Source: Cyanidioschyzon merolae (Eukaryota). From it: 64,000 bases of DNA. The notes under the pieces are model-generated. The model did no database searches. It worked only from the letters and a program-made list of their open reading frames with translations, and was not told where the DNA came from. Made by a program: the position numbers and the translations under genes. Location of the stretch: NCBI GenBank assembly GCA_000091205.1, contig AP006502.2. One strand, written 5' to 3'. Positions 1 through 64,000 of the stretch are shown here, one piece after another (positions within the stretch are counted from its first letter, which is position 1; every line of letters starts with the position of its first letter).

Positions 1-283
1 GATACTTCCAGTATCTCTGGAATCTTGCAGAACAAAGTGTGCAGGATAGGCCTGATCGAGCGCGAAACGCTCATACTCAGCGGGGGTGCTCGACCTCGGC
101 ACTTGTCGTGCCGTGTTTCAGGAACACGCACGGGCGACGACTGCATCCGTTGTCTCGATAGGAGCGCTCTGCTCGGTTACTGTGAGAGAAACGGCGGCCC
201 AGGGCGCGTTGCAACTGCATTCGTTTGAGAGCACGCACTCGCACGCGCATCCCTGGCGTGGGAGCGCGTCACCCTACCCAGCC

Positions 284-820
284 ATGGTTTCGGTGCGACG
301 TGCGACGCCCGCTGACCTCTTGGCCATGCAATACTGTAACTTGCAATGTCTCCCAGAGAACTACCAAATCAAGTACTACATGTACCACCTGCTGTCGTGG
401 CCGCATTTACTCTACGTCGCAGAGGACCTAGACGGGAGCATTGTTGGGTATGTTCTTGCCAAAATGGAGGAAAGCCCCGGATCCACGGACGCGGGCTCCA
501 GTTCAAACACAGCAGCGACCTCTGGGGCTGTTAAACCGGTGCGTCATGGTCACATCACTTCGCTGGCGGTGCAACGGTCTCATCGAAAACTCGGTATCGC
601 GAAACGATTGATGTGTATCGCACATCAGGCAATGCGTGAGGAGTACAATGCTGCCTATGTATCGTTACATGTTCGGTTGAGCAACGTAGCTGCGCAGCAC
701 TTGTACCGAGACTCGTTAGGCTATCAAATCCATACCACTGAGGTTCGTTACTATGCGGATGGTGAGGATGCGTACGATATGCGGTTGTGGTTCTGTTCTG
801 ACTCGATCCCGAAAGCATGA
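284..820 (+). CDS. NAA10: N-alpha-acetyltransferase catalytic subunit (NatA Naa10/ARD1)
   Basis: Near-collinear match to Naa10, including MQ.CNL.CLPENYQ.KYY.YH and [15 protein letters not shown]. The ORF-track start at 86 is GTG; trimmed to the first ATG ([13 protein letters not shown]). Confidence 0.85.
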
Positions 821-1544
821 GTATTGAGCGCAATCAGTGCATGTTCAGGCAAGATTTGCAGCAAAGCAGCACCACTGGGGAACGAGCCGCTGTCCAACGC
901 TTTGTGAATGCTTGATCAAACGCTTAAATGGCTCAACGAAATGTCGGTGCATGAAGCTGTAGGTGCAGTGTGCAGACCAGCGAGACTCGAAGGGGATTGT
1001 GGTGGCCTCAGTGCAGTTCGCACTCGCATGCGGGGACCCAGCGAGCCTCTATGGCCTTGGAGCAACTGGTACCAACTCTTTACCATCGAGAATCGTGTCG
1101 TTTTTGTTTTGGTGTTGATTTGGGAACCGGGTACCCGACATATTATCCATGTCTTATGCCTGGAGTAAACAAATTCAGAGCCCGCGTCTACGTAACCAGC
1201 CTAGTGCTACCCGAAAATTCTGACAAGCGTCTTTATCGTGTATCAAGAGTTTCCGCACGAGGTTTCCAATGCGCTTTCGGACGGAGAACCGAAGCGATAG
1301 GCGTTCTGGTAGCTGTCGCGGGGGCATCATCGACATATGCTGAAAGAATAGAAACTCTGCTCTGACTAGCAACTCGATAACAGTTTCGTTTGACCTTGAT
1401 TGTAAGCGCAGAAATGGGGAAAAGTTTCAGTATCTCGGAAAGTTTACCTTTTAGGCGGAAGGTCCCGCGAGCCGGACGAGTCTTCGGGGCTAGCTAGTGC
1501 TTCATGCTTCCTCCAGTGGCGGGTTCTTTAAAGAAACCTGAGCT

Positions 1545-1910
1545 ACTCGTCCGTAACGCAATTCAATCTGGGACTAGGAGCGTGTATGCTGCGTCTGGGC
1601 GTCGCCCTGGTCGCAGTGGACGCCCAGTATATCGCACCGTGCCGCCGCAGGCAGTGCGTCTCTCTGCGCAGCTTCCAGGCTCCTAGAATGATTAAGTACT
1701 CCGACTCCGTGTCCGATGAACCACGCCTCGAGCCGACGCCCTCAGTGGTATGCCAAAGCCGTTCTGTCTCCGTGCAGCACCTGCTTCGGCGGTATATAAG
1801 CGCTACGGCGGGTGCTCAAAACAGCTAGTCGGCGCACTATAGAACATACGAAACGACCAGTATATCAGAGAGCATGTATGGGTGATAGAACTTGAAGGTA
1901 GATGCTTCAT
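1545..1910. repeat. ~370-bp dispersed repeat, copy A (paralogue of 13291-13665, ~70% identity, same orientation)
   Basis: Shared blocks include gctactcgtccg, cccagtatatcgc, ccgcaggca, gcaggctcc(c/t)agaat.atgat.tactccgac.ccgt, ctcgagccg, gccgttctgtct.cgtgc, acgaaacgac.a.tatatc and atgcttca. Confidence 0.6.
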
Positions 1911-2362
1911 GATGGACGCTTTCCCGAAAGCCATTATCCTTTCCGAATCCTCGGATCCATGGTCAGTCTAAACATTCTCTCATCTGAAAAGAATTCGACA
2001 TACGCTGTGTAAATGTTCAAAGCGAGCACCATATGAACTGGAACGCTACCAATGGCTAGAACGTGTGTCGAAGGAGACCTATTCATCCCGAGGAAGGTCT
2101 CGTGGGGTCTTCTCGGGCGCTCCGGCGCACGCGCCAAGCAAATTTCGAACCTCCGCTTGTGCTTATACAAGCATGGGAGACAAGCACTTCATGAACACCA
2201 CCATGACGAAGCTTTACCGCTACTAAACGAAAGTAGACTGGTTAAACTTGACGAAAGCGTTCAGGTTCCTTTGTGCAATTCATCAGACTGCTTACTTTTG
2301 GGTCCCGTCCCAGGTTTACGGCTGCGGAGCGAGCACTTACAAACGGGACTCATCCAGCGCGT

Positions 2363-4120
2363 ATGGCCCCCGAAAGTGCACAAGTAACCAGTTTCGACGC
2401 GTTCCTCCATAGTGTGAGTGCTTGGGAGCACCTTCTCGAGTCTGATGCTCAGGAAACAGCGCAGAAGCAACTGAACGTCCTTCGACGCTCAGTGCCGCGC
2501 CAGCGGACCCCGAACGAACCAACACCCAGAGACGCAGCACACGCCCTCGAGACACTCTGGCTGAAGAAACACGCTGCCCTGTGGTATCGCTGGACGCCGA
2601 CCCTATGTCAGGGAGTGCGAAACGGACGCGCTGCTTCCTGCTCGCTGCTGTGCTTCCTTTTCGACGGGGCGCAGCGTTTCCTGTACCCGCTCTGTGGGAT
2701 GGTACTCAAGGCGCCACGACGTGCGACACGCATGGAAGGAGCACCAAACGCAACCAGCACCATGAAGAGCGCTCGACAGCAGACGTTTGTGCCCATGTCG
2801 GAACGGTATCGGTTGCATCTTCAACTGGTCTACGATACACTGGTCGAAACGATGCAGGCGCAGCTGACCCAAGCTGCAACTGCATTGACCGGTATAGTCA
2901 GCAGGGGAGGTGTGGATTCCAGCACCTCGACCTGTCAGCTCATGCGCTGCCTCGGGGTCGTGGTGCAGAATACGCCATCACGCTGTCTCCCGAGCGCACA
3001 GCTCAAGACCGCCGGGAACCTGCTCTGGGACCAGTACGCGCTTTCACTTGGGCCAGAGCTTGAAACGCTTCGAGCAGCGGCCATCTCCTGTCTGAAAAGT
3101 ATTCATGATCGTCTACAAACCATACCGCCGCTGGAGCAGCTTTTAGCGAATCCGCTGCGCTGGAATGATGCGCACGTGGTTTCGTTCGTGGAAGCCATGC
3201 TAACACTACGCATGCGTCATCTGAGCAGGGTCCAAGAATCCGCACCCGACAGCACTGCCGTCGACGAACTGGTACTTGCGATGGTCGAGCATCATTTTCG
3301 AAGTGCATCGACGAGTCCAGCGCTGCGACTACAAAGCGCCCGTCTCTTGCGCTTGCTGTTGCGCTCGCGGCCATCGATCGCAAGTTCGCGTAACGCACTC
3401 CTGTTCCGCATGTTGAAGGATCCCTTCCACGCGGTACGTGTGGTTGCCATCGCCTGTTTGAGTCAGCCTGGAATTGGAGCCGCAGGCACGCCGCTCTTTC
3501 GAGAGCTCGAGGCGTTAACCGCTGACCCCATTGCATCGATGCGCGCCGCTGCGTGTACCGCATTAGGGCGGCTCGCGGCGGATCCAGGCGCGTTCATCCC
3601 TCAAACAGAACCTACGATCATTCTCGATAACGACTGGAATGCATTGAAAGGGCGTGCGATGGATCTTCTACTGAAGCGACTCGAAGAAGATCCAAATGTC
3701 CATGTTCGAGCAGCTGCCGCCTACTCGTTGAGCCAGTTCTGCACGCATGCAGAACGCTTGGCGGCGCGACTCCCCGAGAGGATCATCGAATTGGCGATTG
3801 ATGAACTTCGACGTGCACCATATTCGAGTCAAGCAAGCGCGTACTGTCGCCTTCTGGGTGCGTCCGTCCCGTCCGAAGCACAGCGAACACAGATCGTTGT
3901 GGTGATCGGGGATATTGTGCAGGGTGCACGTCGAAAGGCGCTGCGCCAACAGGCGATCCTGGCGCTGGCGAAGCATGTACGACCTGCCGACGGGGCGGCA
4001 CGCTGGTCGCTTGCACAGAAGCCGGACAACGAACTGGACCTGGATCAGTGTGGACGAAACGCTGCGCCAGCGGAAACGCCACATCAGGATGCGGTTGCTT
4101 CGAATCGGACGGGAGCGTAG
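2363..4120 (+). CDS. HEAT/ARM-repeat protein, function unassigned
   Basis: 585-aa ORF from the first ATG (the track start at 2273 is GTG). Repeated DP..VR.AA..AL helical repeats such as DPNVHVRAAAAYSL, DPIASMRAAACTAL and DPFHAVRVVAIACL. No specific family recognised. Confidence 0.45.
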   Translation: MAPESAQVTSFDAFLHSVSAWEHLLESDAQETAQKQLNVLRRSVPRQRTPNEPTPRDAAHALETLWLKKHAALWYRWTPTLCQGVRNGRAASCSLLCFLFDGAQRFLYPLCGMVLKAPRRATRMEGAPNATSTMKSARQQTFVPMSERYRLHLQLVYDTLVETMQAQLTQAATALTGIVSRGGVDSSTSTCQLMRCLGVVVQNTPSRCLPSAQLKTAGNLLWDQYALSLGPELETLRAAAISCLKSIHDRLQTIPPLEQLLANPLRWNDAHVVSFVEAMLTLRMRHLSRVQESAPDSTAVDELVLAMVEHHFRSASTSPALRLQSARLLRLLLRSRPSIASSRNALLFRMLKDPFHAVRVVAIACLSQPGIGAAGTPLFRELEALTADPIASMRAAACTALGRLAADPGAFIPQTEPTIILDNDWNALKGRAMDLLLKRLEEDPNVHVRAAAAYSLSQFCTHAERLAARLPERIIELAIDELRRAPYSSQASAYCRLLGASVPSEAQRTQIVVVIGDIVQGARRKALRQQAILALAKHVRPADGAARWSLAQKPDNELDLDQCGRNAAPAETPHQDAVASNRTGA

Positions 4121-5187
4121 CCGCTAAGCACCGCCCGCTCGTTGGGATGCCACGTTCGGAGTGCGTGTATGGCGTTGCTGCTTGCTTTGCTTCGTCGTGG
4201 ACGGCAAGCGCTCAGAGGCACGTCATCAAGGATGCGGAGCGAGCTGTTCCGACATGTGCATGTCGCTGGTACGACTCGGCGGGTCGCGTCGACGTGTCGT
4301 TGGTTGCATCGAGCGGGGGTAGGTTCGGCATGCGCATGCGTCTCGCATACGAGTCGGCGTAGGGGATCCATGTGCAGCTGCTCAGCCTCGAACAACTCTA
4401 TGGAGCATCGGGATTGAGCGCCGAACACCGTTAGCGGCATGCAAAACGCGCATTCAGTCCAGCGGCGTTGGGCGGGCATATCTGGGAGGGAACGTACGCT
4501 CGTTAACTCGCTGGCGGACGCGACCCTACTGTGGCTATGGCGGCTCTTCGTGCGCGCCAACACGGACCCAGTACAGCACGCATCGCGTCGGTCGCCAGAA
4601 AGACGATATCAGCGGTTACTGCCCTACCAGAAACGCTTCGAGCTGCAAGGTTAGCGCACCCAGTCGCCGTCTCCGTGCCCTGCCTGCCTCGCAGAGGCAC
4701 TGACGTCGTTCACGCAGAGACGCGCACGAGGGTACCGCAAAGCGCCTCCGAGCCCGTTCAGCGAACTTTTTAGAATGGACATACCAAACCTGGTGAATAG
4801 ACGTAGATCAACCACACCTGTGTCCCCTGCAGGAATACAGAACTGGAGCTCTCCTCGGAGCGTTCATGATGCGCACGACTCGACGAGTGCGATTCCGTAT
4901 TGGACGGCGGGACGGCTGGCGAGGTGTGCACCAGCAGCGCTCATGTCTGTTATATTCGTAATTGTCCTTATTGTACAAAGAGCTCCCTATTCACCATCAG
5001 CTGATGCGCGCGCATCTACAGGAGACGCCGCCGCCGCCGGCCGCGCCGTCCCGACGCGATCGTGGCGTGCGAGCCGTCCGAGTGCGCGATGCCGCCCAGC
5101 ATCGTGCGTGGGTGCATCCCGCTCCAAACGTTGGGCGCTCAACGGTAAGGGACGACCCTGGTCAGTTTAAACCGCGTTGCAGACGAT

Positions 5188-6342
5188 ATGCTGGTTCGAT
5201 TCTCGCAACTGGTGACGTGGTCTCAAACCCCTATGGTCACAGCATTGCAGCAGCGAAAGGATAACGGGGGCTCCAACTGCGGCGTGGACCAAGTTCTGCG
5301 AGCAGCACCGTCGACGCTGCCGACGGTGTGGGGTGCGCTCGGGGGTCGACCTGCGACACTCGTGGCGTGCTCGGCCGACGAAAACCCCACTTTCGGAACG
5401 TACCTGAAGTTTGCTCTGGCAGGTGCAATATGCTGCAGTGTTACCCATTCGGCTGTGGTTCCGGTCGACGTGGTCAAGACGCGGCTGCAGCTGTCGGACA
5501 AGTACCACGGTATGACACACGCCGCACGCACGATCGTCAAGGAGGAGGGCGCACTGGCACTGCTAACCGGACTGAGCCCGACTGCCGTTGGCTACTTCTT
5601 GCAAGGATGGTTCAAGTTTGGGCTTTACGAGTACTTCAAGCGGCTATATTCGAGTCTGGCTGGTCCCGAGGCAGCGGAGAAAGGCCGCTTCGGTATCTGG
5701 CTAGCAGCGGGCGGTACGGCGGAGTTTTTCGCAGACCTGGCGCTTTGCCCGCTGGAGGCCACGCGTATCCGTCTGGTGAGCCAACCGACTTTTGCGAGCT
5801 CTTTACCGGAGGCGTTCGGAAAGCTCATCTCCAATGAAGGGCTGCGTGGTCTCTACGCCGGACTCTTCCCGATCCTCCTGAAACAGATTCCCTACACAAT
5901 GGCCAAATTTGCTGTTTTTGAAGCAGCATCCGAGTTCATCTACCGCACGCTAGAGCGCATGGGGAAACCAAAAGCCGACATGCGGGATAGCACCAAGCTC
6001 TTGATTTCACTCAATTCCGGTATCTTTGCAGGTATCTGTGCAGCTGTGGTCTCGCAACCCGCGGACACGGTGTTGTCGGTCATCAACAAGTCCCGCGTAA
6101 CGGGTAGCATCGCTGAAGCAACGTTCCGGATTATTCGTGAGCTAGGTCCGCGTGGACTTTTCCGTGGACTGGGTGCTCGCGCAATCATGGTTGGTAGTCT
6201 GACTGCCGGGCAATTCTTTATTTACGACGGGTTGAAACAGCTGCTCGGCGTGGCGCCTGTTCACAAGAAAGAAGTTGCTCCACTGGTGGGCTCGGCAGCG
6301 CAACCCGCATCGGTGGCAGCACGTGCTCAACAGTCGCAGTGA
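5188..6342 (+). CDS. mitochondrial phosphate carrier (SLC25A3/Mir1-like)
   Basis: Threefold mitochondrial-carrier repeats. PiC signatures are CS.THSAVVPVDVVKTRLQ and GYFLQGWFKFGLYEYFK. ATG at 5188. Confidence 0.8.
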   Translation: MLVRFSQLVTWSQTPMVTALQQRKDNGGSNCGVDQVLRAAPSTLPTVWGALGGRPATLVACSADENPTFGTYLKFALAGAICCSVTHSAVVPVDVVKTRLQLSDKYHGMTHAARTIVKEEGALALLTGLSPTAVGYFLQGWFKFGLYEYFKRLYSSLAGPEAAEKGRFGIWLAAGGTAEFFADLALCPLEATRIRLVSQPTFASSLPEAFGKLISNEGLRGLYAGLFPILLKQIPYTMAKFAVFEAASEFIYRTLERMGKPKADMRDSTKLLISLNSGIFAGICAAVVSQPADTVLSVINKSRVTGSIAEATFRIIRELGPRGLFRGLGARAIMVGSLTAGQFFIYDGLKQLLGVAPVHKKEVAPLVGSAAQPASVAARAQQSQ

Positions 6343-6698
6343 ACGCGAATGAAGCTGGATGAGCTCGCGTGACTCGACGACGACCTGACGCAGGTCGTCA
6401 TGGATCCCGAAACCCATATGGTACACTGGAAATCTAGCTGGTCACAGGGGACACGCCAGGCCACTGGGATGCCACTCCACGAGACGGGAGACTCGTTGCG
6501 CAGCGCCTATGTACCGTAGTCTTTTCTGTAAACGCTGCGGCGTCCAGGGACAACAGACTTGTCATACGTATCGCAGCAAGGTGCGCAGGAGCACGCGGCC
6601 CGAACCGGAGCAGCGCGCACCGCAGCAGCACCGGAGGGACTGGGGTCGCACCCAGAGCTATCGCTATCGCTTGTGGAGACGAGTTGCCCAGCGTTTGG

Positions 6699-7676
6699 AT
6701 GGATCTGGAAAACTTCCTCGAACAAGTAAAAGACCCAGACTTGCGACAGATAGTGCACGCTATCGCTGAAGCTTCGGTTTCGATTGATCAGGTTCTGCGG
6801 AACGGAGTACAAGACGTCTCATCGTCCGCAGTAGCGGCTGCTCCTGGACAGCAGCACAACGCTTTCGGCGACGCGCAGCTCTCCGAAGACCTCACAGCTG
6901 ATCATCTTGCGCGAAGTCGTCTTCTGCAGGTTCCGTGCGTATCGTACGTGAGCTCGGAAGAGAACCCCACTGAGCAGCGCGGGCCGGGGCACAAGTACGC
7001 CGTAGCGTTTGATCCCCTGGATGGCTCGTCGGTACTGGAGAGCAACTTCAGCGTCGGGTCAATTTTCGGTGTCTGGCGGACAGCAGAACGATTGGTTGGG
7101 TGCCAGGGACGCGATATGGTTGCCGCTGCGGTGACCCTGTACGGCCCACGTCTGGTGCTGGTGGTGGCAGTCGACCCCGGCCTCATGTCGAGTGACTGGC
7201 CAGGCGGTGTTGCATCCTTTCGCTGGACAACTTCGAACGACGCTCGCTGGCGACTGCTCAAGCAGTGGAGCCCCGACCTGTTGCGACACTCGAGCGCGTC
7301 GCTCTTCGCGCCGGGCAACTTGCGAGCAACGCAGGAACTGCCACCCTATGATCGTATGGTGCGCTCCTGGATCGAGTCACGCTATACGCTGCGGTACTCG
7401 GGAGCCATGGCACCGGATGTCTTCCAAATCATCGCAAAGGGACAGGGCATCTTCTGTAATCCGAGTGTTCCGGGCAAGGCGAAGTTACGGCTCGTATACG
7501 AGGCATTGCCGTTGGCGTTTCTTGTCGAAGCCGTGGGAGGTCGCAGCTCGGACGGTAGTCGCACCTCGACGAGTCTGCTGGATAAGCGTATCACTTTGCT
7601 TATAGAGCGGACGCCCGTCGTCCTGGGTTCACCGTCTGAAGTTCAACGCTATATCGAAGCGATGAACGAGACCTGA
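6699..7676 (+). CDS. SBPASE: sedoheptulose-1,7-bisphosphatase
   Basis: Matches AFDPLDGSS, GSIFGVW, PGNLRAT, YTLRYSGAMAPDVFQII and KAKLRLVYE. The track start at 6684 is TTG; first ATG is 6699, giving MDLENFLEQ, which begins directly at the mature-protein region. Confidence 0.85.
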   Translation: MDLENFLEQVKDPDLRQIVHAIAEASVSIDQVLRNGVQDVSSSAVAAAPGQQHNAFGDAQLSEDLTADHLARSRLLQVPCVSYVSSEENPTEQRGPGHKYAVAFDPLDGSSVLESNFSVGSIFGVWRTAERLVGCQGRDMVAAAVTLYGPRLVLVVAVDPGLMSSDWPGGVASFRWTTSNDARWRLLKQWSPDLLRHSSASLFAPGNLRATQELPPYDRMVRSWIESRYTLRYSGAMAPDVFQIIAKGQGIFCNPSVPGKAKLRLVYEALPLAFLVEAVGGRSSDGSRTSTSLLDKRITLLIERTPVVLGSPSEVQRYIEAMNET

Positions 7677-9006
7677 TGCGCTCGATGCTCTAGGATCGTT
7701 TCCGTGAACCGGGCATCCCCAACATCCGCAATATCGATCGGTACAGAAGCGAACGTCGAATCCTGATGCGTTTCCGGGTGTGCGTCTGTCGCCGTTATTC
7801 ACATGGCGTACACGTGCGACACTACCAGCTGTGCATCATCGGCGTAGATGGTGCTCTCCTGACTGCATGGGATTGCTGCATCCAACCAGGGATCGCTCGA
7901 GTACGCAGGTGCAGTGGATATCCCGGGAAGCGATGAACAAGAGATGACTCGTGACCGAGAGCCAGTGAGGCCTACCTCGTACGCACCGCGAAAGCGCACC
8001 TGCTGATGACAAATAGCGATCATTTAGAAATGATGGGGTCGCGCTCATAAACAGCTGTGTCTAATGCTCGCGGTAAAAAAATGTCAGTACAGGAGCTGGA
8101 ACTCGTGCGAGACTTGATGTCGACGATGTGCCAGGATGCACCTGGGCGTGCGATTTCGTGAAATTGGCGTGCACTGCACCTCTGGAGCGTTCATGCGCTT
8201 CATTTGAAATCAGGCTGGATTGCAACGCCCATGTGAATGTCAGGGATCGACGCGGTGAACACGGTATCGCAAGCTACGCATGCCGTTGCTGGTTCCACGA
8301 TGTGGCGGTGTGTCAGGCGAACGACCACAAGCGCACTCGACGGGCAAAGTTCGCGTCTATCGGTGATACGGCGTACTTGGATCGACTGAGGTTCAGAGCG
8401 AAAGTGCTGACGGTCGTCGACGGAACACAAGCAGCAGCGTGGATGCGACGTATCAACTGCTCAGGCAGCACAGCGCATATCACCACAGGACGTTACGCGC
8501 AAGCAGCGTACACCTAGGGCAGCTTTGCAGCAAGTCGACGTGCCGAACCGCGTTCTATGTGCATGCAGGCGCGTCAAGGCATGGAACGCGCACTCGCTGC
8601 GGAAACGCCCTCTGAATGAGATGAGGCAGCCCGCATACTTGGGCATGTCAAGGGAGGCCATCGGTGGCCTCATTCGTGGCCTCGCCTACGCTATATTCTG
8701 CAAAACGTACTGTGGATGTGGATGTCGATCCGCTTCCGCAAGTCCCGCTGGACGCCCGACATTCCCAGATGGCGGAATGTCCTGCTCGGTTGTCGGGCTC
8801 GTGCACTTCAGATGATCACCGGTCGGAAAGTTGTGCATTGTGGTTCTTGATGCACTGTACATCGGACGCTACACGCTCGTTGGCACCGAGAACCTGGCCC
8901 CATCGCGTGCCGTCGGCGCCTCTCGCTGACCAGTATACGTATCTATTCCGCGAGGCGCTTGCCGCACCGACACCGTCTAGCCGGCTTCGAGAAGCGCTTC
9001 GGGAAT

Positions 9007-10896
9007 TCAAATGGCTGAACGCGAACGGTCCACAGACTCTTGATCCGGAGCTTGTCGCTGCTCCATCCACTGAATATACGCTGTCTGTTGCTTGCTGTGC
9101 TCCACAATGTCCGGGAAGCGGAGCCCAACCTGCAGCTCATCTTGAGGGCACCGAGCCCGCTCAACAAGAACAACAACTGTATCAGGCACGTCCAGCATCG
9201 CTTGCCAGCCATCCGTTGCGTTCACGGAGAAGAGGCCGCCCCAGACACTTCGTTGCTGATGCATGACCACGAATTCCAGCTGCAAACGAATATCCTCCGG
9301 CTCGCGTTCCAGCCCTGGTCGATGCTCGAGTTTCACAAGCAGACCTCGAGACTCGGATCGCGCCAGTGGCCCCGCATGCGCAGCGACTCCATCGCTGGGG
9401 GTCGGGCGTTGCGCCCGAGGCGGCGTCTTCCTGTCAGGTATCCGCGGCGAACGCGTTGCGTCCCAGGAGCAGGCATCCATCCATTGAACTTGCCACCGCA
9501 AACCGCATACCTTCAACGTGCCGGGAACACGGGCCCATGCAAATGGTGGTAGCACCGCACATTTCAGCGGTATAGGTGCTTGGTCCTCGGGAAGCGCCAC
9601 CAACATCGTAGTACCAGCGGATTCGCTCCACGCACTGCATACCGCGTCGGATGCATCTATGACGGAGAGCGCGCTCAGCGCTTCCCAGCGCTCTTTCCAT
9701 TCCTGGTGTGCACGTAAGAGCGACTCAGCGCTGCTGGGGAGGGCGTGTGCGCGCTCCGCATAATGCCCTGCAATGTCCTGACGATACGCCAGCAGGCGAC
9801 GTTCCATGTCGCGGAGTAACCGCCGCAGATGCATACGCATGTCCACGAGACGCGTACGTGCTGCCTGCTGGGACTGGATCCGCTGCTGGACCTGGGTATC
9901 GATCTGCTCGAGCACGGAATCCATGAAACGTTGAATACGCTGGGAAAGCGCTTCACGCTGCCGCAGAAAGAATCGAGATGTCTGCTCGTACTCGAGCAGT
10001 TGGCATTCGAAACGCTGAAGGCGCTCGCGAAGCGGTTGCAAACCCTGCTCTAGCTCAGATGCCAAACTTTGGAGTCGCTCGTGGGCGCGTTCCAGCGGAT
10101 GGTAGCGATGCTCGCACTCGGGCAGCGGAGCACAGCACTCCGCACATATGAAGCGATTGCAGCGTTGGCAGTAATACCGCACAGCTTCATGAGCGTGGAC
10201 CGAGCAGCACCATAATGTTGCCTTCAGCGCTGACAGGGATCGCGGTGCACCTGGATTCTTTTCCGCTGGCTGCTCTGGCAGCGCCAGTTTCGGGCCTCGG
10301 CGGATGTTCTGCAGCAGCTCGCGGAGACAACGCACCAGCACCAGTTCGTGACGAGCAACGGGCTGTCGACAGTGTGGACACGGTTGTGTGCTCGCGATAC
10401 GACGGTGTCCCTGCGACGACGCCGTGCTGGGCTCTCGCCACCACTTCGTCGCACACCGTTCGCAAAACAAGACCCCGCACGAAGGACAGAGAAGCGGCTC
10501 GCGAGGGAGCTCAGCGCAAATAAGGCAGTTCAAATGGTGTTCAAGTTGTGTCGTCCAGGGGTTTGCGTTCGTCGAGGTCACAGGCGGCTGCCCCGTCGCG
10601 TTCAGGTCGGTGGGGTGTACCTCCTCGAGGGCCAGGCACTGCTCGCTCGGCTGTGAAAGAACGGTACCAGACGACCTGTCCCCTCTTTCTTCCACTCTAC
10701 ATAAACGTGCTAGCTGTGCAACAAGTTGCATCCAATCAAGCGACTCGGGTGTGCGGTCTGGGGCGAGCTCCTCGCTGTCGGCGCTCAGCGGTGGGCTGCC
10801 CGCTCTCGGCGACACCAGCCCACTCAGTGCTGTGTCGCTGAGCCGGTCGTCACCGACAGAGCATTCCAACGACGACAGGTCCGTATCACTGTCCAT
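9007..10896 (-). CDS. RING / B-box / coiled-coil E3-ligase-like protein with a possible C-terminal MATH(TRAF)-like domain
   Basis: C3HC4 RING (CLICAELPREPLLCPSCGVLFCERCATKWW...CPHCRQP). B-box-like zinc finger (CCSVHAHEAVRYYCQRCNRFICAECC...CEHRYH). Long heptad coiled coil. ATG at 10896. Confidence 0.6.
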   Translation of the reverse strand: MDSDTDLSSLECSVGDDRLSDTALSGLVSPRAGSPPLSADSEELAPDRTPESLDWMQLVAQLARLCRVEERGDRSSGTVLSQPSEQCLALEEVHPTDLNATGQPPVTSTNANPWTTQLEHHLNCLICAELPREPLLCPSCGVLFCERCATKWWREPSTASSQGHRRIASTQPCPHCRQPVARHELVLVRCLRELLQNIRRGPKLALPEQPAEKNPGAPRSLSALKATLWCCSVHAHEAVRYYCQRCNRFICAECCAPLPECEHRYHPLERAHERLQSLASELEQGLQPLRERLQRFECQLLEYEQTSRFFLRQREALSQRIQRFMDSVLEQIDTQVQQRIQSQQAARTRLVDMRMHLRRLLRDMERRLLAYRQDIAGHYAERAHALPSSAESLLRAHQEWKERWEALSALSVIDASDAVCSAWSESAGTTMLVALPEDQAPIPLKCAVLPPFAWARVPGTLKVCGLRWQVQWMDACSWDATRSPRIPDRKTPPRAQRPTPSDGVAAHAGPLARSESRGLLVKLEHRPGLEREPEDIRLQLEFVVMHQQRSVWGGLFSVNATDGWQAMLDVPDTVVVLVERARCPQDELQVGLRFPDIVEHSKQQTAYIQWMEQRQAPDQESVDRSRSAI

Positions 10897-11055
10897 CAGG
10901 TAGAGTGGGAGCCTGACGGGCTGTTTGCCGCACCAAGCGACGTTCTAAACTCGAACGACGTCGGGCGTGTACAGTAGTGGCGAACCGTACGCCCTGGACA
11001 AGAAGTCTTCAACCGAGGTGCAGACGCCTCCCCGTCTTTTTGGACCGGCTACCTA

Positions 11056-12801
11056 CTACTGATTCCAATTTTTCTCATATAATTCAACTTTTAGAGGTTG
11101 TCTACTAAAGTTCTCTCTTGTCCATTCTGGAGGTCTTTTCTCCAGCACCGCACATTTCCCTATATTGACAGCGGCGTTAACGTCACGGTTCACAAACTCC
11201 ATCCGTTTCTTGCCATCACTGGTTGTACTTCCTAATGCAAGTAGTCCACGAACTTTCGACATCCTTTCCATATGCTCTTCCGTCAGCGGTCCATACCTTT
11301 TTATATCCTCAGGGCTCCTCTGGCACTTTTCTATCCCGACCCCTTGAAGTGTGCACGCCACTTCATGGTGTGTATACGATGTGCGAACCTCACCTACAAG
11401 TATTGTAACGAAACGCCTTGCGCACTCCGTGTACGTTCTCGTCGTTGGAGCTGGTGTAGTTCCTTTTTGGGTCATCCAGTGTCCTGCTCCGTATGTTGCT
11501 ACGAGCCTCTGACCTTCATTCCCCTTCAAGGCGCTCAACTCATTGAAAAAATTCGCGAACGCCCCCTGCTTCCCACAATACAAATTCATTCGCAAACGAG
11601 CCCACCGGGGCTTGGCATACTCCTCCCACAGCGCATCCCAATGAGCGACGCGAACTTCCATAAACTCCCGAAAAGCTTTAAAATCCGCTCCTCGGCTTGT
11701 CACCTCGCTCAAAGCTTCCAGGTGCTCGTTCATTCCTGAATTCCACGTCTCTATTTTCTTCCTTGCATTCATGATTCCCGATTCTCGATAGTATCTCGCT
11801 CTCGAGAACCTCAAAAGACGCATGTCTTTCTGACGTAAGTTACCATCAGTGCCATCTTTCGCACGCTTCGGTGCTGCGATGGTTATGATATTTGTGCTTC
11901 CTGGGTCCGCACCAACGGCAAATTCGTTATCCTGCACTTTCTGCGTCTCAGGACCCGCCTCTTTTTTTTCTTCATGCTTTACCGCGTCAACGACGAAGTC
12001 GTTATCCTCCACCTCTTGCGTCGCAGGATCTGCCTCCTTCTCATCTTCATCCTTCGTCACGTCAACGACGAGGTCGTTATCCTGTACTTTCTGCATCGCA
12101 GGTTCCGCATCCTTCCCATCTTCATCCTTCGTCACGTCAACGACGAGGTCGTTATCCTGTACTTTCTGCATCGCAGGTTCCGCCTCCTTCTCATCTTCAT
12201 GGTTCGCCGAGGGCGGAACTGGACGATCTGTCTTCAACTGCCGATAGTGTACACACAACGCTACTCCATCGGTTTCGATCATCCTAGTGAACAACTTTTG
12301 TTTGCTCACTTTGAGACGTTTGAAATCGAAGATATTCTTCCAGTACGCCTCCTGGTTTTCACCGGAGAACTCCTTCCTGCTAACATTGAACTCCAGACTG
12401 ATCTCCTTAAAGATGCCGTAAAGGACGCCGGAGGCGATACTCAAAAAATGTGACTTGATGTTGTACATTGGAACCACGTTGAAGCGCTTACCCATCAGGA
12501 ACGCCTTCCGTCTCTCCCACTCTTTATTTGTCTCCTCACGCAGCTTCATCTCTGCCTTGCGTTCGAGCTCTCGGTCCAGAAACACGAAATAGCGCAGGAC
12601 GAGGCAATAGTATCTTTCCTTATGTTTTTTCAACTCTGATATCTTGTCTGTTGGATTCGCCAACCCCAAGACTGCACGATGCTCTCGTATAACCGCACGG
12701 ATGACAGAAGCTTCATTCGTGCTCCTGCGTGACGCCTTCTCATAGACGAATTCGATCTCCTGCTCATGCTGGCGATCGTTCGTGATGCCATTGATAATCG
12801 T
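11056..12801 (-). CDS. TnpB/Fanzor-like RuvC nuclease (OrfB_Zn_ribbon type); no ATG start and likely decayed at the 5' end
   Basis: RuvC-I-like [15 protein letters not shown]. TnpB TS..C-type motif [14 protein letters not shown]...C. RuvC-III hallmark [17 protein letters not shown]. The open frame runs from a stop at 12802 to 11056 with a TTG at 12669 and no in-frame ATG before residue ~40. Confidence 0.6.
11926..12210. repeat. tandem 75-bp repeat (3.8 copies) inside the Fanzor-like ORF
   Basis: Units at 11926, 12001, 12076 and 12151 all start gttatcct. They encode acidic 25-aa units ([25 protein letters not shown] x4) just N-terminal of the RuvC-I motif. Copies 3 and 4 are nearly identical. 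Confidence 0.85.
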
Positions 12802-13257
12802 CTATATCCTCTTGGGAGAGATGCCCGGGTAGAGTGCAAACACGGCGCGTATCATGAGACGTTCGAGGTTCATTGTCAAATCGTTCATCAGGTTTCTGAG
12901 GTACTTTTCGCCCCGTAGTTGTAAATATTCCCGTCATCCTTGTATCGAGTACCGTTGGGGCGGGATTCTGCGTAATTTTAGTGCAGGGCATGCACTCGCT
13001 CATTTCTCCTCGACGTTTCCCTCGTACCAAGCATCAGGTGACGAATATAGGTCTTGTCGAAGAACTCGTCCGGAACCTCGACCGTTTCCATGTGCGTCAC
13101 GTCGCGATACATCTCCCTTACCAATTGCATCAGTCCTGACGACGCCTTTACAATACTCTTGGAGTACGAATCGACACGGTTTCTGATCGCATCTCGCAAC
13201 TTTTCCTTGTACGGATCCTTGATATGTGCAAGAAGGTTCCCCAGGCTTGTGGTTCAT
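12802..13257 (-). pseudogene. frameshifted ORF fragments directly upstream of the Fanzor-like frame (probable decayed N-terminal region)
   Basis: Three minus-strand ORFs in three different frames abut and overlap (13257-13000, 13199-12978, 13030-12764). A single frameshift near 12790 would join ...[14 protein letters not shown] to [12 protein letters not shown].... Confidence 0.4.
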
Positions 13258-13290
13258 GCTCCCCCATTGTCTAGTGTTATCGTGAGATCT

Positions 13291-13665
13291 AAGCTACTCG
13301 TCCGCAGTGCAGTTCATTCTGGGACCGTGAACGGGATCATTGGGCGTAACGCTGGTCCCAGTTGACTCCCAGTATATCGCTTCACTGCCGCAGGCAATGA
13401 GTCTATCTTTACAGTTTGCAGGCTCCCAGAATAATGATGTACTCCGACCCCGTATCGAGTGGGTCACCCCTCGAGCCGGCGCCATCTGTGGTACGGCAAC
13501 GCCGTTCTGTCTGCGTGCGGCGACCGCATCGGCGCTTTAGGCGCCATTGCGCACTACCAGGGCAAGCAATCGGCACACGATTGAACGTACGAAACGACGA
13601 TTATATCCGAGAAGGAGTACGGATAATGTTACTTGGAAGTAGGGTATGGATCGATGGATGCTTCA
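13291..13665. repeat. ~370-bp dispersed repeat, copy B (paralogue of 1545-1910)
   Basis: See copy A. It lies immediately 5' of the Fanzor-like ORF fragments. Local GC-rich hairpins gcggcgaccgc and ggcgctttaggcgcc. Confidence 0.6.
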
Positions 13666-15735
13666 CCGCGCACTGAAACAAAGAACAACGAAAAGAAAAG
13701 GCGTACAATCGGAGAAGGTTGGCCTCTGAAAGTGTGTTGTCAACTAAAAAAACTTCCATGCGCCAAGCAAGGCGATGCGGTAAGTTCGTTCGGACACAGC
13801 TACGCATTGATCAAGGTGGCAAGAGAGAATGGTGCTGTAGCCGGTTCGTGTGCGGAAGTTGCGTTCGGTCTGGTCCCTGCGGATTTGAGGACAGTGTCCC
13901 TTCATTACCGCTCGTAGGGACGGTGTGGAAACTTCACTTGATGTGGCTTGATTTATCGAATTTCTTAGAGAACATCCGGTAGGGAGTGGATTGATTACAA
14001 GTCAGTCTTGTAGAGAGCGTTGGCTACGTTCTGTTTTGGGTATGTGTATGTGATGTACAGGATAGGGAATACTGGGCATGTGCTTCATTCACTTGCTGAC
14101 CGTAAAATGACTAATTCGTAAACTTCATACCTGTTTTGCATGCGAGCACTAAGATCTTCACATCATTCCGCAACGTGTCTGCGATCGACCGAAAGCATGC
14201 TTTCAAGTACCTGCATGAGAAACAAAATAAAACGGATTGCGCCGGCACACGAGGTCCAGAGTTCACTGGTACGCGTATCGAGAGAACACAACGCAGGCGC
14301 TGTACCAAGGAGATTAAAATGGAACATTGACCTGCGTTCTCTGTCCTTACGTTTTGGTGATTCGCAAGTTTCTTATCCGATCTACAGCCTCGATATTCCA
14401 AGTGCAGCAATAGGGGATTCCACATTCACATCTCGTTCTAGGATTTTCGGCGGTGGTTTCGAAGTGGCTGCATCGACGCAGCCCCGCTCGAATGCATTCG
14501 ATCACCGGCATCACGGGGATTTGTGGCGTCCTCTCAAATAGATTCCTACAGAACCGATACGATTGTCTATTTCATGGGTGCGAGCCTCGGTTCTTTCCCT
14601 GACTTTACGTACAGGACGCACAAACCATGCATTCTTCAAGATTTCGATCTCACTCTTTCAAGGCAACACCTAAGCAGAACGACATGCTTCCCGAGGGTGA
14701 TGAGAAAAAGAATATGGCTTCGTCCTTTGAGTACTTGTTCACAAGCTCCTGCCAAAAGTTCATGGAACTTCTTGCGTCAAATAATCGATTCCATTCGAAC
14801 GACAAAGCCCATTTTCATCGTTGCAAAAGAGGAACCAGTATTCAACAGCAGCATGCTAATTTACGAGAGGTATACGCCAAGAGGCCCTTGTCTTCAAGCT
14901 TTGCACTAGAGAAAAGTCCTGGACTCGCTGCGCACGCATTATAGCAATCGCTACCACTAGAGGCCGAGTCACCAATTCTGGAAAAGGGAACGTAAGCGGA
15001 TTGCAATGCCTCGACTTGATCTCCGACCTGGATTTTCCGGACGACACTCGTTTCATCATTGACAAAATCGCGTTCCATGAAGCCTTAATCGACAGGAACA
15101 GCTCACGCTTGCTTGCGCAACGGACAGGGTAATTGTCAATGGCCTCACCGAGGAAGAGCCCATGGATGTAGGGTACGACACCTTTGTCTCGCGGACCTAT
15201 GACGGCACTGAGGGTACCGTCTGCACCCGTCATGCGCACGCATCGAGCGATGAAGCCAGCGTTCGCGCGCTCCAAGACGGCTCCCTGAGGCGGACGGCTG
15301 CTGGTCTTATGCGAACCCCTGAGAACAATCAAGTGCCACCGCTGCGAAGGGCGCACAGAAGCTGTATTCAAAGACGCTTGAAGTGTCAAGCGAAGCCTAG
15401 ATCGCAATGACCATGAGTGCATGAAACGCGTCGACAACGCCGGGAATCGGCGTGATCAGAAGTTCAACGCTGCCGTGTACTTCCTTGGGCCTGTGACAAC
15501 GCCACTGGAGGATACAGAGACATCGGCATATTCAGAGCCGGAGCTTAGAGCGCGAGGAAACGGAAGCAGTCACAGAAACAGCGTGCCGCGCTTCGTGTCG
15601 GTGAGAAACGGAAGAAACCAAAACTGTAGAGAGCACATCCGAACTCGCAAACCAGACCTTTTCTATTCATGTCTGACACGAGTGTAACTGCCTGTTTGTG
15701 CTGACCCTGCACGTGTCGCGCTCGAGTCGCTCACG

Positions 15736-15740
15736 AAAAA
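15736..15740 (-). terminator. Pol III T5 terminator downstream of tRNA-Val
   Basis: aaaaa on the plus strand is TTTTT on the minus strand, ~10 nt 3' of the tRNA end. Confidence 0.5.
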
Positions 15741-15749
15741 GGGAATTTG

Positions 15750-15823
15750 TATCGGCGGCGCGACTCGAACGCGCGATCTTGTGCGTGTGAAGCACACGTC
15801 ATAACCAACTAGACCACGCCGAC
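15750..15823 (-). tRNA. tRNA-Val (anticodon CAC)
   Basis: Reverse-complement GTCGGCGTGGTCTAGTTGGTTATGACGTGTGCTTCACACGCACAAGATCGCGCGTTCGAGTCGCGCCGAT+A folds as a cloverleaf. Anticodon stem TGTGC/GCACA, loop TTCACAC. T-arm GCGCG-TTCGAGT-CGCGC. Close to eukaryotic tRNA-Val-CAC. Confidence 0.85.
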
Positions 15824-16001
15824 ATCAATGCAACTTTCCGTGAAATTCATATATAAATACCGTTTGCGTGTGCTGCTGGCGGCCGAGTCGATGGCCGGCG
15901 CGTTCCAGCTGTCTCGCCGAATTCGTTCGCGATGATGGCAGCGGTTTCGCGTTCCAGCTTGAACCTTGAACGCAGAGGTGCTTGCACCCTCACAAAGTCC
16001 C

Positions 16002-16886
16002 ATGTCGACAGAGTCTCGCGGAAAATCAGTAACGACATCAGTGTCTTCTCTGTATTCAAAGGCGAAGCAGAGAGTTTTGAACAAGTTTGGACGGCGAACG
16101 CACTTGACTCGTAACCCGAAAGTAGACTCGCTCAACGAAATCCAGAGTGGTATCCGAGCAGACGAATCGAAGCTAGCGTCTCGCATTACGTCGTATCGGC
16201 GATCACTGCGTGACGCTATCCTTTCAGGTCTGGAGTTACAAACGCTGTACCTGACCATCTACAAGCGGAACGTCGGTGCGCTCAAGTTTAACGTCGAGCG
16301 GAACGAGTACTCGCGAGAGCCGTCTGCGGCGCAAGTAATCTTCATCCAAAAGTTGGAGAAAGAGCTTTCTGAAGTGGAGACGGTGCTCAAACGGGAAATA
16401 GACGCGTTCACTGCCCGGTTTAAGGACTACGCCGACCACCCGCTCACCAACAAGACGCTGGAGGAAGCCGATGAGCTACGGCGGGTGGAGACGCTCAAGG
16501 CGGACTACAAGAAGGCGCGAACCCTGTACAGTGACCGTGCCATTGAGGTCGAGGCGGGTAGCAGCAATCAAGCAGCTTTAACGGAGGCATACCAGGAGTA
16601 TATGCGCCAGAGTGACTTGTTATGTCAGGAAATGATCCAGTACCAGGATCGGGTGGCGCGGGAGGTTGGGAACAAAGTTCGCGGTTTCTTCGAAGCACAG
16701 CATCGAATTTATAGCACCCTCAATGAACAGTATGACAAACTACTGCCAATGGCTCGCCAGCTTGAGTCGCTGCCTTTCCAGAATGGCTTGCCTGGGGTGA
16801 CTGTGGCGGCGGCTGCACCGATCGATGTGGTGAAACAGCACGAATCGGCTACGCCGAGCAGTGACACCATGAGTCTCTTTGATTAA
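16002..16886 (+). CDS. hypothetical coiled-coil protein (possibly a BAR-like helical fold)
   Basis: 294-aa ORF from the first ATG (the track start at 15966 is TTG). Predicted all-helical with long amphipathic helices. No diagnostic motif. Confidence 0.35.
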   Translation: MSTESRGKSVTTSVSSLYSKAKQRVLNKFGRRTHLTRNPKVDSLNEIQSGIRADESKLASRITSYRRSLRDAILSGLELQTLYLTIYKRNVGALKFNVERNEYSREPSAAQVIFIQKLEKELSEVETVLKREIDAFTARFKDYADHPLTNKTLEEADELRRVETLKADYKKARTLYSDRAIEVEAGSSNQAALTEAYQEYMRQSDLLCQEMIQYQDRVAREVGNKVRGFFEAQHRIYSTLNEQYDKLLPMARQLESLPFQNGLPGVTVAAAAPIDVVKQHESATPSSDTMSLFD

Positions 16887-18095
16887 TGGTGACCTAGTGC
16901 AATGCATGGGAGTAAAGTGCAAAAGTCCTCCGCCTTGGAAAGCACGATTTCGGCATGTCTTGCTTTTATACAATGCGCTGTCCGAGAACATCCTGGACGG
17001 AACAGGTCGAGCGGGCATGCAGATGCTACTGCAGCGGATGCTGCCGTTTGCGGCAGCGCGAGATGTACGCTTTGGGGTCGACGACCGCTAGTGCCGGGAG
17101 CGCTGAACGCTGGTCGCGCAGCGCCCTGGGGCGTGCCTTGATGGAGGCCTCTCCACAGGGAACAGTGGTCACAAGCAATGCTTTTGGGTTCAGCATGCGC
17201 TCAGCACATGCGAAGCATTCCCGACGAGGCCGAGAGCCTATGGAAACGTTGACGTGCACGCATCAGAGCACACATGCACACACGTATAAATATCTTGCAT
17301 CGCTGTTGTGCGTGCAGGAAATGTAGTTCCTCTTTTGCGGGGTTCTTACCATGGCACTCACTGGGATCATATGCGCCACAACATGAACGCCCGTGCGTCA
17401 ATTTCTTTCTTCCGCTGTTTATCCTAAACAAATGATGCGGAAACCAGGTTCCCCAAAGACCTGCATCCGTAACCCTGGCATGCGATCGGATTTCTGCTAA
17501 TCTGTCAGCGAGGAGCAAGACGCACGTTGCGACGGGCGCTCGCTTCCATCATTCCGCTGAATACACCAGCGGATTTGCTCAGTTACCCCAGCGTTTGCCC
17601 GCACATTGGCCCTGATCTGCCGCTCGCAGACCCAACAGTAGCTAAACTGTAAGCGCTGTCGCGCGTAACACGAGGCAGGAGCCCATGCAGCATGCCTCTT
17701 TGAGGGTATTCGTTTCGTCGCGCGGGTATCTGCGGATCCGAGAATCGCTTCGAATACTGGGCCCTCGCCAATATTTCCTCGCACTGGACGATCAGAAAGC
17801 ACGCGTATTTGGTGGAGATGGCAGCGGTTTCGGACGCTCAACGCACGCGCTGGCACTGAACGAAGAAAACTAGTGGTTGCAGCGCAAGCCGACTTCACTG
17901 CCCATGGAGCACTGCGTAGAAACAGGTGGCGTTCTCTGGAATGTCGTACAAGTCGTATCAGCCACGGTGATAGCGAGGTTTCGGCGTCGGGGCATCGGCA
18001 CTGCCCACAACACTATCGACAACCTGCGCTATTTTCTTTAGCGGAAACGGAATACGGCTCACGCTTCTCCAGCTGGCCGAGTCGCGCACCCAGCA

Positions 18096-18737
18096 TCACT
18101 GGGTCTCTGCAGTCGTTTCGTTGAAATAGGCGTCTGCACTCGCTTGCGACGGGTGTTCTTCGGCGAAGCGCATGAGCATCGCTGTAACTTGCCGGCAACC
18201 GACCAGCACTGCTTCGTCGTAGGCACTGCGTCCACTCTTATTTAAAACAAACGGACTCGCGCCTGTTTGCCGAAGCGCACCTAAAAGAACCTCAACGCAC
18301 TGCACTTGCTGGTTCATACTCGCCCAGTGTAGGGGCGTATTCCCCGCCTCGTTTTGCGCAGCTGGGTCAGCCCCGGCCTCGAGCAACAACCGAACGACCT
18401 CGGTGTGGCCGTTCGCACTCGCCATATGAAGTGCCGTGTTTCCAGTATGCTCATCGGCGGTATTCACGAACGCGATGCGGTCGCTCGGGTCTGGCCACAC
18501 GCTCTCGCTGAGCAGATCCCGCACACCTGCCTCGTCGTTCGCACGGGCATAGTCACGAAGCTCTGCAGCGAGATCTTCCCTACGAAGTAGCGCTGCGCTT
18601 GCAGCGCTCCGTTCAGACAAGACTTTTTCCCGCTCACACATGACCACGACCACAGACCATACGAACAAGTAGACATGCGTCGCCGGTATAGCGCGAAGCC
18701 ATCGTAGCAGCGGCACCAACGACGTTTTGCGGTGCAT
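18096..18737 (-). CDS. ankyrin-repeat protein with an N-terminal hydrophobic segment
   Basis: Ankyrin repeats GNTALHMASANGHTEVVRLLLEAGADPAAQNEAGNTPLHWAS. N-terminal LVPLLRWLRAIPATHVYLFVWSVVVV is a likely membrane anchor. ATG at 18737. Confidence 0.65.
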   Translation of the reverse strand: MHRKTSLVPLLRWLRAIPATHVYLFVWSVVVVMCEREKVLSERSAASAALLRREDLAAELRDYARANDEAGVRDLLSESVWPDPSDRIAFVNTADEHTGNTALHMASANGHTEVVRLLLEAGADPAAQNEAGNTPLHWASMNQQVQCVEVLLGALRQTGASPFVLNKSGRSAYDEAVLVGCRQVTAMLMRFAEEHPSQASADAYFNETTAETQ

Positions 18738-18895
18738 CGATGAGCGTCGTCGATCCGAAACGGACGCGCCGCCAGAAGCGCGCCCTCGGCACAGATCAGC
18801 TGCAAAATCGTTGGCGCGGAGGATGCTCGTAAGTGTCTCATTCTTTTTTCCTAGGCGGGACTGTACTCGGGACGGGGCAGGGTAACTGGGTTTCT

Positions 18896-19699
18896 ATGCT
18901 TTTCGTGAGTCTCATTCAAACTAACTGCAACTTATGGAAATGGAAAAGGGAACTCCAGCGCATACAGAGTGGGCGCTGTGACTCCAAGCCGCCTCGGATT
19001 CGAGTCCAGCGCGGGGCGGTGCACGCGAGCATCCCTGTTTCGAGGAGAGAGGTTTTGTACGCGCTTGTGTCAGCGCTTCTGGTGCCGCATACGGGCGGGA
19101 TTCAAAGTCGCCCGTTCAGTGCGGAGCTCGTGCTCGCAGCTGAAACCATGCAGGATGGTGTATCAAGCGCCACTGGTACGACGGCGTTTGCCGGGCCTCG
19201 AGCGGACGCTGTGTACAGCGCTCCCGGCGCCAGGGGCGTGCAGTTCCGCTACCCCAGTCGTTGGCGAATCCGAATGAAACCAATAAAAACACACGCCTTT
19301 GAGGTTCTTGTGGTGAGTGACACCGACGCCAACACGTCCATAGGTGTCGTCAGTGACGCGGTACGTATCAGCCGCGTGGAGGACTTCGGCTCGGCTACGG
19401 ATATCGGCGAGCGCGTTATTGATTTGGAGAGAAAGAAAGATGGGGTACTTTCTGCTGGACTCGTACGCACCGCCCAATCCGTAAGCGAAAACGACGAGCA
19501 ACCCCTAACCTACTATCTGTGTGAGTATCGGGTGAACTCTACTCGAGGCGGGGAGCGGCACTATGCTGCGAAGGTGACGATCGCGAACGGCCAGCTCTAT
19601 GTCATGACAGTACAATGCAAAGAAAGTCAATGGGTCATGTATGAACCTCTCTTCAAAGAGGTCTTGGACTCGTTCCAAGTGCGGGCTTCACAAACCTAA
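18896..19699 (+). CDS. PsbP-family thylakoid lumenal protein (PsbP-like/PPL) with a twin-arginine signal
   Basis: C-terminal ITIANGQLYVMTVQCKESQW...KEVLDSFQV resembles the PsbP C-terminus (GKLY...KRWF...SF.V). Upstream SRREVLYALVSALLV is a Tat (RR) lumen-targeting motif. The track start at 18833 is GTG; first ATG is 18896. Confidence 0.7.
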   Translation: MLFVSLIQTNCNLWKWKRELQRIQSGRCDSKPPRIRVQRGAVHASIPVSRREVLYALVSALLVPHTGGIQSRPFSAELVLAAETMQDGVSSATGTTAFAGPRADAVYSAPGARGVQFRYPSRWRIRMKPIKTHAFEVLVVSDTDANTSIGVVSDAVRISRVEDFGSATDIGERVIDLERKKDGVLSAGLVRTAQSVSENDEQPLTYYLCEYRVNSTRGGERHYAAKVTIANGQLYVMTVQCKESQWVMYEPLFKEVLDSFQVRASQT

Positions 19700-21237
19700 T
19701 GATGCACACCAACTGGCGTACAGGGCCCGCCACGCGCACGCGCAACCCTGCAGGGAGCATGCTTCGCGCCTATCCTGCACACCGGAAGCTCGCATTACCA
19801 GCGATGAATGTTTCAGCACGCAGGCACCTGATGCGTCGCGGCCGTTCAACATCCCGATAACGTTCGATCAGGAGCGGTGCTGGCATTCCGGCGATATACC
19901 CATGCGCATCGGGCTGCGCTCATCGTGCGACACGGCAGCGGGGTCGCGCTGCATCTCGTCAGCAGCAAGCATAGATCTAGGGTTGTGCCCAGTGCCTGCA
20001 GTATACATCAACCGAGCTACTGGAGGTACAACTTGGTCAGCGGCAGGCACGGATCTAAGCATATGCCGAATGCCTGCAGGATAGGCCAACGGTTCCACTA
20101 CAGGTACATCTGGAGGCGCTTGGAACATAGAGCAGATCGTTTGGAAGCAAATCCGCATCTTTTCCACACAAATTCGCAACGCAGGAGCAGCGACGTATAC
20201 AGCATCTTACGCATCCGGATGCCATGGTGACGGCCACGCATGACGCTAGGATGTGTGATAGAGTCGCACGCACCAGATGCATGCGATGCGTGATGCGTGC
20301 GTCGTCGATGGCGCGCAATGCCAACGCATCGTCTGCTCGGCGTGCGGGCGCGCGTTCACCATCATCGATGGCGAGGGATCGGCCTCTTTAGCGGATGCCT
20401 GGTGCAGTGCCGCTTTGCAAACCAGAGCTTGGATAATGTTTATGGTATTGGTATTGACTTGAAACACGGGTGAGGGCATCGCCGTTGCATTTGTTGCCTT
20501 GGTTTAGGGGTTGCAGCCGGTTCCAGTCCCCCGTGGACACTGCTGCACGTCTCGAGATGTGCAGCAGACAGCACGCTAGCTCGCACGTCCCAGACGCGTC
20601 GAGCGGTTGCGTTGATGGAGACAATGTATGTCATCGAGATGATTCGCGCTGTGCACGCGGCGCTTTGGTGTTTCCATGGGATCCGATTTGGCGCAAAAAC
20701 GCAATGTACTAGCATGGTGCAGGAAAGGTATTCACTATTTCAGCATACATAGGACTCGTTACGCTTTATATGAAACGCTCTTGATGACATGGGATCGCAT
20801 CAAAAACGCCACCAGTTAACCACGGGGACAAAACAGCCGGCCAGTGGTATTGTCCGGCAAAAGCTCTAACAAAAGCATATATTTGCAGCCCGTACAGAAT
20901 TATGGCCGAAGCGCTTTTTCCATGATTAGCTTCCCGACATGCACCGCAATCAAGCCCAGATCCGAATGTGCGGCCCAATGAGAACACGTCACTGGCGTTC
21001 GTTTCAGTCGCTATGGTGGCATTGGCACGCCTCTAGCGACGAGTGGCTCTCCAGATTTGCCCATAGCATACGTAACGCCAAAAACAGATGCATAAATTTT
21101 ACAGTCGGTCTCGTCCAGGCACTCACCCACAAGCCCGATATGCCAATCCAAGGGGAACAGCCATGATCATCAGGTTCACCCATACAGAATGTTGGCAAAG
21201 TCGGCATCTAGATAGCTGAAGCCGCTCGAACTCTGGG

Positions 21238-22959
21238 CTATTGGTCCGCTGGTTCAGGAGACTGGACCCAATGCGAAAGCGGCTCGGCGATCACTGCGAC
21301 GAGTGATGCGCGTAAATGCCTCACTTCGGTCAGCTGAAAACCACATCGACGTAAGAGCGCATCAAACTCTATCCTGTCGCGTTCCTTGGATCGAAATGCG
21401 GTAAACATGATTTGATCGAGTGCAACGCGAAAGCGCTCAAGGAGTGAGCCGCGCGGATACTGGTCAATGCTTGCCTCCAGGATGACGAGCTTCACATTGC
21501 GAACGTCGCCGATTGCTGCTCGAACACTCCGGCCAATGCGGATACAGTCGGGATCGCGCCAGTCGTGCCAGATATTGCGCATCACATAGATGTCGCCTTC
21601 CTCCGCTGCTGGCACGGTGGTGGCGTCGAAAAGGTCGCCGGCCGCGAACTGGACGCGGCCACTTGCGACCATTGCCGAGCGCTCCGGACTCGTGTTCCAG
21701 TACGCCTTGGCATGCTCGATAACCGGCGGCAGATCGAAAATCACTGCCTTCAGCGCGAAAGCGCTCAGCAGATGATAAACGAGTGAACCATCCGCTGCGC
21801 CGAGGTCTATAACCCGGAGGTAGCGTCCCCAGTCGATATCTTTCATGATCGTCGATCCCAGGAGCGCATCTGAGCTACGCATGGCCCTGTTGAAGACATC
21901 CCATCGATCCGGATGGCTCGACAGGTATTCCCAAAACGTACACTGATGGACGCGTTCAAACGCGCTCGGTTGTTTTGTCGCTGACGCATCGGCACGCGCT
22001 CGCAAACCGTCCGTTTCTACGTCGTTTGACGGCGTATCACGTATCGTCTCAAAGAGAAGCGCACTCGCGGGAAAAATATCGACGTACAAGTGCATTATTT
22101 GAGCGCGCACGCTGTGTGGATGATCCTCGCGCAATAAAGCCGATAATAGTGTGTTCCGCCATAAGCGCTGCTCGTTCGATACGCTCTTTGAGTCACAGTC
22201 CCGCGGGACGTAGGACTCAAAGTAGCCCCAGTTTTCGCAAGCCCGTAGAACGCGACCGACCGCATTGACATCGGCACAGTTGCACTCTTTCGCAACTTCC
22301 GCTGCAGTAACGCCGCCGCCGCGTCTACCGATGATACCGGCAAAGTCAAACAGCGCCGCAGTCCCCAAACACGCGCCTATCAGAAAGAAAGAACCGTCTA
22401 GAAGGGCCCGCAGGTTGGGAGGCACTGGTCCAACGCCGTATACAGCACCCAGCTTGAAGAGCGGCCAAGGCGGCAGCGTGTTTCCGTGCCTCGCAACAAG
22501 TCGCTGTTCGAAAGCAAGCCCTTGGGGTGTGTCGGCCGCATCAGCATACGATCCACTCGCTCCGAACAGCAGAGATCTCATTTGCTCCCAGATGGACGAC
22601 ATGGCCACGTATTGGTACAACACGAAAAGTTGCCTTCTCTCGAACGCTGTACACAGGTTCTCGAAGCGGCCGCCTCCGGCCCGAGCACTCCGTCTCGATG
22701 GTGCATTGCGACGGTCGAGGCGCTCGCTGCGCCTCAGTGTTGCACAGGCTGCGTTGCTGGATGCGTTGCAGTGGCGGTAAACACGAGCGTCAGCACCTGG
22801 AATCGAATCTGCTGGCAGTGACGTCTGTGCTGTCCCACGGTAGATTAAGGAGGCGCTTGCGTCGCGGAACGGTACAGATTCCTGGTATGATTCATCGGGA
22901 ACACGTGGTGCATCATGTAATGGGAGTGGTATGCACACGCTCCCGATCGGCGTTGACAT
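21238..22959 (-). CDS. class I SAM-dependent O-methyltransferase (plant COMT/ASMT family) with a long N-terminal extension
   Basis: Dimerisation-domain-like LFDFAGIIG...VNAVGRVLRACENWGYF. SAM-binding VIDLGAADGSLVYHLL...AVIFDLPPVIEHA and DIYVMRNIWHDW. ATG at 22959. Confidence 0.75.
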   Translation of the reverse strand: MSTPIGSVCIPLPLHDAPRVPDESYQESVPFRDASASLIYRGTAQTSLPADSIPGADARVYRHCNASSNAACATLRRSERLDRRNAPSRRSARAGGGRFENLCTAFERRQLFVLYQYVAMSSIWEQMRSLLFGASGSYADAADTPQGLAFEQRLVARHGNTLPPWPLFKLGAVYGVGPVPPNLRALLDGSFFLIGACLGTAALFDFAGIIGRRGGGVTAAEVAKECNCADVNAVGRVLRACENWGYFESYVPRDCDSKSVSNEQRLWRNTLLSALLREDHPHSVRAQIMHLYVDIFPASALLFETIRDTPSNDVETDGLRARADASATKQPSAFERVHQCTFWEYLSSHPDRWDVFNRAMRSSDALLGSTIMKDIDWGRYLRVIDLGAADGSLVYHLLSAFALKAVIFDLPPVIEHAKAYWNTSPERSAMVASGRVQFAAGDLFDATTVPAAEEGDIYVMRNIWHDWRDPDCIRIGRSVRAAIGDVRNVKLVILEASIDQYPRGSLLERFRVALDQIMFTAFRSKERDRIEFDALLRRCGFQLTEVRHLRASLVAVIAEPLSHWVQSPEPADQ

Positions 22960-24756
22960 CCGCAGAAGACATCCCTGGCAACGCTGGATGCTTCAGGGAA
23001 AATCGTTGCATCGCTTCCACAAGCTCTGGACATGTTGCAGGACGTATGGTTGCGGCCTCATGACGTGAGGGTGCTGCATGTCTCGATCCGGCTTTATCGG
23101 TCATCGGATGGAAAGAACCGTCATGTCGACGCGTTTCTCATGTAGATCCTGGCGCGTCATGCGAAAATCAGCCAGCGCAGTCGATCTGTGACTCCCGCGT
23201 GTGCCTGCAACCGAGCCAAACATGGAAGTGAGCAGTCGTGGGGATCTCGCTTGCAGCCCGCGAGTCTGAGGAGCACAAGCATCGCGGCAACTGGGGGCGT
23301 TTCTCTGCTTCCAACACCGTTCTATGGCGTAAGATGGCGTCTATATTCAGCAAGATCGAATCATGGAACACTATAATCGTCTTCCGTCTGCGAAGGGATA
23401 TCGCTGCCGGGGCATCTGTAGGGTGCTCCCAACTTGCTCGATTGCCGAATTCGAACGACATCCGTGTCAGGAACCGGGCGAAAATCCATTGTCGTTTCTA
23501 ATCAGGCAAGTGGGTTTTCACTACAGGTCTGTAACGCTTCAGCAGCATGCCCACATGAAGCGTTCAACGATTACGTCGAAAGTTCACTCTCCAGAAAAGC
23601 AGCAGGACGCTCCAGAAGCACGAGTGTTCACCGGGTGCTGATCGAGGCGCTCAAGTCTCGGTGCAGAGCGTGCGCACGCGCTGACGTATGCTCCACTGAA
23701 AGCGATCCCTGTAAAAAGCGTCTTGTCTCGGTCCGCGGCCATTTTCCATCCGGAGAGAAGAGACAGGAGCCTCCCGCAACATATCCCGTGAGATGTACCG
23801 AGCAGCTGTCGAATGCCGTTTCGCGACTGGCCAGAAAGCGAGAAGGATATGTCACGCAAAGGGAATCGATTAGTTTCCATGAGAAGCTCAGTGGACGTTC
23901 GTCATGAGCTTGTGAAAATGTATTCAGTGGACGACGTCGAGCATTTTCTTTCGTCTATTCAGCGTCGCGAATTGCTGCGCCTCACGAGTTACCTTGAACC
24001 AGAACGATCGAAAACTTGAAAAATGCGCAAACTGTGTGCGCTACACGTAACAAATGGAGCAAGTTGGAGGCTGGTGCGTATGAACTGCATGATAAGATCG
24101 GTTATTTTACAAACCCTCGTTTGAGGGCGTTGCAAATCATCTTGATTCCCCTGACGTCACGAATTCCACCAGCGAAACGTCGATTGATGCAATCCGAATA
24201 GACGACAGAGAATCCCAAAGCTGCGTGTGAGTTCTCAACACCTTACGAGTGCACATCGAACGTCTAGACTCGAAGTCTAAATAAAGCATACAAAAATGTC
24301 GACAGGCACAAACAGAGCGAGCAGCCCAGTGATTGATTTTAATCTGACACGGGTATAGCGCTGCTGCATCTCCGATGACGAGTCGCCTTGTCGCCGCTCC
24401 CGAGACTCCGCGTCCATGATCGTCAAAAGGCGATGTGAAAGCCCTGCAGCTTTGTGGATTGATTCGGAGCGATCCACGCAAGTTGCGTACACGACATGAA
24501 TCTAGGTGCATATGTAGCATCAGCGTTCTCATCGCTAGCTCCACTGCATTTCATATGTGCACCGATTCGGTGGTCGATGCGAAGCGACTGGCTGTACCTC
24601 GAGATGGACTCAGAATGCGGTATTAAGAGCGCGACGTTCGTTCCGCCCGCGAGCGCCTCGCGGTTTTCTGCAGCGAGTCCAATAAGCGGCTTTGGCTTCG
24701 GGTTAGCAGGCACTCGAAAATTGCGTGAATCCAAGACGGGAACGTGGTTCAGCGCG

Positions 24757-24958
24757 AATGCAATGCGAGAATTATCGATATGGAGGCGTGATGATGCTAC
24801 GATGATGCGCGAACTTTTCTGGAATGCAACATCGCACTGCGACCACACAGGTGCCAATGAATGCAACGCGCGAATTATCGATAGGGAGGCATCATAATGC
24901 GGCCACGATGCGCGAACTTTTCTTGAATGCAACATAGCAATGCGTCCGCACGAATTCC
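24757..24958. repeat. ~100-bp tandem duplication (2 copies, ~85% identity)
   Basis: Copy 1 at 24757-24855 and copy 2 at 24856-24958. Both contain gcgagaattatcgata.ggaggc...gatgcgcgaacttttct.gaatgcaacat.gca.tgcg.c..ac. Confidence 0.7.
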
Positions 24959-25132
24959 ACGCCGCACAACTTCCGCCCTTGACGTCGCTGTGCACCAAAA
25001 TCGGCAAAATCAATAGCACAGAGAGATCGTCAGTGGTCGTGCCCGCCATGCGAGCAATGCAGTGATGAAACTTCTCAAGAAGAGACGGGATACACTCGCT
25101 TCCAATCTCGTCGGAGAAGTGGAAAACGCTTC

Positions 25133-26122
25133 TCACTGCAAACCGCAGCGCGATAACAGCATGCTGCCGGAGCCGTCCGCTCCGGAACGAAACCCGCCCG
25201 CACAGAGCGTGGCTGAGCCCTCCGCGCTAACCGCCTCCCTTGTTCTCCTTGCTGTCGACGACGACGACGTCGTCACCGCCGAACGCGACTGTTCGCCTGG
25301 CTTACTCTCTCCCTGCGATGATTCAATGGTCGGAGGATCCTGCGGTGTGAGCTGTCCGCGATTCCGGGCTGTTTTCGCATCTCGGACCGGTGCTCGCCAC
25401 GTTTTTGGGTCGCGCTCTTCCAGATACTGGTCATCTGCTTCCTGATCCTCTTCGTCAATTGGTCCGAAGCCATCGTCAGATGCGGATCGCTCTATTTCAT
25501 CGAGCAGAATCCGGAATACTTCCGCAACATTCGTCCCGGTTCGCGCACTACATTCACAGAACGCTGCACCAATTGTCTCTGCAATGTGGGCCCCTTCCTC
25601 GAAGGATACTTCCCGATCAAGCGCTTGATCAATCTGGTTCCCAACGAGGATCATTGGGATCTGATCGCTTCCGAGTATTGCTACCAGACGCTGGAATATG
25701 TAGCGGACCATTTCAAATGAGCTGGCATCCCGCACAGAGTACAGCAGTACGTAGCCGTCGATGCCGATTGTCGCTTGCGCCCCCAACGAGGAGTACTCAT
25801 CCTGACCTGCTGTATCAACAATTTCCAGAGCGTAAACCGTACCGTCTCGTCCTCGCAAGGTAGTCTGGTACGTGTCTTCAATCGTCGGCAGGTACGATTC
25901 AGGGAAAGTGCCCTCGCAAAAACGAATCGTCAGTGCTGACTTGCCAACACCGCGCGCTCCCAACACTGCGATGCGTCGAACGCGCTGCGCACCAGCTGCT
26001 GCCGCCGCATACATCCCAACGCCACCATAATACGAAGTTGAAAGCAGAGAGCCTGCACTATCAGGCACTGCATTGCCTCGCGGGACCCGCGTCGAAACCG
26101 GTTGCTGGTCGCCCTCAGCCAT
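25133..26122 (-). CDS. Rheb-like Ras-family small GTPase with a long C-terminal tail and CaaX box
   Basis: G1 GARGVGKS with Arg at the Ras Gly12-equivalent position, as in Rheb. Effector TIEDTY. G3 DTAGQDEYS (Rheb-type). NQID. C-terminal CGLQ. The track start is GTG; first ATG is 26122. Alternative start at MYAAAAAG. Confidence 0.7.
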   Translation of the reverse strand: MAEGDQQPVSTRVPRGNAVPDSAGSLLSTSYYGGVGMYAAAAAGAQRVRRIAVLGARGVGKSALTIRFCEGTFPESYLPTIEDTYQTTLRGRDGTVYALEIVDTAGQDEYSSLGAQATIGIDGYVLLYSVRDASSFEMVRYIFQRLVAILGSDQIPMILVGNQIDQALDREVSFEEGAHIAETIGAAFCECSARTGTNVAEVFRILLDEIERSASDDGFGPIDEEDQEADDQYLEERDPKTWRAPVRDAKTARNRGQLTPQDPPTIESSQGESKPGEQSRSAVTTSSSSTARRTREAVSAEGSATLCAGGFRSGADGSGSMLLSRCGLQ

Positions 26123-26291
26123 TAGAAGTGAGAACTGTCGTGTTTCGGGTCGCGGAGGGTCTGTGTTTATCACCTTTGTGTGCCAGGTCGCAAGCGTTTT
26201 TCTAGTCCGAACTTCTGTTACTTGAATTAAACAGATCTTTCAACACCAATGAGACCAGTTCCAGTTGTTACACCTGGAACAGTAACCAGAG

Positions 26292-26318
26292 CAACAACAA
26301 CAACAACAACAACAACAA
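26292..26318. repeat. (CAA)9 microsatellite
   Basis: gcaacaacaacaacaacaacaacaacaat in the Rheb/26731-gene intergenic region. Confidence 0.9.
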
Positions 26319-26730
26319 TAGCAGCGGGGAACGCACCCGCAACGAGCGGGTCCGGTGCACTTGCGCTTACCGCTTCACGCGACTCTCGCGCAAACACACT
26401 ACACCAAACGAACAGCTCTGGTAATACGGCCACTTGGTTAACCGAATGACACCACGAAACCGACTGCTTTGATTCTGGCAGCCCTGATGAGCAATACGTG
26501 GAAAGCGAAAACACCACGATAGCCAACGCGTGTGGCTCGCCACAACGGATGCCGCAGCGCTGCGCCTACGGACGCCGTACCGCCCAGCGCGTGTACCGAG
26601 TCCAAAAGCACGCGGTGCTCGCCGGGAGTCTGCAAGCCGAGAGCCGTGCCCAATGCGGCACTTCAGTAGCATGCCTTGTCCTCAGTATCCGGGTCGGTTA
26701 CGTGGCATCAAAGCCTGAGTGCAGCGGTTA

Positions 26731-27720
26731 ATGTCTCCCGCAAGAACGACGACGCGAAAGAGTCAAGTAGCCGCCGCTGATAAAGCGTACGGATCCAGCG
26801 AGGGCACTGGCGCTGGCACTGGTGTTCGCTCCGGTACGGGACTCCGGTCGACCCAGTTTGCACTGTTGGGTCTCTCGTTCCAGGCTGCAAACCCAGAAGG
26901 TAAACTGGCAGCTGGTCCGCTGCTCTTGGAACGCTCCGCGAGCGAGACTAGTGATGCGCTGCTGCCGTGGCCACCGCTTGATCGACTCCGGCTGCTATTC
27001 GATCGCGGTGCAGCAGACTGGCTCCGGCAGGAGGTGCTGGGTTTCTTCTTGGATGCAAGTAGCCAGTGCGCTGACCCACTTGCTCCGCCGGGCACAGTGC
27101 TGAGCTTTACAGGCGTTCATTCCGCGGCAGGGGCGGAAGACGGGGCGCCCCTGGCGTCGACAGCACCCACAGCTTCGACAGCGCCAAACACGAGCGGATC
27201 GGTAACTGTCAATCGTCTCGGGGGTAAGGCTTGCGGGAGTTGGCTACCGCTGGAACTGATGGAAAGCGCCTATGAGCAGGGTGCCTGGCTCGCACAGCAC
27301 CGCGTCGTGCTAGAACAGCTGGGCGTAAGCCCCGACACGTTCCGCAGCTTCGAGGGCCATGCCGCCACGAAACGCCGCCCACAACCGAAAATCATCGGTT
27401 CGAACAACGTCGAACCTGTCCAGGAGGCGTTTTCGAGGCAATCGAATGCCGTCCGGGAGGATCCGGGTTGGTTGAGGTCCCCCGAAACCGCTCATCGTAT
27501 CGAACGTGGGTCGGCACTGCGCCGGCACTCGCGAGCACCCGGTGTCGATGATGAGCGCACGCTTTCCTCCGACGAAAGTCGTTCACCGAGCACTGACCGT
27601 GACACTCTAGACTCCTCTGAACTGGACTCAGATTGGACAATGGATACATTCGATGATGACGAATCGTACGAAGCCGACGAAGCGTTCGCAACTGCGGCTG
27701 AACGCGAAGCCGTTTTCTGA
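26731..27720 (+). CDS. hypothetical protein (low-complexity, Ser/Ala/Asp-rich)
   Basis: 329-aa ORF from the first ATG, with no recognisable domain. It may be non-coding; a long antisense ORF also exists here (GC-rich region). Confidence 0.3.
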   Translation: MSPARTTTRKSQVAAADKAYGSSEGTGAGTGVRSGTGLRSTQFALLGLSFQAANPEGKLAAGPLLLERSASETSDALLPWPPLDRLRLLFDRGAADWLRQEVLGFFLDASSQCADPLAPPGTVLSFTGVHSAAGAEDGAPLASTAPTASTAPNTSGSVTVNRLGGKACGSWLPLELMESAYEQGAWLAQHRVVLEQLGVSPDTFRSFEGHAATKRRPQPKIIGSNNVEPVQEAFSRQSNAVREDPGWLRSPETAHRIERGSALRRHSRAPGVDDERTLSSDESRSPSTDRDTLDSSELDSDWTMDTFDDDESYEADEAFATAAEREAVF

Positions 27721-28257
27721 GCAGGCGCGCTGCCCCCGAGGCGCATCAGCGAAACGGGATATGAGCAGAGCAGCGGGCAACTAGGGAGATCGTCTGTGGT
27801 GAATGGAGACTGACTCGCTCTCCCGTTGATGGTTACCGATGCGGAAAGCTGCGTCTGGCATCGGAATCAGCTCATCGGTAAATACGAGCGGATGCACGGG
27901 ATTTCGATGCCCACTGCATATCGTCAGTATTCTCTTTGGGTTGCGTCAAGAACGAGTTGACCCGGGGACCTCCACTGGAGACCGTGAACGCTCGGCGGTG
28001 CGGTTGATAAACGATTACCGGTGCTTGCCTTATCTCATCGTCTTGGAAAAAGCAACAGCAATAGCAGCAGTAGCAGACGCTCTGTGGTTTCCGTTTCTGT
28101 GTCGGTATGCGAAAGGCCGGATATTCCGATGTTTACCCCAGAAACGATCCAGATTTGCTGAGTTTATGTGCTCGACTCAGCAAACACGCAATCAGTTGGC
28201 TACGCAACCGAAATCACGGTCCCTGTTCGCCTATACGAGAGTGTCAGGAGGTTGCAA

Positions 28258-29994
28258 TCAGAGGCGGTGTCGTCCACGGGCTAAGCGTCTCCAGTCAGAA
28301 TCGTCATAGGGTCCCTCGCGACTTCGCTCGGCCAGATCGCCGTGATGGCCCTCTGTCTCGCTGTCACCGGGGCAGAGGATGCCGCCAGCACCCCGCAACT
28401 TGCCACGATACCGCACAAAGTCAGTATCCGCACCGGTTGAAACCGATCGCTCGAACGCATCCGGGATTTTGTACTTTTGCAGCTGGTTCGCTAAGCGGCG
28501 CGGAACGCGTATGCTCAAGTAGATGCCATGCGGCGTATAGTCTTGGTGATCGCACAAACCATGTGAGAGCGCCTCGGAAGCAAGCGCCGCCTCAGTATAG
28601 GGAATGAGGCACTCAACAGGAATGTACATGTCGCGGAGCGTGTCACTGATGCACTCCATGAGGTCGTCGAGACCCTCTCCCGTGAGCGCCGACAATGGAA
28701 CCACCGGCGGATCCTGACGTGAAAGGATCGCTGCCTGGTGTCGTACCGAAGTCGCATGCTCAATCAAATCCATCTTGTTCCAGATGACTATGCGGGGCTT
28801 GGATCGCAGGACCCCAAGCTCGCTGAGCGTATCCTCGACAACCGCGGCTTGTGCTCGCCAGCTTGGACTCGAACGGTCAATCACATGTAAAATAATATCA
28901 GCATCGACAACGACCTCAAGGGTAGCGCGGAATGCTGCAATCAGCTCCGTTGGCAGTTTCTGAATAAATCCCACCGAGTCCGTGATTAAAACCTCTGGTG
29001 CCACATTCAGGCCTGGGATTTCCGCCCGTCGCGTGGTCGGATCCAGCGTACAGAACAGCATCGGATCCGCAAACACTCGAGCATGGGTCAGTGCGTTCAG
29101 AAGCGTGCTCTTCCCACTGGAAGTATAACCGGTGAGTACCAGCGAGGGCAGATGTTGTGCTGCTCGCTGCCGTCGCCGTTGTTGACGTTGCTGGCGAATA
29201 CCTTCGAGTTCGCGTCGGAGTCGCGCAATACGCTGCGCGATGATTCGCCGGTCGACCTCAATCTGGGTCTCGCCGGGTCCACGAAAGGCCACACCGAGCC
29301 CACCGCTTTGTCTTTCCAAATGCTGCCACATGCGCGTGAGCCTGGGCAAGCGATACTGGAGAAGGGCAAGCTCAATCTGGAGAGCACCCTCACGGCTCAT
29401 CGCGTGTTGAGCGAAGATGTCGAGGATCACAGCAGTTCGATCGAGCACCTGAATCCCAGAGCGCTCGCCTCCGAAAGCTTCCTCCAGTGCTCGCTGTTGA
29501 GACGGCGACAGCTGCTCATCGAAAACGCAGGCAGTGGCCCCTACGCTTTGCATCATGGCGCGTACTTGCAGCACTTTTCCGCTGCCGATTAATGTGCGAC
29601 TCTGAAACTCTGTAAGTTTCTGAACAGTTCGTCCCATAACCTCCATACCAGCAGTACTGCAGAGTTCTGCAAGCTCGTCTAGAGACTGCTCGAGGGTGAT
29701 GCGCGTGCTCGCCGCTCCGCCGAGTCGCGCGCTTTTCAGCTCAGCGCCAACGAGGAAGCAGCGAGTGGGCGGCACGTAGCGGAGGCGTGCTCGCCAGGCA
29801 GGTTCCATACGTCTCTCCGCGTACTGTTCTTCATTTTGCTGACAGCACCAGATAGCAGGCGCCAGACTTGCCGCCCGTTGCCTGGGCCCAGGTAATCGAG
29901 GCGCCCAGGCGTAGCAGTGACCTCGGGGCTCCAACGAACACCGGTACGAGGTGCCTGTGACGCCACCACGCCACAACCAGGTGCCAATAAACAT
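28258..29994 (-). CDS. HFLX: GTPase HflX (organellar-type) with an N-terminal presequence
   Basis: HflX N-domain (RCFLVGAELKS...ELAELCSTAGMEV). G-domain LVLTGYTSSGKSTLLNALT, DPTTRR, TDSVGFI and NKMD. The track N-terminus MCVCVCV comes from a (CA)n microsatellite with a GTG start; trimmed to ATG at 29994 (MFIGTW...). Confidence 0.8.
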   Translation of the reverse strand: MFIGTWLWRGGVTGTSYRCSLEPRGHCYAWAPRLPGPRQRAASLAPAIWCCQQNEEQYAERRMEPAWRARLRYVPPTRCFLVGAELKSARLGGAASTRITLEQSLDELAELCSTAGMEVMGRTVQKLTEFQSRTLIGSGKVLQVRAMMQSVGATACVFDEQLSPSQQRALEEAFGGERSGIQVLDRTAVILDIFAQHAMSREGALQIELALLQYRLPRLTRMWQHLERQSGGLGVAFRGPGETQIEVDRRIIAQRIARLRRELEGIRQQRQQRRRQRAAQHLPSLVLTGYTSSGKSTLLNALTHARVFADPMLFCTLDPTTRRAEIPGLNVAPEVLITDSVGFIQKLPTELIAAFRATLEVVVDADIILHVIDRSSPSWRAQAAVVEDTLSELGVLRSKPRIVIWNKMDLIEHATSVRHQAAILSRQDPPVVPLSALTGEGLDDLMECISDTLRDMYIPVECLIPYTEAALASEALSHGLCDHQDYTPHGIYLSIRVPRRLANQLQKYKIPDAFERSVSTGADTDFVRYRGKLRGAGGILCPGDSETEGHHGDLAERSREGPYDDSDWRRLARGRHRL

Positions 29995-30086
29995 TGGCCT
30001 CTGACGACGAGCTCTGGACAGCAAGCCTTCCGAGAAAGAATGAAGTGCTTTTTGCCCCCGCAAGGTGAGCGAGGTGCTCCCCACAA

Positions 30087-30106
30087 CACACACACACACA
30101 CACACA
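30087..30106. repeat. (CA)10 microsatellite
   Basis: cacacacacacacacacaca upstream of the HflX start. Confidence 0.9.
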
Positions 30107-30648
30107 GATACGCTCGTCTACACAATGTGAGGGTGCGCGCGCTCAACCAGCGACGTGCCGCGTGGCGCAGTGCGTTAACGGGTACGTGTCTGGTGTGGTG
30201 GAGCGTCCAAGCCGTCGCAGCGGTATTACGAGGACCCTGCGCACTTGACGGGCAATGCACGTGAGTCGGGAAATGGTCTTACGAATCCTTTGAAACGTAC
30301 GCTGGAGAAAACAGTTTGCAGAAGAAAGCTTCTGAGTTGTCACGTTCTGTGTACGTGTCGCGGCTATGAACTGGGAGGAGGTTAGCGTTCCCGCTCGGCA
30401 GTGCGTGCAGCCCGCGCACGCATAAGAACGGCAAAAAAGTACCATGTCGAAAGTTTGCCGCGGAAAGAATCAAATCGTGCCGTGCCGCACGAATCGCTAC
30501 GTGAATCGATCGGCACTTGTAAATATTCGGGCTTCTCCAAACTGGGTAATGCATGTTACATCCCAGTGGAAACAGTGATATTCTCCCGAGTATTTGCTTC
30601 CACACGATTTCCTTTTTGGCACACAAGCTAGCAATACCTTTTATGAGG

Positions 30649-33498
30649 CTAGGACGCGGATGACTCTGGGGAGCGTGTCGCAGCGATATCCTTCAGTTGC
30701 GTCTTGGCAGCTAGACGACGCTGGGCATCACGCTCGTGTTCCCAGGCGAAACCCCTGCGACCAATCCAAACGCCTCGCTCAAGGCGTTGCGCTTGATGTT
30801 CACGCGCTAGCTGTGCAACATGAAGCACCTTTCCACCGCGACCCGGTTCGAACAGCGTGCCACCATCAAAGCGCGTTGCCTGTGCACTGCTGCTCACCGC
30901 AGACCGTCCTGCATTGCACGACTGCTGTGGCGTGCCGGGGGATTCAACGCCCCCGACACGCATCATGGCAAGTGCATTCTCCGTATCCGAAATGGAATTC
31001 GACAGGTTGTGCGCACCTTCTCCGGGTGCCGATGCATCGATACGCGCTGATGCCGATAGCCTGCCTCGCCGCTCCGTCGCGGACGCATGCGTTGAGGCAT
31101 CTGCCGCAGCCGCTGGTGTCGACGTCCGACGCAGGCACGGAAACGCGTCGGGCCCCGGCGGTATTTGGGCACGGGCACGAGCATTGCTCGACAACTGATG
31201 AGCATTCGTGTTCCTGACGACACTGGAAAGCGTTCGTGTCGCAGGAAGATTCCCTGCAGGCGGCGCTTCATTTGATTGGACCCGAGGGTGCGCGGCCAGC
31301 GCTCTACAGGCAGCGAAGAGCGCTTCTCGCAGTCGCGGATCGGGCTGTAGTGCGCACATTTCGAATAAGATAGCCGCAGCTACCGACCTGGATGCGCCGC
31401 TTTCCATTAAAAGGCGTTCGAGTGCCTGAACGCATGCTCCCGCTTGGAGTTCCCCACGCACCAGGCGCTCACAGTGCGCGCAGAACGCTAGCCAGCTCTC
31501 CTGACCCCCGGGAGACTCCGCTCGCAGGAGCGCCTTGACGCGCTCAAGCAGCCGTGCACCGCGTCGCATGGCTTCCTCTTCTGTTTTCGGAATCGGATGC
31601 ATTGCATGATCAGCAGCGGTCCTGAATTCAGCATCTCCAGCACGCTGGCTTTGGACGTCTCGACTGGAATGAGCGACCTCTGTGTCGAGCGCTTGACGCT
31701 GCCGATGATTGGTGCCAATACCCGGATTACTTGTTGCAAACCTGGGGTCACTGTTGCTGGCATTCGTCTCGTATGGTCGATATCGGGCGTCCGCTGCATG
31801 TGCCATAGAGTCACACGGCAGGGTATCGTGATCGGTGCGAGGTCGCTGGTCGACAGTCTGCCGTTGCCTGTTGCGGCTTTCCGATGTCTCAGGGGTTCTG
31901 CGCAGGGCGACCTGCTCCGTCGTCGATTCTGTCGCACTGGCGTATACCACAGCAGAACCCGAAAAGCCTCGTCGACGTGCTGCTGTGATGGTTGGTTCAT
32001 CCCTTCGGTGGATGATTCCGTCATACTGTCGAGCGCTACTCGTCTCGCTGACGTTCCAGGAACTCTGTCCTGAACGCTGCTGCTGCTGCTGCTGCTGCTG
32101 AAGCTCCTGAAATCGGAACGTTCGGCCCAAGGCTGTTGCGCTCGAAGCGGTACTCTGATGCGCCCCCGGACAGGCACGCCGCTGATGCGCTTGCAGATCC
32201 AGAAGCGTTGCGAACGCCAGACCACGACAGCTTGGGGCATCGCAAACATAATGTGCAGAACGATAGTGCTCCTCGAGTGCTTCAAAATTGCGATAGTACA
32301 CATACTGAATCCCATCTCTTTCACATAACGCACAGGTTTCATGCGACTGGGTCAGATGCTCGTAGAGCGCATCATCATCGTAGTAGAATCTCTTGCAAAA
32401 CCGGCATTCAGCGTGTTCGGATCGCAGGTGATCCCGCAAGGTTCCATCCCGCGAACCGCCAGACATTCGCTCTTCTGGTGATGATCGAGCAGCTCGGGAA
32501 TGTACTGCTTTCGTTCGTACAGGATACAACCGCAGCTCTGCCCAGTACTTACGACCAGAGCCGGCACAGACCTCACAAAGAGCATAACTGGGATGCGTCT
32601 TCTGCACATGGCGTCGCAGTCCCGACGGACTCGCACTCTGGAAGCCGCAAGCAGGACAAGTGGGAATCTGCAGGGCGCGCATTTGCTCCCATGCTGTTCG
32701 ATTTGAGTACTTCATGGCGGCTGTTGCGTCCCACATGTCCTGCGCGATATCGGGGTTGCTGTCTGTGGTTGCATCCTGTTTCAGCTCCGGGGACGATTGC
32801 ATTTCACCCGCAGGTATGACAAGCATTTCCTCTAGGTCCTGATTGCAGACCACACAACGACGAAGACGATAGAGGCATCGTATGCGATGTGCACAGAGTA
32901 AGCAGATTCGATGTGCACACGAGCCAATCGCCCAGAAGGTTGCTCGCTCCCGACACACGAGGCACACCGACTCGGACCCGGTTTCAGCACGCGAGTCGCT
33001 CAGTTCTGTGCTGGAGCAGGCGGGAGCTACCGTTTGACCAAAGCCTAGCGGTCTTTCTCTGAGCGAGCTCACTGCTGGCTCTTGAGCGTCGTCTGAGGGA
33101 CCCCTGGGCGCGGAACTCGGCTCCGTCCTGTTGTTGCTCGTTTCCAAACGGCCTCCTTTGTTAGCTGGAGCAGGACGCTGTTGTTGTCGTCGTTGCTGCT
33201 GCTCGTTCGGCGCAGTTGCGGACCGATGGCTTCGTGGAGTTGGTCCAGGAGACCGATGCGACTCGGCAGCACTCGCAAAGCCTGTAGCTTCACCTCGGGA
33301 CGCCTTGTCGCCAATCGACTTGTGCTCACACGCTGCTGCTGATGTGTGCTCTTTTTCGTGAGAATCTGCTCTAGTTGAACCGATCCTACTCCAGGTTCCT
33401 TCCAAACGGGGCTCACTTGTTGATGGTGTGTCTGTTGTTGAGTTCGAATCGTGTGTAGCCTTTGACTGTGTAGCAAAAGACTGCAGGCGTTCCCACAT
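30649..33498 (-). CDS. ZNF598/Hel2-like RING plus C2H2 E3 ubiquitin ligase with long low-complexity extensions
   Basis: RING CLVCRERATFWAIGSCAHRICLLCAHRI...CVVCN followed by C2H2 fingers (TCPACGFQSASPSGLRRHVQKTHP, LCEVC...FYYDDDALYEHLTQSHETCALC, YRNFEALEEHYRSAHYVC). This order matches ZNF598. PolyQ from (CTG)8 at 32077-32100. First ATG at 33498. Confidence 0.7.
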   Translation of the reverse strand: MWERLQSFATQSKATHDSNSTTDTPSTSEPRLEGTWSRIGSTRADSHEKEHTSAAACEHKSIGDKASRGEATGFASAAESHRSPGPTPRSHRSATAPNEQQQRRQQQRPAPANKGGRLETSNNRTEPSSAPRGPSDDAQEPAVSSLRERPLGFGQTVAPACSSTELSDSRAETGSESVCLVCRERATFWAIGSCAHRICLLCAHRIRCLYRLRRCVVCNQDLEEMLVIPAGEMQSSPELKQDATTDSNPDIAQDMWDATAAMKYSNRTAWEQMRALQIPTCPACGFQSASPSGLRRHVQKTHPSYALCEVCAGSGRKYWAELRLYPVRTKAVHSRAARSSPEERMSGGSRDGTLRDHLRSEHAECRFCKRFYYDDDALYEHLTQSHETCALCERDGIQYVYYRNFEALEEHYRSAHYVCDAPSCRGLAFATLLDLQAHQRRACPGAHQSTASSATALGRTFRFQELQQQQQQQQRSGQSSWNVSETSSARQYDGIIHRRDEPTITAARRRGFSGSAVVYASATESTTEQVALRRTPETSESRNRQRQTVDQRPRTDHDTLPCDSMAHAADARYRPYETNASNSDPRFATSNPGIGTNHRQRQALDTEVAHSSRDVQSQRAGDAEFRTAADHAMHPIPKTEEEAMRRGARLLERVKALLRAESPGGQESWLAFCAHCERLVRGELQAGACVQALERLLMESGASRSVAAAILFEMCALQPDPRLREALFAACRALAAHPRVQSNEAPPAGNLPATRTLSSVVRNTNAHQLSSNARARAQIPPGPDAFPCLRRTSTPAAAADASTHASATERRGRLSASARIDASAPGEGAHNLSNSISDTENALAMMRVGGVESPGTPQQSCNAGRSAVSSSAQATRFDGGTLFEPGRGGKVLHVAQLAREHQAQRLERGVWIGRRGFAWEHERDAQRRLAAKTQLKDIAATRSPESSAS

Positions 33499-35001
33499 AG
33501 CACAAGCCTTCAACAGAAAACTGAACCCTTGTAAGTTGTAAGAGTTGTAACAGAGCTGACAGCAGCGCCGTGGAGCTCAGACAAGAACACCTAGAGTGCT
33601 CGCAAGAAGCACAAACTTGAGTGTTTCGGGCGCCTCAAGATAGTCGGACAAAAAGCTCAACCAGCACGAAAAATCGGCATCTACTGTACCAGGTCGAATC
33701 GGGAGGCGCAGGGTCGTTGTTCACGAACTGATGCTCTGTCCTCTATAGATATATATGTCGCAAAATGATAGACCATGGACTTGTGCGCCGCATGTGTTGC
33801 CGCGGGCCCCCCGTAGAGCCCCGCTGCGCTTAGCAGGCACCCGTGTTCGTGACTGAGTATCTACGCGAAGATTGGTCCAGCAACCTTGAAGCAGAGGCGC
33901 TGTGCATCGACTTCCGAGTAAGACATCCCAAAAATAACAGCAGAGTCACGAGTGAGCGGGATACTACGCATAATCATAAACTTACATGATTTACTTGTCG
34001 ACAGGATTCTTGTATGCGCGTCTGCGTCGTGTACCCGGAAAAGCAGCGCGTTCCACTGACACAGAGATCGTCGAGTATAGTACATGAGATTACATTTTCT
34101 CAGTGCGGCATGGATGCATCGAACGTATTGCCCAGCTGTCAAAGAGCGGGACGGGACGTGGAGGCTCTATTTGAGTACTTCGACATGCACAGAACCCCGT
34201 GCCCGACATTTCTTGAGTCGTTCTCTTTAGTGCAGGACTGACACATTGCTTCCGACGCCGCCGGATATGGAATCGCTTAAAGCCATCACATGACGAACCA
34301 CAAATCGTACGATCAAGTCTAATTGGTCAGCAATTGGCGAGGCAGCAACGACAGCGGCAGCGGCGAGCTCATCGCTCGCAGCCCCGTGCTTTCCCCTGAT
34401 AAAGCGTTGACCCGTCCGAAAAGACTTTTGGATGTGCGAGCGCCTCCCAATGAACTGTGGTGCAAATACTTTGCCTTTGATGGACGCTATCAGCTTTCAT
34501 TACCTATAGATTCGCGGTTTTGCATGGCGGACGAGCATGGTACTGTGATCCCGCTATAGCGCAGAGGTGCCGCACAAAGCAGGGCGCTTCAGCGGGACGT
34601 CGCGGGTATGTGCACGAGCCCTCTGGTGCATTCTTCTTCTGGAACGCGTCGATCCCAGGAGGCGCGCAAATGCGCATCGCTGCAGATCGTTTGAACATAC
34701 AGCATCCCTTTGACCGGTTTATCCATTATTTCACCATATTTTCCATGCTTCTGTCAAGAGGCCGTAACCCGACGTGTGCGCATGCGCAACTTTGTATTGC
34801 GGGCTTGTTTCGTGAGACGCTGCCACAGACAAGCGTTTTCAGCAGTTGCATACGCGTCTCAGTATCGCTCTTTCTCTCGTTTAGGGTTATCTTGGCGGCT
34901 TGGACGTTTTGGATTTTGTTGTCCCTAATTTGATACGCGTCTAGGGACTGGTCTCGGCTCTTTGAAGTGGTGCACGTAGCCAAACCTAGCTGCTGCGCAC
35001 A

Positions 35002-36660
35002 ATGAACGGCCACGCACAGGGAAACACGCTCGGGACGCAACCGTTGGGCCCTCCGCAGTTCATCGGTTCACGAATCTCTTTGCTTTCGAAAATGAACGTC
35101 CGCTACGAGGGTGTTTTATACAGTATCAACGCGCAGGACAGCACGGTGCAACTGCAGAACGTGCGCTGTTACGGCACGGAGGATCGCGTGCGGCCGGACG
35201 GAGGCCCGCCGGTCCCGCCCTCCCTTGATATCTACAGCTTTATCGTTTTTCGGGGTGCGGACATTCAGGACTTGAAGGTGGTCGTGCCGGCGCCAGTCGC
35301 ACCGCCGCAACTGCCGCCGCAGCAGGGAGCGTCGCTGCAGTCTGTCGCGCCCCCTGCGCCGCCCCATGGATACCCCCCGGGGACGGCGCCATCGTCCATG
35401 ATGGGTCCACCGTATTTCCCTCCATACGGAGGCAACATGATGCCGACCACAAACGCTTCAGGAGGACACGCGGCCTGGTCCGCGGGCAGCTCGCTGCCGA
35501 TGCCTCAGGCCCCGCCGCAGACGTTCGCGCCTCCTCGATCGGATACGACCTCGTACGGGCAGCCGTACCCGCAGCAGCCGAGCTATCGCTATGATGTGCC
35601 TCCTGTTCAACAAGCACTCCAGGGCTATCCGGGGGCGCCCCTGCCTACATTTATGGGATCTGCGGTTGATTGGGAGGATCGCCCGTCGCCGAGTGCTGGC
35701 GCACCAGTCCCAGGCAGAAATGTGATTGAGAATCCACCATCTGGCCGAGGCAGTGATACTGAAATCAATAAGGAAAGCACCGCTGTGACCGCTACTCGGC
35801 AGTCACAGGCCGAGCCTTCCGCAACACGTGTTCCAGTCGGGAATGAGGACATGCACATGGATCCCAAAAGACATCCCGAGCAGCAAAATGAGCCAAGAAG
35901 CACGAAGCAGGAGGAGTGGAAGAGCAAGGAAACCACCGGCGAGGGCCCGGAAAGGAAGACGTATGGGCGCCCTGTGAACCCAACCAGAAGTGATCGCAGA
36001 GAGCCTGAAGCGACGACAAAGCCTCCCGCACCGAACGGGCGCTTCCGCAGGCAGATGCAGCGAAGCACTGGTGCTGCTGATCGCCACGCTGGCGACACGA
36101 ATCATAGACATGGACAGCATCTGCATGACACTACTCGGAGAGGAAGCGGGCCGAGCAATACGAGAACACATTGGACCCGTCGCCAATCGTCGACGCCCGC
36201 GGCTATCGAAGAGTTCGATTTCGAATCCATGCGTGAGAAACTGCAAAAATCTCTGCTGATTGAAGAAGAGGTTCTGAAAAAAATACGCGAACAACCGAAA
36301 AAATACGATAAGAACAAATCGTTTTTCGACTCTCTAGGCGACGAGACTGCATCTGAGGTGCTTGCACCCCCAGCGGGTAGCGAATCCGTCACCAGTGACG
36401 GTGCTCAACTCAGCGAAAGACCCAAAGCAACGCAGCGCTCTTCCGATGCAAAGAATGTTGAAACCTTCGGCGAGGCGGCGATTCGTCTCCGTCGCCAACG
36501 GAGTCGAAACAGCGGACATGCTCGCCAGTACAGAAGACCTCCCGACGGACGCCCAACGAATCGGCAACGAGTGCCCGCGTCGAGAGGCGATGCAGCCCCG
36601 AAGCGCGCTGCACCACCGGAGGCGTCCACGCGCGATGCAGAGCCTGCAGTCTCCGTGTAG
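35002..36660 (+). CDS. LSm14/Scd6/RAP55-family mRNP protein
   Basis: N-terminal LSm14 domain FIGSRISLLSKMNVRYEGVLYSINAQDSTVQLQNVRCYGTEDR. Pro/Gln-rich linker. FDF motif EEFDFESMREKL. ATG at 35002. Confidence 0.8.
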   Translation: MNGHAQGNTLGTQPLGPPQFIGSRISLLSKMNVRYEGVLYSINAQDSTVQLQNVRCYGTEDRVRPDGGPPVPPSLDIYSFIVFRGADIQDLKVVVPAPVAPPQLPPQQGASLQSVAPPAPPHGYPPGTAPSSMMGPPYFPPYGGNMMPTTNASGGHAAWSAGSSLPMPQAPPQTFAPPRSDTTSYGQPYPQQPSYRYDVPPVQQALQGYPGAPLPTFMGSAVDWEDRPSPSAGAPVPGRNVIENPPSGRGSDTEINKESTAVTATRQSQAEPSATRVPVGNEDMHMDPKRHPEQQNEPRSTKQEEWKSKETTGEGPERKTYGRPVNPTRSDRREPEATTKPPAPNGRFRRQMQRSTGAADRHAGDTNHRHGQHLHDTTRRGSGPSNTRTHWTRRQSSTPAAIEEFDFESMREKLQKSLLIEEEVLKKIREQPKKYDKNKSFFDSLGDETASEVLAPPAGSESVTSDGAQLSERPKATQRSSDAKNVETFGEAAIRLRRQRSRNSGHARQYRRPPDGRPTNRQRVPASRGDAAPKRAAPPEASTRDAEPAVSV

Positions 36661-36926
36661 AGGAGCGGGCTCCAGCACGCACTGTCTCTGGGATGGTGCA
36701 CGAAGCGCGTCGCCAGGCTCGATGCATCACCGCAACAAAGCATCGTAAACTGTGCTTCCGGGTGGTACCTTGGGAATATAGGGTGCTTGGCGAGCATCCG
36801 CGAATATCGCTTCTACTAGTTGCTGGATATCGTTCGCCGTCTGGAGTCAGTTGCACTAGGGCAGCGAACGATCGCGCTGCGATTGCCCTGGTTGCAGACT
36901 GCTTCTGATCCGTGAACGCTCAAGCG

Positions 36927-36976
36927 ACAGCAGCAGCAGCAGCAGCAGCAGCAGCCGTCGTCGTCGTCGTCGTCGT
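36927..36976. repeat. compound microsatellite (CAG)9(CGT)7
   Basis: cagcagcagcagcagcagcagcagcagccgtcgtcgtcgtcgtcgtcgtcgtt in the intergenic region. Confidence 0.9.
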
Positions 36977-39430
36977 TTTGGAGCTGGGCATCGAAATCCT
37001 TCAATACGATCGTCAAGCGTGCACGCTTTGTCACTTGTGACGTTCATGCTGGCAACTCATGACGTGCAGCAGACAATATGCCGTGATCGCTGGACAGCGT
37101 CGATATGCTGGACTGGCTCGCGACTGGCGCAGGACGCCGAGAACGCCCTTGTCGCACGGCGGCATGCGTACCCTGCACCCTTCTCAGATGCAGGTGCAAT
37201 ACTGAACTGCTTGCTCTGTGTGTGCTTTTCGATTTTCTCGAACTTTTTTTTCGATGTATGACTTGGCAGACCAAATACAGCAATGAAGGCAAACGGGTTC
37301 ATTCATAATTTTCGGACACCTGGTTGTTTACTGCTGGTCGTGCGTTAGACGTTTTGCCGCTGGAATTCGTTACGTCACTGGAATCAGGATGATTGGCAAT
37401 GCTTACGAAAAGTGTCCGTAAAATAATCGATATCAATATCCAGTGCAGACTTAAAAGCCCCACCTCTTTTCCCTACATAGAGCTTGCTCAGAATATGTAT
37501 TTTTCAGACTTTCGATCTTTATCACAAAAAGCAACTCGTGAGGGTAGGGATTTCCACCGCTGGACTGACGACCACGAAAAACTCGACTCTGTTCCTGGTC
37601 GACTTGTTCACAAACCCATACCGAAACTTCACAGCACCTCTCAGGTCAACTGATAATCTCCGCCGTTCTGAACCCAAATCATGCTCTGCTGGTGGCCATC
37701 GGTGAAACGCCATTCGACAACCGAGTGAACCCTCGAACGGGATCTTGTCCAAGAGGCTCCCGTCTCTTCTTTTCGCATCGAAAGGGGTCATTGGCTCGGA
37801 CTTGGGTCACCGCTTTGCACGGAGAATGCATAGCGGGATCAGCAGTTGCCGAATGGATCTCGAGCCTGAATTTCCGTCCCGATTACGCAGTTCATCGTGG
37901 ACAACATCGCGTACCATATGTATCCTCTATGGAGTCGAACGGCGTGCGCAGCAGACAGAGTACTCGGCGAGGGGATGCCCCAGAAGAAGGCCTGTGATCC
38001 TAGGGTACGGCACTGGGCGCGGAAACCGAGCAGACCATCGAGTCGCGCCTGCTGTAGCCGCGAGCGGCATGTGCTGGGCGCTGAACCGAACGTTCACGCG
38101 CAACAGAGCATCGCTCGGAGCGTAAGCTATGGTGGACATGTGGGAACACTTGCCCCAGTCTAGAGTCATCACTATAAAGCGAGCACAGATGCTGTACGCA
38201 AAGAAGATGGAAATCGCAAGCGAAGCACAGAGCGCAACGACCGTTTGTGAATGAAATGCGTCGACAAGAGTTGGAATCGGCACACTCGGGGCTCGAACAT
38301 CACCATGAATATCCTTCGAGTGCTGTCGCAAGAGCTGGATGGATACCTGCGACTGACAGATTCAACGCCGGAGATAAGAGAGACGAAAGACCATTCGAAG
38401 AAAAGCTCCCATTTGCTTTTGTTGATTGAAATGGGAAGCGATTCGAAGTTGAATGTGGACGCCCTAGTTAGCCAAGTGCACCCATTCTATTTGATGCTGA
38501 CGTGGGTGTAGCGCCTCGACTATCCGCTGCAAGCGGTCTGCTCTGCACCGCGCGATCAGCAGTGCGTGAAATAGTCCATGACACGACTTCAGCAGGAAAC
38601 ATGGATTCGTAAGCTGCTCAGGGTACAGGTTCCCGCTCTTGCCCGGCAATGTCGAGCCAACCCGTGCGGTATTGAGATCAATCCAGACCTGCAGCATCTC
38701 CGCCGAATACCTAGGTTCATCGGGTGTGTGGTTCCGGTACACATACCGTCTCCAGCTTCAGTGCCGTGCTACACGAGCGCGTTGGAGATTGGGTGCAAGG
38801 AAAGCGATCCTCCTTGGAAACGAACCAAAAAATATACGGAACGCATCGGCCTCCGCGAACGACCCAGCTTGCGACCCGCTGCAAAGCTTCTAGCGCCCTT
38901 TACAGGAACAGAAACACTTTTCCCGAGCTGTTTTCTGAAAGGAAACCCTCTTCCCGGTATGCCTCACTGCGAAGCGGGCCACCGGGCAGAAACTTCCCTC
39001 CCCGGACACTCCGTCGGAATGAGCGGATGCCCACTGCAGCTTATCGCTAGGCACTCATCGTGTAGGATCGATGCGTCGGAGCGGAATCCCGGGATGCGCC
39101 ACTGATTTCGGCAGCTACGATGAATCCCGCCGCTCCGTTCCATACCCCAAAGAAAATGCGCATGCTGCAGACCGCTCTCTCCGACGGGGCCAGAAATTCC
39201 ATTCTTCGGATAACTGTCTGAGAACCGAGCCTCGCGCCCACGCTTGCGGTGAAGGTATATGATGCGCCGTCGCCGCCGCTGCAGTCGCTATCACGCAAAG
39301 ACAGAGCGGCTCCGAGGCGCAGGTACGGTCATCCGCATGCGCAGTACACTGTTCGGGCGTGGCGTACGTAGTGCTGTGCATTTCAGAGTCGAGCGCTGGG
39401 CCCGCCATAGTGCTCGCTCGCCAACGAGCT

Positions 39431-40348
39431 CTATTCGCCAAGCATCTTTTGCATGGCTTGAAGAAAACGAGGTTCGAGCATCGCAGCTGGATCAGTGACT
39501 GCACCAGCTGCGAAAACATATCGAATGCTTTCGATCGAAACATTCAGTGAGAGCATGCTCAGCACAAGCACGGCATTCCGCGCTCGACAGAGCGCCTCGG
39601 CGTCGCCCGTCGTCAGCAGCGACGTCGACGTGGGCTCCGCTTCATCTGCTACCGCACCAGCGCGGTCTGTTTCCTCAGGATTCCAATAAATCCAGATGTA
39701 ACCATTGACACCAAGTACAACCCAAAGATGCGGATAACCGAGGCTGGCAAATGCTCGACCAGTGCGGCGAATCAGTCCAGGCGGAACGGACACGAAGACG
39801 CCGAACTGGCTGAGGCGACCGAACTTATCCTCGAGGCGCGTATGCAGCATAATGGAGCCGTCTGCTTTGATTTCCTGAACCTCAGCAGCGATGAGATCGG
39901 TTTCGGCGTAAAAAGCCCGCATATTAAGTTCGTCCTCCCTGGTGCGGCGGCGTTGCACCGCTCCCGGTAAACGGATCGCGAAGAGCGTGAGCACCGCATC
40001 TTGTCGTGCTTGGATATCTACTTTCCACCGACGCGAGGCCGGCAGCACCTGAGCGATTCGACCAACGACAACGTCACCAACGTTGGGAACATAACGCCCT
40101 CGCCAGGACCGAATGGTGACCAGTTTGTTGATGCGTTCGACCGTGCCTGCCAAGGTTGCCCGCAATACTTTTGATTCGTCACTAGGTGTCCAGAATATTC
40201 CATGACCTCTGAGCGTATTTTGTTCCGGGGCGTAAATAGCATCCCCCGGAAGAGCCAGTGATGCTGCAGGTGCAACCTTTGGTAGGGGGATACGTTGTTC
40301 CAACGGGGTATGGAAGCGGCCGTTTGCGGTGGCTTTTTGCTCTTCCAT
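39431..40348 (-). CDS. RRP4: exosome complex component Rrp4 (S1 + KH)
   Basis: S1 region GDVVVGRI.QV....WKVDIQARQDAVL and EDELNMRAFYAETDLIAAEVQEI..DGSIMLHTR. KH-like region GRAF..LGYPHLWVVLGVNGYIWI. The track start is TTG; first ATG is 40348. Confidence 0.8.
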   Translation of the reverse strand: MEEQKATANGRFHTPLEQRIPLPKVAPAASLALPGDAIYAPEQNTLRGHGIFWTPSDESKVLRATLAGTVERINKLVTIRSWRGRYVPNVGDVVVGRIAQVLPASRRWKVDIQARQDAVLTLFAIRLPGAVQRRRTREDELNMRAFYAETDLIAAEVQEIKADGSIMLHTRLEDKFGRLSQFGVFVSVPPGLIRRTGRAFASLGYPHLWVVLGVNGYIWIYWNPEETDRAGAVADEAEPTSTSLLTTGDAEALCRARNAVLVLSMLSLNVSIESIRYVFAAGAVTDPAAMLEPRFLQAMQKMLGE

Positions 40349-41385
40349 GCCCCCTGGATCACAGCTTGTAACAAAGCTGCAGCTCGCCACCGGCAAGAAT
40401 GAAGTGAGCAAGCGCTTTCTTGCACTTGTGCAGCCCGAACGAAATCAGTAGCTCCTGACGGAGCGCAGGTCTCCGAGTGGACCTCCAGCGTGCGCTTTCC
40501 CAGGAACCGCAGCGGCACGTCAGTGTCAAAGCGACTCTACCGATTTAGAAGGCCCTTGGTAGGAGCGACGAATAGCCACGACCAGCTCCAGCAGGTCGTT
40601 CGAACTACAACGCGAAGTCGGCTGAAGCACCACGTCCCAAGAGAATGTTGCAGCAGAGATTTCCAAGTATCAACACGGGTAACACAAAGCACTGACGACG
40701 ACGAGCTCTGAACGCGATTCGCAGGTCCGTCACCCTGTGTTCCGCAAGTGCTAACAGACTTGTGACAGTTGTGGGAGGTGGCCTCAAAGCCGCGAGCACC
40801 CGGCTCCTGAAACGCTTTCTTATCGCCTTGTTTCGTTGCAGCGATACGCTGACGCTCGCTGCGCTCCAGCTATGACCATCGTTGAGCGCAGCGCTGAGCA
40901 GCGGCAGCGTATCCCGCGGGCAAGGTCCCCGATGTTTATGATATACGATTTCTCAGTCTACTCAAGATTCCCCAGGTGTGTAAGCTCTACTCGTATTCGG
41001 TGCAGAGACTGCAGTCTCATAAGAAACGCAATCACATTACACGGAACCTTGTGTGACGCTCTCCCAGGCACACCCCCTTGAACCGACGATACACCGGAGG
41101 TCGACCCTGCCGATGCATTTGATGCAACGTCGAATGCGGAGTCGCGGTCGCCCGTGAGAGACACCACCATGACTTTGTCATGCCTTTGTGAGCGGCGGTC
41201 GAGGCAGGCAACCAACGTTCTTCGCCACAGCGCGCACATATACGCTCCCAAACTCCAGCTGTTTTCCTTGAGCATCGAGCAGTTTATCCCCAGTTTTTTT
41301 GTTCGATATCGTTCAGCAAGCACTCCTGGGTCACGCTCTTTTTCCAGTTAACACCGCATACACGTTACTGACCTACGGTTCAGAA

Positions 41386-41417
41386 CGGTGGTGGTGATGA
41401 TGATGATGATGATGATG
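41386..41417. repeat. (GGT)3(GAT)8 microsatellite
   Basis: ggtggtggtgatgatgatgatgatgatgatgg. It encodes His10 in a spurious minus-strand ORF. Confidence 0.9.
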
Positions 41418-41922
41418 ATGGGCCTCGCGGCATTCCATAACCTGCTTTCGCCCAAGGGCGCAGGCTGCACAGACCCAGCACGACTTCGTTGACGAAGCGC
41501 AACACGTCTCAGGATGCGACATGCCTGGGCCGGGGCGCGCAGTGCTCGTCACCAAAGCGTCTACAGCACGCGACTGGAACGTGCCCGCCAACGCCTCTGT
41601 TCAGGAAGCGGAGCGCGTTTTGAACGCTGACTCGGTCGTCTCCGACGTTGACGTAACGAGATAAAATCAGATCCATCATTCGATGACACCTATCACGGAA
41701 CGCTGTTTCGAAGCGACATAGGTACATTGCACTGCCACTCTTATCTTATAACGTTTCCGGCTTCTCCCAAGGGCATCATATAAGCAGCAGTCCAGTTAGC
41801 AAGCTGTGCAGCATATTACCACGACGGCAAAATCGGCTTGTCGCGTCTCTGCTTTCGAGCAAGCATGCACGTCGGGTGCTTGCCAGCGCACCAAAAAAAT
41901 GCACATGACGGGCAGATACATG

Positions 41923-43536
41923 TTAGGGGGCTTCAATCATGTCGACAGAAAACTTTTCAAATCGACTGCGAACTTTTGGTTCACGTATTTCAATTTGCGG
42001 TGAGGAAATGATGTCATCTGCGTCTTCCAGTACGTCACCCACTTCAAAGCCCAGTCGCCGCAGTGAATCATACACAGTTGAGAACACTCGACTCAAGGCG
42101 ATATAGGCGTTGGAGGTCGTCTGCGCCAACGCTGCAGCCAAGCCACCAACGCGAGCAGTTGTTTCGACGAGATTCGGCGGCGACCGAAGCAGCAGTTCCT
42201 CGTCTTGCGGGCTTACCGCTAGCGCAACCTGTGTCAGCCAATGAAAATCCAGGGGAAGCTTCTCACGATATACATCTCGAGTTCGCAACTGTCGCCGAAT
42301 ATAGACAATCGCTTGCACGACGCTATGGTTGACCGTCCGAGGATCCTGCAAGCGACGAATCTCCCATGCAGCTGCAGCAGCGTACAGCACGAGCCAGATC
42401 GCCTCGAGATCTGCGGCGGAGACCTCCCCAATAATCGAATCAACAGCGTATTCTAACGTCTCCACAGAGCTTCCGAGAACCGTATCCAGAAGCATCTGCA
42501 CGGTGCGCTCAGCATGGTTGAGTGCGCGCATGAGCGGTGCGTCAATAATGCGGACGCTCTGTTGTGCGCGAAAAGCGAGCAAGGTCAAGCGGTCCCGCTC
42601 CTCGGAGTTTCCACGATGCTCTGCAAGCAGACGCGATGCACTGAGACCGTAGAAGAAGCGATTATCAAAGTAGTGACGGTTTGCAGCAACAGCGGTAAGG
42701 GCCTGCTCACTGAGGCCTTGGAGCGCAACCCGCTGGACCGCGGCATATGGGGGCTCTCCTGTCGATGCCGCGCGCGCGTTTTCCAAACGCGACAAGTCTT
42801 CATCCCGTAGAAGCAACTTCTCTGCAAATACCAGCAGCTCTCTGAACTGGTAGCTCATGGGCGCTCTATTTCTGCGCAGCTTATCAGCGGAAAGTTGCAG
42901 CGCCTGTGCCACGCGCAGCAGCTCTTGATTCGAACGCAGACTTATTCCGGATAAGAGCTTCTGGAGCGCCTCTTCAGCCTGCGGCTGCTCCAAAAGCAAC
43001 TCGTGTCGTTCATCGGTCTGGAGAGCCCCTGAACCGTTCATATCAGAACGCAAGTTCGCCAGGTGCCTACCGTTGCGGCCTTCGAACTCGCCGTCCTCGG
43101 CGTCGTTCAACGCTGGCCCGTAGTTAGGCTCGGTCTCTAGTCGGTGACTGTTTTCATCGTTCCAGTTCTCAGCATCTTGCGGTTCGAGCTCGCTGTGCGT
43201 GCGCGACGCCGCTTGCTCAGCACGCTCCTGTCGCGGTGCGCCTGCTGGCTGTTGCCGAGCGCCCGTCGTAGCGCCATCACCTCCGCCCGGTTTGCGCTTC
43301 GCTCTCGTTCTTCCCTTTTTCGCGAGAGCAACGAGCTCTCCCGCTCTTGTCGCAGTAGTCAGTCCTGTTCGCGCACGCTCCGACACGTTCCAGAACGGGT
43401 GACGCAGCCGCGGTTGTGGTAGCGTGCGCCAGCGACCGGAGTGCCGCTCTTGCTGAACCCAGCGGTGCGCTCTTAGCCCAAGTGAAGCCGTTCCGGCTTC
43501 CAAGGGGAGCAAGTTTCCTGGAAAGAAACAGAGCAT
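41923..43536 (-). CDS. hypothetical conserved-looking helical protein
   Basis: 537-aa ORF from the first ATG (the track start is TTG). Predicted alpha-helical and leucine-rich. No motif recognised. Confidence 0.4.
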   Translation of the reverse strand: MLCFFPGNLLPLEAGTASLGLRAHRWVQQERHSGRWRTLPQPRLRHPFWNVSERARTGLTTATRAGELVALAKKGRTRAKRKPGGGDGATTGARQQPAGAPRQERAEQAASRTHSELEPQDAENWNDENSHRLETEPNYGPALNDAEDGEFEGRNGRHLANLRSDMNGSGALQTDERHELLLEQPQAEEALQKLLSGISLRSNQELLRVAQALQLSADKLRRNRAPMSYQFRELLVFAEKLLLRDEDLSRLENARAASTGEPPYAAVQRVALQGLSEQALTAVAANRHYFDNRFFYGLSASRLLAEHRGNSEERDRLTLLAFRAQQSVRIIDAPLMRALNHAERTVQMLLDTVLGSSVETLEYAVDSIIGEVSAADLEAIWLVLYAAAAAWEIRRLQDPRTVNHSVVQAIVYIRRQLRTRDVYREKLPLDFHWLTQVALAVSPQDEELLLRSPPNLVETTARVGGLAAALAQTTSNAYIALSRVFSTVYDSLRRLGFEVGDVLEDADDIISSPQIEIREPKVRSRFEKFSVDMIEAP

Positions 43537-45710
43537 ACCTCCGGTATGACGCACGGTGCTCGCAGCCAACTCGTGGTGTCACTCACCTGCTGCGTGGTGC
43601 GTTCGCTCCAAACAACTGGGGCATCGATGAAGAGGATCCGCCAGAAGCGCAGACGGCTGTGCGCACCCGGCGACAACGACGCGTTTTGAGGCATTGAGGC
43701 ACCTGGCTGCGTCTGCGTCATACGTCTGGCTCGAAGCGTCGGTTCGATGCCGTTCAGTAAGGGGAAGCGCAGCACTATCGTTGGAATGTGGTTATTCTGG
43801 TTCCGAGCTACGATCCTGTGCCCCACAGAAAGAGGATCAATGGCCTCGTGCTCGGAGCTGCGGCATGGCGTATCCCGAATGCGTCAGGTTACAACGCATA
43901 GCATTGAGGTTCGTCGCGGAAAACATCGAGCAACTTTGCATCCAGTGCATAACAAGCCTCACCCGATACACTGGAATGTAGACTCGCGCAGAAGAAGCGG
44001 TAGCTCTGCGCTTCCGCTTTTATGAGTGAAGTTTCGAGCGGTGCTCGCGAATCAATGATCCACGGCTGCATGGGGGTGCGTATGTCGTGCGATGTTACGT
44101 TGGGAGTGTGACAGAAAGTCCAGACTTCTTTACCTGGTCCAGAAGGATAAGCCCGAATGCCAATATTCTGTGTTTCCCCACGCTACCGCGTTTTGTTCGG
44201 AGACAGCATCACAAAGCGAACGCCGATGCAGCAGCGGAGCCGCAGCGAGCGTCACGTTGAGCGCCCGAGCGTGCCGTTCTGCATGCGCTGCAACACGAGG
44301 CTCGCCTTCCCCAACTACAGCCGCCAAGAAACAGTTGATAGAACAGAGGAATCATCGGACGCGGAAAGCGCGCGGAACACCTAGTCCTAAATTCGTCTCA
44401 CGTGGATTTGACCCCCATTTGTCCAGCTGCAACCAGCTTGAGACGCTGTAACACCCTTAGGCGCCATTTCCGGACGAACAGATGAGTGCACGCCGCGTCC
44501 TACATAACTTCTTACTCTCTACATGCAGAGAGAAACTCGCGTCGAGCGGCCTGCTGAGCGTCACCAGCTACCTGTTGCTCGCCGAGGTTACCCACGAAAA
44601 CAGCTAGACACGAGTCCATATACGCATAGCGATCCTGAATCGTTGGCAACGGCAGTAAAAGTGGTGTCTTTGACCCCGATACGCGCCAGCTTCCGTGCGA
44701 CTGCACAAACGAATTCCGATCGTTTGACGGCCCGTTTCTTGATAAAAACTGAGGCAGCGGGCGACCGGTTGTAGCGTTCAATACTCGTATGACATCGCTC
44801 ATATCACACTGGTCTGTTTGATGACATCACTCGTCCTAAGCAAAATAGACGAGCTGATTGAATATTGTCTCATGACGCTGCTTTCAGGGAGGTTTCTAGA
44901 TGGCATCGATACCCCCTGAGGCACATCGCCGAACGCAGTCCCGTCATCAACCGTTGAGGTTCCACTGGGAACGCAGACGAATGCCGGACAGCTTGATCAT
45001 GACAACGGGCCTGTTAAGCATCAACTCGAGAAGATGCTCTCGCTGGCGAGCTGGAATTTTCCGAGCGAATAATCATCTAGCAATGGTTGTCGTGGAAGAT
45101 GAACATCTTTGCCTTTTTTGCTGGCTCGCTGTGAAGTGCGACCAAGCGTGTCGTCTAAATACACTGCGCACCTTCGAATCGTTCACCCCAAAAAAGCCCG
45201 CGGGCGCCAGACGAATAAGGAGCCGCATGGAAGGCGTAAGCGGTATCGACGCCGACACGATACCTTCAGCCGCTGTTCAGCACCTCAGCAAGGTGCCGCC
45301 CTGCCTCCTCTCGATATTGCTCCATAACTAAACTAGATTCCTGCAGGTCTTTATATAGAGCAGAAATCTGTACCATGTGATTTGTTCCAATAATCGCGCA
45401 GTCACGTTGCGGGCAATGGAGCGTAGCGGTCAACGTTCACATCGTCCGGTCCATTGGGAAAGCAGTTCGTGAACACGACGAACATGACACAATTCCGCAA
45501 CCGTTCGAAACACCAAGATATTTGTTTCCATGGAGGGTGAAGTACGCCTCGCTTAGGAGCGCTGCTCCGTTTCTCTCTTGCCAGATTCGGAATTTTCCGA
45601 ATACGCAAGGTTTCCGAATGCTTGTTGGTATCCGGCCAAGCGAAGCGCCCACCGCAGCTCGCAGACTCTCCAGCCTACATCGCTCATTAGAGCAAGGTAG
45701 CAGATTCTAT

Positions 45711-46256
45711 TTACTCGCTCACGACATCTTTCCCAGGACTCGACTCTTTATTGTTCGCTGGCTGCTCTAGGACGCGATCGTCCACGATGCGCACGCCCAT
45801 ACTCCGCGCCGTGCCAATAATACTTTTGCATAGCGCCTGAAGACTCACGGTGCGCAGGTTATCGTCCTTTTGCTTTATTCGAGCCAACTCGTAAACAGCG
45901 GTAAGTGGTACAGGTTGACCAACGAAAGAGCGCCCCGGTTGTGAGCTGCCCTTTTCGACGCCCGCCAGGCGTCGGAGAAAGAAAGAGACTGGTGGCTGTC
46001 GAGTTTCAAAGCTGAAACTTCGATCCGTATAAGCCGCAATCAAAGTAGGTATTGGTACGCCGTCTTCCAGGTTTGCTGTTGCCTGGTTGAACTCTTTGCA
46101 GAACTGCGCGATGTTGACACCAGCCTGTCCGAGTCGCGGGCCGACCGGCGGACCCGGAGCAGCCTTCCCGGCGGGCAAAAGCATTCGCATACGTTGTCGT
46201 AGCACTTTCGGGGCACTTGATAGTGCTGTTTTCGACTTGCTTCTTGCGCTGCTCAT
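45711..46256 (-). CDS. organellar (bacterial-type) ribosomal protein uL11 with a short presequence
   Basis: [29 protein letters not shown]...[24 protein letters not shown]...[11 protein letters not shown] is collinear with bacterial L11. ATG at 46256. Confidence 0.9.
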
Positions 46257-46471
46257 TGACTAAACGTATCAGGAACTCGTCGTGGTTATTGCAACCGATA
46301 CAAATAGGGCGCTATTCCGGTGAAATCGCTGCATGCACGTCAACGATGTCGTGTCCGATTACTGCCATATATTCCCTAAATCACCCGCTTTCGCCTCAAC
46401 GCAGCAGACCTCGTCCCAATGACGCACACTATCCACCGACGATACACGTCGTACTTCTACAGACTGCAGCC
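46257..46471. promoter_or_regulatory. 215-bp divergent (bidirectional) promoter region between uL11 (-) and proteasome alpha-7 (+)
   Basis: Head-to-head ATGs at 46256 and 46472. Inferred from position only. Confidence 0.35.
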
Positions 46472-47320
46472 ATGTCGCGCTACGACCGCGCTATAACGGT
46501 TTTTTCTCCGGATGGTCACCTTTTCCAAGTAGAGTATGCACTTGAGGCCGTAAAAAAAGGTACTGCCGCGGTCGCAGTACGCAGCCCTGAGTCCGTGGTT
46601 TTCGCCGTTGAACGCAAAGCAACTGCGAAGCTACAGGACCCGCGAACGGTTCGCAAGATCGTGAAACTCGATCAACATCTTCTGATGACGTTTGCCGGCC
46701 TTACTGCTGATGCGCGTATACTCATCAACAGAGCTAGAATAGAGTGCCAATCGTATCGCCTGACTGTAGAGGACGCGCCCTCCGTGGAGTATATTGCAAA
46801 GTACGTGGCGCAGATTCAGCAGCGGTACACCCAGTCCGGAGGTGTTCGACCTTTCGGCATCTCAACGCTTATAGCTGGTTTTGACGAAGATGGACAACCA
46901 CGCTTATTTCAAACTGAACCTGCTGGTACTTACCTTGAGTGGAAGGCGGCAGCGATCGGCCGTAACGCTAAAGTCGTGTTGGAGAAGCTGGAGAAGCTCT
47001 ATCGCGAACCAACTGATACCGCGGCAAGTAGTGCTGCCACACCGCCGGAGCTGAACCCGGCGTCTGGTGACCCAATGGACGCGATTGTTGTGGATTCCGA
47101 GGCCGCAGCTCTGCGACTTGCGCTCTTATCTCTATTGGAAGTAGTCGAAAGCAGCAGCAAGAACATTGAGGTTGCCGTCGTTCGTAGGCGCGGCGACATC
47201 CACGTATTCTCTGATGAGCTCATCGCACAACACGTAACACAGATCGAAGAGGAAATCAAAGCTGCCGAGGAGTCAAAAAGTCAACGACCTGCGGAAGCGG
47301 ATGCAGACGGAATGCTGTGA
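46472..47320 (+). CDS. PSMA7: 20S proteasome subunit alpha type-7 (alpha-4)
   Basis: [30 protein letters not shown]...[53 protein letters not shown] is near-identical in pattern to PSMA7. Trimmed to ATG at 46472. Confidence 0.9.
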
Positions 47321-47846
47321 ACTGGGTGCAAACATCTACATGGTGTGCTCTCCCGCAAAGCAGCTACCGCCACGAGCGCGAAAGGCGCCCGCATCGCCAT
47401 CCATATCTGGTTTTGCCGCAAAATTCGGCATCGTCCATGGGGTTGTTCTTCTGCGGCGGATTCTGCACAAAAAAGGAGAAGGGGGTCTGTCATCCATTCG
47501 ACGGGTATACTGTTGGAACCAGGCCCCTGCATCACTGAAGAGGCGCCGTTCCCACAACAGGCCACGAATGGTATACTCGTTACAAACGCAGCGGCAGTGC
47601 AGGTACCGAAGGAAATCTTTGCCAGACATCGACGGGTTCCCCTGCTGCGTTTGATGCTGGAAAAGGCCGCAATAGGCATTCACGCGTGCATCCTTCACGC
47701 CGTCACCGACAAGTCCTGAGTGGACCCTCTGGGGACAGTGCTGGTCAGGTATCTGTTGTTACCAGAGTAAAAGCGACTCTGCAGGTCTACGCAGCTGTCG
47801 GGCATATGCGGTCGCACTAGCATGCTGGATGTGTCCCGAATGGTGG

Positions 47847-49175
47847 CTAGCGCTCTGAACTCGCCCAAGAGCGTGCATCGGTGTTCGCTGAAAATTTGCA
47901 TGCGGGTACTGTGGAGAAAAGTTCTTTCGCCACGGTCCAGTGTGGAATCTCGGCTGCATTGCGAATCAGACGCCGCACAAAACCTCCACCTACGCACTGG
48001 TCCTCGTCGTAGATTACAACCGCTTGACCTGGAGCAGTGACGGGCGCGCTTGCACTGCGACCTGGAACCAGAACGAGCAGCCGCTGTGGCGGCATCGCAG
48101 CGACGCGCACCCGCGGTTGTGCTCGATCATTGCTAGTTGCCAAAGAATCTGCTTCGAGGCGTCGAATAAGGCAGGAAAGCGGAGTCTGACGATACCACGC
48201 TTGAAACGAGAAACTTCGATGTAGCCAGCCAGCTGATTCTTTCAGATGCTGGTGTTCCATCCACGCGTTCCATAAATCGAAGGCTTCCACTTCGTAGCCC
48301 CAACAGGATAGAGCTGGATGAGAGCGTCCGGCGCAGACCGAGATGATGCCCCGCGCTGGGTCTTTGTCGCAAACATAAAAGGCCTGCGGGAGACCACCGA
48401 TACCCGCACGCTGACCGATCGTTCGATAAGAGGATACACGGCCCAGTGTTCGGCCTGTATCGATATCGACGGCCGGCCAGAAGTCACCAGGCGGAGCAAA
48501 TTCGTCCAAAATAGATGCTATAGATTTGTGGCGACCAATGAAGCAAATACCTCGACTTGAGGCTCGCGTTGCATTCGGCAGCCGTAGGTGACGAGCAAGC
48601 GCCCGTACCTCGTGTTTCTGCCAGTCCCCGAGAGGAAAGTGCAATTTCCGAAGAGCACTCGGATCAATACTTGCGAGAAAGTACGTCTGATCCTTGGCAC
48701 GATCCAAGGCACGGTATAATTGACCTCCAGTGCAGCGGGCATAGTGTCCAGTGGCGAGTATGTCCGCCCGTTTGGCGACAACATCGAGTAGCGCTCCGAA
48801 CTTTATATACCGATTGCAGGCCAAATCGGGATTAGGAGTCAGCCCTCGACGATACGCCTCTAACAGATGCGGTACGAAGACTGAATGCCAGTACTCCGCG
48901 CGTAAATCGATCTCCTGAAATTCATCCAGTCGCAGGAAATCCGCGACTCGTCGAGCGGCGAGCCGATCATCTCGATAGGTGCAGTCCTCGGCGTCGTCTC
49001 CGGTTCCCCATGAACGCATAAACACGCCTTTCACGCGATAGCCCGCTTGCTGCAAGAGCCAAGCACTTACAGCAGAGTCAACGCCGCCAGACAGCGCGAC
49101 GATCATGGACTTGCCACGTGCGTCCGTAGACGTACCCACGCGATTCTTCAGAAGATTTCCATGAAATCGTTGCAT
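47847..49175 (-). CDS. MNMA: tRNA-specific 2-thiouridylase MnmA/TRMU (organellar)
   Basis: PP-loop IVALSGGVDSAVSAWLL. YRDDRLAARRVADFL, ATGHYAR and DQTYFL. The track start is TTG; first ATG is 49175. Confidence 0.85.
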   Translation of the reverse strand: MQRFHGNLLKNRVGTSTDARGKSMIVALSGGVDSAVSAWLLQQAGYRVKGVFMRSWGTGDDAEDCTYRDDRLAARRVADFLRLDEFQEIDLRAEYWHSVFVPHLLEAYRRGLTPNPDLACNRYIKFGALLDVVAKRADILATGHYARCTGGQLYRALDRAKDQTYFLASIDPSALRKLHFPLGDWQKHEVRALARHLRLPNATRASSRGICFIGRHKSIASILDEFAPPGDFWPAVDIDTGRTLGRVSSYRTIGQRAGIGGLPQAFYVCDKDPARGIISVCAGRSHPALSCWGYEVEAFDLWNAWMEHQHLKESAGWLHRSFSFQAWYRQTPLSCLIRRLEADSLATSNDRAQPRVRVAAMPPQRLLVLVPGRSASAPVTAPGQAVVIYDEDQCVGGGFVRRLIRNAAEIPHWTVAKELFSTVPACKFSANTDARSWASSER

Positions 49176-50180
49176 TTGCACCAGAACGACCAAAAATGCA
49201 ATGATGTGCTTTCCATCGAAGCTCTTGATCCGGAAAGTGCCTCCTCAGCGGCGGAGAGAGACACGCTGTGAAAGACAAGCGCGCTAACAACTCAAACGTG
49301 GCCCCTGGGCGAGCAGGCGCTGTCTGCCTCACACGCAGCAGCTGAGCTCTGAACACGGATTCGGGTGCTGGCAAGCGCTGTCCTGCCGTGGTAGTCAGCT
49401 TGTCGGCGAGCGACACTGGACAAGTAGCAAGCCACGAATATCTCTGTACGAGCAATCGTCGCACCGTCTAAGAGGATTTTGGATGCCAGGACCGTCCTCA
49501 GCAAGCACGCCTAGAGCGTTTCCTAGCACTGCGTGATACTTGCCCGATCGCGAGCGTGTTTACCGACGCCCTCCGTGCTGTAGAGAAACGGCTGTCTGTA
49601 CGCTCCAATTTTCAACACTGCACCATACAATATATCCAGCTGTCTTCACGCTCCCTTCTGTGTCGGTTTCTCGGAAGGCAGCGAGCGCCCGCGCAGCTCC
49701 AGACCTGTTAATGGTTCAGATGAAACTGTTCCAGCAGCGAACCTGCTCACCTTTCGAAATCCACGCTGATCGTACTTTTTCGCTATTCACACTGTTGCTG
49801 ACAGACCAACGACGACTTTATCCGCGGTTGTTAAAACCAGAGCGCAACCGTTCTGTTGCCATACAAGGGCAGTCTTACGACGTCTATGAGCGCCCCGCTT
49901 TACCGTACACATGCTACGATCGCGATTTCAGAAACGTCGCTGATCAGAAGAAAGCAACGGGCCAGCGCGCATGATGGAACGCTTAAACTTCCCATAACTA
50001 AACTAAACGGACATCCTACTGCCAGAGACGGCGCGCTCTAGCGGCGCGGCTGCGTGGACGACACGCACCCTCCGTACAAAGGCAATCGCGCTGACCTCAG
50101 CTGGATTCCGCTAGAACCAGCGAGCTCCAATACGAGTCGCCGGGATTTATTGCGTCTGATCCATATAACGTACACCTTCA

Positions 50181-51179
50181 ATGGCCTTCGTTTCCTCTTG
50201 GAAGGGTCTGCGCTTTGATGCGTCTGCGCCGACGACTTGGCGCCCTGCAGTGGCGACTGCGCACGCTCGAAAGCATGCATCGCTGCTGTCCCCGCGTGCA
50301 TGGAGCGTCTCGCGTTCGAGACGCTCTTTCGTCGTGTGTGCGGTCTCTGATCAGGCGTCTGGCGTGGGGCAGGTCGTTCCTCTCGTAGATTTGCGGGGGA
50401 AGCGAGCGCTCATCACAGGGATAGCGAACCAGCGCTCGATCGCGTACGGCATTGCGCAGCAGCTGCGGCGAGCGGGTGCCGAACTCGGTGTGACGTACCT
50501 GCCGGTTAATGAGCGGGCCGAAAGCAAAGTATCGAAACTAGTAGAGCCATTGGGGGCGAGTTTTCTGCATCCTTGCGACGTGCAGTCACGTTCCGACCTG
50601 GAAGGCCTCTTTGAAACAGTCAAGCAAAAGTGGGGCGGCCTCGATCTTCTCGTGCATTGTTTAGCGTTTGCGAACCGTGAAGATCTCGAAGGCAACTTTA
50701 GTGAGACATCTAGAAACGGGTTCAGTGTGGCACTCAGCGTAAGCACCTATTCATTGATCGAGATGTGTGGATTGGCGAAACCGCTCTTTCGCCCTGGAGG
50801 ATCGGTCGTGACCCTCAGTTATCTCGGCGCTGAGCGCGTTGTGCCGAACTACAACATCATGGGAGTCGCCAAGGCAGGTCTCGAATGTTCTGTCCGGTAC
50901 CTCGCTGCAGAGTTAGGCCCAGCCTGCGGCGTACGAGTGAATGGGATCTCGGCGGGACCCATTAGAACCCTTGCGTCGTCAGCCATAGGCGGAATCACGA
51001 CCATGATTCGCAATGTGGAGCAGAACGCACCGCTGCGCCGCACGGTCACCCAAGAAGAGGTAGGGAAAACAGCCGCATTCCTGCTCAGTGATGCGGCCTC
51101 GGGAATAACTGGCCAGATTCTATACGTCGATTCTGGGTATGTGATCATGGGATCACCGACTTTTGAGTCACCTGCGTAG
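50181..51179 (+). CDS. FABI: enoyl-[ACP] reductase FabI (NADH-dependent, plastid-type) with a Ser/Arg-rich N-terminal targeting extension
   Basis: RALITGIANQRSIAYGIA, LVHCLAFAN, SYLGAERVVPNYNIMGVAKAGLE (the Y/K catalytic region) and GPIRTLA. About 60-aa N-terminal presequence. ATG at 50181. Confidence 0.85.
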   Translation: MAFVSSWKGLRFDASAPTTWRPAVATAHARKHASLLSPRAWSVSRSRRSFVVCAVSDQASGVGQVVPLVDLRGKRALITGIANQRSIAYGIAQQLRRAGAELGVTYLPVNERAESKVSKLVEPLGASFLHPCDVQSRSDLEGLFETVKQKWGGLDLLVHCLAFANREDLEGNFSETSRNGFSVALSVSTYSLIEMCGLAKPLFRPGGSVVTLSYLGAERVVPNYNIMGVAKAGLECSVRYLAAELGPACGVRVNGISAGPIRTLASSAIGGITTMIRNVEQNAPLRRTVTQEEVGKTAAFLLSDAASGITGQILYVDSGYVIMGSPTFESPA

Positions 51180-51417
51180 GCTCCAGCTCGCGTGAAATGC
51201 TTCGCCATGAATGCTCCGCATATACCCATGGAAGCAGCGGCGTCTCGTGCACGAAAAGGAGCCAATGGATTTCCGCACAAGAGCAGACTCTAGCGAGCGG
51301 GTGCGTTGGGGTGCCTCGATACGCAACATGCTGTGCATTGAACGCACACCGCTAGGTGCCATAGACAGGGGTTCGGCTGGTACCCATAAATCATGCGGCT
51401 CCAAAAGCCCCAATCCT

Positions 51418-52329
51418 TCAGTGCTCTTTGACTTGATGCGGTGAGTGCTGTTCAAGCTGCCTGCCGACCCGAAGGAGGTCTTCAGCATCGATAAGCATTG
51501 CGATGGGAACGAGCTCCTCATGCACATGGAAACCAGAGTCGAGTGAGAGGCAAACCGCATCCGATGCATTTTCGTAAAGCATTTGATCAGCAACTGAGGG
51601 AAATGACCACTCCATCGCCGCTTCTCTATTGGAGCGACGTTGCTTGATTCGCAGCTGCCTCGGAGCATGAGTGGTCATCCGAGAGGCGCCTTGCCGCGAC
51701 TGTGCCGCGGAGGAAACGTCGGAAGCGCGTCTCTCTGCGAAACCGATATGCACGAATCGAGAGGCCGCTCGTTTGAAAAGCGGGTCCCCAGCCTGTGAAC
51801 CCGCCATCGCGCAGGCGTTTGCCTGGTCGTCGTGCACCACCCGCCACAACTGTGGCAAGAGCGCGATCGGAAAGTTTAAGCAGAGTGTCCCCCATACCAA
51901 CCAAGCCGTTTCTGTTTGAGGAAACCTGGTTCTCGGCAAAATGTCCGCATAGGTTGCATAGGGGATGCAGGCGATAACGGCCAGTGGAAAACCCTCTATC
52001 ATTACGACAGTGCTCACCTCCGGGTGCTGGATGAGCACTTGCGCCAACGCCTGAGCACTCCGACCGTACCACCGAAGCATTCTAGACACCTCTTCTTGGT
52101 ACGTGCCGGTGAGGGACTCGAAACTGACCGCGACGGTCAAGTGATCAACGAGTTCGTCTTCGGCGTCGTCGATGCTCGCCTTTGACTGACGACGACGTAC
52201 GTTTCGAGTTTTGGTAAGAGCGTCCTCTCGGTGCCATCGATAGCGACGAGCACGCTGCTCCAGAGTCGAGGCGCTGTGGTATACACGCCTCCGGCGACGG
52301 AGCCGACGCTGTAAGCTCCTCGAACGCAT
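51418..52329 (-). CDS. hypothetical protein
   Basis: 304-aa ORF from the first ATG (the track start is TTG). No recognisable domain. Confidence 0.3.
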   Translation of the reverse strand: MRSRSLQRRLRRRRRVYHSASTLEQRARRYRWHREDALTKTRNVRRRQSKASIDDAEDELVDHLTVAVSFESLTGTYQEEVSRMLRWYGRSAQALAQVLIQHPEVSTVVMIEGFPLAVIACIPYATYADILPRTRFPQTETAWLVWGTLCLNFPIALLPQLWRVVHDDQANACAMAGSQAGDPLFKRAASRFVHIGFAERRASDVSSAAQSRQGASRMTTHAPRQLRIKQRRSNREAAMEWSFPSVADQMLYENASDAVCLSLDSGFHVHEELVPIAMLIDAEDLLRVGRQLEQHSPHQVKEH

Positions 52330-55300
52330 GAGCTCGACGCTGAACTCCTGGGGAACTGTGTACGGGGCAAGAACGCGAACCTGCTCCCTGCGCCACACGC
52401 CAGCAGTTCGCAGCAACAGGTGGCATGGTGTCTAGGTCATGGGGACTGGACTCTACCGCGGCTCGATCTAGACATTCCGCAACAGACTTGGAACTATGAA
52501 CGTGATGGGGTATAAGTTGAGCGATATGATCCATACAGAGAGCGGAGGAGTACGCGAAGCGCAGCCATTGCGTAACGGACGACTTGAATCGATCGATATG
52601 AGCGGGTAACTAATCAGAAATGCGATCGGAATACTGAGCGAGTGATGATTCGGGTGCGAGTATTCCCCCAATAGACTCCAACATGTTCATGTGATTGGGT
52701 AACTCGTCGGGGGTATGGTGCGAATAGAGAGCCAAAGAGTGCGAAAGTGTTTCTGGTGATGATTCCCCAATAGAAGCAGGAGCGTGGTAAACTTTGTGTC
52801 CTCGTAGCCAGACTCTTATGCCGAATGCTTGACATTTTTCGAGAAAGCTTCAGAGCAGCTACTGCTCATGCTCGCAACGCGATAATTTTCCTGCTCTGGA
52901 GCGAAGAGGAAACACTCGAGAGCTAATGCGATCACAAGGGAACTTGAGCATGCACCGCATACACTCGGATTGGATGGTGTTATAGACACAGCGTGCCGGC
53001 ATTGTACGCAGAGCAGCAAAATCCCGAATACCTGCACCAGCACGCACTTTTCGTTTCCGTTCGTTTCTCCGCGCAGGTATTCAAGAAAACGACTGTCTCC
53101 TGTAGAGTGGAGAACGTTTGCCAAAGTGCTTCATGCTTTCAGTGGTAGCGTGCAAGCATACTGGGCTCACTTCCACGAATTCGTCATGCTGCAGTAACCA
53201 GGTAGATGAATCGCGCTTCTCGTTGTCCTTGTTCTGAACGTGGCGTACTGAAAACAGATCCCGTTGAATTCTATCTACAGAAATGTCTCCTCGTGAGCAA
53301 AGCCCATTCCATTTTTTTCTGAGAAATTCTATAAAACAGGCCGGAGCATATGACGCTTCCATGTCGTTGATGCGAACGGTGATGACGAGAAGCGGACAGA
53401 CAGAGAAAAACAAACCTCTATGCGGGACCATCGCGTATTGAACAAGACGCATTCGATTACGCCATGAAAGAGGAACGCATGCTGTACCAGAGACAGGTTT
53501 TCGTGTTCCTCACTGAGACCTGTTTCGTGAGAAATCTTAGACCCGTGTATGGGTGAACAAAGAGCAGCAATCCGTTGTTCTTGAACGAGATACAAGCGAG
53601 CATGGTGGCAAAAAAAACTGCCCTGGTGGCGATTCAGTCGATTGGTCACGTACCAGTCGCCAGTCGGACAGAATCGTTGAACACTTCCTCCTTTGTCAAA
53701 TCATGCCGTGTCGTCCACTTCGAATATTCTCCTGTCCCGCTCTTAGACAGCGTCAGTTTCCTTCACTCAGAAACTATCACAGATCATGCAGTTGAGACTG
53801 CGGTTGAGCTCCTCTTCGATTTGGATTATTCTCCCTGGCTAGATCCATTCAAAGGCGTCTTTTCCGTTTGCAAACGCCATTTCTGCGCACGCCGATCACT
53901 AGAGGAGTCCTTTGCATCCGCAAAACCGAAAGATTCAGTAAGGCATGAAGAATCGCGTAACTTGTGAATCGAGAACATCGCTCCTAGTCACACTTGCCTT
54001 CACGCTCCTTGTCAAGCGACCCATCGGACGCGTTCCGTACGCAGGGCTGCTAATTATCCACGTTCTTCGGAATTTTTTCAATGAAATCTTCGCAGAGCAG
54101 CATATATGATGCTCGGGGCTGTGGACGCAAATCGGTTTGGTCGAAGGTTCATAGATTCACATACACGAACACGCTTCCAAGCATCCCTTGAAGCGCTGCC
54201 GCGCCGCCTCGGCGACGGAAACAAATGTAACCGTTCAGGTGCCAGAAAGCATCGAACCGAGCTCAATAGTCATACGCTGTTCAATGTCGTGCAATTCAGT
54301 CTGCACACCCTATAGGCGTTGCACACTTAGCTTACTAGATCAGATAAGTTGAGAATAGTGTGCGGAATTCCTGGGCTGTAACCGGAGGCAAATAATCAGC
54401 TATGGGCCGGAGAGTTCCCAGTGGTTGCCAGTTCGGATGCGACGTCACGATAAAGACGCGAGTTGTTTCAGATCGTCCAAGCTCACTAGCTGCCCTTGGC
54501 CTCGGACGGACGGGTGTCGTATCCAAACGATACGTGAAACTTGATGGCTCCTTGCGCTGCATCTTGCAGTACAAGGTTCTTATGAAAAGAGTCCTCCCGA
54601 TCAGAGCAGACTTCCTCCCAGAATCCGAGCGCCCTCACCCCCTCAAGCATCTGTTCTGTGTGTGGTCCCGGTATCTCAGCTCAAGGCCGATGATATCAGC
54701 GCAGAGAGTTGCGAACTCTATGAACTGATCATTGAGTTGCACCTGATCACTGCGATTGAAAATGTAGCACTGGGACAACTTTAGAAAAGATCATTGGTGG
54801 AGCTCGTTCCCGACTTCTCGTGTACAGGATGGCAATGAAAAGAAGTTTGCATGAACGATTGAGACCAACAGAATATCCATATGTATGCCTCTCGTGAGAA
54901 CTACGCCTCAGTCGAACAACGAGACTCATTTTCAATCCTTCACCATCGATGAAGGGCAAGACACTCCGGTGGCCGTGGATCCCACGTTGCGTGGCGTTAT
55001 AGCCATCGCCATGCCTTTCAATCAAGGGTGACGCAGCACAAATTTGAACGGAGTGCAGCTGAAGCTGAAAAACTTCCACAGAGCTCGTTGTCGTCCGGGG
55101 TCGGACATGTTGGACAGCAGGAGCCGACGAGCAAATGGAATCGCGGCGTCAGGATCCATCTCGATGCTCTGAGCATCGTGTCCTGCAGAGGAGCATGCTT
55201 AGTGCGCTTCATTCTGAGAGTCTATGCGCGTCGAAGTTGCTCACATGATCGAAACCTGGCAGGAATGCATGGTATTGCGCTGGAGTCGCCCAAAGCTTTG

Positions 55301-56908
55301 GGTTTACGAACACAGGAAATGAGTATTCTCAAAATTCTTCTATGATTTCGAAAGGGAAATTACAGAAAGTTCACTTCGGTTGGTGGCAGCCGCTGACGCG
55401 CTACATGCTGTAGCGCGTCAGGATCGCTCGCCTGCTCCTTCAACAAGTGCGTACCATGAGTCATGCATCGATTCTATATGATTCCTTTCGATGCGTCCGG
55501 GACGACGTACAAGCATCACGAGCACGCAGGTATTGGTAGGAAAGAAAGCGGTGGTTCAGCCCCGGATGCACAAGATGGCGTGCGGCAAGCTTACCGAACG
55601 TCAGATGACGAGACGTTCCTATGTATGAGGCTTGATTCGATGCGATACGAATAGCAACCATGCACACAAGAACGTTCTACATCGAGGCTTGAACACCTCA
55701 ATCAACATCTGGGAACGAGTTGTACTTCCGGAGCGTACTGCGGCTTCGTGTCGAGCGATCATGAAACGTACTCGTTTCGTGCTCAGTATGAGCATTGTGC
55801 TGAATTGCTGCAGACTTTCGATGAAAATCTCGCCGGTCAAGAGAGATGGCGCAGGATTCTCGTCCAGAGCAAGGCACTGGTACGAAAAGGTCAGCAATCC
55901 AGAAACGCTGGTGCGCCATCCACAGCGATACCGGGAACGATATTCCTCGGTTAATGATGTACGATAATAGTATTCTCTTATTCGATGTTGCTGGGGTTTG
56001 TTGATGATCACGCTTTCGTGCAAACAGCGCATCCTTCGAGGACTCCATGCAGATCCCGGACTCCGCTCGTGTGAAAATCGGCGCTGCAACGTCCCATGTA
56101 GTGAGAAACTGCCCAGATAGAGCGTCCGATTTCGCTCAACTTGGTGTACACGAGTAGTTTCAACGGCAGGCATGGTGCACCAGGCAGCCTCGTCCAGCCT
56201 CTAGCCATACTATTGCGAAACCATTTATACAGGACAGAACAGCGCTCGCCCGGAGCCTAGTCTTGCGGCTGTAGACCGCTGAGCAGGACGATCGTGTGCA
56301 ACGACTTGAACGAGCGCGCCGGGTAGAGCTGTAGCATTCCAAGTGCGTTTGACGTTAAAATCCCATTAGTTCCTGGATATTCATCGGTTCAGTGCAATCC
56401 GGTGGTGCATATACGATCGTTGCGGGGCGATACTACACAGGACGCGTCTTGCGAGGACAAGCCATCTGGTCTCGTATGGTGCTATTTTGAACCTGCTTAA
56501 TGGTCTCGATGAAATTCGTGGCGCTCGCGGGTACGATATCCCACAGCAGTCATTCGCTGCATCAGGCTAAAGGTTTACAGTTTCGTGCGAAGCTACGTGC
56601 GCCTTGGATGAAGAGCGCACTCCGCGTCAATCACCACGGGTTTCACCCTCTAGAATACGATACATCCTATGCATTCGTTTAATATCGACAGTTCAGAACG
56701 AAGCTCGATCCCCGTGTTGCACACTCGATAGAGTAAGAAGCGCACAGTTGCGTCAATAGCGATATGCGTGATGCTACCCCTAACGACGCGAGGTGCACAG
56801 CGCATGGACATTGTCGTCCACTGATAGCGCTCTGGTTGTTTCAGCGCCGGGCGCTTCTGCCATAATGCGCGCCCTCGGGCATTGAGCAACGAAACGCTCT
56901 GGCACGAG

Positions 56909-58138
56909 TCACTGCCTCTTGGAAGCAGGCTTTGATGATTTGATTTTGAGTTTCTCTGAAACCGCGTCAGCACCGATCGCATCAGCGTTTGAAAGGCCCA
57001 TGAGTTTCTCAGTCTCTTCGTCAACTTTGCGCAACTGCGCGTTATCCTCCTGTAGTTTTTGTATCAGCGCCATTAACTGTGCCTTTTCTCGCTCCTGGCG
57101 CTCCAGCTGTGCCTTAAAATGTCGGATGAGTTCAGACATTTCGCGTTTCAACGTAAGGACCTCGATTTGGGCCTGGGCATTCTGCTCGCTTAGAACGCGA
57201 TTGCGCGCTTCCAGATCGTTCACCATGGCTCGGCGACGTTCACGGGAAGCGGCTGCAGCCTGGCGGTTTCGTTCCGCGCGTAGGCCATCGGGTACTCGGT
57301 CATTTGACGTAGCTTGCAACTGCTCGGCCGGCTCGCTTTCAAATCTCTTCCTGCTATCCAGGGCGTCAGCAGCGGTAACAGCTTCCGGGGCGCCACACGT
57401 TCGTGCCGAGTCTGACGCTGACCATGGACTTGGCTCTATTCGCTTCAGAGGGCTGGGCGATAAAAAGCTGGAGGCTGCCTCGTTCGCCACTGGTGCCTCC
57501 GTTTTAGTCTCTGACATCAATGGTCTTGTGGGGAGACGACCCATCGCGGGTCCAGCTGGATCATGTTCGGATCCGACATCCGAAACCACTCTCGCATCAA
57601 TCGCATTGTCCAGTGGAGTGTGAGGGCGTGGTCGTTTTGTGGCGCTGGCGGGTCGCTCGGCAACTTGGTTGCCTCCGAAGGAGCCCTCCTGACGGAGTAA
57701 CCTCACCAGTGGATCTTCGTCATCAACGAGTCCAGCAGAACTATTCTGCATCAGGAGTGTTGGCGATCCCAGTAGTTCCGTGGTCGTTGGCAAGCTGCGC
57801 AAATCTGTAAAAGGGAACTGAAAACTGAAATCGGACCCATTCAAGTTAAACGAAGTTGGCGGTGATAGGTTTTGCATGAAGTTCGGGAACGGATACCGTT
57901 GGCGCTGCGCTGCCGCCGCAGCCGCCACTGTGGCAACCGATGCAAGCTGCGCAAGCGCCGAGCTTGAACTTCCAAAGCTATCCGCGCTGCCGGGCGGGAC
58001 GTCTTCCCCGCTCCCTCGCTCAGGGAGCGAGCTCCCTTTCCTCGGAGTCTGTGTTGAGTTGCCCGGAAACGCCTGTGTTGCCAAGGACGCTCCGTCGTCA
58101 TCTTCAAAAACCGGGCCCCGCTGCCCACGAACGTTCAT
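56909..58138 (-). CDS. bZIP transcription factor
   Basis: Basic region RAERNRQAAAASRERRR (N-x7-R bZIP signature) followed by a heptad leucine zipper (LEARNRVLSEQNAQAQIEVLTLKREMSELIRHF). ATG at 58138. Confidence 0.6.
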   Translation of the reverse strand: MNVRGQRGPVFEDDDGASLATQAFPGNSTQTPRKGSSLPERGSGEDVPPGSADSFGSSSSALAQLASVATVAAAAAAQRQRYPFPNFMQNLSPPTSFNLNGSDFSFQFPFTDLRSLPTTTELLGSPTLLMQNSSAGLVDDEDPLVRLLRQEGSFGGNQVAERPASATKRPRPHTPLDNAIDARVVSDVGSEHDPAGPAMGRLPTRPLMSETKTEAPVANEAASSFLSPSPLKRIEPSPWSASDSARTCGAPEAVTAADALDSRKRFESEPAEQLQATSNDRVPDGLRAERNRQAAAASRERRRAMVNDLEARNRVLSEQNAQAQIEVLTLKREMSELIRHFKAQLERQEREKAQLMALIQKLQEDNAQLRKVDEETEKLMGLSNADAIGADAVSEKLKIKSSKPASKRQ

Positions 58139-60883
58139 CAGCAGCGGCCGAGCTTAGCCCGAAGCGCAGGCCCCGAGGTTGCGCTGTGTGCTCAATGCTT
58201 ATGCCGCCTCCCAGGTGCGTCTGTTGTGCAAGCGTGTTACGGGACGCCCAGAACCCTGGAAGCGCGCACGTCGAAGCGGCCAGCCCTTTTGGTCAAGTCC
58301 CGCTTTTCAAGTACACACTCTTCCGTGCGACGTGTTCGCCTATGCGGTACTGGCCAATACGAGATACGCCCTGGTCGAAGGCAACCGCTGCTGTCTGGCA
58401 AGCTACGCAGCCGTGATGGCGCTTTCGGTACGGCACGGCACGGCATGGCACGGATACCATCGTGTCGACGGTGCGTGTCTCGGTGGCTGCTGTCTCATCT
58501 GCATGTCACGTGACATTTCGTGCTGCGCAGGAGATTGCCGGCATTGCCTTCGGTGCCGGTACCTCGATCGTTGCCTGCATTCGTCCGGCATCTTTTCGGG
58601 CCGAACTTACGTGAATCTACCCAGGGAACTCTGAGATACACGTTAAAGCTGGCGCTCCTTGCTACTGTCACCAAATGGAGCATTTGTGAGCTTTGTTTCC
58701 GCGACTGCTTCGTTTTCATCTGCCTTTTCTCTGGATTTAAATGCGATGGGCTCTTCTGTCTCTCCAGCTCCGTTGTCAGCAGTTGAAGGATGTTAATGAC
58801 AGCGTTCGAGTCCCGACATAAGTGCCTCCAGCTGTTGTTGGTGCATATCATGCACAGGCGGCAGTTGTTATCCATGCCGAGCATTTCATTTTCAACTTGT
58901 TTTGCATAGCATCGGTGTGCATTTTACAGCGGTGACACCCGGTTGTGGTCGGGAGTTCACCTGGGTCCATCACAGCTCCTCCTCCGAGCATCGCCTTTTG
59001 GAACATAAAGGCTCAAGGCATCGCGCGGTATATGCGCCTGAACTATGCAGAAGGCCGCCATGGATGACTTTCTTCGTTTCTGGACGTGGTACCGTCCCTT
59101 ACGATCAGTGGCTCCCTCTGGGCGATACGTTCGTCGCGTACGCCGCCGGATGCTCGCTCATGGGGCCGCTGTTCGAAACGACGGAAGATTTGTGGAACGC
59201 GATGTCGTTCATGATGATGAGAAAGGCACCGGAAGGATTATCCATGCCGGAGACAACGAAAAAGTCAGATCCGTTGATGCGCCCTTCGCGCTACGCGGTA
59301 GCAAGCGTTCCACGCGAAGCGACCGATGGAATGACGAAGATGCGAGTCCCAGGCCCTTTTCCGTACAAACAGAAGAGACGATTGCCCCTGGAGGCATGTC
59401 TGGGGCGGTGTATCTTGCGGGCACGGAATACGGGGCTCCGACGGCCACAAAGAGAAGCGGAGCACCCTGTCAAACGGAGCCCCGTGTTTGACGTCACAAG
59501 TTCAGTGAACTTTTAGCATGGGCGTGTCAACAGGTCATCAAAGGACAAAGTCGATTGATTCTTGCTCGCCAATTCAGGGGCGCGATATGCTACGGCCTCG
59601 AGTTGCGTCCAAGCAGAACTATCGAATAGTTGAAGAATGCGTGATTTGCGCGTGCTTGACGTAAAGAAACGAAAGGTTTCGTTGCTTGTCCATATCCACT
59701 GAAGACTGGTATCGGTTGCTTCACGGACGCTAGTTCGTTGGCGTCACGAACCATCTCGATTCCACTTGCAGTAACGTATTCCAGCGGGAACGCGTCGAGG
59801 GGGCCTCTCCTATACGAGAATCGAGGATCCTAAAACTAAGTATGTATCCTAAAACCGCAACTGTTGCACTTCTAATGTCGATGTCGTACATCTGCAAGCA
59901 AGTTCCGGAACATCGAATGCCAGGAACAAAGCGAGCAATTCAACATTCCATATCTATCTGACACGGGATAGCATCTAAGGCACGACGCTACCACGCGTGC
60001 AACACGTTCCAGTACGCACAGCGCTATCCAGTACCATGCCAGATGGCGACCGACGGTCTGCATTTCGTGTGCGTTCAGGTGCAGCGTGCCGACGCCGATC
60101 GCACGGTCCGACCAAGATGCACAGGAACGTTCGGGTGCAATACGTCATCGGAAACATCGCATCGGTACACAAACGAGATCACCATGTGCTTCCCTAGGGT
60201 CGAAACTTTTCCCAAACGCCCCGTTTTCTTCCGTGTTCAATCAGGTCGCAAAGTGTCACGCAAGCAAGCTAGGCGGCGTCCTCGCGCCGCAGACACATGC
60301 AAAGGTGCTCAAGCGCGTCACTCTGAGCCTCTTCGAGAAGCTCTGCACGCCTGCGTCTACACCCTCAACTGATGCTGTGAATCATTTGCCACTGTCGCGA
60401 TTCCAAACGCACAAGCCACGCGTTTTCACAGGTTGAAATCATTGAATCTAACCGAATGCCAAGGTGTGCAGGTACTGCCTCTAGTGTCCGCGCAAGTCGC
60501 AGCTCCGCTACGGTCGCTTCTCGGTATGCTCAGCGTCAAACCCCTGTTGCCTGCTCGGAAAAATCCGTGTTTCGGGACCATGAGATCGTTCTCGCGAACG
60601 CTAAGATCGCTGATCACCCGAAAGTTTCAACATTCGGGACGGGATGCAAGCGTTAGACCCGAAGAACTACAGCATGGAAAAAGTTATCCATCAGTGCCTG
60701 GCACATGATCCACCGTGCCGGCTGATCGGTCGCGCCGATCCGCTCAACGGCAGGACGTTCGTGCCGCCCGGTGGCGTTTCCAGAATCCGGTGTATAAAGC
60801 GCCGTTGCCCAGACAAACTCGACCTGGCACTCAGGTGACCGGACAATTGTCGATTTTAGGGCAACTATAATTTTGCTTGACTT

Positions 60884-63130
60884 ATGGGAGGTGTCAGTGC
60901 GCACGAGCCGCCCGCAGCGTTTGTTATCGGTGCTTCTAGGAACAGGGTTCCGCAAGCGGACGGGACGCGTGCTTGCGTTTGGAAATCGAATTCAAGCTTC
61001 AGAGCGAGTAGGGTGCCTCGATTCAGGACTAGAATAACGTTATGGTGCGAATCAGATCGAGAAATCTTGAAGTACACTGGGAGCGAGGCGCCCCCAACCG
61101 CCAATGGCCACAACGCGCACACCGACTTGGGAGTTCAGCGTACCGGACAGGGTTTGATGTCGCACTTTCACGGGTCCAAGAACCCAGCACACTCCAACGG
61201 GCATCAACCCGTAGAACAAGGCATGAAGCACAGCGCTTCTGGGTTAAGCACGGGTCGAAGGGACGCTGGAACCGATGCGCAGCCCCGGCCGCCGGATGGT
61301 GCACCACCGCAGCAACGCGGCGCGCTGGAACCGGAACCGAACTCTCGTACAGGCGACTCGTCTGCGGTATCTGAGCGAGAGTCGATTTCGGTAACTCCCG
61401 ACGACTATTTGTCTGATTTACCAAGGAGCGTGGTCCTGGAGTCCTTGAGAGACGAATCGCTCAAGACGCTACTGTCTCCGTTGCCGAGGCCGGCACGCCT
61501 GCGGATAATTTTGATGGGGAAGCCCGCCTCTGGCAAAGGCACCCAGGCACCGCTTATCGCGCGTCGGTTTGGTATGGTCCACATATCATTGGGAACACTG
61601 TTGCGAAACGAGATACGCTCGAATACTGAACTCGGCCGCCTGACCAGCGAATATGTGCATCGTGGCGAGCTTGTTCCTGATGATCTTGCACTGGCTATCC
61701 TGAAAAAGCGACTCTCTCAAGAGGATTGCCGGAATAAGGGATTCATCTTGGATGGATTCCCCCGTACAGAGCGTCAGGCAGTTTTGCTTAATCGCGCCGG
61801 CATCGAGATCGACTACGTCATCGTACTCGAAAGACCTGACGAGGATTTGCTCGATTGGGCACGTGAGCGTCTCCTTGACCCGATTACGGGCATCATGTAT
61901 CACCCGCGGCTGGCGCCTCCGCCGCCGCACGTTGTTCACCGGCTCGAGCGCCGCTGCGACGATAAGCTGGAAATCGTGCACATGCGCTTGAGGCAGTATG
62001 CACAAGAGGCCCCAAAAATCATGGCCCAATATAGCGATCGACTTTCTATTGTGCGAACGGATAACACACGTCCGTACTTGGACACTTTTCGCGAGATCTC
62101 AGAGATTCTGGAACGCTTGATCCTCCCTCGAGACGATGAAGAGAAATGTGAAGTTCGTTTGGAAAGGACCGGCCTTTGGCGGCCGCGAGGCATACACCGC
62201 GTGGCACTTCCACGTGGCGCATTGTTCAAGGCCTTAGATTCGTTTGCACACCGCATAAGAGAGAGGGATTACGTACCGCTCTATGCGAGCACAGCTCAAG
62301 ATGCACCGCGGATCGGCCTTGTTGGACGCAACTGGGCCGCAGAGCTCCTATCCGCTGACACCGACCATGAAGTGTTTGACATTCAGCTGGAGACATGTTC
62401 AGTATTCGATGCCAGTGAGACCACAGACAGCGGATTTGTCCGTTTCCATGACGACGCTACGACGGAGAGACTGCAGCAAGTTATGCAGCGGATGCGAGAC
62501 CGCGGCCTCATCGAAGGTTGGCGAAACGAAAGGGTGCCGCTGCGGCTCGGTAATGGCCGGTACCTGGAAATTGAACGCGCCTGTATGCCGTACCTGGGCA
62601 TCGAGACGAGTGGTGTCCACATTAACGGCTACTTTTACAAAGCCGGACAAGACGGAAGACCGGAACTATTCGTGTGGCTGGCGCGTCGGTCTTGGAAAAA
62701 ACCGACATATCCGGGGCGCCTAGATCAGCTGACTGCTGGTGGTGTACCGGCCGCAGCGACCTCTGTGCTGCAGCAGGTCATGCTGGAGTTGTACGAGGAG
62801 GCGGCATATGTCGGTCCAGCGCCTGTCCCTGTCGGCTGTGTCCGCTACCGCTATGAGACGCGCAAAGGAATCTCAGCAAAAGTCCTGTATCTCTACGATT
62901 TAGAGCTTGAAGAGAACTGGAAACCCTACAACCATGATGGCGAAGTGGACGCGTTCTACGCTGTGAGCGCTGAGGAGGCGCTCGCGAGTCTAGTTGAGGC
63001 CCAGCATGAATGGAAGCCAAACTCGGCGCTGGTTCTCGTTGACTTTTTGGTTCGCCACGGTGTCTTGCATGCGGACAACGAACCGGACTATGCGGATATC
63101 ATAACTCGCTTGCACTGTTGCGGTATCTGA
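60884..63130 (+). CDS. adenylate kinase fused to a C-terminal DUF4743/Nudix-like domain
   Basis: AK P-loop IILMGKPASGKGTQ, FILDGFPRT, NMP/LID regions. C-terminal domain with a Nudix-box-like AGGVPAAATSVLQQVMLELYEEAAY in which E7, R15 and G22 of the consensus are substituted. ATG at 60884. The N-terminal ~200 aa are low-complexity. Confidence 0.7.
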   Translation: MGGVSAHEPPAAFVIGASRNRVPQADGTRACVWKSNSSFRASRVPRFRTRITLWCESDREILKYTGSEAPPTANGHNAHTDLGVQRTGQGLMSHFHGSKNPAHSNGHQPVEQGMKHSASGLSTGRRDAGTDAQPRPPDGAPPQQRGALEPEPNSRTGDSSAVSERESISVTPDDYLSDLPRSVVLESLRDESLKTLLSPLPRPARLRIILMGKPASGKGTQAPLIARRFGMVHISLGTLLRNEIRSNTELGRLTSEYVHRGELVPDDLALAILKKRLSQEDCRNKGFILDGFPRTERQAVLLNRAGIEIDYVIVLERPDEDLLDWARERLLDPITGIMYHPRLAPPPPHVVHRLERRCDDKLEIVHMRLRQYAQEAPKIMAQYSDRLSIVRTDNTRPYLDTFREISEILERLILPRDDEEKCEVRLERTGLWRPRGIHRVALPRGALFKALDSFAHRIRERDYVPLYASTAQDAPRIGLVGRNWAAELLSADTDHEVFDIQLETCSVFDASETTDSGFVRFHDDATTERLQQVMQRMRDRGLIEGWRNERVPLRLGNGRYLEIERACMPYLGIETSGVHINGYFYKAGQDGRPELFVWLARRSWKKPTYPGRLDQLTAGGVPAAATSVLQQVMLELYEEAAYVGPAPVPVGCVRYRYETRKGISAKVLYLYDLELEENWKPYNHDGEVDAFYAVSAEEALASLVEAQHEWKPNSALVLVDFLVRHGVLHADNEPDYADIITRLHCCGI

Positions 63131-63415
63131 GGAGATCCGTATTCTATGCGTGCTGCCGCTGAAACCAGAGGAGAACGATGTACGCTGTGCTTGCCCCTGC
63201 GCTGGTTGGCTTCGGCATATGAACCGAGGTCGCCTACAACTGTTTGGACTGACGTTTTCCCCCCGAAGTTTCCGCGTACTTGGTTCGTTTTGGCGGCAGC
63301 ACGAGCATCATGTTGAAGCAGTAGATCCTTCGTTGCTTCGCTTCTTACTGAGCGGTTTGGATCCACAAGTTTCCGAGTAAATGCTCAAGCGAGCGAGTTA
63401 TTTTAACGTGGTTAC

Positions 63416-63420
63416 AAAAA
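63416..63420 (-). terminator. Pol III T5 terminator downstream of tRNA-Lys
   Basis: aaaaa on the plus strand is TTTTT on the minus strand, ~7 nt after the tRNA 3' end. Confidence 0.5.
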
Positions 63421-63426
63421 GGTATA

Positions 63427-63499
63427 CACCGCCAAAGGGGCTCGAACCCTTGACCCGTGGATTAAGAGTCCACTGCTCTACCGACTGAGCTATGGCGGT
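63427..63499 (-). tRNA. tRNA-Lys (anticodon CUU)
   Basis: Reverse-complement ACCGCCATAGCTCAGTCGGTAGAGCAGTGGACTCTTAATCCACGGGTCAAGGGTTCGAGCCCCTTTGGCGGTG. A-box TAGCTCAGTCGG. Anticodon stem GTGGA/TCCAC with loop CTCTTAA. B-box GGTTCGAGCC. Close to eukaryotic tRNA-Lys-CTT. Confidence 0.9.
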
Positions 63500-64000
63500 A
63501 GTAGGAGATCTGGCGAGAATTTGATATATAAATAGGTTGGGGGTTTTGCGCGCAATTTGCGTGGCAAACGCACTGCTGCCAGCCATGATGTTGTCTCTTT
63601 TGTCTAGTATTCCATAGATGCGCGCCGTTGACGTCCGTGCGTTTGCGTTTTCCGGCTTTTGAACTCGATTATGTTCCAGCCCCGCTGCATGTAAAAGAGT
63701 GCTTTTTCGCAGTTCGTAGTGGGGGATCTGAATCGCTATGCAATTTTTTGTGTAGATCGTAGACGAATTGCCAGTAAGATATATTCCTCACTGAAACGTT
63801 CAAAGAGTACTGCATTCCTCCTTCAGTTCAATCATATCATAGTACACAGATAATTGAGGAATCTTGAAAGATGACAGATGCACTCCGCGCCAAAAACCGA
63901 TATTCCCACAGCGTCCATGCGGTCAACGGTAGACAACGACGCGTCGATCGCCTTACGAAAAGCGAAACCGACGATCATCGTCACCACGTGCGCATCAGAT

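Follow-up and report, generated by a model that had tools for sequence, protein, structure and literature searches.

A TE-N2_CMe copy in a gene spacer of Cyanidioschyzon merolae, probably a non-autonomous retroposon derived from a LINE tail

Introduction

What kind of element occupies the spacer between a Naa10-like and a HEAT-repeat gene in Cyanidioschyzon merolae, and how did it arrive there? We analysed a stretch of 64,000 nt from chromosome 20 of strain 10D (contig AP006502.2; hereafter the window), three of whose proteins are identical to C. merolae 10D BAM83311.1 (N-acetyltransferase ARD1-like), BAM83313.1 and BAM83325.1. The window has a G+C content of ~55% and long intron-free ORFs with ~1-kb spacers between them. 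A preliminary description had noted a repeat in this spacer and read it as either a deleted or non-autonomous mobile element or an independent non-coding RNA gene. Both neighbours that it named are present as ORFs, and two tRNA genes lie further along the window:

284-820: GNAT/Naa10-like ORF, flanking the spacer
2363-4120: HEAT-repeat ORF, flanking the spacer
15749-15823, minus strand: tRNA-Val(CAC)
63426-63500, minus strand: tRNA-Lys(CTT), the only one of the two tRNA genes above the Rfam gathering score

Two published surveys bear on this repeat. CMe-1A, a Fanzor1 element of C. merolae, was described with ~150 copies, a 3169-bp consensus to which they are ~80% identical, and no terminal inverted repeats (TIRs); its 5′ 635 bp are TE-N2_CMe, a 635-bp repeat of ~70 copies, the classification of which was left as unknown (Bao and Jurka 2013, Mobile DNA 4:12, PMC3627910). 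An earlier account listed 253 copies of an interspersed repeat of 3.2 kb whose ORF resembles WSSV WSV486, evidently the same Fanzor element as CMe-1A, together with 26 non-LTR-like retroelements, three of them with an intact reverse transcriptase (RT) ORF (Nozaki et al. 2007, PMC1955436).

Identity and limits of the spacer repeat

A repeat search of the window recovered collinear pairs of pieces at 71-85% identity (1509-1574/13260-13325, 1596-1635/13341-13380 and 1644-1796/13387-13539), which blastn joins into a single match of 1493-1921 with 13245-13663 (70.4% over 432 nt, E 2e-48). This bears out the earlier observation that the spacer repeat (copy A) recurs at a second site (copy B). There is no third copy in the 64 kb, as a profile of A-type copies matches only 1342-1990 and 13241-13750. 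The limits first given for copy A, 1545-1910, proved too narrow: a discrete unit of ~1343-1994 emerges from an alignment of nine related copies on metagenome contigs of close relatives (1343-1994), from the profile (1342-1990) and from the published CMe-1A consensus (1343-1984). The features of the locus and of the second site are:

1330-1342, plus strand: left target-site duplication TCGACATATGCTG, matching the right copy at 12 of 13 positions
1343-1994, plus strand: copy A, a complete copy of TE-N2_CMe and probably a short retroposon, 652 bp
1442-1795, plus strand: decayed frames homologous to the C-terminal extension of a LINE ORF (tblastn with P0138 and P0153)
1987-1994, plus strand: degenerate A-rich tail AAAAGAAT behind the conserved terminal motif ...TAAACATTCTCTCATCTG (tails of 20+ copies aligned)
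1995-2007, plus strand: right target-site duplication TCGACATACGCTG, matching the left copy at 12 of 13 positions
11056-13240, minus strand: Fanzor1 pseudogene of the CMe-1 family, TnpB-like, with an ORF at 11056-12669 and frameshifts and stops to 13240
13241-13753, plus strand: copy B, a 5′-truncated LINE tail of a sister subfamily, ending in AAAAAAA (13746-13752)

Copy A starts at 1343 with GAAAGAATAGAAACT, of which the opening GAAAGAACAGAAACT... is common to other copies, and closes with ...TCTAAACATTCTCTCATCTG, after which the short A-rich tail runs to 1994. Both its 5′ start and its 3′ end are found in the copies L041, L030, L026, L047, L079, L054, L057 and L061. Two other delimitations were considered and rejected. 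The 5′ boundary of the similarity between copies A and B (~1495 and ~13250) is not the end of the element, since L007 and the A-type copies place the start at 1343, and copy A does not lack the last ~90 nt and the tail, since the A-type alignment reveals a different but alignable terminal segment. In one TE-N2 copy (L054, ~100-300), an (ATCT/ATCC)n microsatellite has expanded inside this terminal segment.

A search of the flanks for target-site duplications, as the preliminary description had advised, found 13 nt that abut the 652-bp unit on both sides. The match at 12 of 13 positions was attained by 1 of 2000 shuffles of two 40-nt end windows.

Copy A belongs to the Repbase family TE-N2_CMe, both by its match to the consensus and by its host. 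In blastn, window positions 1343-1984 match the reverse complement of positions 2-636 of the CMe-1A consensus (taken from supplement 2 of PMC3627910) at 81.5% over 644 nt (E 7e-179). Since this figure is close to the ~80% published for CMe-1A copies in the same organism, copy A is a TE-N2_CMe copy of typical age. It differs in being 652 bp long instead of 635 bp, and TE-N2_CMe was published in the opposite orientation, without an A-tail, with no target-site duplications reported and unclassified (PMC3627910). To that description copy A adds its A-rich tail, the duplication of 13 bp and its homology to LINE copies that encode an RT. In itself, copy A is an ordinary, already catalogued repeat copy and carries little weight as a feature of the window.

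Homology to a non-LTR retrotransposon

The full-length Fanzor homologue P0002 lies on contig L007. Here, 1.3 kb upstream of the Fanzor and on the opposite strand, the 3′ half of the repeat is found again, with a 255-aa ORF in front of it. This ORF has homologues that form a multi-copy family of 39 clusters and overlap proteins with Pfam RVT_1 (P0155, P0158) and the box LLFADDVVLL. Pfam gave nothing usable for the 255-aa ORF itself, and the assignment of its family to reverse transcriptases is drawn solely through the homologues with precomputed RVT_1. The C-terminal part of these homologues contains a C-x2-C...H-x4-C knuckle (HCPCCGNETPETLTHLGLQCPRWKQER). A further copy, L010, has the non-LTR RT motifs PGIDGI, YRPIRL, FIDFQKASDTV, GLRQGDP and FADD in order, and is closest, among solved proteins, to R2 proteins and to ORF2p of human LINE-1 (E about 1e-14). 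No Pfam endonuclease domain was detected in the LINE copies examined, all of which are degenerate; in L010 (700-1000), L045 and L055 the first APE-like motif (IGFASWNICGI, including SWNICGI) is all that is left of it, followed by a Lys/Glu-rich stretch.

Some members of this LINE family read through into the repeat, with frames that have their counterparts at 1442-1795 in copy A and at 13389-13639 in copy B. The C-terminal LINE proteins P0138 and P0153 find copy A in tblastn with E-values of 5e-12 and 4e-11, at 38-40% identity over ~120 aa and with an in-frame stop. The small ORFs at 1504-1686 and 1586-1828, previously judged spurious, are indeed not genes: they are decayed C-terminal frames of the parent LINE (tblastn with P0138, E 5e-12), and Pfam returned nothing usable for the small ORFs within the repeat. 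At the nucleotide level, nhmmer with a LINE reference assembled from L010 and L007 aligns 1310-1921 with LINE positions 3700-4290 (E 2e-31) and, for copy B, 13401-13754 with positions 4028-4384 (E 9.5e-36). Copy A, read on the plus strand, shares homology with the final ~650 nt of an RT-encoding non-LTR retrotransposon family, and this strand is the sense strand of the parental LINE tail.

Similarity to the sequenced LINE lineage is weak over the first ~100 nt of the unit, where the local score is 39 and shuffles average 24 (sd 4). The last 35 nt contribute most of this score, and the parent lineage is therefore not among the LINE copies found. A RIME-like origin of these 100 nt at the 5′ end of the LINE was rejected, as the two sequences are not similar (score 24, shuffle mean 25).

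State of copy A in close relatives

The insertion is present at the same place in the Naa10-HEAT spacer of all six long metagenome contigs of relatives. Synteny, which the preliminary description had proposed as a check, thus recovers the insert in every relative and yields no empty site; these six relatives are ~99% identical overall. Among the six near-identical strains, the element differs at 4-10 of 653 positions, compared with 1 of 521 and 1-3 of 368 in the flanking spacers. As the element is more variable than its flanks, it is under no visible constraint and gives no sign of a present function. The best explanation is that copy A is an old, inactive insertion and now a passive part of the spacer that separates the Naa10-like gene from the HEAT-repeat gene. 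Three contigs of a variant strain stop near the start of the element (L082 at ~window 1383, L083 at ~1390, L084 at ~1256), a pattern typical of assemblies that break at a repeat with many copies.

Copy B and the adjoining Fanzor1 pseudogene

Copy B corresponds to positions 147-647 of the A-type profile (nhmmer, E 2.5e-100) and has a 3′ terminus in common with L007 and L009. Its last 90 nt are of the LINE (B) type and it is only 74% identical to the TE-N2 consensus, so that copies A and B represent sister subfamilies and are not duplicates of each other. The 5′ end of copy B is fused head-to-head with the 5′-truncated Fanzor1 pseudogene, which consists of a 537-aa open part and an N-terminal extension interrupted by stops and frameshifts. 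This pseudogene is 72% identical to P0002 in protein and 84.6-88.4% identical to the CMe-1A consensus in DNA; Pfam gave nothing usable for the Fanzor-like ORF. The acidic linker of the pseudogene consists of 75-bp tandem repeats (11913-12206), the number of which varies among homologues (P0006 compared with P0007).

At the junction, CMe-1A consensus positions ~495-1079 are missing, a stretch that includes the inner portion of the TE-N2 module, the ~270-bp leader in full and ~45 codons at the start of the ORF. Through this loss the LINE tail is fused directly to codon ~40 of the Fanzor1 pseudogene; L063 has the same junction. No degenerate second Fanzor was found to the right of copy B (13700-15800). 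Two motifs beyond the tail of copy B (13783-13815 and 13893-13935, plus strand) resemble GTCGGACACGTGTCCTTCATCGATCGGTGAGG, which in other loci lies further upstream of the Fanzor leader.

Signs of retroposition across the family

The copies compared here were gathered through a metagenome scan with the Fanzor protein and are biased towards Fanzor neighbourhoods. Within this sample, ~20 distinct copies share the 3′ terminus ...TAAACGTnTTGTCnATG followed by A6-9 (for example window 13746-13752, L007, L009, L024, L028, L034, L039, L041 and L065). The 5′ starts of 39 distinct copies fall at profile positions 2-8, 25-27, 104-109, 142-147, 316, 365, 381-385, 399, 428-445 and 503, of which only 2-8 and 381-385 recur in many copies each. 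The start at 2-8 defines the ~650-nt unit, TE-N2_CMe, and that at 381-385 a unit of ~290 nt beginning with CCTCGAGCCG. The following copies of the shorter class, all from CCTCGAGCCG, suggest a second short master copy:

L024 568-856
L039 9482-9777
L060 1555-1815
L079 921-1214
L048 2515-2773
L059 2573-2828

Clear duplications were found around only four copies, namely copy A (13 nt), L009 (11 nt), L065 (14 nt) and L078 (10 nt); most other copies, and all composites of Fanzor with TE-N2, have none. L009 is a 770-bp truncated LINE among housekeeping genes with the duplication TCGATCACGCG. Three of the four duplications and many of the flanks that follow a tail begin with (A)TCG, which suggests a preferred nick site. 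A shared 3′ end with an A-tail, variable 5′ truncation and duplications together form the classical signature of target-primed reverse transcription, and the same 5′ start in different flanks points to a discrete short master mobilised in trans rather than to repeated random truncation.

Proposed origin of copy A

We propose that copy A is probably a short non-autonomous retroposon made of a LINE tail, mobilised in trans by the target-primed reverse transcription of a LINE. The reverse transcriptase of an autonomous relative would recognise the RNA of the TE-N2_CMe unit by its LINE-type 3′ end. In the C. merolae genome, the three intact RT ORFs among the 26 non-LTR-like elements (Nozaki et al.) could supply such partners. 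A nick at an A|TCGA-like site would open the genomic target, before insertion presumably a single TCGACATAYGCTG, and the RNA would be copied in place, leaving the A-rich tail at the 3′ end and the 13-bp target duplication. After insertion copy A would have decayed to about 81% of the family consensus. The shared 5′ start obliges us to assume a discrete short master copy, and several observations weigh against retroposition: the first ~100 nt align weakly with the LINE lineage, an identical 5′ start in many copies is not predicted by random 5′ truncation, the LINE copies examined yielded no endonuclease domain, clear duplications are confined to four copies and absent from those joined to Fanzor, and the deletion derivatives of Fanzor composites retain both outer ends, which fits a DNA transposon equally well. 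The likeness between copy A and the sequence beside the Fanzor1 gene at 11-13 kb is explained by the position of the LINE-tail module, which lies antisense at the 5′ side of CMe-1A.

Non-autonomous retroposons that are truncated LINEs without a Pol III head are known from trypanosomes (RIME with ingi, NARTc with L1Tc) and mammals (HAL1). Like these, the unit is short, consists of LINE sequence only, has a common 3′ end and duplications, and is presumed to be mobilised in trans by the RT of its parent. RIME and NARTc retain both the 5′ and the 3′ end of the parent, whereas TE-N2_CMe shows only a contiguous 3′ LINE segment; since its opening 100 nt have no counterpart at the 5′ end of the LINE, the unit is not RIME-like. 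With LINE-tailed SINEs it shares a 3′ region of ~290-550 nt in common with the LINE family and size classes of about 650 and 290 nt, but it differs from them in having no conserved 3′ stem-loop. Neither ARAGORN nor Rfam detected a tRNA-, 5S- or 7SL-like head in 1250-2100, and for this reason the unit is not a canonical SINE.

These results go beyond the published accounts cited here in two modest respects. TE-N2_CMe, unclassified in 2013, can be classified as a probable LINE-tail retroposon with an A-tail and 10-14-bp duplications, and the Fanzor1 element of C. merolae has an antisense LINE tail as its 5′ module.

Alternative explanations

The unit could instead be the 5′ terminal module of CMe-1A as a DNA-type Fanzor1 transposon, in which case solo copies would be left-end remnants produced by deletion, abortive transposition or recombination, and the LINE likeness an old capture. 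The unit is indeed collinear with the 5′ end of the published consensus (PMC3627910), composites collinear with that consensus occur at L023/26, L047/49, L054, L057 and L079, and copy B, L063 and L030 are internal-deletion derivatives with both outer ends. We nevertheless consider this origin unlikely. Copy A is abutted by its 13-bp duplication and shows no trace of a Fanzor leader or ORF, its A-rich tail lies on the strand antisense to Fanzor, and 5′-truncated tails of the family carry duplications of their own far from any Fanzor, as at L009. CMe-1A has no TIRs and its composites no duplications; the window contains no inverted repeats (seed 12, minimum length 40), and the unit has neither the TIRs nor the short duplication of fixed length that mark a MITE or a cut-and-paste DNA transposon. 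As first reported, no TnpB- or Fanzor-like coding sequence lies near copy A: the window matches in tblastn are 11107-13235 and a weak relic at 54900-55754, with no nuclease gene within 9 kb of copy A, and a profile of the Fanzor 5′ leader has no match near it. We also discarded a remnant of the leader upstream of copy A, for which the profile search was empty and the weak likeness is explained by a TCGA-type target. Of the two options that the preliminary description had joined, a non-autonomous element therefore stands, as a TE-N2_CMe copy, and a Fanzor that has lost its gene does not, given the duplication that abuts the unit and the missing leader and Fanzor remnants.

That the insertion was exapted as a regulatory or UTR element, on the 3′ side of the Naa10-like gene or the 5′ side of the HEAT-repeat gene, is very unlikely: its fixation at the same place in six metagenome-derived relatives says little because those relatives are ~99% identical overall, and the element shows more differences than its flanks. 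The same variation between strains counts against a dispersed independent non-coding RNA gene or a gene for the Fanzor guide (omega) RNA, a reading that we regard as highly improbable even though blocks such as ACGAAACGACCAGTATATCCGAGA are well conserved across subfamilies and Fanzor-bearing repeats are transcribed (Nozaki et al. 2007, PMC1955436). Rfam is empty for 1250-2100 even at E<=1, the minimum free energy is unremarkable (z-score -0.73), and in RNAalifold the best-conserved 180 nt of 23 diverse copies reach -1.45 kcal/mol with 5 pairs and virtually no covariation; the suggestion of an independent RNA gene thus finds no support. For TnpB and Fanzor guides, a conserved non-coding region just 3′ of the ORF is typical; the guide is encoded at the 3′ end of the nuclease ORF or overlaps it, on the strand of the ORF and beside the right end of the element. 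The unit resembles such guides in its neighbourhood only, in that one of its copies abuts a Fanzor1 gene; it lies on the 5′ side of Fanzor on the opposite strand, has no conserved structure, and also occurs alone with its own duplication. A separate region of ~125-190 nt after the Fanzor stop codon, with a hairpin at its end (CGTCGTTCGAnTTTnGAACG), is conserved in 48 loci and sits where an omega-RNA scaffold would be expected:

Window ~10934-11058, minus strand: conserved block after the Fanzor stop codon (also L007 8260-8420)

In the window, this block ends ~40 nt from the start codon (10896) of a RING-finger gene at 9007-10896.

Junctions between LINE sequence and the Fanzor leader

No repeat of C. 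merolae is more abundant than CMe-1A, an element that lacks a transposase, TIRs and target-site duplications. An antisense LINE tail as its 5′ module raises the question of how a transposase-less element of the TnpB family reached 150-250 copies in a very compact eukaryotic genome. Across 71 Fanzor loci, all fetched through Fanzor and hence a biased sample, the boundary between LINE-derived sequence and the Fanzor 5′ leader falls at practically the same nucleotide, ...|ATCGCGCTCGGTGAGCGCACC, which lies about 330 bp before the P0002 ORF starts. The junctions are of three types:

LINE poly(A) end, same orientation: L022, L024/25, L028, L031, L039 (junctions at L022 ~1650, L024 ~856, L028 ~1050, L031 ~5613, L039 ~5673)
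Full-length LINE 5′ end, opposite orientation: L012/16/17, L055 (junctions at L012 ~1277, L055 ~966)
TE-N2 5′ end, opposite orientation, the arrangement of CMe-1A: L023/26, L046, L047/49, L054, L057, L058, L079 (junctions at L026 ~5630, L047 ~5672, L079 ~5668)

At ~13 other loci the leader runs on into different upstream sequence. The one-nucleotide junction could reflect a leader terminus that resembles the preferred target of the LINE, or a real coupling of LINE and Fanzor. A functional tie of CMe-1A to a non-LTR retrotransposon, either as an antisense passenger on the LINE tail or through LINE RNA copied into breaks in the leader, seems to us rather improbable. If it were a passenger, the Fanzor gene may have been spread by reverse transcription; if breaks were involved, one fixed nucleotide of the leader may have been preferred. 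Truncated Fanzor copies in this biased sample lack 5′ ends and not 3′ ends, and truncation at the 5′ side is at odds with a simple reverse transcription that starts at the TE-N2 tail of the composite. Should the coupling be real, copy A would be the 'bare' mobilising module.

Other arrangements were seen in the same loci. TE-N2 units lie between two inverted Fanzor units, head-to-head, in L061 (1-4923) and L064 (2449-8092), and palindromic partial duplications of Fanzor, with a junction near residue 433-444, occur in L052, L053, L065, L067 and L069. In the window itself, a second, strongly decayed Fanzor-like relic (54900-55754, plus strand) lies in a stretch of lower G+C at 53-56 kb, is 29% identical to P0002 residues 459-747 and contains no long ORF.

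Follow-up and report, generated by a model that had tools for sequence, protein, structure and literature searches.

A probable relic of the Fanzor1-carrying repeat CMe-1A on chromosome 20 of Cyanidioschyzon merolae

Introduction

A long open reading frame that carries the catalytic motifs of the TnpB lineage and lies among ordinary nuclear genes raises the question of whether it is a working nuclease gene, a gene domesticated by its host or the remains of a mobile element. Such a frame occupies positions 11056-12801 on the minus strand of a 64,000-nucleotide piece of Cyanidioschyzon merolae 10D chromosome 20, the whole of which is referred to here as the window. An earlier note, made from the letters of the DNA, had described the frame as a Fanzor, a eukaryotic TnpB homolog, that might be decaying, domesticated or mis-assembled. 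In the analysis below, the frame is very probably a broken, non-functional copy of the Fanzor1-carrying element CMe-1A that has been decaying after an old insertion.

CMe-1A was described by Bao & Jurka (2013, Mobile DNA 4:12; Repbase; PMC3627910) as one Fanzor1 family in C. merolae, the only Fanzor family that they gave for this species. It is a repeat of ~3.2 kb present in ~150 copies, each ~80% identical to a 3169-bp consensus, with no terminal inverted repeats and no target duplications assigned to it (PMC3627910). The gene consists of a single exon encoding the 734-aa protein CMe-1, placed in Fanzor1, and the first 635 bp of the element are common to a second repeat, TE-N2_CMe (PMC3627910). 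Some members of the family have been reported intact. Since the CMe-1A family was published in 2013, the locus is already known, as a pseudogenised member of that family.

Results

Match of the locus to the CMe-1A consensus

The CMe-1A consensus DNA and the CMe-1 protein were taken from the supplementary files of Bao & Jurka and compared to the window by blastn and global alignment. The copy extends over 10938-13745 on the minus strand, corresponding to consensus 1-3169 with an internal deletion and an expansion, and the similarity includes both ends of the element (13745 and 10938). Consensus 65-494 aligned with window 13663-13241 at 74% identity, consensus 1080-2193 with window 13235-12135 at 87% and consensus 2124-3137 with window 11979-10967 at 88%; over consensus 1080-3137 as a whole, nucleotide identity was 87-88%, and the protein encoded by the frame matched the published CMe-1. 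The 5' segment (13241-13745, minus strand; consensus 1-494), which is the part shared with TE-N2_CMe, is 74% identical. The sequence is also multicopy, with 71 related loci in hot-spring metagenomes, and its host is C. merolae.

The surroundings of the frame are ordinary nuclear genes. Six other long open reading frames of the window matched C. merolae 10D proteins exactly, which bears out the earlier statement that the neighbors are all eukaryotic. Immediately downstream, the copy adjoins the gene for BAM83315 (9007-10896, minus strand), whose 629-aa product is annotated as 'similar to glycogenin-interacting protein'. The 3' terminus of the element at 10938 lies 41 bp (10897-10937) upstream of the ATG of this gene, on the same strand. 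On the other side, the region upstream of the element (13746-15748) showed no repeat among the metagenome loci compared. Both ARAGORN and a short-range Rfam search (62 bits) identified a tRNA-Val(CAC) gene at 15749-15823 (minus strand), which escaped a whole-window Rfam run at default filter settings.

Two other repeats were observed in the window. A solo TE-N2_CMe copy at 1343-1984 (minus strand) matched CMe-1A consensus 2-636 with 81.5% identity and is preceded by a T-rich flank (...TTCTTTTC), as are CMe-1A copies. A second Fanzor1-like relic, much more decayed and with many stops, lies at 54489-55802 on the plus strand; it retains RuvC-I as 'VAVDP', and its RuvC-III NRD has changed to HRG. 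This relic belongs to a different subfamily; it matches the metagenome protein P0070 best (32% identity, E 4e-44) and shares only 26% identity with CMe-1. None of the C. merolae 10D GenBank proteins was among the CMe-1 homologs found, and CMe-1A copies, intact ones included, all seem to have been passed over in the reference annotation.

The open frame and its catalytic residues

The minus-strand frame at 11056-12801, which includes a stop codon at 11056-11058, runs through 581 residues without a stop, in line with the ~580 codons given earlier, and covers CMe-1 residues ~204-709 together with a repeat expansion. The chance of a 581-codon frame in 64 kb at 55% GC, estimated from base composition, is ~1e-5. 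The motifs that had been quoted for the frame were all found in its translation.

The catalytic residues, all encoded on the minus strand, were placed by alignment with the Spizellomyces Fanzor1 SpuFz1. The RuvC-I aspartate, in VGADPGS, is encoded at 11905-11907 and occupies the position of SpuFz1 D383; the RuvC-III aspartate, in an RD.NAA.N motif, is encoded at 11182-11184 and occupies that of D606. The earlier note had regarded the canonical RuvC-II glutamate as missing and the site as rearranged, and both alignment and literature agree. The canonical RuvC-II strand reads YGAG (11482-11493), with a glycine for the TnpB glutamate, and an alternative glutamate, which that note had not spotted, lies downstream in VGEVRTS (11389-11391), is invariant in the family and aligns with SpuFz1 E541. 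Fanzors are known to have Gly or Pro at the canonical RuvC-II site and to use an alternative downstream Glu (Jiang et al. 2023), and D383, E541 and D606 are the metal-coordinating residues of SpuFz1 (Saito et al. 2023).

The repeat expansion is a tandem array of 3.8 units of 75 bp (11913-12200, minus strand) that encodes an in-frame acidic repeat of 25 aa and is expanded relative to the consensus. The equivalent segment in the structural model of the relative P0002, described below, has a pLDDT below 50 and is predicted to be disordered.

Lesions of the copy

The alignment to the consensus identified a series of lesions, again on the minus strand. A 585-bp deletion of consensus 495-1079, with its junction at 13235-13241, took away the promoter/upstream region together with the ATG (consensus 906) and the initial 58 codons; the metagenome contig L074 shares this junction. 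It is followed by a nonsense codon at consensus codon 144 (GAA>TAA, 12978-12980), by a 1-bp deletion at 12907/12908 (consensus 1408), visible in tblastn as a change of frame between an upstream remnant and the long frame, and by a nonsense codon at consensus codon 203 (TGG>TAG, 12802-12804), which forms the 5' bound of the 581-codon frame. The 5' region is therefore disrupted by a frameshift, as had been proposed. The accompanying claim of no in-frame ATG is not literally correct, with one at 12549-12547 (codon 85) and others after it, and holds in the sense that the authentic start is gone. Toward the other end, a 1-bp deletion at 11068/11069 (consensus 3035), not found in the orthologous contigs L078 and L079, shifts the frame into the premature stop at 11056-11058, with loss of the last ~25 residues.

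A complete gene of 734 codons with a start is not found at the locus, where the consensus frame contains stops at 12980, 12804 and 11011. Judged from its sequence, the window copy is a pseudogene. Against this reading stand the intact Asp/Glu/Asp triad and the 581 codons that are still open. The dN/dS of the window copy versus the consensus is 0.30, and most of the 12% divergence would therefore have arisen under selection in active lineages. The long frame and the three catalytic residues would survive in a dead copy because the divergence mostly pre-dates the insertion.

Orthologous insertions

The same insertion was found beside the same 629-aa gene in independent metagenome assemblies. Contig L002 is 98.7% identical to the window over 3.8 kb comprising the element and the neighboring gene. 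The 48 differences fall mainly in the element (42), with only 4 in the 1.9-kb neighboring gene. The substitution density of the element exceeds that of the gene more than 10-fold. L002 carries an additional 1-bp deletion at 12448, L074 (a 142-kb contig) shares the 585-bp deletion, and L075 shows a possible internal deletion of consensus 2251-2767, the junction of which lies near the contig end. The window, L002 and L074 share the C-terminal frameshift, which L078 and L079 do not have. Every orthologous contig either contains the insertion or ends within it, and no empty (uninserted) allele was found among them from which a target-site duplication could be read.

Mis-assembly is rejected because the same lesions appear in independent assemblies. 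The copy is an old, fixed and decaying insertion, since old lesions are common to the strains and new ones are specific to individual strains, and nothing points to domestication. Among the three fates suggested earlier, only decay is thus retained.

A separate observation concerns 11049-11113, where the window differs at fourteen positions in 65 bp from L078 and L079, both of which have a consensus-like C-terminus. On its sequence pattern, this cluster probably reflects gene conversion between CMe-1A copies.

The alternative that comes closest to these data is a domesticated Fanzor, in which translation from, for example, the ATG at 12549 yields an N-terminally truncated protein that the host has retained in a new role. 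In its favor are the fixation of the insertion in every strain sampled, the intact catalytic triad and point estimates of dN/dS below 1 between orthologous copies. These estimates come from 8 synonymous versus 11 non-synonymous differences (dN/dS ~0.4), too few to prove neutrality, and from 3 versus 7 (dN/dS ~0.66) when the conversion tract at 11049-11113 is left out, again too few sites. However, the strains differ in disabling lesions of this one frame (the L002 deletion, the C-terminal frameshift and possibly the L075 deletion), and substitutions accumulate in the element at the elevated density given above. Additionally, the promoter region is deleted, and the ~200 missing N-terminal residues correspond to a confidently modelled helical region in P0002. 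Domestication is therefore considered very unlikely.

A functional Fanzor gene, with frameshifts that are bridged by introns or are errors of sequencing or assembly, is hardly credible. Introns are possible in Fanzor genes of other eukaryotes (Jiang et al. 2023), but the CMe-1A consensus gene is a single exon, and the window copy has in-frame stops and lacks bases present in the consensus (585 bp, 1 bp and 1 bp). Because the lesions are missing sequence, splicing cannot rescue the frame, and the recurrence of the 585-bp deletion and the frameshifts in the independent assemblies L074 and L002 argues against errors. A decaying CMe-1A copy remains the preferred reading of the locus.

Assignment of the family to Fanzor1

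The sequence of the frame itself gave no match in Pfam, NCBIfam or PDB sequences, and the assignment therefore rests on a family profile and on the published consensus. A homology search with the frame returned 96 proteins, with E-values down to 1e-297, nearly all of them from JGI metagenomes and nearly all 50-95% identical; many had previously been given PF26935 (DUF8286) as their only annotation. PF07282 (Cas12f1/TnpB zinc-ribbon, TNB) is present as well in four distant relatives with 24-28% identity. The Pfam check on PF07282 suggested for this locus consequently succeeded only in these distant relatives and failed on the frame. When the family alignment served as the query of a second search, most of the proteins recovered were the close relatives already found, and none of the additions was a named protein.

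In order to reach beyond the single sequence, a profile was built from an alignment of 21 family members (A1) and searched against the PDB. It matched the Fanzor1 proteins of Parasitella (PpFz1, 9cf0; E 1.2e-30), Spizellomyces (SpuFz1, 8gkh; E 1.2e-27) and Guillardia (GtFz1, 9cer; E 5.3e-20). No significant match was obtained outside Fanzor1, ISDra2 TnpB reaching only E 0.17. Invariant in A1 are an Asp (DPG), a Glu (DEF-R-T-S) and an Asp (NRD.NAA.N), which the HMMER alignment places at residues 777, 935 and 1000 of the MBP-fusion chain 8gkh_P; with the 394-residue offset of that chain, these are D383, E541 and D606 of SpuFz1. The catalytic positions thus align with those of a characterized homolog, as the earlier note had required of a true member of the lineage.

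The structure was modelled on P0002, a full-length relative of 752 aa that is 74% identical to the window frame. The AlphaFold2 model (pLDDT 76, pTM 0.71) was compared to the PDB with Foldseek, and the top seven matches, which were also the only significant ones, were all Fanzor1 (E 1.6e-16 to 9e-14). The TM score on the target ranged from 0.52 to 0.70 over these seven entries, and the model superposed best on SpuFz1 (0.70), PpFz1 and GtFz1; Cas12 and TnpB were far behind, with ISDra2 TnpB at E 0.04. The full-length Fanzor1 fold is accordingly found in this relative of the frame. Taken together, the CMe-1A consensus, the family profile and the fold of P0002 uphold the reading as a Fanzor and narrow it to Fanzor1.

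The frame also does not fall among prokaryotic TnpB proteins of IS200/IS605 or IS607, having no Pfam or NCBIfam match to them and lying in a eukaryotic chromosome. That the frame arose by chance and has its motifs by accident, or that it is a bacterial TnpB gained by horizontal transfer, would agree with the missing direct Pfam or NCBIfam match but has a negligible probability in view of the 96 homologs, the match to a published eukaryotic consensus, and best profile and structural matches that are eukaryotic Fanzor1, with TnpB left at the marginal E-values given above.

Loss of the zinc-ribbon cysteines

One detail of the earlier description, a C...C zinc-ribbon remnant, was not confirmed, as those cysteines lie off the canonical positions in the family alignment. 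Throughout the CMe-1 clade the four canonical cysteines are replaced (A1 columns ~960-1020; window 11200-11380), the first pair by His and Val/Leu and the second by Leu/Ala and Met, and only H, H and C remain. One Cys of the second pair persists in relatives at intermediate distance, and all four persist in the distant PF07282-matching relatives P0087, P0090 and P0093. The C4 ligands of the zinc ribbon that marks Fanzor1 between the T-S motif and RuvC-III are hence lacking in this clade. As read from the alignment, the loss is a clade-wide departure from the signature of Bao & Jurka and is not peculiar to the window copy. The ribbon domain of the P0002 model has a pLDDT of 80-90. Because CMe-1 was included in Fanzor1 by Bao & Jurka and this domain is confidently modelled, membership rests on full-length homology.

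Element ends and a putative guide RNA

The ends of the element were compared across the 71 related metagenome loci (L003-L073). Comparison with ~60 other copies set the 3' terminus of the window copy at ...GTTCGAGTTTAGAACGTCG; its 5' end was taken straight from the window sequence. Across copies the 3' boundary is sharp, with ends in ...GTTCGACTTTCGAACGGCG or ...GTTTTTCTTTTGAAAGGCG; next come TT (21-22 of 22 copies), a partly conserved TGTTG and then unrelated sequence. The 10-14 bp that precede consensus position 1, on the 5' side, resemble one another between copies and are rich in T (...TTTTGTTTTC, ...TTTTC). On the basis of these flanks, the published CMe-1A consensus may be slightly short, or the element may prefer T-rich targets; such a preference, if true, could correspond to a target-adjacent motif.

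The conserved 3' tail (10938-11075, minus strand) lies where the guide-RNA scaffolds of Fanzor and TnpB are normally encoded and is a putative equivalent. In the last ~130 nt, a long-range 9-bp stem between CAGUAGUGG (CAGUAGU(A/G)GG) and CCACUACUG is kept in ~90% of copies, and a terminal hairpin, GUUCGA...UCGAAC, can also form. The copies preserve the consensus-derived structure with almost no covariation or compensatory change. For 62 copies of this end, RNAalifold with default settings returned no consensus structure. The 3' end of the window copy showed no folding advantage over shuffled sequence (z = -1.1), the 3' UTR is as conserved (0.80) as third codon positions, with no excess, and Rfam gave no match for the element 3' end. 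From the analogy with other Fanzors, a guide RNA would be expected at the CMe-1A 3' end, where it stays putative in view of the RNAalifold result and the near absence of compensatory changes.

Discussion

These observations suggest the following history. CMe-1A is a non-autonomous DNA element that is present in many copies and has a single gene, for the Fanzor1 protein CMe-1, and intact CMe-1 is predicted, from its homology to SpuFz1, PpFz1 and GtFz1, to be an RNA-guided RuvC endonuclease. The conserved 3' end would be the source of its guide RNA, whose guide portion would extend into the flanking DNA. The copy in the window most likely acquired most of its 12% divergence from the consensus before insertion, under purifying selection in active lineages, and would have inserted upstream of the BAM83315 gene before the sampled strains diverged. 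It would then have decayed through the 585-bp deletion, two frameshifts, two or three nonsense codons and the expansion of the 75-bp repeat. The open frame of 581 codons and the still complete Asp/Glu/Asp triad are probably leftovers.

The value of this result is mostly for annotation, as it allows this CMe-1A (Fanzor1) pseudogene to be masked. It also illustrates that a reading of the raw sequence recognized a Fanzor that Pfam and NCBIfam missed on the single sequence. For tests of the CMe-1 nuclease, the refined ends, the conserved flanks and the clade-wide loss of zinc ligands may be useful, as may the evidence that the CMe-1A family is abundant in hot-spring metagenomes. Because the gap is only 41 bp and the insertion is present in every sampled strain, the promoter or 5' UTR of the BAM83315 gene may lie inside the Fanzor relic. 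Two bolder and separate ideas are offered with low confidence: that the dead element has been co-opted as regulatory DNA, and that intact CMe-1, from an alga that we take to be thermoacidophilic, is a Fanzor1 lineage free of zinc ligands that could be active at high temperature.

Comparison with known systems

The closest known system is the CMe-1A consensus itself. The window copy comes from the same species and shares with it the 5' (TE-N2_CMe-like) and 3' ends and identical catalytic motifs, but consensus 495-1079 is missing from it, two frameshifts and two or three stops interrupt it, and the 75-bp repeat expansion adds ~213 bp.

SpuFz1 (8GKH), PpFz1 (9CF0) and GtFz1 (9CER) are homologous to the CMe-1 family over most of its length and share the catalytic D/E/D residue for residue, including the rearranged Glu beside the T-S motif, although identity is only 12-15%. 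SpuFz1 elements have terminal inverted repeats of 30-33 bp and TA duplications, whereas inverted repeats are absent from CMe-1A and a duplication could not be recognized.

Finally, prokaryotic TnpB (ISDra2, 8H1J/8BF8) and Cas12f belong to the same RuvC superfamily; their RD.NAA.NI motif aligns with that of the CMe-1 family, and PF07282 is found in its distant relatives. The similarity to TnpB is nevertheless marginal (E 0.17 by profile, 0.04 by fold), and the CMe-1 family differs from it in its eukaryotic host, in having no TnpA partner, in a much larger N-terminal helical region and in the replacement of the canonical RuvC-II glutamate.

Follow-up and report, generated by a model that had tools for sequence, protein, structure and literature searches.

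We find that positions 12802-13257 of the window (by which we mean the whole stretch of 64,000 nucleotides that was analysed) are, with very high confidence, the 5' part of a CMe-1A copy that is dead and was inherited vertically. The family is an old one of about 150 copies, a transposable element that carries a Fanzor1 gene and whose intact form encodes a single-exon Fanzor1 of 734 aa. Based on our analysis, a 585-bp internal deletion removed the promoter-proximal region, the start codon and the first 58 codons of this copy, which also gained two nonsense codons, E144* and W203*, and two 1-nt deletions. It was proposed in the sequence-only reading that the N-terminus of a Fanzor-like gene is pseudogenised here. 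This main idea was right and the N-terminus is indeed decayed, while the real lesions differ from those that had been supposed: they are the two nonsense codons, a 1-nt loss at 12907/08 and the 585-bp deletion.

The element lies on chromosome 20 of Cyanidioschyzon merolae 10D, with the Fanzor-like gene on the minus strand. Six long ORFs of the window, flanking the element, match C. merolae 10D proteins exactly, in the range BAM83313-BAM83334, and the chromosome that bears these genes has 1,621,617 bp. It is noted that a tRNA-Val(CAC) gene is present at 15749-15823 on the minus strand, 2 kb upstream of the element (ARAGORN; Rfam RF00005, 62 bits).

Since neither Pfam nor NCBIfam assigned a family to the window ORFs, the homology was taken from database homologues and from a profile search of the PDB. 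The database search gave 96 homologues, most of them in JGI hot-spring metagenomes, and the ORF is 70-95% identical to the family members P0001-P0009. A family profile built from 14 diverse members matched the solved Fanzor1 structures of Parasitella parasitica (9cf0, E = 1.6e-30), Spizellomyces punctatus (8gkh, E = 5.1e-28) and Guillardia theta (9cer, E = 3e-24). The description of the gene as Fanzor-like was thus correct, as is also evident from the 87-88% identity of the locus to CMe-1A.

CMe-1A is the Fanzor1 family of C. merolae that was reported by Bao and Jurka (2013, Mob DNA 4:12; PMC3627910), with about 150 copies that are each about 80% identical to the consensus and of which few are intact. 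The consensus has 3169 bp and encodes a 734-aa protein in 1 exon; it has no TIRs, its TSDs could not be determined and its 5' 635 bp are equal to the element TE-N2_CMe (PMC3627910). With the sequence given in Additional file 2 of Bao and Jurka as the reference, a global alignment showed that CMe-1A 1-3169 is colinear, end to end, with window positions 13745..10938. In blastn the identity is 87.4% over CMe 1080-2193, 87.7% over CMe 2124-3137 and 73.9% over CMe 65-494, and the translation, once repaired, shares 81.5% identity with the 734-aa CMe-1 protein. Nucleotide similarity, colinearity and the host C. merolae are therefore as in CMe-1A, and the intact 734-aa single-exon ORF is absent. The family is already known and described, and the locus is an ordinary dead transposon copy of it.

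The lesions were located base by base against three references that agree with one another, namely the metagenome copy L001, the consensus of 41 metagenome copies and the CMe-1A consensus. The features of the copy, all on the minus strand, are as follows.

10938..13745, minus: the whole degenerate CMe-1A (Fanzor1) copy, from global alignment to the consensus.
13241..13745, minus: non-coding remnant of the 5' module (CMe-1A 1-494), which Bao and Jurka equate with TE-N2_CMe, from alignment to the consensus.
13235..13241, minus: junction of the 585-bp internal deletion (CMe 495-1079), from alignment; identical in the orthologous loci L003, L068 and L069.
12981..13235, minus: coding remnant in frame A, codons L59-H143 (LLAHIKDPYKEKLRDAIRNRVDSYSK...NERVHALH), from tblastn and DNA alignments to P0002, L001 and CMe-1.
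12978..12980, minus: nonsense substitution GAA>TAA (E144*), TAA standing against GAA in the family.
12908..12977, minus: remnant in frame A (NYAESRPNGTRYKDDGNIYNYGA), codons 145-167, from homologue alignment.
12907..12908, minus: 1-nt deletion within codon M168 (consensus GCGATGAAG, window GCGA-AAAG), from alignments.
12805..12906, minus: remnant in the main frame (KYLRNLMNDLTMNLERLMIRAVFALYPGISPKRI), codons 169-202, from homologous translation.
12802..12804, minus: nonsense substitution TGG>TAG (W203*), TAG standing against TGG in the family; it closes the long frame upstream.
11056..12801, minus: remaining open frame of 581 codons plus stop, with the RuvC D/E/D; its first ATG is at 12549-12547.
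11913..12200, minus: 75-bp tandem repeat in the ORF, 3.8 copies with 84% matches, in frame; 213 nt more than the consensus.
11068..11069, minus: 1-nt deletion in an A-run (CMe 3035), from alignment to the consensus.
10938..11055, minus: conserved 3' non-coding end of the element, from alignment to the consensus.

The 585-bp deletion took the ATG (CMe 906) and codons 1-58, with the Lys/Arg-rich N-terminus, and upstream of these the 5'UTR and the 3' part of the 5' module. At the other end of the gene, the deletion at 11068/69 brings the frame to a stop at 11058-11056, with NWNQ in place of the last 24 residues of the consensus. When the missing CMe 495-1079 was searched for with an nhmmer profile, no displaced copy was seen at or near the locus. 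A candidate that was tried and rejected is that the repeat at 13237-13752 is a foreign element that truncated the gene. The CMe-1A consensus shows that it is the element's own 5' module, and because the published consensus makes the lesion an internal deletion, a 5' truncation by insertion is rejected.

Two side observations concern the missing part. The only nhmmer matches of the missing 5' part within the window are weak ones near 63656-63812, among them a weak match (E = 0.004) of the CMe-1A 5'UTR profile at 63656-63716 on the plus strand, which could be part of a further copy at the window edge. A possible microhomology, AGCCTG, can be seen by eye at the deletion endpoints, but no weight is put on it because the junction has 5-6 unmatched bases.

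With this map, the puzzling arrangement of reading frames upstream of the long frame can be explained. It had been stated that the main frame is closed upstream at 12802, which holds, as the stop is at 12804-12802 and there is no ATG before 12549-12547, and that three protein-like ORFs in three frames lie upstream. These ORFs do exist, with those off the main frame including the DAIRNRVDSYSK... ORF at 12978..13199 and an ORF at 12764..13030, but coding remnants are present in only two of the frames. In the window, open frames of at least 85 codons occur at 4.9 per kb, versus 2.7 per kb in shuffled sequence, and upstream ORFs of 85 or more codons are not above chance. Because of these open-frame densities the mere presence of plausible ORFs weighs nothing, and it is therefore homology that must decide. 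The homologues (P0002 and the CMe-1 consensus protein) follow frame A from 13235 to 12908 and then the main frame; the homologous path reads through the TAA at 12980-12978, shifts at 12907/08, where the 1-nt loss moves the reading from frame A (LLAHIKDPYKEKLRDAIRNRVDSYSK...) to the main frame, and then reads through the TAG at 12804-12802. The ORF at 12764..13030 has no homologue and is a chance ORF in the unused frame. An ATG-started ORF at 13000..13257 is also off the homologous reading path, with its ATG (13257) lying within the 5' module, and the 73-aa upstream ORF had no exact match in assemblies. The single +/-1 indel near 12790 that had been supposed to separate the upstream pieces is absent: what splits them is the TGG>TAG substitution within one frame, and changing TAG to TGG rejoins them. 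It is thus almost certain that the three ORFs in three frames amount to a single frameshift, a pair of in-frame stops and an ORF that arose by chance. The locus shows by example that ORFs in alternative frames around a frameshift can lead a reader astray who has only the sequence.

The frame changes can look like exon boundaries, and many eukaryotic Fanzor genes contain introns, from which it could be argued that small spliceosomal introns lie in the 5' part and that splicing restores one frame. It would then be expected that extra sequence is present at the breaks. On the contrary, none of the breaks has inserted sequence when the window is aligned with L001, the 41-copy consensus and CMe-1A, and the breaks themselves are a codon-for-codon change of E to stop, a codon-for-codon change of W to stop and the loss of 1 nt. 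Moreover, CMe-1A is listed as a protein of 734 aa in 1 exon (PMC3627910), and just 0.5% of C. merolae genes have introns (PMC1955436). Because no sequence is added at the breaks relative to a single-exon consensus, introns, which the sequence-only reading had entertained as the less likely case, are excluded, and we consider splicing here to be practically without any chance.

Another explanation is that the breaks are assembly or sequencing indels and that the true gene is a single intact long ORF. The frameshifts at 12907/08 and 11068/69 are in or beside A-runs, which are common error sites, as would be expected if this were true. However, two of the three lesions within 12802-13257, GAA>TAA and TGG>TAG, are base substitutions, and the C. 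merolae 10D genome has been completed from telomere to telomere (Nozaki et al. 2007, PMC1955436). The deciding evidence comes from orthologous contigs in three JGI metagenomes, L003 (3300005861, 142-kb), L068 (3300027863) and L069 (3300005573, 122-kb), which carry the same flanking genes as the window locus and are 97.1-98.4% identical to it over the locus. The TAA, the TAG, the deletion at 12907/08 and the 585-bp junction are common to all three; because three independent assemblies share them, an assembly error is excluded. Furthermore, even with all the point lesions repaired the gene would still have no start codon, because CMe 495-1079 is absent. We therefore regard the assembly explanation, too, as having a negligible probability.

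The same contigs bear on the age of the dead copy. Since the lesions are shared with three wild-strain assemblies, the copy was dead before these Cyanidioschyzon lineages diverged, and that the decay is recent, as had been suggested, is not demonstrable with lesions common to orthologues that differ by 1.6-2.9%. In addition, L003, L068, L069 and a partial contig, L002, have an extra 1-nt deletion at 12448, which breaks the long frame. Among the family copies from related metagenomes, stops or frameshifts are present in 53 of 56, with L001 as the only one that is open over nearly the whole length. A broken copy is thus the norm for the family, as Bao and Jurka implied (PMC3627910).

We now consider the 581-codon frame that is still open in 10D. 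It keeps 30 of the 31 family-invariant residues, including the split RuvC Asp/Glu/Asp, present as GADPG (D431), VGEVRTS (E603) and the RuvC-III D672, for which a catalytic role would follow from the family. Three of the four small lesions are within the first ~430 bp of the retained coding sequence and the next 1.7 kb is open, a 5' skew with a binomial P of about 0.03 that was calculated post hoc. This skew, together with the kept invariant residues, counts against a dead copy. So may the pN/pS of 0.42-0.45 of the frame versus L068 and L069, which is readable as residual constraint, although the underlying differences are clustered in tracts. Based on these features, i.e., the open frame, the retained D/E/D and other invariant residues, the concentration of lesions at the 5' end and the low pN/pS versus L068 and L069, it could be proposed that 10D still produces a truncated Fanzor1 of about 498 aa, starting from the ATG at 12549 and either domesticated or residual.

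Several observations argue against such a product, which we consider very unlikely. It would lack some 290 residues at its N-terminal side, among them the basic N-terminus and much of the region aligning to the N-terminal half of the solved Fanzor1 proteins. The frameshift at 12448 in all three wild orthologues is downstream of the ATG at 12549. The invariant D304, which is Asp in 14 of 14 aligned members and is encoded by GAC in the wild orthologue L003, is replaced in 10D by Ala (GCC, window 12434, minus strand), and versus L003, the closest orthologue, the pN/pS of the frame is 0.82; the loss of D304 and this ratio point to relaxed constraint. The differences from L068 and L069 number 21 in 11000-11250 and 23 in 12250-12750 with about 2 per 250 bp between, while the flanking genes show 0-2 differences; such conversion-like tracts are better explained by chimeric metagenome assembly or by ectopic conversion among the ~150 paralogues than by selection. 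It is also noted that the protein collection has no model for the long ORF, while all the neighbouring 10D genes are present with NCBI entries. Because the differences are clustered and all the wild orthologues have the extra frameshift, we read the long frame as a remnant that is not yet broken, and no sign of a working protein was found.

The 75-bp repeat within this frame encodes acidic units of 25 aa that duplicate a segment just upstream of the RuvC-I motif. About one unit is present in the CMe-1A consensus and more are present in other copies, e.g., P0009.

The 118-nt 3' end of the element has a conservation equal to that of the coding sequence. A search of it for an omega-RNA gave no Rfam match, and RNAalifold gave a weak consensus fold of -5.7 kcal/mol, with covariation no better than that of shuffles. 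The right terminus of the element is 42 bp upstream of the ATG (10896) of BAM83315, a gene at 9007-10896 on the minus strand that is described as 'similar to glycogenin-interacting protein', and the promoter or 5'UTR of BAM83315 probably overlaps the relic. That the relic has been partly co-opted, with the 581-codon frame giving a truncated RuvC protein or the 3' end serving as the promoter or 5'UTR of BAM83315, is to our mind a slight chance.

For annotation, the locus should be given as a CMe-1A (Fanzor1) pseudogene rather than as a frameshifted or spliced gene, and beyond that it carries little weight. The lesion map and the three wild-strain assemblies together place the death of the copy before the split of these lineages.

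Other relics in the window and the architecture of related loci were noted as well. A solo TE-N2_CMe (635-bp) is present at 1343-1984 on the minus strand, 81.5% identical to CMe-1A 2-636 and without the Fanzor part. A second, far more decayed Fanzor1-like relic is at about 54489-55802 on the plus strand, with 32% amino-acid identity to residues 249-674 of P0070 (tblastn E = 4e-44), 29% identity to the CMe-1A locus and no ORF above about 184 aa. This relic may come from another, older Fanzor1 lineage than CMe-1A. Bao and Jurka gave just one Fanzor1 family for C. merolae (PMC3627910). When the 5' architectures of the metagenome loci L013-L067 were compared, two forms were found: in about 10 loci the colinearity with CMe-1A begins at position 1, the TE-N2 module included, and at least 20 begin only at CMe ~648-687, with 5-6 of the latter having an inverted TE-N2 fragment (CMe 84-282) about 110 bp upstream. 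Because of these two architectures, TE-N2_CMe would be a separate unit that is often, though not always, joined to the Fanzor unit, as the comparison of loci suggests.

Finally, we compare the window copy with the known systems. It is like the CMe-1A consensus family in being from the same organism, with 87-88% nucleotide identity in the coding part and 74% in the 5' module, and like most of the ~150 CMe-1A copies it has diverged from the consensus. Unlike the consensus, it has the 585-bp deletion, two nonsense codons, two 1-nt deletions and the 213-nt repeat expansion; because of the deletion, the nonsense codons and the 1-nt losses, it is a pseudogene and not among the few intact copies. With respect to the characterised Fanzor1 proteins 8gkh, 9cf0 and 9cer, the profile match spans nearly the full length (E = 1e-30 to 1e-24), and the RuvC-I D, the DEFRTS Glu and the NRDxNAAxNI motif are shared. 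The zinc-ribbon segment differs, with its first Cys pair replaced in the CMe-type proteins (TSYTHHELGC, versus TSSFCPKCES in 9cf0). The change of the first CxxC to HHExxC is family-wide among CMe-type proteins and is located in the window at 11300-11400 on the minus strand; the Pfam scan found no PF07282 (the TNB zinc-ribbon, between RuvC-II and RuvC-III) in the window ORF or in P0002, and found it in 6 of 14 distant family members. Unlike the solved Fanzor1 nucleases, the window copy cannot encode a full protein. With bacterial TnpB of IS200/IS605 and IS607 there is a weak RuvC-III match (8bf8 and 8h1j, E about 0.17) and no significant sequence match other than this motif; unlike the bacterial TnpB systems, the host is eukaryotic, the N-terminal region is much longer and the partner TnpA is absent. 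The product of an intact CMe-1A is a TnpB-like RuvC nuclease that, by analogy with the characterised relatives, is presumably RNA-guided.

Follow-up and report, generated by a model that had tools for sequence, protein, structure and literature searches.

Two diverged repeats of Cyanidioschyzon merolae and their probable place in the TE-N2_CMe/CMe-1A transposon family

Genes and repeats of the locus

The stretch of DNA analysed here, called the window below, comprises 64 kb of the Cyanidioschyzon merolae genome. It includes a GNAT acetyltransferase gene (Naa10) followed by genes coding for a HEAT-repeat protein, a mitochondrial carrier, FBPase and a RING/B-box protein, an order that is kept in the Cyanidiales contigs L001 (Cyanidiococcus) and L002 (a second relative). 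The HEAT-repeat ORF (2273-4117) is 53% identical to a Cyanidiococcus protein, and its product falls into a 90% cluster containing CMT359C of C. merolae strain 10D. The spacer between the acetyltransferase and HEAT genes is 1453 bp long in the window vs 690 bp in L001. It carries one copy of a repeat (copy A), for which nhmmer found no homologue in the orthologous intergenic regions of L001 and L002. On this sequence comparison, the longer spacer with its repeat looks like a lineage-specific insertion.

The second copy of the repeat (copy B) is located 11.7 kb away. According to MAFFT and blastn, the shared stretch covers 1493-1921 in A and 13245-13663 in B, both in the same orientation, with 70.4% identity over 432 bp (E=5.9e-49). 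This bears out the initial annotation, which had described a same-orientation, ~70% identical pair at 1545-1910 and 13291-13665, the shared stretch being slightly longer than given there. Copy A had also been described as solo in the Naa10-HEAT spacer, and indeed no Fanzor homology adjoins it. Sequences flanking the two copies are unrelated to each other, and a sensitive self-search revealed no third copy in the 64-kb window. When A was compared with B by tblastx, all six frames scored nearly alike, and the reading frame is broken by indels of 6, 2, 2, and 15 nt, so the similarity exists at the DNA level and a coding explanation was ruled out.

An ORF of 581 codons (11059-12801, minus strand) lies to the left of copy B. 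Its translation has the RuvC-I and RuvC-III signatures of TnpB/Fanzor proteins (GADPGSTN ...), with the Fanzor motifs D (GADPG), TS (RTSYTHH), and RD (NRDVNAA). The 96 homologues of this ORF are mostly hot-spring metagenome paralogues, 60-80% identical and carrying PF26935; the distant homologues also carry PF07282 (OrfB_Zn_ribbon). The RuvC motifs and the homologues together confirm the Fanzor-like gene proposed earlier. It was caught neither by Pfam, searched with the ORFs and with six-frame translations of 13600-16000, nor by phmmer against PDB. Copy B had been said to abut the 5' ORF fragments of this gene. It does abut the 5' side of the gene; the gene, however, is to the left of B and not in the fragments to the right.

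The region to the right of copy B (14300-15600) belongs to a second degenerate dispersed repeat, also found at 23760-24365, 37270-38440, and 58690-59910, in both orientations and with ~68-76% identity (tblastx, blastn). As it directly adjoins copy B, it is easily mistaken for the Fanzor gene. We rejected that assignment: the 14300-15600 region has no Pfam match and no protein homologue, and is a different repeat. The longest ORF of this second repeat (58800-59513) has neither a Pfam match nor a homologue among 5.8 billion proteins. A distant Fanzor-like relic, with 26% identity to the CMe-1 consensus protein in a 340-aa alignment (E=3e-14), is located at 54783-55736 on the plus strand and lies outside the CMe-1A DNA family discussed below. 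Two neighbouring 93-bp direct repeats, 84% identical and 103 bp apart, are found at 24756-24951. Coordinates of the main features are collected in Table 1.

Table 1. Features of the window relevant to the repeat pair; "consensus" refers to the published CMe-1A consensus
Feature	Position	Strand	Basis
13-bp direct repeat, left member TCGACATATGCTG	1330-1342	.	Read from the sequence
Copy A, probable complete solo TE-N2_CMe	1343-1984	-	Consensus 2-636, 81.5% over 644 bp, E=1e-177
13-bp direct repeat, right member TCGACATACGCTG	1995-2007	.	12/13 identical to the left member
Defective CMe-1A copy (copy B and Fanzor ORF)	~10937-13753	-	Consensus alignment
CMe-1A 3' end: Fanzor ORF tail and terminal hairpin region	10937-11165	-	Alignment of 12 copies
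Fanzor1 (TnpB-like) pseudogene body	10967-13235	-	Consensus 1080-3137, blastn 87.4-87.7%
Fanzor body, part 2	10967-11979	-	Consensus 2124-3137, 87.7%
Extra tandem copies of a 75-bp unit (consensus 2117-2196) in the Fanzor ORF	11907-12206	-	Repeat family D1 and repeated consensus matches
Fanzor body, part 1	12135-13235	-	Consensus 1080-2193, 87.4%
Copy B, probable 5' module of the defective CMe-1A	13241-13663	-	Consensus 65-494, 73.9% over 433 bp, E=4e-69
T-rich 5' extension of copy B	13664-13753	-	Common with L019, absent from the TE-N2 consensus
tRNA gene	63427-63499	-	Rfam, 71 bits; sole Rfam match in the window

Correspondence with TE-N2_CMe and CMe-1A

CMe-1A is a Fanzor1 transposon of C. 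merolae with a consensus of 3169 bp (Bao and Jurka, 2013, Mob DNA 4:12, PMC3627910). It has about 150 copies with ~80% identity to the consensus and lacks terminal inverted repeats (TIRs), while its target-site duplication (TSD) was not settled and no class was assigned to it (PMC3627910). The 5' 635 bp of CMe-1A are 95% identical to a separate non-autonomous element, TE-N2_CMe, which has about 70 copies; CMe-1A is the only Fanzor family listed for C. merolae by these authors (PMC3627910). Our literature search found no later paper mentioning TE-N2_CMe.

The CMe-1A consensus (Additional file 2 of PMC3627910) was aligned to the window by blastn. In view of the matches listed in Table 1, A and B very probably are members of one C. 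merolae transposable element family described in 2013, with A being a solo TE-N2_CMe and B the 5' end of a dead CMe-1A copy. The element family as such is already known. The initial annotation had offered, as one of its hypotheses, the terminal sequence of a Fanzor-carrying element with A as a solo remnant; this was essentially correct, B corresponding to the CMe-1A 5' module and A to the stand-alone TE-N2_CMe. The identification of A was made through the CMe-1A consensus, by way of the published statement that TE-N2_CMe equals its positions 1-635 (hereafter the module). Identity of 70% is expected between copies this old, A and B having each diverged by 20-27% from the family consensus.

Copy A comes from the same organism as TE-N2_CMe and matches the first ~635 bp of CMe-1A over its full length (consensus 2-636 vs the published 635 bp). 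Like the published element, it shares its sequence with the CMe-1A 5' end, belongs to a dispersed family of ~80% identity to the consensus and has no TIRs. The only difference, and nothing of substance, is that similarity of A to the family runs ~25 bp past consensus position 636. In consensus orientation, A is antisense to the plus strand of the window. Its end at AGAAACT (window ~1343-1350) is common to two copies found in the metagenome contig L018, A' and D, and past ~25 bp beyond that end the flanks of the three copies are unrelated. All three are thus discrete elements with reproducible ends and no Fanzor part. On one side, their common sequence extends 150 bp farther than that of A and B. 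The possibility that this extra stretch of A (1343-1493) is the 3' end of a Fanzor element, A being an LE + RE deletion derivative, was rejected, since in L020 the stretch is contiguous with the rest of the module.

A 13-bp direct repeat surrounds copy A. Its left member is homologous to the family consensus at ~645-657 and therefore the repeat is not a clean TSD; moreover, the motif is inverted in copy D. AAAGAAT / AAAAGAAT are present at the two inner ends of copy A. Together with the 13-bp repeat they possibly constitute an insertion signature. A repeat search found no terminal inverted pair in the three copies, in agreement with PMC3627910.

The copy of CMe-1A present in the window is strongly rearranged. 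Copy B and the 10937-13235 region align to the consensus with 74-88% identity, and the encoded protein is CMe-1 Fanzor1, with the motifs GADPG ... RD(V/F)NAA. Compared with the published element, it lacks consensus positions 1-64, which are replaced by a T-rich end, and positions 495-1079 (585 bp), including the ATG at position 906; it also has frameshifts and extra 75-bp units. By tblastn, the window matches aa 59-723 of the 734-aa consensus protein, spread over three frames with two frameshifts. As aa 1-58 and the start codon are deleted and the frame is broken twice, the gene is a dead pseudogene, and no intact Fanzor1 ORF (D ... [TS][TS] ... zinc finger ... RD) is left. Homology to the 3169-bp consensus nevertheless includes the Fanzor1 ORF, and this copy is a defective family member rather than a member of a different family. 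The T-rich extension is also found in L019 (window 13561-13753 vs 13666-13860 of the L019 reverse complement, 72.7%) and is a subfamily-specific end.

The 75-bp unit encodes a 25-aa acidic repeat, and the number of units varies among L019, L020, and L027. Strain variants of the window CMe-1A copy are found in L005, L006, L014, and L016, with protein identity of 94-96%. In these four, the 581-codon ORF changes frame near aa 119 (window ~12440), which it does not do in the window copy.

Further members of the family were collected by scanning metagenome contigs with a two-block pattern and from the loci around Fanzor paralogues (L019-L029). The pattern scan recovered strain variants of both window loci, 98-99.5% identical. 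A scan of viral contigs gave no matches. Beyond the window, copies are present in L018 (A', D and a partial copy E), L019, L020, L025, L026, and L028, with a fragment in L022. In L018, A' is 96.6% identical to A, and D is full length with ~63-66% identity to the consensus. Overall, at least 11 distinct copies or fragments occur in ~330 kb of the window and related contigs, as befits a dispersed multi-copy family.

Whether the copies always accompany Fanzor genes was a question raised with the initial annotation. Of nine distinct Fanzor loci examined, six have a part of the module on the 5' flank of the Fanzor core (consensus ~650-3169): the window, L019, L020, L025, L026, and L028. The module also occurs solo (A, A', D) and is absent from the Fanzor copies of L022, L024, and L027. 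Module and core are contiguous in the full-length copies of L020 and L028. The L025 copy matches the consensus from position 494 on, so that only 494-636 of the module is present. In L019, L022/L024, and L027 the cores begin at consensus 648-670 and have other sequences upstream. A head-to-head arrangement is found in L026 (7979-11135) and L028 (5767-11410), where the consensus-1 end of an inverted TE-N2/CMe-1A faces the core start (consensus 660) across the same 23-bp spacer. These copies show the module to be a discrete non-coding unit, dispersed and having an end that is reproducible, which occurs solo or joined to a Fanzor core in direct or inverted orientation.

Blocks shared by the pair, possible RNA structure and the 3' end of the element

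Block-wise conservation between A and B had been noticed in the initial annotation and taken to fit a functional structured RNA or conserved element termini better than neutral decay. The pair does have an excess of identity runs of at least 10 nt, with 7 against a shuffling expectation of 2.8 (P=0.006); its longest run, of 13 nt, is unremarkable (P=0.6). However, the blocks are not kept in the family. Seven independent copies, 18-37% diverged from the published consensus, have no invariant run in common that is longer than 4 nt (P=0.32), and the blocks listed earlier are altered in copy D. Rates differ mildly among sites in these copies (variance 1.58 vs 1.16; 97 vs 76 fully conserved columns). 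The blocks thus belong to this pair and not to the family, and are mostly the chance run structure of the pair combined with mild rate heterogeneity.

The small GC hairpins named in the initial annotation do exist: GGCGC-TTTAG-GCGCC in B has a counterpart GGCGC-TGTGG-GCGCC in copy D of L018. A consensus structure of the whole module finds little backing in the folding models. The structure conservation index (SCI) is 0.30 with z -1.9 on the plus strand of the window and 0.27 with z -0.7 on the Fanzor-sense strand (column shuffles). The RNAalifold covariation terms are positive, that is penalising, for both three (+3.4) and six (+5.0) copies. On the predicted structure, which was derived from the same sequences, 85.9 vs 83.5% of cells are paired, shuffles being the lower, with 14% left unpaired. 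Double-changed pairs number 14 vs 8.4 in shuffles (8 out of 500 shuffles reach 14), a comparison biased by the method for the same reason. The modelling therefore lends weak support to a conserved RNA structure of the module. A few small GC hairpins may be kept with changed pairs, and these could equally be transposon DNA signals. Together with the excess of compensated pairs, they leave room for a structural constraint acting on DNA or RNA.

The initial annotation had also considered an independent ncRNA or a SINE-like family, here taken as a structured RNA gene family or a retroposon with no relation to the Fanzor element. Copy A of the window and copies D and A' of L018 agree with this idea, being solo, away from Fanzor genes and with a common reproducible end. 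Still, Rfam contains no relevant family: the tRNA gene was the only match of the whole window at the gathering threshold, and at E<=10 the two copies gave nothing but a chance-level SNORD48 (15.8 bits vs the gathering score of 36). ARAGORN found no tRNA-like head in the module, and neither it nor Rfam reported a Pol III head derived from tRNA, 5S or 7SL. No A-rich or simple-repeat tail was seen. With no block of 5 nt or longer invariant across the copies, low structure conservation, and the module contiguous with the Fanzor unit in L020, L028, and the published consensus, we regard an RNA gene or SINE as very unlikely. Dispersed fragments with no convincing compensatory changes, which the initial annotation had named as evidence against its own RNA reading, are largely what was found.

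The TnpB and Fanzor systems reportedly possess an omega RNA (reRNA). In characterised systems it overlaps the ORF at its 3' end, together with the element's right end. The initial annotation suggested the repeat to be such a guide RNA scaffold, with copy A as a solo guide-RNA gene. Like an omega RNA, the module is non-coding and linked to the gene of a TnpB-family nuclease inside a transposon, several loci display this physical linkage, small hairpins are kept in several copies and compensated pairs are in slight excess. The position of the module, however, is opposite: it occupies consensus 1-635, while the ATG is at 906, which puts it ~270-900 bp upstream of the Fanzor start codon, at the 5' and not the 3' end. 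It is not confined to the nuclease strand, being inverted in L026 and L028, it is dispensable in many copies (absent from L022, L024, and L027), and no convincing conserved structure was found in it. The 5' location, the varying orientation and the absence from three Fanzor copies do not fit a guide RNA scaffold, and we give this assignment hardly any credence.

Conserved pairing was instead found at the 3' end of CMe-1A. An alignment of 12 such ends has a conserved long-range pairing between CAGUAGUGG and CCACUACUG, a conserved terminal hairpin of the TTCGA type and a stem whose pairs have changed while its loop, ACUACUGUACAC, is invariant. The alifold z-score is about -3 against column shuffles, which is better than that of the module. 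By analogy with known systems, the CMe-1A 3' end (~10937-11165, minus strand) is a candidate for the omega RNA and for the element's right end, and it is here, rather than in the 5' module, that a guide RNA should be searched for.

Proposed history of the elements and rival explanations

We propose the following scenario. Copy A would be the result of insertion of the non-autonomous TE-N2_CMe (~635 bp) into the Naa10-HEAT spacer, while the copy B module would represent the 5' non-coding end of a ~3.2-kb CMe-1A whose only gene codes for the Fanzor1 (TnpB-like) nuclease. An internal deletion of 585 bp took out the stretch that joined the module to the Fanzor start codon; with the frameshifts in its ORF as well, this CMe-1A copy is dead. 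The module may act in cis as a terminal and upstream region with transposition signals, probably also carrying the Fanzor promoter or leader, and may be mobilised in trans by another enzyme. The guide RNA would be expected to come from the 3' end of the element and not from the module, as in characterised Fanzor and TnpB systems.

One could also suppose that no mobile element is involved and that a local segmental duplication of unique DNA left this pair behind. In favour of this, A and B have the same orientation at a distance of 11.7 kb, and A and A' of L018, 96.6% identical, share ~25 bp past the element end. But the flanks of A and B are unrelated, many further copies are found among unrelated genes of other contigs, and the published copy numbers are ~70 and ~150 (PMC3627910). 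Such dispersal refutes a local duplication, which we consider practically out of the question. A weightier alternative accepts the transposon nature of the repeat and concerns its origin: TE-N2 and the Fanzor core could be two mobile units, with CMe-1A being a composite that arose from their repeated adjacent landing. This could be brought about either by a preference for sites where both units share a junction motif containing GTCGA, or by rolling-circle-like 3' read-through of TE-N2 capturing the core. Several observations are in line with a composite. Upstream of cores that start at consensus 648-670, the loci L019, L022/L024, and L027 have sequence that is different or unrelated. In L026 and L028, an inverted TE-N2 abuts the 5' end of the core, and the 23-bp spacer is the same in both loci. 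The 3' ends of TE-N2 and CMe-1A alike have a T-rich run and then a GCG-rich motif, and A is flanked by the 13-bp direct repeat. In addition, the module is more diverged than the attached core both in L019 and in the window, where copy B is 26% and its Fanzor core 12% diverged from the consensus. Because B is more diverged than its core, and cores occur with other or no 5' modules, CMe-1A may be composite rather than one ancestral unit. Against this, module and core are about equally diverged in L020 and L028, which fits transposition as one unit, as assumed by Bao and Jurka (PMC3627910). Only about ten junctions were seen, and the ends and duplications read from them are provisional; they are compatible with a decayed single ancestral unit as well as with a composite of two mobile units. 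A composite origin is a possibility to be kept in mind, though we rate it as the less probable course.

A more far-reaching version is that TE-N2 is an independent mobile unit which repeatedly pairs with the 5' ends of Fanzor cores in either orientation, instead of being a mere deletion derivative. It draws on the identity of the 23-bp junction between L026 and L028, the existence of cores that carry different 5' modules, the shared GTCGA-type motif, the 13-bp direct repeat around A and the small hairpins kept with changed pairs. This is speculative and we consider it rather improbable. If true, it would imply an HUH/rolling-circle-like or recombinase-type mechanism for a family left unclassified since 2013, with Fanzor as a captured helper, and the ends and target duplication of the family would be defined.

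Helitron, Helitron2, and Replitron-N offer a comparison here, since they have non-autonomous derivatives sharing one end with a gene-carrying element (PMC3627910; PMC10288648). The likeness lies in a short non-coding element that shares its terminal region with a longer gene-carrying relative and has no TIRs, in hairpins near the ends and short direct repeats at or near the copy A termini, and in variable 5' modules on a constant 3' part. Unlike Helitrons and Replitrons, the TE-N2/CMe-1A family has no Rep/HUH, helicase or recombinase gene found linked to it. Helitrons have characteristic end signatures, 5' TC and 3' CTRR with an A|T target. These are not evident in TE-N2/CMe-1A. A link to Replitrons was rejected, as Replitron proteins are reported to be absent from red algae (PMC10288648).

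Returning to the family assignment, its practical consequence for annotation is that both stretches should be masked as TE-N2_CMe/CMe-1A and not entered as a new RNA, and that the 581-codon ORF should be recorded as a Fanzor1 pseudogene. C. merolae has a large and old Fanzor1 family whose guide RNA apparently has not yet been mapped. The junction types described above provide a concrete start for a whole-genome census that could address the class and mechanism of CMe-1A and TE-N2.

Some of the loci examined have further peculiarities. In L027 (5452-7982), two partial cores meet in a palindromic junction. The cores of L022 and L024 have in common a different upstream module in place of TE-N2 (~110 bp upstream of consensus 670). 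An ORF coding for a reverse transcriptase (RVT_1) is located just upstream of the core in L022 (814-2710).

Follow-up and report, generated by a model that had tools for sequence, protein, structure and literature searches.

What occupies an unexplained gap of several kilobases in a eukaryotic genome that ranks among the most compact and best finished? The gap lies on chromosome 20 of Cyanidioschyzon merolae 10D, in a window of 64,000 nucleotides (the whole stretch of DNA analysed here), between two ORFs identical to the proteins BAM83332 (CMT382C) and BAM83333 (CMT383C) (Table 1). The original prediction, made from the letters alone, described a gene-free, lower-GC island and offered a centromere, a degraded transposon, or a gene with introns or unusual composition as candidates. 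Our analysis turns the gap into a defined object: a single cut-and-paste DNA transposon, with a transposase gene and a Fanzor gene, has very probably left its fossil in about 2.5-3.2 kb of the island.

Table 1. Features of the island, its flanks and related elements; positions are those of the 64-kb window.
Feature	Position	Strand	Remarks
CMe-1A copy in window	~11,030-13,663		genuine copy
CMT382C, left flank, hypothetical protein, 303 aa	51418..52329	-	exact match to BAM83332.1
Intergenic island CMT382C/CMT383C	52,330-56,908	.	4,579 bp between flanking ORFs
Short direct repeat pair GTGATGATTC..CCCAATAGA	52642..52774	+	copies at 52,642-52,675 and 52,756-52,774
Tc1/mariner/IS630-type DDE_3 transposase pseudogene	53319..53967	+	~residues 76-290 of a ~300-aa protein
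Fanzor1 (TnpB-like RuvC nuclease) pseudogene, CMe-1 type	54103..55775	+	profile positions 132-694 of 705
Longest island ORF, 184 aa	55619..56173	-	antisense to 3' end of Fanzor relic
CMT383C, right flank, bZIP protein	56909..58138	-	exact match to BAM83333.1; weak Pfam bZIP_1 match

In line with the predicted gene-free island, the interval is the longest stretch of the 64-kb window without a codon-usage-supported ORF, and the runner-up (3,452 bp) contains a CMe-1A repeat. Its ORFs are small and in mixed frames, none exceeding 184 aa within 52,330-56,908, which agrees with the earlier description, and their codon-usage log-odds range from -0.06 to 0.08, compared with 0.08-0.16 for the genes of the window. 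The GC content had been placed in the high 40s; it is indeed below that of putative coding DNA (56.9%), other non-coding DNA (54.1%) and the window as a whole (55.3%), but the predicted value was too low, the island having 50.6% over 52,420-56,905 and 50.8% over 52,330-56,908, with 1-kb bins between 47.9 and 53.2%, 300-bp windows down to 45.7%, and 49.8% over the 2.7 kb of the relic core. Low in GC and poor in ORFs as the island is, it is not unique in this respect. At least six further transposon-derived patches in the window resemble it in GC and gene absence, and the remaining low-GC patches are likewise remnants of this element type or of related ones. All ten 1-kb window bins with a GC below 0.515 overlap transposon-derived sequence, which makes low-GC patches a practical marker of transposon fossils in C. 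merolae. A GC of about 50% is the composition common to all transposon-derived DNA of the window, and it was probably set by decay and not by the original composition.

The island was also said to hold no ORF with recognisable homology, which proved incorrect. The ORF at 53,575-53,967 matches Pfam DDE_3 (E 3.3e-5, 24 bits, under the gathering cut-off), and stop-riddled frames match a transposase and a Fanzor profile. The transposase family profile, built from nine full-length relatives, matched 53,401-53,931 (126 bits, E 5e-40, profile positions 104-279 of 300), and a weak collinear piece was found in a different frame at 53,319-53,414. For these local profile searches, including those for Fanzor, the E-values apply to a small search space, yet both bit scores are large (126 and 137). 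When 1.84e9 proteins were searched by phmmer, 87 matches were obtained, with relatives of about 300 aa down to E 2e-14, and the subfamily is marked by the motifs DETSFGR, LLDNVAFHHS and PPYSPWFNPIEG. The copy in the island is a dead member of the Tc1/mariner/IS630 type, not a live one. An in-frame TGA interrupts it at 53,554, with a frameshift farther upstream, and its catalytic triad reads T, D, K, the first D being replaced by T, the second D kept and the E replaced by K; by our own count on the sequence, about 35 residues separate the E position from the second D. Upstream of 53,319, neither Pfam nor the profile gave a match to the N-terminal ~75 codons or to the helix-turn-helix domain that is present in intact relatives. 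The six-frame Pfam scan of the island returned DDE_3 only; Pfam also misses the nearly intact CMe-1A Fanzor.

Downstream of the transposase and on the same strand, a Fanzor profile that incorporated CMe-1 matched 54,489-55,775 (137 bits, E 2e-43, positions 258-694 of 705), and an N-terminal piece was matched in a different frame at 54,103-54,366 (E 5e-5). According to tblastn, the CMe-1 consensus (Bao & Jurka 2013, supplement) is 26.5% identical to the island over 340 aa (E 3e-14), and the second ORF of the intact relative L015 is 29% identical over 448 aa (E 1.4e-18). Across the proteins compared, the identity of the relic is 30% to L015, 28% to L018, 27% to CMe-1, and 20-22% to L016, L019 and L022. 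The Fanzor relic is decayed as well, with 11 + 2 = 13 in-frame stops (20 would be expected at full randomisation) as well as frameshifts. Of the three RuvC residues only one survives: the RuvC-I D is kept (VDPT), the RuvC-II E is lost (DEFRT motif), and the RuvC-III RD has become RG. About 130 N-terminal positions of the profile were not found in the island. Because the N-terminal parts of both proteins went undetected, a deletion or a different ancestral layout has to be assumed. Rfam and tRNA scans of the island gave no match, and no convincing structure common to the 3' regions of five relatives emerged when a guide RNA (omega RNA) was sought there.

Previous work has found Fanzor1 within Mariner-type elements (Bao & Jurka 2013, PMC3627910), and the intact relatives identified here have the same build. 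Ten independent intact loci were compared, drawn from metagenomes and giant-virus bins; in nine of them the same Fanzor1 type comes directly after the transposase, as it does in four of the five viral or giant-virus-bin contigs. A DDE_3 gene followed by a same-strand Fanzor ORF is present in L015, L016 (the same as L017), L018, L019, which sits on a 493-kb contig, and L022, and the Fanzor ORFs of these five loci match the profile at E 1e-133 to 1e-260 and are 30-42% identical to CMe-1. The transposases of the relatives are about 300 aa long and carry PF13358 (DDE_3), often also PF01498 (HTH_Tnp_Tc3_2), while the Fanzor1 proteins have 600-730 aa; gene 2 starts about 50-190 bp 3' of gene 1, with a slight overlap in one relative. 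Both ends were located in three loci, L019, L022 and L015; in each, the two genes lie between TA-flanked inverted ends of about 29 bp (consensus TAYACYC...TGAAWAATGGTACAC), and the elements with both ends located measure 2.9-3.4 kb end to end. L018 shows an exact inverted pair of 14 nt. The two pseudogenes of the island have the order, strand and spacing of these intact elements. The shared gene order, together with the TA-flanked ends that surround both genes in the relatives, argues that the island holds one decayed copy of a two-gene transposon, a type that persists intact in environmental and giant-virus genomes. The degraded transposon among the predicted options is therefore supported by direct homology as well as by gene order.

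A weight matrix, nhmmer and local alignment, applied to the island to find the inverted-end consensus and TA duplication of the relatives, returned chance-level matches, and a search with the ends of the window's short relics gave nothing above shuffles. A left end suggested by MAFFT at 53,003 failed the shuffle test, and TACACTCGGA at 52,960, which resembles the end motif, was unsupported. A 14-nt inverted pair at 52,514/56,129 (3.6 kb apart) was rejected as element ends, because about two or three such pairs are expected by chance and because it lies 550 bp from the transposase start. Scans of the island for direct, inverted and tandem repeats gave chance-level pairs only. The short repeat pair noted in the original prediction (GTGATGATTC..CCCAATAGA) is real, with exactly two copies, none elsewhere in the window and 0 matches in 100 shuffles. 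The pair is located outside the part recognisable as relic, 310-445 bp 5' of the CMT382C start codon; the ~100 bp around the two copies align weakly, and the repeats may act as an element of the CMT382C promoter or have arisen by a small duplication in place. Outside both pseudogenes lie 0.99 kb (52,330-53,318) and 1.1 kb (55,776-56,908), and about 0.7-1 kb on either side of the fossil is probably normal intergenic sequence: the CMT382C promoter must be placed in the few hundred bases at the left end of the island, and the 3' untranslated region of CMT383C must run into it from the other side.

Population variation bears on whether any part of the island still encodes a product. In all natural-population contigs spanning it, the island is collinear (99.2-99.5% identity), and its SNP density of 16.6/kb is similar to that of intergenic DNA. 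Synonymous and non-synonymous variants number 3:3, 6:14 and 1:7 in frames of the island, compared with 9:0 in the neighbouring FabI gene; the SNPs are neutral-like, and the island evolves as spacer DNA. The longest ORF, to which the ratio of 1:7 belongs (from two contigs only), has no family match at a meaningful E-value, a codon-usage score of 0.013, and a start that varies among metagenome gene callers to give 184-205 aa, and it was judged spurious. A functional product that escaped the reading of ORFs, be it a spliced gene, a domesticated fragment of the transposase or Fanzor, or a non-coding RNA, could be suspected from the annotation of 121-184-aa ORFs as genes in metagenomes and from the 121-aa transposase fragment, whose frame is open in eight population contigs. 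Such a product is extremely improbable in view of the non-coding codon usage, the neutral-like ratios, the lost catalytic residues and the empty Rfam and tRNA scans. A spliced gene in particular is very unlikely, with introns in just ~0.5% of C. merolae genes, and the idea of a gene with introns or odd composition fails on the stops (1 + 13) and frameshifts of the two relics.

Centromeres are defined by CENH3 binding, and the island could be, or contain, the regional centromere of chromosome 20, with or without a transposon fossil beneath. The regional centromeres of C. merolae are like the island in their size of a few kilobases, their gene absence and their GC of about 48-50%; as summarised in one preprint, there is one motif-less region of 2-3 kb per chromosome, with a GC of 48.4% against 55% genome-wide (bioRxiv 10.1101/096016, citing Kanesaki 2015). 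The gene-free island, with the composition and length of its relic core, comes near to these values, and the gene number CMT382 suggests, from the numbering alone, a position roughly in mid-chromosome. However, size, GC and gene absence do not discriminate here, because the other transposon relics of the window, at least six patches, agree with a centromere in the same way. Moreover, the genome holds about 150-253 CMe-1A copies of similar composition against 20 centromeres, from which a base rate of ~5% follows for a centromere; the relic fully accounts for the extra length of the island, and tandem or inverted repeat structure was absent from our scans of it. We thus consider a centromere at this site highly improbable, and the same holds for the combined case, in which the transposon fossil would be the CENH3-bound centromere of chromosome 20 as well. 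If it were, C. merolae centromeres would be seeded on decayed Fanzor-type transposons and not on anonymous AT-richer DNA.

The two pseudogenes might also stem from two unrelated insertions, a transposase-only element and an old Fanzor element, that came to lie side by side in the same orientation by chance. Many Fanzor elements of C. merolae (CMe-1A) are indeed without a transposase, the window has several short relics of the transposase N-terminus without a full Fanzor, and no common inverted ends were found around both pseudogenes. Such a coincidence is nevertheless very improbable, since order, strand and spacing match nine of the ten intact loci of this transposase subfamily, the relic Fanzor clusters with Fanzors that adjoin such transposases, and both halves are decayed to a comparable degree. 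The preferred reading remains that of a single transposon, and we infer that the transposase and the Fanzor arrived as one element.

The history of the fossil may be outlined as follows. A transposon would have inserted between CMT382C and CMT383C in + orientation, and its live ancestor, like the intact relatives, would have had terminal inverted repeats of about 29 bp flanked by a TA duplication. Gene 1 would have encoded a DDE transposase of about 300 aa that excised and reinserted the element, and gene 2 a Fanzor1 RuvC nuclease. Fanzor has been characterised as an RNA-guided endonuclease (PMC10432273), and by analogy the ancestral Fanzor1 was presumably RNA-guided. By further analogy with TnpB, it may have cut empty sites, which would be repaired from a copy of the element, so that the element persisted. 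Later decay would have brought the stops and frameshifts, removed the catalytic residues and made the ends no longer recognisable.

Previous studies reported eight transposase-related elements in C. merolae, which are weakly similar to bacterial transposases (PMC1955436), and the Fanzor element CMe-1A, with about 150 copies of about 3 kb without inverted ends (PMC3627910). The relics of a bacterial-like transposase and the Fanzor repeats, separate in the literature, both fit one two-gene element type. CMe-1A presumably corresponds to the '253-copy' repeat described by Nozaki 2007, which shows a weak relationship to the white spot syndrome virus protein WSV486. It is conceivable, if somewhat doubtful, that the transposase-less CMe-1A repeats and the short TA-ended relics have their autonomous relative in this transposase-bearing type. 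If so, the most abundant repeats of C. merolae would fall in the Tc1/mariner superfamily, the class of CMe-1A having been given as unknown since 2013 (PMC3627910), and confirmation across the genome would provide a mobilisation mechanism and a likely entry route for the main repeat family of the alga. The relatives are new natural pairs of transposase and Fanzor with defined ends, which are useful for Fanzor biology, and the neutral-looking interval is relevant to transgene landing sites, provided that it is not a centromere.

Among known systems, CMe-1A is like the relic in its host genome and its Fanzor1 subtype (E 2e-43 to the profile with CMe-1). Unlike the relic, which has a transposase gene upstream, CMe-1A has neither transposase nor inverted ends, and its copies are about 80% identical in DNA to the consensus of 3,169 bp, which includes a leader of about 630-635 bp. 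The island showed no DNA similarity to the CMe-1A copy of the window or to the consensus leader, the likeness being one of protein (27% identity). A derivation of this leader from a transposase gene was considered, and no homology was found. The elements PUl-1 and PGv-1 consist of a DDE transposase gene and then Fanzor1, in about 3-3.6 kb with inverted ends of about 24-33 bp and a TA duplication (PMC3627910); this build is exactly matched by the intact relatives found here, whereas the copy in the island is dead and without recognisable ends. The relic and IS630/Tc1/mariner DDE transposases have a homologous catalytic core, whereas substitutions at the first D and at the E and an in-frame stop set the relic apart. 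The closest working analogy is provided by bacterial IS200/IS605 elements, in which the transposase TnpA is accompanied by TnpB; this RNA-guided RuvC nuclease is believed to help the element to be retained (PMC10432273). In contrast to IS200/IS605, the transposase of the present element is of the DDE cut-and-paste type, not HUH; the element has a eukaryotic host, and its copy here is no longer active.

The island, 4,579 bp long (52,330-56,908), lies between CMT382C and CMT383C, which together with the FabI gene CMT381C (BAM83331, an exact protein match in C. merolae strain 10D) are carried by the chromosome 20 record of 1,621,617 bp. Given these flanking ORFs, the island separates two genes with consecutive numbers, in a genome that is among the most compact of eukaryotes (4,775 genes in 16.5 Mb, with introns in 0.5% of genes; PMC1955436). 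As the original prediction held, it is poor in ORFs: the longest has 184 aa, the frames are mixed, codon-usage log-odds trained on the long ORFs of the window range from -0.06 to 0.08 versus 0.08-0.16 for genes, and no other stretch of the window without a supported ORF is as long. Its GC content, put earlier in the high 40s, is nearer 50% (50.6% over 52,420-56,905; 47.9-53.2% in 1-kb bins), a modest though real drop from 56.9% in putative coding and 54.1% in other non-coding sequence. The short internal repeat reported earlier is exact, occurs in two copies and nowhere else in the window, and exceeds chance expectation. No bigger repeat structure was found in the island by direct, inverted and tandem repeat scans, and no tRNA or Rfam family was present.

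The view that no ORF here has recognisable homology did not stand. A six-frame Pfam scan of the island gave a single match, to the transposase domain DDE_3 in ORF 53,575-53,967 (E 3e-5, under the curated cut-off), and a HMMER search with this fragment returned 87 matches among 1.84 billion representative proteins, the best (E as low as 2e-14) being ~300-aa proteins that carry the motifs DETSFGR, LLDNVAFHHS, and PPYSPWFNPIEG. Profiles of this transposase and of Fanzor, constructed locally from intact relatives, delimited the pseudogenes listed in the table. The transposase relic contains an in-frame TGA at 53,554 and has T, D, and K in place of the catalytic D, D, and E, while ~75 N-terminal codons left no trace detectable by profile search of the island. 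Nozaki et al. reported eight transposase-related elements in C. merolae, weakly similar to bacterial transposases (PMC1955436), and the island relic is probably among them.

Downstream of the transposase, self-comparison of the window showed that plus-strand frames at ~55.0-55.7 kb resemble a 537-aa ORF (11,056-12,669), a copy of CMe-1, which Bao and Jurka described as the Fanzor1 protein encoded by the C. merolae repeat CMe-1A (PMC3627910). The CMe-1 consensus, taken from their supplement (PMC3627910), aligns with 54,783-55,736 in one frame (26.5% identity over 340 aa, E 3e-14), crossing many stop codons. The Fanzor relic contains 13 in-frame stops and local frameshifts; of its RuvC residues, the first aspartate is kept, the glutamate is lost, and the RD motif has become RG, and ~130 N-terminal profile positions gave no detectable trace in the island by profile search. 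Its body carries 11 stops in 429 codons, about half of the random expectation at its composition, indicating that the copy is old. Identity is highest to L015, L018 (both metagenome loci), and CMe-1 (27-30%), and is 20-22% to the other relatives. Both island genes, transposase and Fanzor, are dead.

Transposon-derived and flanking features, in window coordinates
Feature	Position	Strand	Evidence or remark
CMT382C (BAM83332)	51,418-52,329		exact C. merolae 10D protein match; flanks island
Flanks without assigned origin	52,330-53,318; 55,776-56,908		beyond expected CMT382C promoter and CMT383C 3' end
Transposase collinear piece	53,319-53,414	+	weak profile match, different frame
Transposase pseudogene	53,401-53,931	+	126 bits, E 5e-40, profile positions 104-279 of 300
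Fanzor N-terminal piece	54,103-54,366	+	collinear profile match
Fanzor pseudogene	54,489-55,775	+	137 bits, E 2e-43, profile positions 258-694 of 705
CMT383C (BAM83333), bZIP protein	56,909-58,138		exact C. merolae 10D protein match; flanks island
TE-N2_CMe, stand-alone CMe-1A leader copy (5' ~620 bp)	1,362-1,984	-	82% identity; local GC dip
CMe-1A copy	~11,030-13,663	-	73-83% protein identity to CMe-1 consensus; frameshift near 12,906
901-bp element	23,457-24,357	-	inverted pair TATACCCGTGTCAGA at 24,357, GACATCCGTGTCAGG at 23,457
Transposase N-terminus relic	24,270-23,974	-	profile E 1e-6
Transposase N-terminus relic	37,277-37,579 (patch 37,174-38,510)	+	profile E 7e-4
Transposase N-terminus relic	63,746-63,985	+	profile E 1.5e-8
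Weaker transposase N-terminus relics	near 14.0 and 59.3 kb (patches ~13.9-15.7, 58.8-59.8 kb)		profile scan

Intact counterparts exist elsewhere. All five independent metagenome loci compared (L015, L016 with the identical L017, L018, L019 on a 493-kb contig, and L022) carry a DDE_3 gene of ~300 aa and, next downstream on that strand, an ORF of 609-731 aa without Pfam domain; this ORF has 30-42% identity to CMe-1 and matches the Fanzor profile with E-values of 1e-133 to 1e-260. The pairing recurs in four of the five viral contigs with downstream sequence (L023, L024, L026, and L027), giant-virus bins included. In L019, L022, and L015, TA-flanked inverted ends of ~29 bp (TAYACYC...TGAAWAATGGTACAC) enclose both genes, the left one 15-100 bp upstream of the transposase start, the right one ~170-220 bp past the Fanzor stop; L018 has a shorter exact inverted pair at corresponding positions. 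Where both ends were located, the elements measure 2.9-3.4 kb. The metagenome loci and the four viral loci are apparently intact two-gene transposons, and their GC contents of 21% to 62% indicate a family widespread in very different hosts.

The gene order, strand, and spacing of the island relics are those of the intact relatives, so the degraded transposon proposed among the original options is supported, and the island is very probably the fossil of one composite transposase-Fanzor transposon. Searches of the island with the end consensus of the relatives and with the ends of short relics elsewhere in the window, as well as direct inverted alignment of its flanks, stayed at chance level; from the gene positions, the element boundaries are placed at ~53.0 and 56.0-56.1 kb. 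Two independent insertions side by side could also have left a transposase and a Fanzor relic, but the match to a conserved two-gene build makes this unlikely. The island is very unlikely to be the centromere of chromosome 20. C. merolae centromeres are reported to be single 2-3-kb regions of 48.4% GC without motif (bioRxiv 10.1101/096016, citing Kanesaki 2015), which the relic core (49.8% GC over 2.7 kb) fits; however, the same description fits other relics and ~150-253 genomic CMe-1A copies, against 20 centromeres, and the relic fully explains the extra length of the island.

Variation in natural populations is consistent with a neutral fossil. The region is found in JGI and Logan metagenome assemblies at 99.2-99.5% identity to 10D chromosome 20, and 14 contigs (up to 142 kb, from hot-spring and other metagenomes) were compared, which provide ready-made population data for C. 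merolae. The island is present in all contigs spanning the site, without presence/absence variation, and has 16.6 segregating sites per kb, versus 14-22 in ordinary intergenic DNA and 1-9 in conserved genes such as those for the proteasome subunit, FabI, and the bZIP protein. Counts of synonymous to non-synonymous variants are small throughout: FabI has 9:0, the frame of the Fanzor relic 6:14, the fragment of the transposase 3:3, and the 184-aa antisense ORF, covered by two contigs, 1:7. That the island holds a functional gene or RNA is extremely improbable. The hypothetical gene CMT382C, for which a family search gave no meaningful match, evolves fast in these populations (6 synonymous and 5 non-synonymous variants, plus an indel seen in contig L006), while its neighbours are strongly constrained.

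Related patches lie elsewhere in the window, with 65-76% DNA identity to one another over 100-445 bp. The 24-kb relic combines a transposase N-terminus with a Fanzor C-terminus trace (E 0.03), and its inverted pair is similar to the consensus ends of the intact elements; judged from sequence, it looks like a non-autonomous derivative produced by internal deletion. At 15,672-15,686 lies an exact end-like motif, TACACTCGTGTCAGA. At least five relics in 64 kb exceed what the published eight elements per genome would suggest. The CMe-1A copy has a leader with 74% identity to the 5' end of the consensus, and within its ORF, positions 11,913-12,200 hold 3.8 copies of a 75-bp tandem repeat encoding a repeated 25-aa acidic unit that is single in the CMe-1 consensus; TE-N2_CMe is Bao and Jurka's name for the short CMe-1A leader element (PMC3627910). 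Transposon-derived patches account for every 1-kb bin of the window below 51.5% GC, so lower GC in this genome marks such DNA generally, not the island alone. Near the 24-kb relic, in or beside ORF 24,423-25,136, a 103-bp unit is repeated in tandem (24,756-24,951; 1.9 copies, 83% match), and minus-strand genes for tRNA-Val (CAC; 15,749-15,823) and tRNA-Lys (CTT; 63,426-63,500) each adjoin a transposon-relic patch.

The original prediction was thus partly confirmed. Fanzor is an RNA-guided endonuclease (PMC10432273), and Fanzor1 genes within Mariner-type elements were already known, while CMe-1A was listed without inverted ends and with class unknown (PMC3627910). The pairing of a transposase relic with a Fanzor1 relic in C. 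merolae seems not to have been described before, and the presence elsewhere of CMe-1-type Fanzors within TA-ended elements with this DDE_3 transposase seems to have gone unnoted. The intact relatives share their Tc1/mariner-with-Fanzor1 build with elements that Bao and Jurka reported from other organisms (PMC3627910).
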